Below, in pieces: positions 1 to 17,090 of a DNA stretch of 17,090 nt. The notes beneath the pieces are model-generated. The model saw only the letters and a program-made list of their open reading frames with translations. It had not been told where the DNA came from and did not search any database. This DNA comes from Candidatus Methylomirabilis sp. Its GTDB lineage: Bacteria > Methylomirabilota > Methylomirabilia > Methylomirabilales > Methylomirabilaceae. The stretch spans positions 1 to 17,090 of the forward strand of contig JBGQJI010000041.1 in assembly GCA_041498975.1 (NCBI GenBank), written 5' to 3'. The position numbers and the translations under genes were made by a program. Every line of letters begins with the position of its first letter. Positions within the stretch are counted from its first letter, which is position 1.

Positions 1-5
1 CCTCT

Positions 6-2600
6 GTGGCCTTGGTCGTCCTGGTGTCCTCAGCCGCGTCGCCGGCGGGGCCGACGGCCTCGGTGAGCACCATCTCGAGCAAAACCGGCGGTGCCGCCGG
101 GAGCCTGGAGGTTGGCTTCGTTCCCCAGGAATCCTGGTTGGCGCCGAATGAGGGGGGGAACGACGACTCCTCGCTCCTGGTGAGGGTCAATCCGACCACC
201 TTCGTCGTCCCTTCCGCTGCGGCCCCCACGACAGGACGTGATGCCGAGCTCGAGGACCCGGGAAGCGGGCTGGTCCACTGCTTCGGACAGGGAACCGGCA
301 GCCCAGGCTGCAAGTTCATCCACCTGGGCTCGCTCAACGATGAACGGCGGCCGCTGCGCGTCAACGACTCTACAGTCGTCATCCAGGGGAATGGGCGAGA
401 TTTGGAGGACTGCGAGGTCCACGGGAAGCCGGATCCCGGCCTTGGCTTCCCCGTTGACATCGATACGAAACCCACCTGCTCCTCAGGGTCGCCCACCTGC
501 AACGCGTCCGGCAGCGTCGTCTGCCCCTCAGGGGGGCCCACCTGTGCCGCCGGGTCTGCCCGGTGCGTAGGGAACACACCCATCTGCGAAGCAAGTGAAT
601 CTGGCCGCCAGGCGGAAGCCGCCGACGATGTCCTGTTCGTGGTAAAGGGCCTCGGATCTGACGGGGCGTTCGTGCATAAGGTCACAGTCAAGAGACTTAG
701 CAAGCTGTGCCTGTTCGCCCATTCCACCGATCCGATACGCGTCAACGATGATACCGTGGTGTTCGTTCAGCCGGGCCCCGACCGGCGGTTCGGGATCAGC
801 AGCGGGACCCGAGGGACATCCGGCAACGCTCTTCACTGCGGCGCCGCGCTTGACGACGAGATCTGGGTCGTTTCGAACTTAACTACCAGTACCAAAGACA
901 AAGACGACATCGAGGTGAAGAAGATCAAGGTGGGGCAGAAGCTTGGAGTCCACCTCGGCGGGAGCGCCGCCGACAGGGGGGTGAGACTCAGCGATCGCCT
1001 CGTGGTGTGGGCCTCCCCCGGGGCGGATGGGCACTTTGCCTCCCACACACAATGCACCAGCGAAGCGACACCTTGCGGCCTGCCGAGCCCGAATGCGGCC
1101 GACGACGGGCTGATCGTCCTCGATGTCAAGAGTAATAAGCTCAAGTTCGTGACGATCGGGACTATCCCCGGCAACTCGGCCGGCCGGCCCCTGCGGGTCA
1201 ACGACACTGCAGTGGTCCTCATCGGCACCGGCACCGATCAGGAGCGGCAGGAGGATGTGAAATTCATTCGGTGTACCCAGAACCAGCCCGCCGACGATCA
1301 GATCATCGTGGTGGAAGGCTTGGACACCGCGGTGCCCACGGTCACCACGCTTTCCGGATACGGGTTTATGCGACGGCCGGTCCGGCTGAGCCACGAGGCC
1401 GCCGTCGTCTTCGAGGAGAACTATTTTAACGCCACCAATCAGGGGGGAGTCACCCTCAATGCCCATGTGATCAGGGGGATCGGCGGCTCGGACTCCGATT
1501 TTCCCGGGGAAACTTCGTGCGTCCATATCAGCGGTCCCCCATCGGATACAAGCCTTCCGGTCGGGACCGGGCACCAGTTTGCGGAGACCGACCTGACCCG
1601 GCAGGATGCGGGCGTGGTCTTGAACTGCGACCAGCTCGTCTTCTGGACGGGGCCGGGCGGCACCGACCAGCAGGCCTTCCTCCTGACCAACCACGCGAGC
1701 CCCCCCGCCATCGTCGCGTCGAACACGGCCGCGGGGAACGACTGGGCGGGCCCGAGAACCACCCGGATCAACGACAGCACGATCCTCTACACCGCGAATG
1801 TGCTACAAGCAAACGTGGCGACGAGGGCATTAGGCGTCCTCAAGGCCGCGAGCGATGGGACGACGTTGACGGATACCAGGCTGACGCTGCCGGCCGCCGC
1901 CCAGCCTCCCACCTCGGGAGGCGAGCAGCCGGAGGGGCTGCATATCCCCTCGAGCGCGCCGGTGCGCTTGAGCGACAGCAAGGGCGTCGTCTTGAGCCCC
2001 GGCGCGGACGGCATCTTCAGCGCCCAGTGCAGCTCAGCCTCACAAGATGACGGGTTGATCGTGATCACGGGCCTGGACACGAACTCCCCGAGCACATCGT
2101 TCGTCGGAAGTTGGGGTTCATGCGGGGCCCACGGCTGCAGGCCGATCGCCCTGGGGACGCCCGGCAGCGAGGTCGCCGTCATGGCCGGGCCTGGGGCGAA
2201 CTGCGACATCGGCGAGGTGATAACGAACGCGCCCACCTGCCCGAGTGGGGGAGGGACGCCGTCCTGCTCCACGGGGACGCTCGCCTGTGTCAGGGGGTCG
2301 GCTGCATGCATCACCGGATCGCCCACCTGCACCAGCGGGGTTGCCTTCTGTAATCAAAACGCTAGCGTTCGGTGCAGCGACGCCAGCTCGCCCTCCTGCG
2401 CCGTGGGGTCTTCTGCTCAGTGCTCGGGGGGTCTGGGTACGCCGCCCGTGTGCAAGAAAAGCGTCACCTGCAGCTCCGGGTCCCCTTCGTGCCCCAGCGA
2501 TACGGATACGGTCGTGTGCACGGGTGGTTCACCTACCCCGTCGTTGACATGCTCTGCGGGGAAGGATGATGATGAGTTGATCGTCGTCAAGGGTTTCTAG
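6..2600 (+). CDS. Large secreted Cys-rich repeat protein, family A copy 1 (predicted ~10-repeat beta-propeller with Cys/Gly/Ser/Thr-rich inserts); probably 5'-partial
   Basis: 864-codon ORF, open from the window edge. It starts inside a hydrophobic signal-like stretch (VALVVLVSSAASPA) with no basic N-region, so the true start is probably upstream. Ten repeats of (P)xR[VL][NS]Dx.VV...DDxLxV. Collinear paralogue of 5176..7245. Confidence 0.85.
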   Translation: MALVVLVSSAASPAGPTASVSTISSKTGGAAGSLEVGFVPQESWLAPNEGGNDDSSLLVRVNPTTFVVPSAAAPTTGRDAELEDPGSGLVHCFGQGTGSPGCKFIHLGSLNDERRPLRVNDSTVVIQGNGRDLEDCEVHGKPDPGLGFPVDIDTKPTCSSGSPTCNASGSVVCPSGGPTCAAGSARCVGNTPICEASESGRQAEAADDVLFVVKGLGSDGAFVHKVTVKRLSKLCLFAHSTDPIRVNDDTVVFVQPGPDRRFGISSGTRGTSGNALHCGAALDDEIWVVSNLTTSTKDKDDIEVKKIKVGQKLGVHLGGSAADRGVRLSDRLVVWASPGADGHFASHTQCTSEATPCGLPSPNAADDGLIVLDVKSNKLKFVTIGTIPGNSAGRPLRVNDTAVVLIGTGTDQERQEDVKFIRCTQNQPADDQIIVVEGLDTAVPTVTTLSGYGFMRRPVRLSHEAAVVFEENYFNATNQGGVTLNAHVIRGIGGSDSDFPGETSCVHISGPPSDTSLPVGTGHQFAETDLTRQDAGVVLNCDQLVFWTGPGGTDQQAFLLTNHASPPAIVASNTAAGNDWAGPRTTRINDSTILYTANVLQANVATRALGVLKAASDGTTLTDTRLTLPAAAQPPTSGGEQPEGLHIPSSAPVRLSDSKGVVLSPGADGIFSAQCSSASQDDGLIVITGLDTNSPSTSFVGSWGSCGAHGCRPIALGTPGSEVAVMAGPGANCDIGEVITNAPTCPSGGGTPSCSTGTLACVRGSAACITGSPTCTSGVAFCNQNASVRCSDASSPSCAVGSSAQCSGGLGTPPVCKKSVTCSSGSPSCPSDTDTVVCTGGSPTPSLTCSAGKDDDELIVVKGF

Positions 2601-2624
2601 GGTCCTGAGCTTCGCTTAAGAAAT

Positions 2625-2694
2625 CCCCCTCCCTTACGGGAGGGGGCGTGGGGGAGGGTGACGGAGCGCACCGGCGATCGTCACCCCCCGCCCA
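2625..2694. repeat. REP-like palindromic element (two GC-rich hairpins)
   Basis: CCCCCTCCC-TTAC-GGGAGGGGG (2625-2646, perfect 9-bp stem), then GGGTGACG (2656-2663) / CGTCACCC (2679-2686). Similar CCCTCCC/GGGAG(A)GGG units occur at 15698-15770 and 15906-15936. Confidence 0.55.
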
Positions 2695-2795
2695 GCCTCG
2701 CGGGGTGCCTGGCTCTAAGCAGTGGGGGGCCTGGTCCTACACTCGTGGGATCAGGCCCTTGCTGTTTCACTAGAGGAAGCACACTGAAAGTGGTC

Positions 2796-3536
2796 ATGAG
2801 CAGCTTCTTCGTGGTCTTGCTCTTCGGGATTGCTGCCGCGCTGGGGGATATCGTCGGCGGCCTGGTGCTCACCGCCAACAAGCGGTGGGGGGAAGGTGCG
2901 TTCCTCCGCTACTTCATCGCCCTGAGCGTCGGCTTCATGCTGGCCCTCGCGCTGCTCGAGATGATCCCGGAAAGCATGCGCCTGACGCCGCTGACCCCGT
3001 CTCTCGTCCTTCTGGCCTATCTGCTGGTCCACTTCTTCGAGCACACGATGCCGTCGCACTTCCACTTCGGCGAGGAGATCCATCCCGAGGCGATGGTGAA
3101 GGCGTCGGTGGGCTACCTGGCATTCCTCGGCCTGGCCGTGCACAGCTTTTTCGACGGCATCTCCATCGCCGCGGGCTTCTCGGTCTCCCACAGCCTCGGG
3201 GTCCTTGTCTTCTCCGGCGTGCTCCTGCACAAGCTCCCCGAGGGCTTCACCATCGCCTCCATCATGGTGGCGGCCGGCCATGGGCGGGCGCGGGCCTTGG
3301 GCTCGGCCGTCGCCATCGGCCTGGCGACCATGGTTGGCGTCCTTTTCCTTTCTCTCGCCTCCGGGCTCGCCCCCTACGGCCTCGCGCTGTCCGCGGGGGC
3401 GCTCCTCTACGTGGCCGCCTCGGATCTCATGCCGGAGGTGAATAAGGAGGTGGCGCCCAGGATGGCCTTCGTCGTCTTCGCCGGCGTCCTGCTCTTCTAC
3501 CTCGCCGAGCGACTGCTCGGCCAGATCGGGTCGTGA
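2796..3536 (+). CDS. ZIP (ZupT/GufA-like) family divalent metal transporter
   Basis: Multiple TM helices, His-rich loop HFFEHTMPSHFHFGEEIH, TM4 HSFFDG and TM5 HKLPEG metal-binding motifs, C-terminal LYVAASDLMPE. The ATG at 2796 is preferred because the 2658 start translates a palindromic repeat. Confidence 0.92.
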   Translation: MSSFFVVLLFGIAAALGDIVGGLVLTANKRWGEGAFLRYFIALSVGFMLALALLEMIPESMRLTPLTPSLVLLAYLLVHFFEHTMPSHFHFGEEIHPEAMVKASVGYLAFLGLAVHSFFDGISIAAGFSVSHSLGVLVFSGVLLHKLPEGFTIASIMVAAGHGRARALGSAVAIGLATMVGVLFLSLASGLAPYGLALSAGALLYVAASDLMPEVNKEVAPRMAFVVFAGVLLFYLAERLLGQIGS

Positions 3537-3575
3537 GGGGGCGCAGTTCAGCCAGTCGAAAGGAGGAGATGGTCG

Positions 3576-4127
3576 ATGTTCACCAGAATGTCGGTCGTTC
3601 GGGCTTCCGGGGTCTTCCTTGTGGTCGCGCTCGCTGCTGGGCTTCTTGCTTCGACGCCCGAGAGCTTCGCCCAACCGCCCTCTCGTGGGCAAGACCGTCC
3701 GGTTCAGCGAACACTTCCCCGCAAAGAGATCTATGCCAACCTGAGCAAGGAGCTTGGCGTGAAGGATGCGGAGGCAAAGGCGCTTGTGGAGTCGTTAGAG
3801 GATAAAGGCTTTCCTCCGCGAGAGACGGTCGTGTTGCTCCTGCTTGCCAAAGCCAGAGCGGATCGCTTGATCGAGGAAGGAAGGTACCCAAAGGGGCAGG
3901 GATTGGACGCGCTGAATGCGAGTGTGGACTTTCTCGTCGGCCTTGTCGAAAAGGATAAGGCAGGGTGGTTGGCGCTTGTGGAGAACACTGGAGCGAAGAT
4001 TGACCTGACTACAGTCGTTGCAAAGGCCAATCAGATCATCGGCTTCCACTCTGAGCGAGCCGGTGTCTCCCGCACTGTCCCGGTCGTGGAGCGGGGGGTG
4101 GCGTCGAAGGGGCAATCGAGCCAGTAG
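3576..4127 (+). CDS. Secreted helical protein, family B copy 1 (one ~110-aa domain), function unknown
   Basis: SD AAGGAGG at 3560-3566; signal peptide ending ESFA-Q; domain with PRETVVLLLLA...AGW...KANQIIG shared with 4197..5159 and 7448..8167. Confidence 0.85.
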   Translation: MFTRMSVVRASGVFLVVALAAGLLASTPESFAQPPSRGQDRPVQRTLPRKEIYANLSKELGVKDAEAKALVESLEDKGFPPRETVVLLLLAKARADRLIEEGRYPKGQGLDALNASVDFLVGLVEKDKAGWLALVENTGAKIDLTTVVAKANQIIGFHSERAGVSRTVPVVERGVASKGQSSQ

Positions 4128-4196
4128 CCGGCACAAAGGGGACGTCGCCATCAGCCCTTGGGATGGCGGGCGTGAGAGACCCTGGTGGAGGGAGAG

Positions 4197-5159
4197 GTGA
4201 GCACAACGGAGATTCGGCGTCGCGCGGCAGCCCGGCAACGGGCGATAGGCGGACAGGTCTTCTCGATGATCGCGGTGGGGATGCTTGTGGTCGCGACCCT
4301 GGCTTTGGCGGAGGAGGGAGCCGCGCCGGGCGCCTCCCAGCCGGAAGTGACGCCAGACGAGACCGTCTTCTATGCTCGGGTCGCCTCGTTCCTTGGGCTG
4401 CCCCCGAAGGTCGTTCAGGCAGTGGTGCCGGAGTTCAAACGGGAGGGCGTGAACGAGAGGGATTCGGTCCTTCTTCTCCTCTTCGCGTACAAGCGGACGT
4501 TGCGGCTGCTCCGCGAGGAAAAGATCACAAAGGAGCAGGTGGACAAGGGTTTCAGCGACAGTATCCGCTACTTCCTCGAGACCCGCAGGGCGCGGCCGGG
4601 GCCAGCGGGCTGGAAGGGCTACATCAGCACCGAGATGGCCCTGGAGCTGCACGATGTGGTCAAGCAGGCCGCGAACACCGTCAGAGAAGCCCGGAAGCCT
4701 GCGGACGCGGACAGGCCCGAGCGGGCCGTCAGCGCCGCCGCTCCAAGGGAGGTCCCAGAAGAATTTGCCCAAGCGCTCCAGACGCGCTTCCGGCTGCGTC
4801 CCGAGGTCCTCAAGATGGCGTGGGGACAGCTTGAATCGATGCACCAGCGCGACCCGAGGGGCGCCATAAAGCTCCTCATCCTTGCCAGGGAGAAGACCGA
4901 TCGGCTCCTTGAGTTCGGGGCCATCAAGAGGGACCAGAGGGACAAGGTGTTCCTGGACAACCTGGCAGACTTCATCTCGCAGGTCGAGTCGAACCCGGTC
5001 ATATGGTGGGGAGGCCTGGCGAGCCAGGTCGGTCTCCACTCGAGGGACCTGAACGATGAAACGCTGATCATCTTCAATGCTGCTACCGAGGTCCAGTTGC
5101 GAAAAGGCGTCAGGCGCGCGGAGCGGCCGGCCGTCCCGCGCGAGCTGATCGAGTGGTAG
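4197..5159 (+). CDS. Secreted helical protein, family B copy 2 (two tandem domains), function unknown
   Basis: GGAGG at 4187-4191 ahead of GTG 4197 (alternative GTG 4185); signal peptide ending TLALA-EE; internal duplication ERDSVLLLLFAYKRTLRLL...AGW versus PRGAIKLLILAREKTDRLL...WWG. Confidence 0.85.
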   Translation: MSTTEIRRRAAARQRAIGGQVFSMIAVGMLVVATLALAEEGAAPGASQPEVTPDETVFYARVASFLGLPPKVVQAVVPEFKREGVNERDSVLLLLFAYKRTLRLLREEKITKEQVDKGFSDSIRYFLETRRARPGPAGWKGYISTEMALELHDVVKQAANTVREARKPADADRPERAVSAAAPREVPEEFAQALQTRFRLRPEVLKMAWGQLESMHQRDPRGAIKLLILAREKTDRLLEFGAIKRDQRDKVFLDNLADFISQVESNPVIWWGGLASQVGLHSRDLNDETLIIFNAATEVQLRKGVRRAERPAVPRELIEW

Positions 5160-5175
5160 CGATGGAGGGTGTATC

Positions 5176-7245
5176 TTGAAAAGACGTGTGCTTCTTGTGG
5201 CCTGGTTGCTCGTCGTAGGGTCATCGCCCGCTCTCGCAGCGGTCGTGTCGGTGGACAGCCTTGTCAGGCGAACCGCCAATGCCACTTCGAGGTTGGAGAT
5301 CGGATTCGTCCCCCAGACGACCTGGCTGGAAGAGCTTGAGGGAGGCAACGAAGACTCCGCGCTCCTGGTGCGGGTTAGCCCGACTACGTTCGTGGTCTCC
5401 TCCCCGGGTCTGGGAAAGGAATTTCGGGACCGGGCGAACGGTCTGGTTCACTGCTATGGGCCGGCGGCCGGGACCTGCGAGTTCATTCCGCTTGGACCTC
5501 TCGCGGAGGACAGGAGGGCACTGCGCGTCAACGACTCGACGGTCGTGATCCAGGGGCTCGGGCCCGATAATGAGGGGTGCGAGGGTCCCGGGATGGCCGA
5601 TGATGTGCTCTACATCATCAGAGGTCTCGGGGCCCCCGGGGCGACCGTAGAAACCGATCCGGCCCTCTCCAATCTCTGCTTGTTCTTGCAAGGCACCGAT
5701 CCGATACGGGTGGATGACGACACCGTGGTGTTCTCCCAGCCGCGGTCCGCTTCAAACTCGCGGACGACCGGCCGCTCTCGCGGCAGCACGCAGAGCGCCG
5801 ACCCCTGCCGCGCCGCGTCTGAGGACGGGATTGTCGTGATACGCGGTCTCAGGCCTCGGGCGGCGCTTAAGGTCACTCCGATGAACGTGGGCTCACTGTT
5901 TGGCGTCCACCTGAGCGGAGGCCCGGCAGGCCGGGCGGTAAGGCTCAGCGACACCACGGTCGTGTGGGCCTCCCCCGGGGCGGATGGGCATTTCGCCTTC
6001 ATTCCCATCGGCGGAGATGTGCCCGAGGATGCCGATCGGCTCTGTGGCGCCACGAAGCGGAACAGCGCCGACGACGGCCTCTTGGTCCTGAAACTGGTGA
6101 AGGGAGGGCAGCCCGTCCTGCAGTGGGTGCCGATCGGTATTATCACGGCCAATCCGGCTGGCCGGCCTTTGAGAGTGAACGATTCGGCGGTGGTCCTCGT
6201 CGGCGTGGCCGAGGATCGGGTAGAGCAGGAAGCGGTGACGGTTCAAAGTCCCTTTACCGGGCTGCCGGTCACGAGTCAGCTCATCGTCGTTGAAGGCCTT
6301 GGCGAGCCCCACACGACGGTCACGTCCTTTCCCGGGTTCGGGGGTGTGCGACGTCCGGTGCGGCTGAGCCAGGGGACCGTGGCCTTCTTCGAAGAGGAGG
6401 CTTCGGGCGCGAGATCCAAAGAAGATGTCCTGATCACGGCGAATCTGGTTCGTGGGATCGCCGGCAGCGACAGCGGCTCCGACAGTGACGGGGCCTGCCC
6501 TGTCGGGAAAGGGCCGCTCTCCATCGTGAGCATTCCCATTGCCACGGGCCATGGCTTCGTGCAGACCGACAAGACCCGAGAGGATGTCGGCGTGGTCTTG
6601 AACTGTGCCCAAGTCGTCTTCTGGGTAAATGGCCCACGCGTCACTGACCAGCAGGCGTTCCTCCTGACCGATGCGGGGACCAAGGTTCCCAGGCTGGCGC
6701 CGTCATCAACCCCAGCGGGGGCCATGTGGGACCGTCCGAGGGCCGGGCGAGTCAACAAGCACACCGCTGCGTACAGCGTGGCACACGCCAATACGCCGCT
6801 CGGCCTCCTGAAGGCGTCGAGCTCGGGCGATTTGACCGACTTGAGGCTTCAGGTCCCGCCTGATGCCGTCCCCAGCCCTCCTTGCGGTGATCCCCAGGAC
6901 GGGGAGTCCCTGCATCAGCCTTCCAGCCAGCCGGTACGCCTGAGCGACAGCATGGTCGTGATCCTGAGTAAGGGAAAGGACGGGGGCTTCAGCAAGCTCC
7001 CCCAGCCCCCCAACTGCCCCGGCGCCGTCGATGATGGGTTGATCGTGATCGAGGGGGCGGACAATGGCGTCCCTACCACGAGGTACGTCGGGTTCTGGAA
7101 CTCGTGCGGAGGGCCAGGCTGCAAGCCGCTTGCCCTGGGGACTCCGGGCAAAGAGATCGTCGTCGTGGGAGGGTTTGGCCAAGCTTACAGGATCGGCGAC
7201 CAAATGGAGCACGATCACGAGCTGGTCATCGTCACGTTGCCCTGA
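5176..7245 (+). CDS. Secreted repeat protein, family A copy 2 (predicted ~10-repeat beta-propeller), function unknown
   Basis: TTG start with GGAGG at 5164-5168; signal peptide MKRRVLLVAWLLVVGSSPALA; same ten repeats as copy 1; 29 identical nt at 5962-5990 and 1005-1033. Confidence 0.88.
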   Translation: MKRRVLLVAWLLVVGSSPALAAVVSVDSLVRRTANATSRLEIGFVPQTTWLEELEGGNEDSALLVRVSPTTFVVSSPGLGKEFRDRANGLVHCYGPAAGTCEFIPLGPLAEDRRALRVNDSTVVIQGLGPDNEGCEGPGMADDVLYIIRGLGAPGATVETDPALSNLCLFLQGTDPIRVDDDTVVFSQPRSASNSRTTGRSRGSTQSADPCRAASEDGIVVIRGLRPRAALKVTPMNVGSLFGVHLSGGPAGRAVRLSDTTVVWASPGADGHFAFIPIGGDVPEDADRLCGATKRNSADDGLLVLKLVKGGQPVLQWVPIGIITANPAGRPLRVNDSAVVLVGVAEDRVEQEAVTVQSPFTGLPVTSQLIVVEGLGEPHTTVTSFPGFGGVRRPVRLSQGTVAFFEEEASGARSKEDVLITANLVRGIAGSDSGSDSDGACPVGKGPLSIVSIPIATGHGFVQTDKTREDVGVVLNCAQVVFWVNGPRVTDQQAFLLTDAGTKVPRLAPSSTPAGAMWDRPRAGRVNKHTAAYSVAHANTPLGLLKASSSGDLTDLRLQVPPDAVPSPPCGDPQDGESLHQPSSQPVRLSDSMVVILSKGKDGGFSKLPQPPNCPGAVDDGLIVIEGADNGVPTTRYVGFWNSCGGPGCKPLALGTPGKEIVVVGGFGQAYRIGDQMEHDHELVIVTLP

Positions 7246-7447
7246 AAGGGGCGGCAGCGATGACATGGCAATGTCCGCGCCGCAGGGTGATTCCGCTGTT
7301 ATGGCATTGTGCAATCCCGGACACGCTGGCTATCCTGCGGGTGGAAACGGGCGAACACGATGTGGGGCTGAGGGGGGATTTGATCGAGGCACACGTCGCC
7401 GTGGCCGGATTCCCCACAGGAGCTTCATAGGCAAGGAGGCAAGAGAC

Positions 7448-8167
7448 ATGCGTGGCAGGCGACTCTATGGCGGTTTCTTCATGCAATGTCTGCTCGTCGG
7501 ACTGGCCTGCTTGGCGGTCCCTGAGCTCTCGTTCGCCACGGCGCAGAGTCTTCAGGAGCGCGCGTTCGAGGAGTGGAAATCCGACCTCCAGGGTCCGGCC
7601 GAAGTCGGATCCAACGTGGGCCTGGGGTGGCTCGTCCCTGAGGCATGTGAGGCGACCGGCCTCTACTCCAGGGAGACTGCAGACTCCAGGACCGCCCAGG
7701 CCGTAGGGCGGCCCGAGGCGGCGGAAGAGAAGGGGCAGGGGCCGCCGCAAGGGGGGCCGGCGGCGCAGGAAGAGGGCAAGCCGGCGCGCCCTAAGAAGAT
7801 CAGGCATCCTGACGCCACCCCCGAGAAGCGCTTCCCCCGTGAGGTGATCCTCAAGAATCTCACCAAGCAGTTCGCCATCGACGAGGAGACGATCAAGGCC
7901 CGCCTGACCAAGATCGAGGAGGAGATGCCCACGCGCGAGGCGGTCATGCTGTTCGTCCTGGCGAACGACATGACGAGGAAGCAGATCCTGCTGGGCGAAA
8001 TCGAGCCGCCGCAAAGGAAGGCGGCTTTCGAAAAGAACCTGCAAACGGTTCTGGAGCTCAGCGAGAACGGGGCCGGATGGGGGGACATCGGCAGGCTGGC
8101 CGGCATGGAGCTGAGCGGCCGCGACCTCACGATGAGGGCGAATAAGCTCATCGGTCAGTCTGAATGA
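7448..8167 (+). CDS. Secreted helical protein, family B copy 3 (low-complexity linker plus one domain), function unknown
   Basis: AAGGAGG at 7433-7439 before ATG 7448; signal peptide ending ELSFA-T; domain TREAVMLFVLA...GAGWGDI...RANKLIG homologous to copies 1 and 2. Confidence 0.85.
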   Translation: MRGRRLYGGFFMQCLLVGLACLAVPELSFATAQSLQERAFEEWKSDLQGPAEVGSNVGLGWLVPEACEATGLYSRETADSRTAQAVGRPEAAEEKGQGPPQGGPAAQEEGKPARPKKIRHPDATPEKRFPREVILKNLTKQFAIDEETIKARLTKIEEEMPTREAVMLFVLANDMTRKQILLGEIEPPQRKAAFEKNLQTVLELSENGAGWGDIGRLAGMELSGRDLTMRANKLIGQSE

Positions 8168-8377
8168 GCGCACTCTCGCGGTCGCCCGGCCGAGGAGGCC
8201 GCTGTCTCCGTACTGCGCCAGAGTCTCCAGATGCTCTCTGAGGATCAGTTCTACGGCAGGGGCGACCACGAGTGCTGCCCCCGGTCCCGCGCCCCGACCT
8301 TCGTGGCTGGATGGATTTCCCAGGCGTCCCCCCGCAAGTCTCCAACATCCCGGAGATGCACGAAATCGTGCAGGGGC

Positions 8378-8758
8378 CAGCCTCAGGCCATCGCCAGCGC
8401 TCCCTGCGCCGGTGGCCGGGAGGTAGGGGGGATGTATGCACCGGCCGGCCAGCCAGTGCGCCTCAGCAACAGCAGGATCGCCGTCGTGAGCAAGGGGAAG
8501 GACGGCGGGTTTAGCAAAAGGCCTGAGCCCCCTCGCCGCCCCGGCGCCGATGATGGGCTGATTATTGTCGAAGGGGCAGACACTGGCACCCCGACCACGA
8601 GGTACGTCGGGTTCTGGAATTCGTGTGGGGGTCCGGGTTGCAGGCCGCTTGCTCTGGGGAACCCTGGCCACGAGATCATTGCCGTTGGGGGCAGTGGCCG
8701 GAACCTTGAGATCCAAGAGGGCGAGGACGATGAGTTGATCATCGTCACATTGCCATAA
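8378..8758 (+). pseudogene. Orphan C-terminal fragment (last ~2 repeats) of a third family A gene
   Basis: QPVRLSNSRIAVVSKGKDGGFSK...PTTRYVGFWNSCGGPGCRPLALG...DDELIIVTLP closely matches the C-terminus of 5176..7245 (26 identical nt at 8594-8619 and 7075-7100). No signal peptide or upstream repeats. A possible independent start is ATG 8432 with GGAGGT at 8419-8424. Confidence 0.75.
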
Positions 8759-8785
8759 GAGCGGGGCAGCGAGTGCTGGCATTCG

Positions 8786-8941
8786 TTGAGCAAGTACGGC
8801 ATTGCGGACGCGGGTGCCGCCTTCTTCACACTCTTTGCGACGCCTCCGCCCGGCCTCGAAGAGCGGGCCGCCGCGCTGCTCCAAGGGTATGAACTCCTCT
8901 TCTGGGACACCTTGGCCCAGGCATCCACGCTCGGCACGTAG
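8786..8941 (+). pseudogene. Remnant resembling the C-terminus of a TenA/THI-4-like protein
   Basis: Frame reads LSKYGIADAGAAFFTLFATPPPGLEERAAALLQGYELLFWDTLAQASTLGT*. FFxLFATPPPG and LLQGYELxFWDTL recall TenA-family C-termini (from memory), apparently with the intervening helix missing. Confidence 0.5.
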
Positions 8942-9045
8942 TTGTCGGGCGGGCCGATCTCGTGGTACCGTTGGTTTAGTGGGAGAGGATGCCTCGGTGG
9001 GCGAGAGATTGATCGCGCAGCTTCACCGAAGCGAAAGGAGCACTC

Positions 9046-9465
9046 ATGCTGGTTAAACGCTACATGCGGACCAAGCTTGTCACCGTCGGGCCGGAGGAGG
9101 GGGCCAATGCCGCACTCTACTTGATGAAGAAGAGCACCGTTCGCCACCTGCTTGTGGTGGACGGCAAGAAGCTGCTGGGGATCGTCACCGATAGGGATTT
9201 CCGGCTTGTGCGCCCCTCTCCTGCCACGAGTCTGTCCATCTTTGAGATCAATTACCTCCTCGAAAAGCTGAAGGTGAAAGAGATTATGACCAAGAAGGTG
9301 ATCACCGTGACGCCGGAGACCCCAATCGCGGAGGCTGCGCAGCTCCTGCTCAATCGGCGAATCGGGGCGCTTCCGGTCTTGAAGGAGGGGGAGGTGGTCG
9401 GCATCATCAGCGAAACGGATTTGTTGCGCGCGCTGATCGACACGGAGGAAGCACGGGGGACTTGA
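9046..9465 (+). CDS. Tandem CBS-domain protein (AcuB N-terminal-like)
   Basis: SD AAAGGAG upstream; two CBS motifs VRHLLVVDGKKLLGIVTDRD and IGALPVLKEGEVVGIISETDLL; linker PSPATSLSIFEINYLL typical of AcuB-like proteins; no ACT domain. Confidence 0.92.
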   Translation: MLVKRYMRTKLVTVGPEEGANAALYLMKKSTVRHLLVVDGKKLLGIVTDRDFRLVRPSPATSLSIFEINYLLEKLKVKEIMTKKVITVTPETPIAEAAQLLLNRRIGALPVLKEGEVVGIISETDLLRALIDTEEARGT

Positions 9466-9572
9466 ATCGGGCGACGATGGTCGAGCTTGGATCACCTTGC
9501 GAGGCGCTTCGGCTGCCGGTATACTTCCTTCAGAAAGGCGCTTGATCTCTTTCGGCCCGTGGGAGTGAAGTC

Positions 9573-10628
9573 ATGCCGGACGTCATGACGCTCGGCGACA
9601 TCCTGACCCGCCTGACCAGAGAGGGGGAGCTGTACGAAACGCTCCCCGACCAGCGGGTTCGCTGCTATTCGTGCGGCCACCGCTGCCTGATCCCGGAGGG
9701 CCGACCGGGGGTGTGCAAGGTCCGATTCAACAGGGGCGGCGTCCTGTATGTCCCTGCCGGCTATGTCGGCGCTCTGCAGTGCGATCCTATCGAGAAGAAG
9801 CCGTTCTTCCATGCCCTCCCCGGATCTCTCGCCCTCAGTTTCGGCATGCTCGGATGTGATTATAAATGCGGGTTCTGCCAGAATTGGCTCACCTCGCAGG
9901 CGCTGCGCGATCCCCAGGCGCAAAGCCCTCCCCAGATGGTGTCGGCAGAGTATCTCGTCGCGGCGGCTGAACACTACGGCGCGCCGATCGTCGCCAGCAC
10001 GTACAACGAGCCGCTGATCACCAGTGAGTGGGCCGTCGAGATCTTCCGTGTGGCAAAGCGGCATGGTCTGAAGACCGCTTATATCAGCAACGGCAACGGC
10101 ACCCCTCAGGTAATCGAATACCTGAAGCCGTGGGTAGACTTGTACAAGGTCGATCTCAAAGGGTTCAACGATGCCAACTACCGGAAGTTGGGCGGGGTGC
10201 TGGAGCACGTCCTGGAGACGATCAAACTGCTGGTGGAGAAGCGATTCTGGGTGGAGATCGTCACGCTGGTTGTCCCGGGCTTCAACGACTCGGAAGCAGA
10301 GCTGACCCAGATCGCCGAGTTCCTGACCTCGATTTCCCCGGATCTCCCCTGGCATGTCACGGCGTTTCACCAGGATTACAAGATGCAGGACCGCGCCAAC
10401 ACCACGGCCAGCGCACTGCTTCGGGCCGCCGAGATTGGGAAGGGGGCCGGCCTTCGCTACGTCTATGCCGGCAACCTCCCGGGACGCGTCGGCCCCTACG
10501 AGAACACCTGCTGCCCATCCTGCCAGACCCTGCTCATTGAGCGGTACGGCTACACCATCCTCAAAAACGTCCTGAAGGACGGCGCCTGCCCGACCTGCCG
10601 CACCCGGATCCCGGGGGTCTGGAACTAA
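9573..10628 (+). CDS. amrS: AmmeMemoRadiSam system radical SAM enzyme (PFL-activase-like)
   Basis: N-terminal CYSCGHRC...GVCKVR; DPIEKKPFFH; radical SAM CxxxCxxC (CDYKCGFC-QNW); TYNEP; C-terminal CPSC...CPTC...IPGVW. Confidence 0.9.
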   Translation: MPDVMTLGDILTRLTREGELYETLPDQRVRCYSCGHRCLIPEGRPGVCKVRFNRGGVLYVPAGYVGALQCDPIEKKPFFHALPGSLALSFGMLGCDYKCGFCQNWLTSQALRDPQAQSPPQMVSAEYLVAAAEHYGAPIVASTYNEPLITSEWAVEIFRVAKRHGLKTAYISNGNGTPQVIEYLKPWVDLYKVDLKGFNDANYRKLGGVLEHVLETIKLLVEKRFWVEIVTLVVPGFNDSEAELTQIAEFLTSISPDLPWHVTAFHQDYKMQDRANTTASALLRAAEIGKGAGLRYVYAGNLPGRVGPYENTCCPSCQTLLIERYGYTILKNVLKDGACPTCRTRIPGVWN

Positions 10629-10712
10629 CCCGCCGGCCTCCTCCCCTCTTCCCCTTTGTGGTAACTCCCTGCCGATCTTATTGTCCTCTCGGCTGATCAT
10701 GACTCTTGTTCC

Positions 10713-10741
10713 TTGACAAACGCGAACAGGGATAATATTTT
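10713..10741 (+). promoter_or_regulatory. Sigma70-type promoter of the MarR-led cluster
   Basis: Perfect TTGACA (10713-10718), 17-nt spacer, TATTTT (10736-10741), in an AT-rich island 30 nt upstream of the MarR ATG. Confidence 0.7.
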
Positions 10742-10756
10742 GATGTTAAACGATTT
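10735..10756. promoter_or_regulatory. Candidate MarR operator overlapping the -10/+1 region
   Basis: Imperfect dyad TTTGATGTTAAA (TTTnAnnTnAAA, 10739-10750) in AT-rich context; the position is typical of MarR autorepression. Confidence 0.4.
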
Positions 10757-10771
10757 AATCCTGAGAGAGGC

Positions 10772-11224
10772 ATGGGTACTCACTATCAGGGGACGAAGGA
10801 CGAAGTCAGGGCTTTGGACGCCTACATCAAGTTGATGCGTGCGGCCGGGTCGGTGACCTCTCGGCTGAGTCCCCATCTGGCCTCTGCCGGCTTGACGGCG
10901 AGTCAGCTTGGCGCGCTCGAAGCCCTCCTTCACCTCGGCCCGATGTGCCAGCGTGACCTGGGCGATAAGCTTCTTACGAGTAGCGGCAACATTACGATGG
11001 TCGTTGACAATCTCGAAAAACGGGGCCTTGCGAAACGAGAGCGCGAGGGGAAGGACCGCCGATTCGTGACCGTTCGTCTGACGGAGAAGGGACGTCGGTT
11101 GATCAGCGACATGTTGCCGCGCCATGTGGCAGCCATTGTGGAGGACATGAGCACCCTTACGAAACGTGAACAGGAAACGCTCGATCGGCTGTGCCGGAAG
11201 CTGGGCCGAAGAGGTGAGGCGTAA
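10772..11224 (+). CDS. MarR family transcriptional regulator, MhqR-like
   Basis: wHTH signature GLTASQLGALEALLHLGPMCQRDLGDKLLTSSGNITMVVDNLEKRGL...DRR...LTEKG, resembling Bacillus MhqR (IGDKILLASGSITYVVDKLE). Confidence 0.92.
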   Translation: MGTHYQGTKDEVRALDAYIKLMRAAGSVTSRLSPHLASAGLTASQLGALEALLHLGPMCQRDLGDKLLTSSGNITMVVDNLEKRGLAKREREGKDRRFVTVRLTEKGRRLISDMLPRHVAAIVEDMSTLTKREQETLDRLCRKLGRRGEA

Positions 11225-11266
11225 TGTTATCAGGCGAGATGCCAGAGCGATCAGAGGAGCGGTCAG

Positions 11267-12211
11267 ATGAATGAACCCATAGGGTTTGTTGGTCTCGGAC
11301 GCATGGGCCTGCCGATGGCCATCAACCTCTTGAAGGCTGGCTACACGCTCCGGGTCTACAACCGGACGCCCGAGAGAACGGCGCCTTTGATCGCTCAAGG
11401 GGCGGTGTCGGTTTCCCACCCAAGTGAAGTCGCCGAACCCGGTGGCATGGTCATCACCATGCTTTCCAACGACAGAGCGTTGGAGGAGGTGGCCTCCGGC
11501 GGCAAAGGTCTCCCGGAGCGGCTAGGGCCGGGCGGAATCCACCTGTCCATGAGCACCGTGTCGCCGGCGACGGCGCGCAAACTCGCCGAGGATCATCAGC
11601 GTTATGGGGTGGCCTACTTGGCGGCACCGGTCTTCGGTCGGCCGGAGGCTGCGGCGGCGCGCAAGCTGTGGATCTGTCTCTCAGGACGACAATCGGCCAG
11701 GGATCGCGTCCGGCCGGTGCTGGACGCCCTCGGCCAGGCCATGTATGACTTTGGCGAGGATCCCGGGGCGGCGAACGTCGTTAAGCTGTCCGGCAACTTC
11801 CTGATCGCCTCCGCCATGGAGGCGATGGCAGAGGCCCTGACCCTGGCGGAGAAGAACGGGATCGATCGTCGCCGGATCGCCGACATGCTGGGCCAGACAA
11901 TCTTTGCCTGCCCCATCTACCAGAACTACGGGAAGGCGATCGCGCAGCAGCGCTACGAGCCGGCGGGCTTCAAGCTATCGCTGGGCCTGAAAGACATCGA
12001 CTTAGTCTTGCAGACGTCGGCCTCGAGCGCAATGCCCATGCCGCTCGGCAGCCTGCTCCATGACAGGTTTCTGTCCGCCATCGCGAAAGGTCGTGACGAA
12101 CTGGACTGGGCGGCAATAGCGCTAGGCGTGTCGGAGGACGCGGGGCTCTCTCGAGAGCTTCCGCATCATCCAGACGCTTCAGGCGAGACCCTCGCGCGTA
12201 AACCAACATGA
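11267..12211 (+). CDS. NAD(P)-dependent beta-hydroxyacid dehydrogenase (3-hydroxyisobutyrate/6-phosphogluconate dehydrogenase family)
   Basis: Rossmann IGFVGLGRMG, YNRT, SMSTVSP, AAPVFGRPEAA, catalytic Lys in VVKLSGN, GFKLSLGLKD. Confidence 0.92.
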   Translation: MNEPIGFVGLGRMGLPMAINLLKAGYTLRVYNRTPERTAPLIAQGAVSVSHPSEVAEPGGMVITMLSNDRALEEVASGGKGLPERLGPGGIHLSMSTVSPATARKLAEDHQRYGVAYLAAPVFGRPEAAAARKLWICLSGRQSARDRVRPVLDALGQAMYDFGEDPGAANVVKLSGNFLIASAMEAMAEALTLAEKNGIDRRRIADMLGQTIFACPIYQNYGKAIAQQRYEPAGFKLSLGLKDIDLVLQTSASSAMPMPLGSLLHDRFLSAIAKGRDELDWAAIALGVSEDAGLSRELPHHPDASGETLARKPT

Positions 12212-12271
12212 CGTCCATCTGGCTTTCAACTCTTTCAACTTGCGAGTGCGGAGGGGTGGGGGGGAAGAAGA

Positions 12272-12919
12272 ATGGCAGATGACAAGGGGAGTGATCGGCC
12301 GACCATCACCTGTTCTCCGAACGGACCGTATCTCGTTGAGCGGCTCGAGCGCTTTAAGAATTCCAAGGGCGAGACCCTGCCCACGAAGGCAACCATCGCC
12401 CTGTGCCGGTGCGGCGCGTCCTCCAAGAAGCCGTTCTGTGACGGGACTCACGCGAAAATCGGCTTCTCCAGCGAGCGCCAGAGCGACAAGGACATTCACC
12501 GACGGAAGGATTATGTGGGCAAGACCATCACCATCCACGATAATCGGACGATCTGTTCCCACGCCGGCTATTGCACCGACCGGTTGAAGTCAGTGTTTCG
12601 CCTGCGCGCGGAGCCATGGATCGATCCCGATGGAGCGGATGTACGCGCGATCATCGAGACCATCAGGCAGTGTCCTTCCGGGGCGCTGAGTTACTCGATG
12701 GGCGGTGTGGAGCACCGCGATCAGGATCGCGAGTCGATGATCGCCGTCTCCAAGGATGGCCCGTATCACGTCAATGGCGGCATCGAGATAAAGGGTGTGT
12801 CGGGCTTGCAGCCGCCCTCGCGGGAGCACTATGCCTTGTGCCGGTGCGGGGCGTCGAAGAACAAACCATTCTGCGACGGCTCACACTGGTCTGCCAAGTT
12901 CCACGACGAGACGAACTGA
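12272..12919 (+). CDS. CDGSH iron-sulfur protein: CDGSH + divergent ferredoxin (Fer4_19-like) + CDGSH
   Basis: CRCGASSKKPFCDGTH and CRCGASKNKPFCDGSH flank CSHAGYC...PWIDPD...CPSGAL. Confidence 0.92.
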   Translation: MADDKGSDRPTITCSPNGPYLVERLERFKNSKGETLPTKATIALCRCGASSKKPFCDGTHAKIGFSSERQSDKDIHRRKDYVGKTITIHDNRTICSHAGYCTDRLKSVFRLRAEPWIDPDGADVRAIIETIRQCPSGALSYSMGGVEHRDQDRESMIAVSKDGPYHVNGGIEIKGVSGLQPPSREHYALCRCGASKNKPFCDGSHWSAKFHDETN

Positions 12920-12935
12920 CACAACGGGTGTGCCC

Positions 12936-12962
12936 TTGGGAGGCAAGACCCTTGCCTTCCAA
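12936..12962 (+). other. Intercistronic 12-bp hairpin (no U-tract)
   Basis: TTGGGAGGCAAG-ACC-CTTGCCTTCCAA with one G:U pair; may stabilise mRNA or act as a weak attenuator. Confidence 0.45.
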
Positions 12963-13016
12963 CGGCAGCTGGCGGCGGAGGCAGCAACCGATCGAGGTTC
13001 CGTGTAGAGGGACAGA

Positions 13017-13715
13017 ATGATCAGGATCCGACCAGGCAATGAGCGTGGCCATGCGAATCATGGCTGGCTGGATACGTACCACACATTCTCCTTTGCCGAC
13101 TATTACGATCCCAAACACATGGGGTTTCGTCACCTGCGGGTGATCAATGAAGATCGCGTCAAGCCCGGTGCGGGTTTCCCCACGCATTCGCATCGAGATA
13201 TGGAAATCCTCACTTATGTCCTCGAGGGCGCCCTGGCGCACAAGGATAGCATGGGCAATGGATCGGTGATCCGCCCTGGCGACGTGCAACGGATGAGCGC
13301 CGGCACCGGCATCAGCCACAGCGAATATAACCATTCGCAGAGCGAGCCCGTGCACTTGTTGCAGATTTGGATCGTGCCGGAGCAGACGGGCCTGAGCCCC
13401 AGTTATGAACAGCGATCCTTTGAGATCGGAGGCGGGCCTGGGACATGGCGACTGATTGCTGCGAGGGGCGGCCGTGATGGAGCGGTGACGGTTCATCAGG
13501 ATGTCGAGGTCCTTGCCGCCAGGCTGGCCCCAGGAGACCGGGTCGTGTATCAACTGAAGCCCGGTCGGCACGCCTGGCTGCAGGCGGCGCGTGGCTCGCT
13601 GATGCTTGGCGGCATCCCGCTCCAGGCAGGGGATGGGGCCGGGGTCAGCGACGAAGCAGTCGTCGAGATCACCGCAAACGACGCGGCGGAAGTGCTGCTA
13701 TTCGATCTCAGTTAA
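13017..13715 (+). CDS. Pirin family bicupin (YhhW / quercetin 2,3-dioxygenase-like)
   Basis: RGHANHGWLDTYHTFSFADYYDP, GFPTHSHRDMEILTYV, HKDSMGN, MSAGTGISHSEYN, LLQIWI. Confidence 0.95.
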   Translation: MIRIRPGNERGHANHGWLDTYHTFSFADYYDPKHMGFRHLRVINEDRVKPGAGFPTHSHRDMEILTYVLEGALAHKDSMGNGSVIRPGDVQRMSAGTGISHSEYNHSQSEPVHLLQIWIVPEQTGLSPSYEQRSFEIGGGPGTWRLIAARGGRDGAVTVHQDVEVLAARLAPGDRVVYQLKPGRHAWLQAARGSLMLGGIPLQAGDGAGVSDEAVVEITANDAAEVLLFDLS

Positions 13716-13987
13716 CCCCGATCCGAACATATCCAGTGGGGTGGGTAGCGTGGCCAGCGGGTCCTGTCGCAGTGATCAGCCCCCGTCGTCCTCGCTCCAC
13801 CCATCCCCCAGTGGGGCCCTTCCGCGGCGGGCGCCGGGGGCGCCCGCTCACCGCGCCACCCGCTGGCTAGCCAGACATCGCAGGCCCATTAATTTCGGAT
13901 TGGGGTTAACGTGCCTCTTAGTGCGAAGCGTAAGGCGATGGGGCACAATCCGTAATAACCACGCCATAACAAAAGGAGGAACACACA

Positions 13988-14473
13988 ATGAAGCCGAACA
14001 TCGGGCTCGCAGACAAGGATCGCGCATCGGTTGTCAAGATCCTCAATGCCCTGCTCTCGGATGAATACGTGCTGTATACGAAGACGAGAAACTACCACTG
14101 GAACGTCGTCGGACCCCAGTTCAACGACCTGCACAAGTTCTTCGAGGCGCAGTATACCGAGCTGAATGAGGTAGTGGATGAAGTTGCCGAGCGGGCGCGC
14201 ACTCTCGGCGGAAGATCCATGGGGACTTTGGCGGAATTCTCCCGTCATACGAGGCTCAAGGAGCAGGCCGGCCAGGACCCGAAGGCCCGCAACATGATTG
14301 CAAACCTTCTCAGCGACCATGAGGAGATCATCCGTCAGTTGCGAAAAGACCTCGAATCGTGTGCTGAAAAGCACCGTGATCTGGGTACGAGCGACTTCCT
14401 GACCGGGCTGATGGAACGACATGAAAAAATGGCATGGATGCTCCGCGCGTTTCTGGAAGGCGAGTCGGTCTAG
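13988..14473 (+). CDS. dps: Dps DNA-protection / ferritin-like protein
   Basis: Strong SD AAAGGAGG; NYHWNVVGPQFNDLHKFFE...VDEVAER ferroxidase signature; C-terminal HEKMAWML. Confidence 0.95.
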   Translation: MKPNIGLADKDRASVVKILNALLSDEYVLYTKTRNYHWNVVGPQFNDLHKFFEAQYTELNEVVDEVAERARTLGGRSMGTLAEFSRHTRLKEQAGQDPKARNMIANLLSDHEEIIRQLRKDLESCAEKHRDLGTSDFLTGLMERHEKMAWMLRAFLEGESV

Positions 14474-14511
14474 CGCGAACACATCACATTCTCTTGCATG
14501 GATTGCCACGC

Positions 14512-14537
14512 ACCCTTCGACTCGGCTCAGGGCAGGC
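14512..14537. repeat. Short REP-like repeat (CCCTTCGAC..GCTCAGGGC type)
   Basis: CCCTTCGACTCGGCTCAGGGCAGG; degenerate relatives at 15731-15757 (CCTTTGACACACTCAGGCGAGCGAAGG) and, inverted, at 15645-15660. Confidence 0.5.
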
Positions 14538-14632
14538 CATTTGGGTGGTCGCAATGACAGGGGGGGAGTGCCGTTCGTTCAAGAGACGCATTCGACGATG
14601 GGTAATCAGCCCAGCCTATCTGGTTCTTGACC

Positions 14633-15562
14633 ATGGATGACGCGATTCACTTCCTGCTTCGGCACGGGTACATCGTGCTGTTCGTCTGGGTGCTGGCGGA
14701 GCAGATCGGTCTGCCGCTACCCGCTGTCCCGTTTCTGTTTGCTGCCGGGGCGCTGGGCGGCAGCGGCCGATTGAATCTGGGTCTCGCGATCGGGGTTGCG
14801 GTCCTTGCGTCGCTGCTCAGCGACGTCACCTGGTATGAGATCGGGCGGCGCCGCGGCCGCCGCGTCTTGCACCTGCTCTGCCGGATCTCGCTGGAGCCCG
14901 ATTCGTGTGTCAGGAGAACAGAGGAGGTGTTTGCCCGGCACGGCGCTCGCTCGCTCCTGGTGGCGAAGTTCATCCCGGGTCTGAGTACCGCGGCGCCACC
15001 GCTGGCGGGAATATTCCGCATGCGCCTGCACCGCTTCCTGCTGTTCGATAGCCTCGGGGCACTCATCTGGGCGGGTGCATTCGCCGGAATAGGCTACCTG
15101 TTCAGCGGTCAGCTCGAGCAACTTGCAGCATACGCCCTCCTGATGGGCGCGTCGCTGGCGGGGATCCTGGCAGGATGCCTCGCGGTGTACATCCTCTGGA
15201 AATATGCCCAGCGTCATCGCTTTCTGCGTCAGTTGCGCATAGCACGCATCACCCCGGAGGAGCTGAAGCGAAGACTCGACGAGGGCGAAGATGTCATGAT
15301 CGTCGACCTGCGTCACTCGCTGGACTTCGAGGGCGAGCCTTACACCATCCCCGGTGCATTGCGGCTGCCTCCAGAGGAGGTGGAGCGGCGCCACCACGAA
15401 ATCCCCCGCGACCGCGATGTCGTCCTCTACTGCACGTGACCCAACGAAGCCACCAGCGCCAGGGTGGCGCTGCTGCTCAGGCGGCGGGGGATCAGCCGGG
15501 TCCGGCCGCTTGCCGGAGGTCTCGACGGCTGGCGCCACAACGGCTTCGCGGTGAGCTCTTGA
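14633..15562 (+). CDS. DedA (VTT/SNARE-associated) - rhodanese fusion, predicted selenoprotein (in-frame TGA 15437-15439 = Sec269)
   Basis: DedA motifs (EQIGLPLP, WYEIGRRRG, LLVAKFIPGL) then rhodanese IVDLR...IPGAL...VVLYCT-TGA-PNEATSARVALLLRRRGISRVRPLAGGLDGWRHNGFAVSS*, with the real stop at 15560-15562. Homologues as I recall them read YCxCPNE. A hairpin follows the TGA. Confidence 0.88.
15446..15478 (+). promoter_or_regulatory. Candidate bacterial SECIS element
   Basis: Perfect 8-bp stem CAGCGCCA (15454-15461) / TGGCGCTG (15465-15472) with a GGG apical loop starting 22 nt after the UGA; weak lower stem GAAGC/GCTC. Confidence 0.75.
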
Positions 15563-15644
15563 GGCCGGTCGCCCACGTCGGCTACCAGCCAGAGCAACTC
15601 CAGCTCGAATGATCCATGAGCGCGAGCTAGCACCCCCACCGGCA

Positions 15645-15770
15645 CCTTCGCTCGACTGAGCCCATCGCACAGCTCCCTCAAGGAAGAGTCTGCTGCCGCC
15701 CCTCATCCCTTACCTCTCCCCGGTGGGGAGCCTTTGACACACTCAGGCGAGCGAAGGGGAGGTTGAGGGG
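15645..15770. repeat. Nested REP-like inverted-repeat cluster
   Basis: CCTTCGCTCGACTGAG (15645-15660) is the reverse complement (15/16) of CTCAGGCGAGCGAAGG (15742-15757); also CTCCCC-GGT-GGGGAG (15716-15730) and CCCCTCA/TGAGGGG. Confidence 0.55.
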
Positions 15771-15947
15771 GGAAGCGAATTGTACAACGTCAAGGGCGAC
15801 GCTTCGCCTTTGCCTTTCGGCAACCCCGATCATTTCGCATCCTATTTCTGCAAGTTTTTCGTGGTGAGTGGCAAGAAGGATCGGCTACAATGGCGACCAT
15901 GGTGAATCCCTCCCCAGTGTGTGGGGGAGAGGGGAATCTGGATCTGA

Positions 15948-17090
15948 GTGAGGAGGCGTAAGATCTTCGAGAAGTTCGCCAGGATTCGACCCTACATCAA
16001 TCAGCATCGGAGGCTCCTGTTCATCGGGCTGGCTGCCCTGGTCGTCACCGACGCCTGCGGGCTGGCCATCCCCTGGCTGACCAAGGATGCCCTCGATGCA
16101 TTTCTCGCCGGCGCAGGGCGCGACATCGCTCTCTGGAAGTATCCTGCACTGATTGTGCTGGCCGCCTGCTTCCAGGGGCTGTTCCGGTATTTCTGGCGCA
16201 CACACATCTTCGGGTTTTCCAGGCACATCGAATGGGATTTCAGGAACGCCATCTTCGCCCACCTGCAGCGGCTGCCGCTGGCGTACTTTCAGCACACCAA
16301 GACGGGGGACCTGATGTCGCGGCTGACCAACGACATGGTCTCCTTCCGCGAGATGGTGGGCGTGGGCGCCATGGCCACCATCGACGCCATCGTCGTGATC
16401 TCCAGCAGCCTGGCTCTGATGGTGGTCATCGATCCCCGACTCACGCTCTGGAGCCTGCTCCCCTTGCCCGGGATCACAGCCCTGGTGCTCGTCTTCGGCA
16501 ACCGGATCTTCTACCGGTACCGGGATGTCCAGCAGCACCTGAGCACCCTCAGTACGTTCGTCCAGGAGAACCTCGCAGGCATCCGGGTCGTCCAGGCCTA
16601 TGCCCAGGAAGAAAACCAGAAGGGGGGCTTCGAGGAGCTGAGCAGGGAGTACCTGGTCAAGAACCTCGATCTGGTCAAGCTTTGGGGTTATGTCTGGCCG
16701 GTGATGAGCGTCTTGTCAGGCATCGCCGCAGTGGTGGTCCTGTGGCTCGGCGGCCGAAAGGTCGCCCTGGGGACGATGACGCTCGGCGAGCTGGTGGCGT
16801 TCTTTGGCTACCTGGCCATGCTCACCTGGCCGGTTATGGCGGTGGGGTACGTGATCAACCTCTACCAGCGGGGATCGGCCGCCCTCGCGCGCCTCCTGGA
16901 GATTATGGATACCCCGGTCGCGCAAGGATATGCGGACCCCGGGACGATCCAAGTCGCTGAGATCCTCGGGGAGATCGAGTTCCGCAACCTCTCCTTTCGT
17001 TATGCGCCGGATGCTCCGCTTGTCCTGCGGGAGATCGACCTCAAGATCCCGCCGTTCCCGGCGCGCGCCCGCGCGGAGGCGATGCCGTGA
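15948..17090 (+). CDS. ABC exporter (MsbA/MdlA/YheI-like) with a complete TM domain but truncated ATP-binding domain; possible pseudogene or assembly artefact
   Basis: TM domain motifs FAHLQRLPLAYF...TGDLMSRLTND, QENLAGIRVVQAYAQE, GTMTLGELVAF, GEIEFRNLSFRY...VLREIDLKIP. The frame then ends 13 residues later with no Walker A. Confidence 0.85.
   Translation: MRRRKIFEKFARIRPYINQHRRLLFIGLAALVVTDACGLAIPWLTKDALDAFLAGAGRDIALWKYPALIVLAACFQGLFRYFWRTHIFGFSRHIEWDFRNAIFAHLQRLPLAYFQHTKTGDLMSRLTNDMVSFREMVGVGAMATIDAIVVISSSLALMVVIDPRLTLWSLLPLPGITALVLVFGNRIFYRYRDVQQHLSTLSTFVQENLAGIRVVQAYAQEENQKGGFEELSREYLVKNLDLVKLWGYVWPVMSVLSGIAAVVVLWLGGRKVALGTMTLGELVAFFGYLAMLTWPVMAVGYVINLYQRGSAALARLLEIMDTPVAQGYADPGTIQVAEILGEIEFRNLSFRYAPDAPLVLREIDLKIPPFPARARAEAMP

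Follow-up and report, generated by a model that had tools for sequence, protein, structure and literature searches.

A putative inner-membrane DedA-rhodanese selenoprotein with an in-frame UGA and a conserved SECIS-like hairpin

In the 17,090-nt stretch of DNA from Candidatus Methylomirabilis sp. analysed here (the window), a gene for a DedA-rhodanese fusion is interrupted by an in-frame TGA within the active-site loop of its rhodanese domain, which raises the question of whether this codon ends the protein or encodes selenocysteine. DedA proteins are nearly universal, and their rhodanese fusions are without an assigned function.

Translation of the window showed that the frame opening with the ATG at 14633 reaches TGA 15437-15439 directly after VVLYCT and then stays open through a further 40 codons (PNEATSARVALLLRRRGISRVRPLAGGLDGWRHNGFAVSS) until a second TGA, 15560-15562. 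The start agrees with the N-terminus MDxxIxFL of homologues, while the standard table-11 ORF call for the gene ends at 15439. The read-through product has 309 residues with U at position 269, and the 40 codons past the first TGA complete the rhodanese domain and contain LAGGLDGW, confirming the continuation described in the original prediction. The features of the gene are as follows, all on the forward strand.

14633..15562, + strand: predicted full selenoprotein gene, 309 codons plus stop, with UGA-269 read as Sec
14717..15100, + strand: DedA/VTT membrane domain (aa 29-156), Pfam PF09335, 72.4 bits against a cut-off of 33.9
14879..14908, + strand: conserved Cys pair C83...C92, LCRISLEPDSCVRR, in a loop of the DedA domain, invariant in alignments
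15149..15232, + strand: last long helix (aa 173-200), putative membrane anchor followed by the basic linker WKYAQRHRFLRQLR, from DSSP on the model
15251..15535, + strand: rhodanese domain (aa 207-301), Pfam PF00581, spanning the UGA
15431..15433, + strand: TGC, Cys267, the canonical rhodanese active-site Cys by phmmer alignment with 3tp9, 5ve3 and 6pfz
15437..15439, + strand: in-frame UGA, predicted to be read as Sec269 from the TGA/Cys pairing among relatives
15454..15472, + strand: SECIS-like hairpin, stem 15454-15461 with 15465-15472, loop GGG, from folding and family comparison
15560..15562, + strand: true stop codon, TGA, from translation of the frame

The DedA domain region is entirely helical in the AlphaFold2 model. 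C83 and C92 are invariant in two alignments (A1, 33 sequences; A3, 79 sequences) and in three proteobacterial fusions at 37-41% identity, and both are absent from E. coli YghB, whose equivalent region is 3 residues shorter. By the positive-inside rule, the rhodanese domain probably lies on the cytoplasmic side. Its Pfam match (48.3 bits, cut-off 22.2) extends over positions 1-100 of the 102-position profile, and both sequence- and fold-based PDB matches to this part of the protein are rhodanese domains only, with the top Foldseek matches at an rmsd of 1.5-2.5. Cys267 is invariant in the homologue alignments, the three distant proteobacterial fusions included. The predicted Sec269 is two residues C-terminal to C267, giving a Cys-x-Sec centre (YC-T-U-PNE) in an active-site loop that exceeds those of the aligned solved rhodaneses by two residues. 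The CxU centre proposed in the original prediction is thus present, with the canonical rhodanese position occupied by C267 and the Sec following two residues later.

The codon at column 269 was tabulated among the closest genomic relatives, as the original prediction had suggested. TGA was found in 76 and TGY in 4 (TGT in 3, TGC in 1) of 80 loci, which are the best 80 of at least 585 confirmed matches, each from a different species-level genome, and were ranked by likeness to a Sec-form-based query, such that 76/80 is not an unbiased frequency. All of the relatives used are metagenome-assembled genomes. The 76 TGA loci span at least 10 phyla (Acidobacteriota 42, Methylomirabilota 6, Nitrospirota 4, Rokuibacteriota 2, Myxococcota 2, Dormiibacterota 2, Binatota 2, Bacillota 1, Nitrospinota 1, Thermodesulfobacteriota 1, unassigned 13). 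At the protein level, 78 of the 120 best database matches are full-length homologues, and every one of them has Cys at this column (CxCPNE in 77 and CxCPSE in 1), in agreement with the YCxCPNE motif that the original prediction gave for such fusions; the other 42 stop precisely at ...LYC[T/A/S]. In this 5.8-billion-cluster protein set, each TGA-type entry among the matches seen ends at residue 268, and the family is therefore wrongly annotated in Acidobacteriota, Methylomirabilota, Nitrospirota and other phyla. A tree of 159 sequences implies no fewer than 10 switches between Sec and Cys, of which 4 or more fall on well-supported branches, and places the window gene nearest to relatives from Methylomirabilota. 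Frequent switching between Sec and Cys is typical of selenoprotein families.

The arms of the hairpin, CAGCGCCA (15454-15461) and TGGCGCTG (15465-15472), form 8 bp around a GGG loop (15462-15464). The 8-bp stem and GGG loop of the original prediction are real, but the distance given there, 22 nt from the UGA to the stem, is that to the loop; the stem begins 14 nt past the UGA. In the model of the bacterial SECIS (bSECIS) given in a review, the loop has 3-9 nt with a G in its first two positions, the stem has 4-16 bp, the spacing is 16-37 nt and the MFE is <=-7.5 kcal/mol. With its GGG loop, 8 bp, 22 nt and -13.8 kcal/mol, the window hairpin lies within these limits, consistent with the bacterial SECIS constraints that had been invoked for it. 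The 25-nt fold has z = -1.97, with 8 of 200 shuffles folding equally well, and the 64-nt context past the UGA prefers a different pairing and folds no better than shuffles (z = -0.37). Single-sequence folding was set aside as evidence. By itself the hairpin is only mildly unusual for DNA of 60-65% G+C, and its significance comes from comparison with relatives.

Across 77 Sec-form genes, the lowest synonymous observed/expected ratio of the whole gene (0.297) falls at codons 274-279, on the hairpin, and the 8 lowest of 304 six-codon intervals all start within codons 271-278, the median interval being at 1.03. The family hairpin is described by CGKGU, with 6-7 bp, at 21 nt from the UGA, and its stem core pairs AGCGCC (15455-15460) with GGCGCU (15466-15471) family-wide. 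A 7-bp helix is paired in 94.0% of cells, compared with 21-68% when the partner is slid, and is matched by 0 of 500 shuffles. A hairpin of <=-7.5 kcal/mol is present in 71 of the 77 genes (median -12.5, against -3.9 for 23,095 control windows from the same genes), and in 63 of the 77 it ranks within the best 5% of the gene's own windows. The closing pair covaries (CG 29, GC 15, UA 3, GU 2, AU 1, unpaired 26). RNAalifold called only 4 pairs, all invariant, with a covariation term of -0.02, and the wider stem pairing was scored by hand; covariation is thin because the core stem is almost invariant. The peptide S-A-R-V-A-L by itself imposes part of the stem complementarity. The hairpin is also kept in two of the four close Cys-form genes (L020, -9.8; L065, -10.1) and is therefore not exclusive to TGA genes. 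Only 7 Cys-form DNAs were available, too few for a matched synonymous-rate control, and relatives in the plasmid collection, at <=42% identity, are too distant to provide one. A search of the whole window against Rfam gave no family at gathering scores, and for 15380-15600 two chance-level matches were returned (E = 4.9 and 6.5).

Neither selA, selB, selC nor selD was seen within the 17-kb window, which also contains no tRNA gene, and a scan of 60 of the 80 loci gave no tRNA-Sec. A tblastn search with E. coli SelA, SelB and SelD against the window and the 80 loci (1.23 Mb) returned three matches, of which one is a genuine SelD, in an oxidoreductase-SelD fusion (L069:169-2232(-)) beside a Cys-form gene. 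The matches at L029 and L067 were rejected as HypE/ThiL-like and DgaE-like, respectively. Candidates for additional selenoproteins in the window were likewise rejected: a radical-SAM extension (9462-10628) belongs to an ordinary AmmeMemoRadiSam enzyme whose profile match starts after the TGA, and the other ORFs re-listed with TGA=U are candidates with one odd codon and no family match.

If the UGA were a real stop, the gene would yield a DedA protein of 268 residues ending in a defective rhodanese stub, and the sequence downstream would be untranslated or decaying, as in a pseudogene. Such a reading matches the table-11 ORF call and the way in which the 42 TGA-type entries of the 120 best database matches are all annotated, but the coding signal does not end at this codon. 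The frame stays open for 40-67 codons past column 269 in 81 of 81 genes (the 80 loci and the window). dN/dS, which the original prediction had proposed to compare on either side of the TGA, is 0.233 over the 34 codons 270-303, 0.252 over codons 196-268 and 0.249 over codons 1-195, i.e. 0.23 downstream versus 0.25 upstream, and selection is not relaxed. Past the UGA, nucleotide diversity lies mainly at third positions (0.21/0.17/0.52 for codon positions 1/2/3), and this stretch is better conserved than the remaining protein, with a mean pairwise amino-acid identity of 0.72 downstream and 0.61 upstream. The Pfam rhodanese match requires residues up to 301, and one strand and two helices of the AlphaFold2 fold come after residue 269. 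A real stop is extremely unlikely on this evidence.

A conserved downstream frame proves translation, not the identity of the residue inserted, and the UGA might instead be read through by near-cognate insertion of Trp, Cys or Arg, or be reassigned as in NCBI tables 4 or 25; that no Sec machinery was seen in the window or flanks would fit such decoding. Against it, three other Pfam-supported window genes and the DedA-rhodanese gene itself end with an ordinary TGA stop, and none of the 6 other window genes contains an in-frame TGA, so UGA is not reassigned genome-wide and its recoding is site-specific. The column alternates with Cys codons only, at a redox-type CxC site, the conserved hairpin agrees with the bSECIS model at the right distance, and the closest curated family is one with Sec, its U standing at the equivalent place in the motif. 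In addition, a review mentions one Methylomirabilota MAG, from the phylum of the window's nearest relatives, predicted to have 63 selenoprotein genes. Together these points make decoding as another residue very unlikely. For the TGA to be a misassembled or misread TGC or TGT, a single wrong base would suffice, in a window that is probably metagenome-derived, but the same TGA recurs in 76 independently assembled genomes of different species and is also indicated by 42 protein clusters truncated at this point, which leaves this explanation a negligible likelihood.

The decoding of the UGA as Sec, as originally predicted, is supported by the TGA/Cys pairing, the hairpin and the downstream constraint, and the reading of TGA 15437-15439 as selenocysteine is strongly supported by these sequence comparisons. 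With high confidence, we propose that the gene encodes a 309-residue inner-membrane DedA-rhodanese selenoprotein in which UGA-269 is recoded as Sec via the SECIS hairpin. The recoding signature and the domain architecture are the part established computationally. In the proposed mechanism, SelB and Sec-tRNA would recode UGA-269 to selenocysteine, with the short G+C-rich hairpin inside the coding sequence, its loop 21-22 nt past the UGA, serving as the bacterial SECIS. In the protein, an N-terminal helical DedA/VTT domain would be followed by a final membrane helix, a basic linker and, at the C-terminus, the rhodanese domain, which probably faces the cytoplasm. The Cys-x-Sec centre may cycle via a selenenylsulfide, or carry a persulfide or perselenide, and could possibly exchange with the further invariant pair of cysteines in the DedA loop, C83/C92.

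Natural replacement of Cys by Sec usually marks a redox-catalytic residue. Since the Sec occupies the position of the second Cys of the YCxC loop and not that of the canonical Cys, it points to thiol/selenol chemistry over plain sulfur transfer. We infer that the diverged DedA module bears a cytoplasmic centre for thiol/selenol redox chemistry or sulfur transfer. A role in redox or electrophile stress at the membrane is suggested by the neighbouring genes; linkage of any one gene reaches at most 27 of the 81 loci, however, so gene context gives a weak functional hint only.

A more far-reaching hypothesis, which we consider rather unlikely, is that C83/C92 and C267/U269 form a four-residue chalcogen relay coupling the transporter-like DedA module to selenol chemistry, so that the protein would act at the membrane either to import and reduce, or to sense, a sulfur, selenium or electrophile species. 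Selenite or sulfane sulfur are example substrates, and DedA is cited in a review as involved in selenite uptake in Ralstonia metallidurans. Of the four residues defining the UndP-flippase subfamily, the DedA module has lost two. Were such a relay to operate, soil Acidobacteriota and Methylomirabilota would share a widespread selenoenzyme that has escaped annotation, and the relay would provide the first functional handle on DedA-rhodanese fusions.

The original prediction left open whether Sec-containing members of this family had been catalogued. CxU rhodanese selenoproteins are already known, being listed as NF041203, as are Cys-type DedA-rhodanese fusions, whereas a Sec-bearing DedA-rhodanese fusion was found in no paper of the literature searched and appears to be undescribed as a membrane selenoprotein. 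The CxU rhodanese, 'form 3' of the rhodanese selenoproteins, is credited to Zhang & Gladyshev 2005 (bSECISearch), and its function is given as predicted only (PMC13188914, PMC9312934). The best NCBIfam match of the window's rhodanese domain is to this family (NF041203, rhodanese_LYCAU, 'rhodanese-related (seleno)protein'; profile 17-123 of 126), at 86.8 bits, below the equivalog cut-off of 115 bits. The 15 YCxCPNE relatives tested, fused and stand-alone, likewise all score 73-95 bits, below 115. Both share L-Y-C-x-U, a motif taken here from the model name and from the 'CxU' entry of the review, with Sec two residues past the active-site Cys; the window reads LYCTU. The NF041203 model describes a stand-alone protein of ~126 residues, while the window protein, at 309 residues, carries a DedA domain N-terminal to the rhodanese domain, the residues PNE following the Sec, and an extra conserved Cys pair in the DedA part. 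The window family thus scores under the cut-off of the sole curated model able to rescue it. A dedicated model would mend hundreds of gene calls and add a membrane selenoprotein to soil and groundwater phyla outside the classical Sec-rich anaerobes.

E. coli YgaP has an N-terminal rhodanese domain, a small two-helix anchor and a single catalytic Cys, and is not known to contain a DedA domain or Sec. As is predicted for the window protein, its rhodanese domain is anchored at the cytoplasmic face of the inner membrane (PMC3551814, PMC4730233), and the review tables (PMC13188914, PMC9312934) list no selenoprotein form of it. TsoB ('form 5', NF045694, UxxxxU) is also a rhodanese-domain selenoprotein and is named rhodanese/DsbD fusion-like, but by its description it differs from the window protein in partner domain, motif and Sec count (2). 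DsbD is a membrane redox module. Haft & Tolstoy 2025 is reportedly the primary paper on TsoB.

With the COG0586 DedA undecaprenyl-phosphate flippases (E. coli YghB, UptA), the window protein shares the Pfam VTT/DedA domain. Glu39, Asp51, Arg130 and Arg136 of YghB are called conserved and essential (PMC10127716). In a single MAFFT alignment at 31% identity, in which the D51 column is less certain, Glu39 is kept as E23 and Arg130 is conservatively replaced by K112, while Asp51 and Arg136 are lost (V32 and S118), such that the window protein does not carry the YghB/UptA-type residue set. Its scores are also far under the cut-offs of the NCBIfam UptA and DedA equivalogs (51.5 against 250 and 66.3 against 236).

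The Cys-type fusions noted in PMC10127716 and PMC12893004 have the same two domains and the same length as the window protein. They include P. aeruginosa PA1209 (311 aa) and the Xanthomonas and Ralstonia proteins annotated as 'DedA family protein/thiosulfate sulfurtransferase GlpE'. The four Cys positions 83, 92, 267 and 269 are invariant at 37-41% identity. Unlike the window protein, these fusions have Cys at 269 and are annotated at full length.

The reading frame of the DedA-rhodanese fusion gene (14633–15562, + strand) opens with ATG 14633 and meets TGA 15437–15439, codon 269, after ...RDRDVVLYCT. Beyond this TGA, 40 further codons remain in frame (PNEATSARVALLLRRRGISRVRPLAGGLDGWRHNGFAVSS) up to a second TGA at 15560–15562, and the read-through product has 309 residues with two domains:

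aa 29–156: VTT/DedA domain (Pfam, 72.4 bits; cut-off 33.9)
aa 207–301: rhodanese domain, with the TGA inside it (Pfam, 48.3 bits; cut-off 22.2)

In the AlphaFold2 model (mean pLDDT 85.9), the part C-terminal to the UGA residue forms helix 270–284, strand 290–293 and helix 296–302 of the rhodanese fold. The frame, together with the Pfam match across the TGA, confirmed the original prediction that the 40-codon continuation finishes the rhodanese domain.

A protein search gave 7,987 matches from 8,000 scored candidates, and the best 120 were examined. Of these, 42 end exactly at ...LYC[T/A/S] (267–304 aa, mostly 268), the same point at which the table-11 ORF list ends the DedA-rhodanese ORF (15439), as had been anticipated for ordinary gene calling. 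No source held an extended version of these 42 entries, and every TGA-type database entry examined among the best 120 is truncated at this column. The other 78 are full length (313–336 aa), and all 78 carry Cys at the column within the motif [LFV][YF]C-x-C-P-[NS]-E, in agreement with the YCxCPNE motif from which a Cys had been expected there. A genomic scan with one genome per GTDB species matched at least 600 stretches, of which at least 585 were confirmed and the best 80 kept. The column codon in these 80 loci is TGA in 76, TGT in 3 and TGC in 1, a biased frequency, as the query alignment was made from Sec-type (TGA) sequences and similarity to it decided the ranking of the loci. The TGA loci belong to Acidobacteriota (42), Methylomirabilota (6), Nitrospirota (4), Rokuibacteriota, Myxococcota, Dormiibacterota and Binatota (2 each), and Bacillota, Nitrospinota and Thermodesulfobacteriota (1 each), with 13 records lacking a phylum. 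A FastTree phylogeny built from 77 Sec and 82 Cys sequences (159 in total) requires no fewer than 10 switches between Sec and Cys, of which well-supported branches impose 4 or more; the window sequence clusters with MAGs of Methylomirabilota and Rokuibacteriota (80% identity to its relative L001).

The stretch past the UGA is translated. The frame is open for 40–67 codons past the column in 81/81 genes, and dN/dS (Nei-Gojobori, summed over pairs with dS < 1.5) is 0.233 for codons 270–303 (0.242 without the hairpin codons), compared with 0.249 for the DedA part and 0.252 for the rhodanese codons that precede the UGA; the proposed comparison of the two sides of the TGA thus revealed no relaxed selection. 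Nucleotide diversity past the UGA is 0.21/0.17/0.52 at codon positions 1/2/3, and amino-acid identity averaged over pairs rises from 0.58–0.61 upstream of the UGA to 0.72 downstream. Sequencing error is excluded as the source of the TGA, since it recurs in 76 of the 80 loci. Recoding of UGA is specific to this site. Three other genes of the window (ZIP, NAD-dehydrogenase and CDGSH) end in an ordinary TGA stop, as does the fusion gene itself, and no in-frame TGA occurs in the six other domain-supported genes of the window, so that genome-wide reassignment of UGA is unlikely.

UGA-269 is followed by a hairpin, a candidate bacterial SECIS:

15454–15461: 5′ arm, CAGCGCCA
15462–15464: loop, GGG
15465–15472: 3′ arm, TGGCGCTG

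The 8-bp stem and GGG loop were found as predicted; the predicted distance of 22 nt from the UGA is that of the loop, while the stem begins at 14 nt. In DNA of 60–65% G+C, the window hairpin alone is slightly better than chance (25-nt fold −13.8 kcal/mol, z = −1.97, with 8/200 shuffles folding equally well), and in a 64-nt context (z = −0.37) an alternative pairing is preferred. Observed and expected synonymous pair differences were compared in six-codon windows across the 77 Sec-type genes, a within-gene contrast that is fair because shared ancestry acts on every column alike. The gene-wide lowest ratio, 0.297, falls at codons 274–279 (T-S-A-R-V-A), and the lowest 8 of 304 windows all start within codons 271–278 (median window 1.03, 5th percentile 0.84). 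The constrained bases are AGCGCC-CGKGU-GGCGCU. RNA-level constraint is placed exactly where a bacterial SECIS is expected.

The six core pairs are formed in 69–76 of 76 distinct rows, and the seventh, closing pair covaries (CG 29, GC 15, UA 3, GU 2, AU 1, unpaired 26). Overall, 94.0% of hairpin cells are paired, a level reached by 0/500 column shuffles, against 21–68% with the 3′ partner slid by 1–3 columns. RNAalifold gave 4 pairs and a covariation term of −0.02; true covariation is thin because the core stem is nearly invariant, and the complementarity of the arms is partly forced by the peptide S-A-R-V-A-L. The hairpin energy is ≤ −7.5 kcal/mol in 71/77 genes (median −12.5), compared with a median of −3.9 and a 5th percentile of −9.9 in 23,095 control windows from the same genes, and the hairpin is within its own gene's best 5% of windows in 63/77. 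Close Cys-type genes keep it in two of four cases (loci L020, −9.8, and L065, −10.1) and lack it in two (L046, −4.0, and L069, −5.3), and in three distant Cys forms the fold is a different one (−7.7 to −11.7); a matching synonymous-rate control would need more than these seven Cys-type DNAs. The bacterial SECIS model in the Fig. 2 legend of a 2026 review (PMC13188914) has a loop of 3–9 nt, a stem of 4–16 bp, G in the first two loop positions, a UGA-to-loop distance of 16–37 nt and MFE ≤ −7.5 kcal/mol. As worded in that legend, it accommodates both the window hairpin (GGG, 8 bp, 22 nt, −13.8) and the family consensus (CGKGU, 6–7 bp, 21 nt).

The TGA/Cys column, the downstream dN/dS and the SECIS-like constraint all favour the proposed decoding of UGA as Sec, and computational support for the predicted Sec269 is about as strong as it can be. 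A Foldseek search of the PDB returned rhodanese domains only (best 3tp9, rmsd 1.5 over 105 columns), with no match for the DedA part. In phmmer alignments, C267 lies opposite the Cys following the central strand of the solved rhodaneses 3tp9, 5ve3 and 6pfz, which is the catalytic residue of the rhodanese fold. Sec269 sits two residues past C267, in a loop with two residues more than its counterpart in these structures. The DedA domain contains an invariant Cys pair, C83 and C92 (LCRISLEPDSCVRR, window 14879–14908), kept in 33 Sec-type sequences, in 79 sequences of the protein alignment (P0001 and 78 Cys-type homologues) and, with C267 and C/U269, in three proteobacterial fusions of 37–41% identity; it may be a second redox site. 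Basic runs occur before the C83/C92 loop (GRRRGRR) and past the last helix (WKYAQRHRFLRQLR), and the positive-inside rule suggests that this loop and the rhodanese domain are both cytoplasmic. Our best inference is a cytoplasmic Cys-x-Sec centre for redox or sulfur (selenium) transfer, possibly relaying to C83/C92 on a diverged DedA module.

Directly upstream of the fusion gene is a stress-type run on the same strand (12272–14473):

12272–12919, same strand: CDGSH/Fer4_19 iron-sulfur protein
13017–13715, same strand: Pirin
13988–14473, same strand: Dps

An ABC transporter lies downstream. No neighbour gene is universal among the 81 loci. The largest neighbour clusters are common to up to 27/81 loci, mostly Acidobacteriota-labelled MAGs, with MarR, short-chain dehydrogenase, YceI and nitroreductase preceding the Sec fusion on the same strand (for example L062:8539–9962, L045:8569–9162, L012:2554–3126 and L014:7358–8134); loci with this run have a dCTP deaminase downstream on the opposite strand. 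Pirin recurs in five related loci and DoxX in four, and the order in Xanthomonas sacchari (L083) is pirin-LysR-fusion-SDR. These redox or electrophile stress-type neighbours give a weak functional hint. No sel genes were found near the fusion gene in the window and the flanks of the relatives' loci searched. In L069, a Terriglobia MAG locus with the Cys (TGC) form, a pyridine-nucleotide-disulfide oxidoreductase fused to SelD (169–2232, − strand; TIGR03169 479.5 bits, TIGR00476 284 bits) precedes the DedA-rhodanese gene by ~8 kb.

Elsewhere in the window, 9573–10628 (+) encodes a radical SAM enzyme of the AmmeMemoRadiSam system (TIGR04337, 269.2 bits; cut-off 220); a longer antisense ORF (9492–10700) has no match and is probably spurious. 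The ZIP/ZupT-like transporter gene (2658–4127 (+) region) ends at TGA 3534–3536 with the next ORF in the same frame; as the match to the ZIP profile is all but complete by this TGA, these are probably two genes and not a second read-through. The adjoining ORFs 3576–4127 (+), which apparently opens with a signal-like hydrophobic stretch, and 4158–5159 (+) have no family match; by eye they share a repeat, ~(V/L)LLL(L/F)A..(R/K)...RL(I/L)(E/R)E(G/E), in three copies. ORFs 3–2600 (+), 5176–7245 (+), 3795–5348 (−) and 7232–8884 (−), of 517–865 aa, match neither Pfam nor NCBIfam. These long ORFs leave about 9 kb of the window without annotation; in DNA this rich in G+C, some of them may be non-coding shadows of the opposite strand.

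PMC10127716 gives Glu39, Asp51, Arg130 and Arg136 as conserved, essential residues of the UndP-flippase subfamily. In alignment with E. coli YghB, these positions are E23, V32, K112 and S118 in the window protein, which falls far below the cut-offs of the NCBIfam UptA and DedA equivalogs; the C83/C92 pair of the DedA-rhodanese family is absent from YghB. The DedA module has diverged and no longer resembles undecaprenyl-phosphate flippases. The best NCBIfam match of the rhodanese domain is NF041203 (rhodanese_LYCAU, rhodanese-related (seleno)protein), at 86.8 bits below its cut-off of 115, which is also missed by 15/15 YCxCPNE relatives tested, fused or stand-alone (73–95 bits). Full-text literature searches gave no mention of a Sec-bearing DedA-rhodanese, and neither 'DedA' nor 'VTT' occurs in the body text of the 2026 review (PMC13188914), BSepDB or deep-Sep; supplements and databases may already list such a protein under the rhodanese family. 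The fusion is widespread and represents a known kind of selenoprotein in membrane-fused form.
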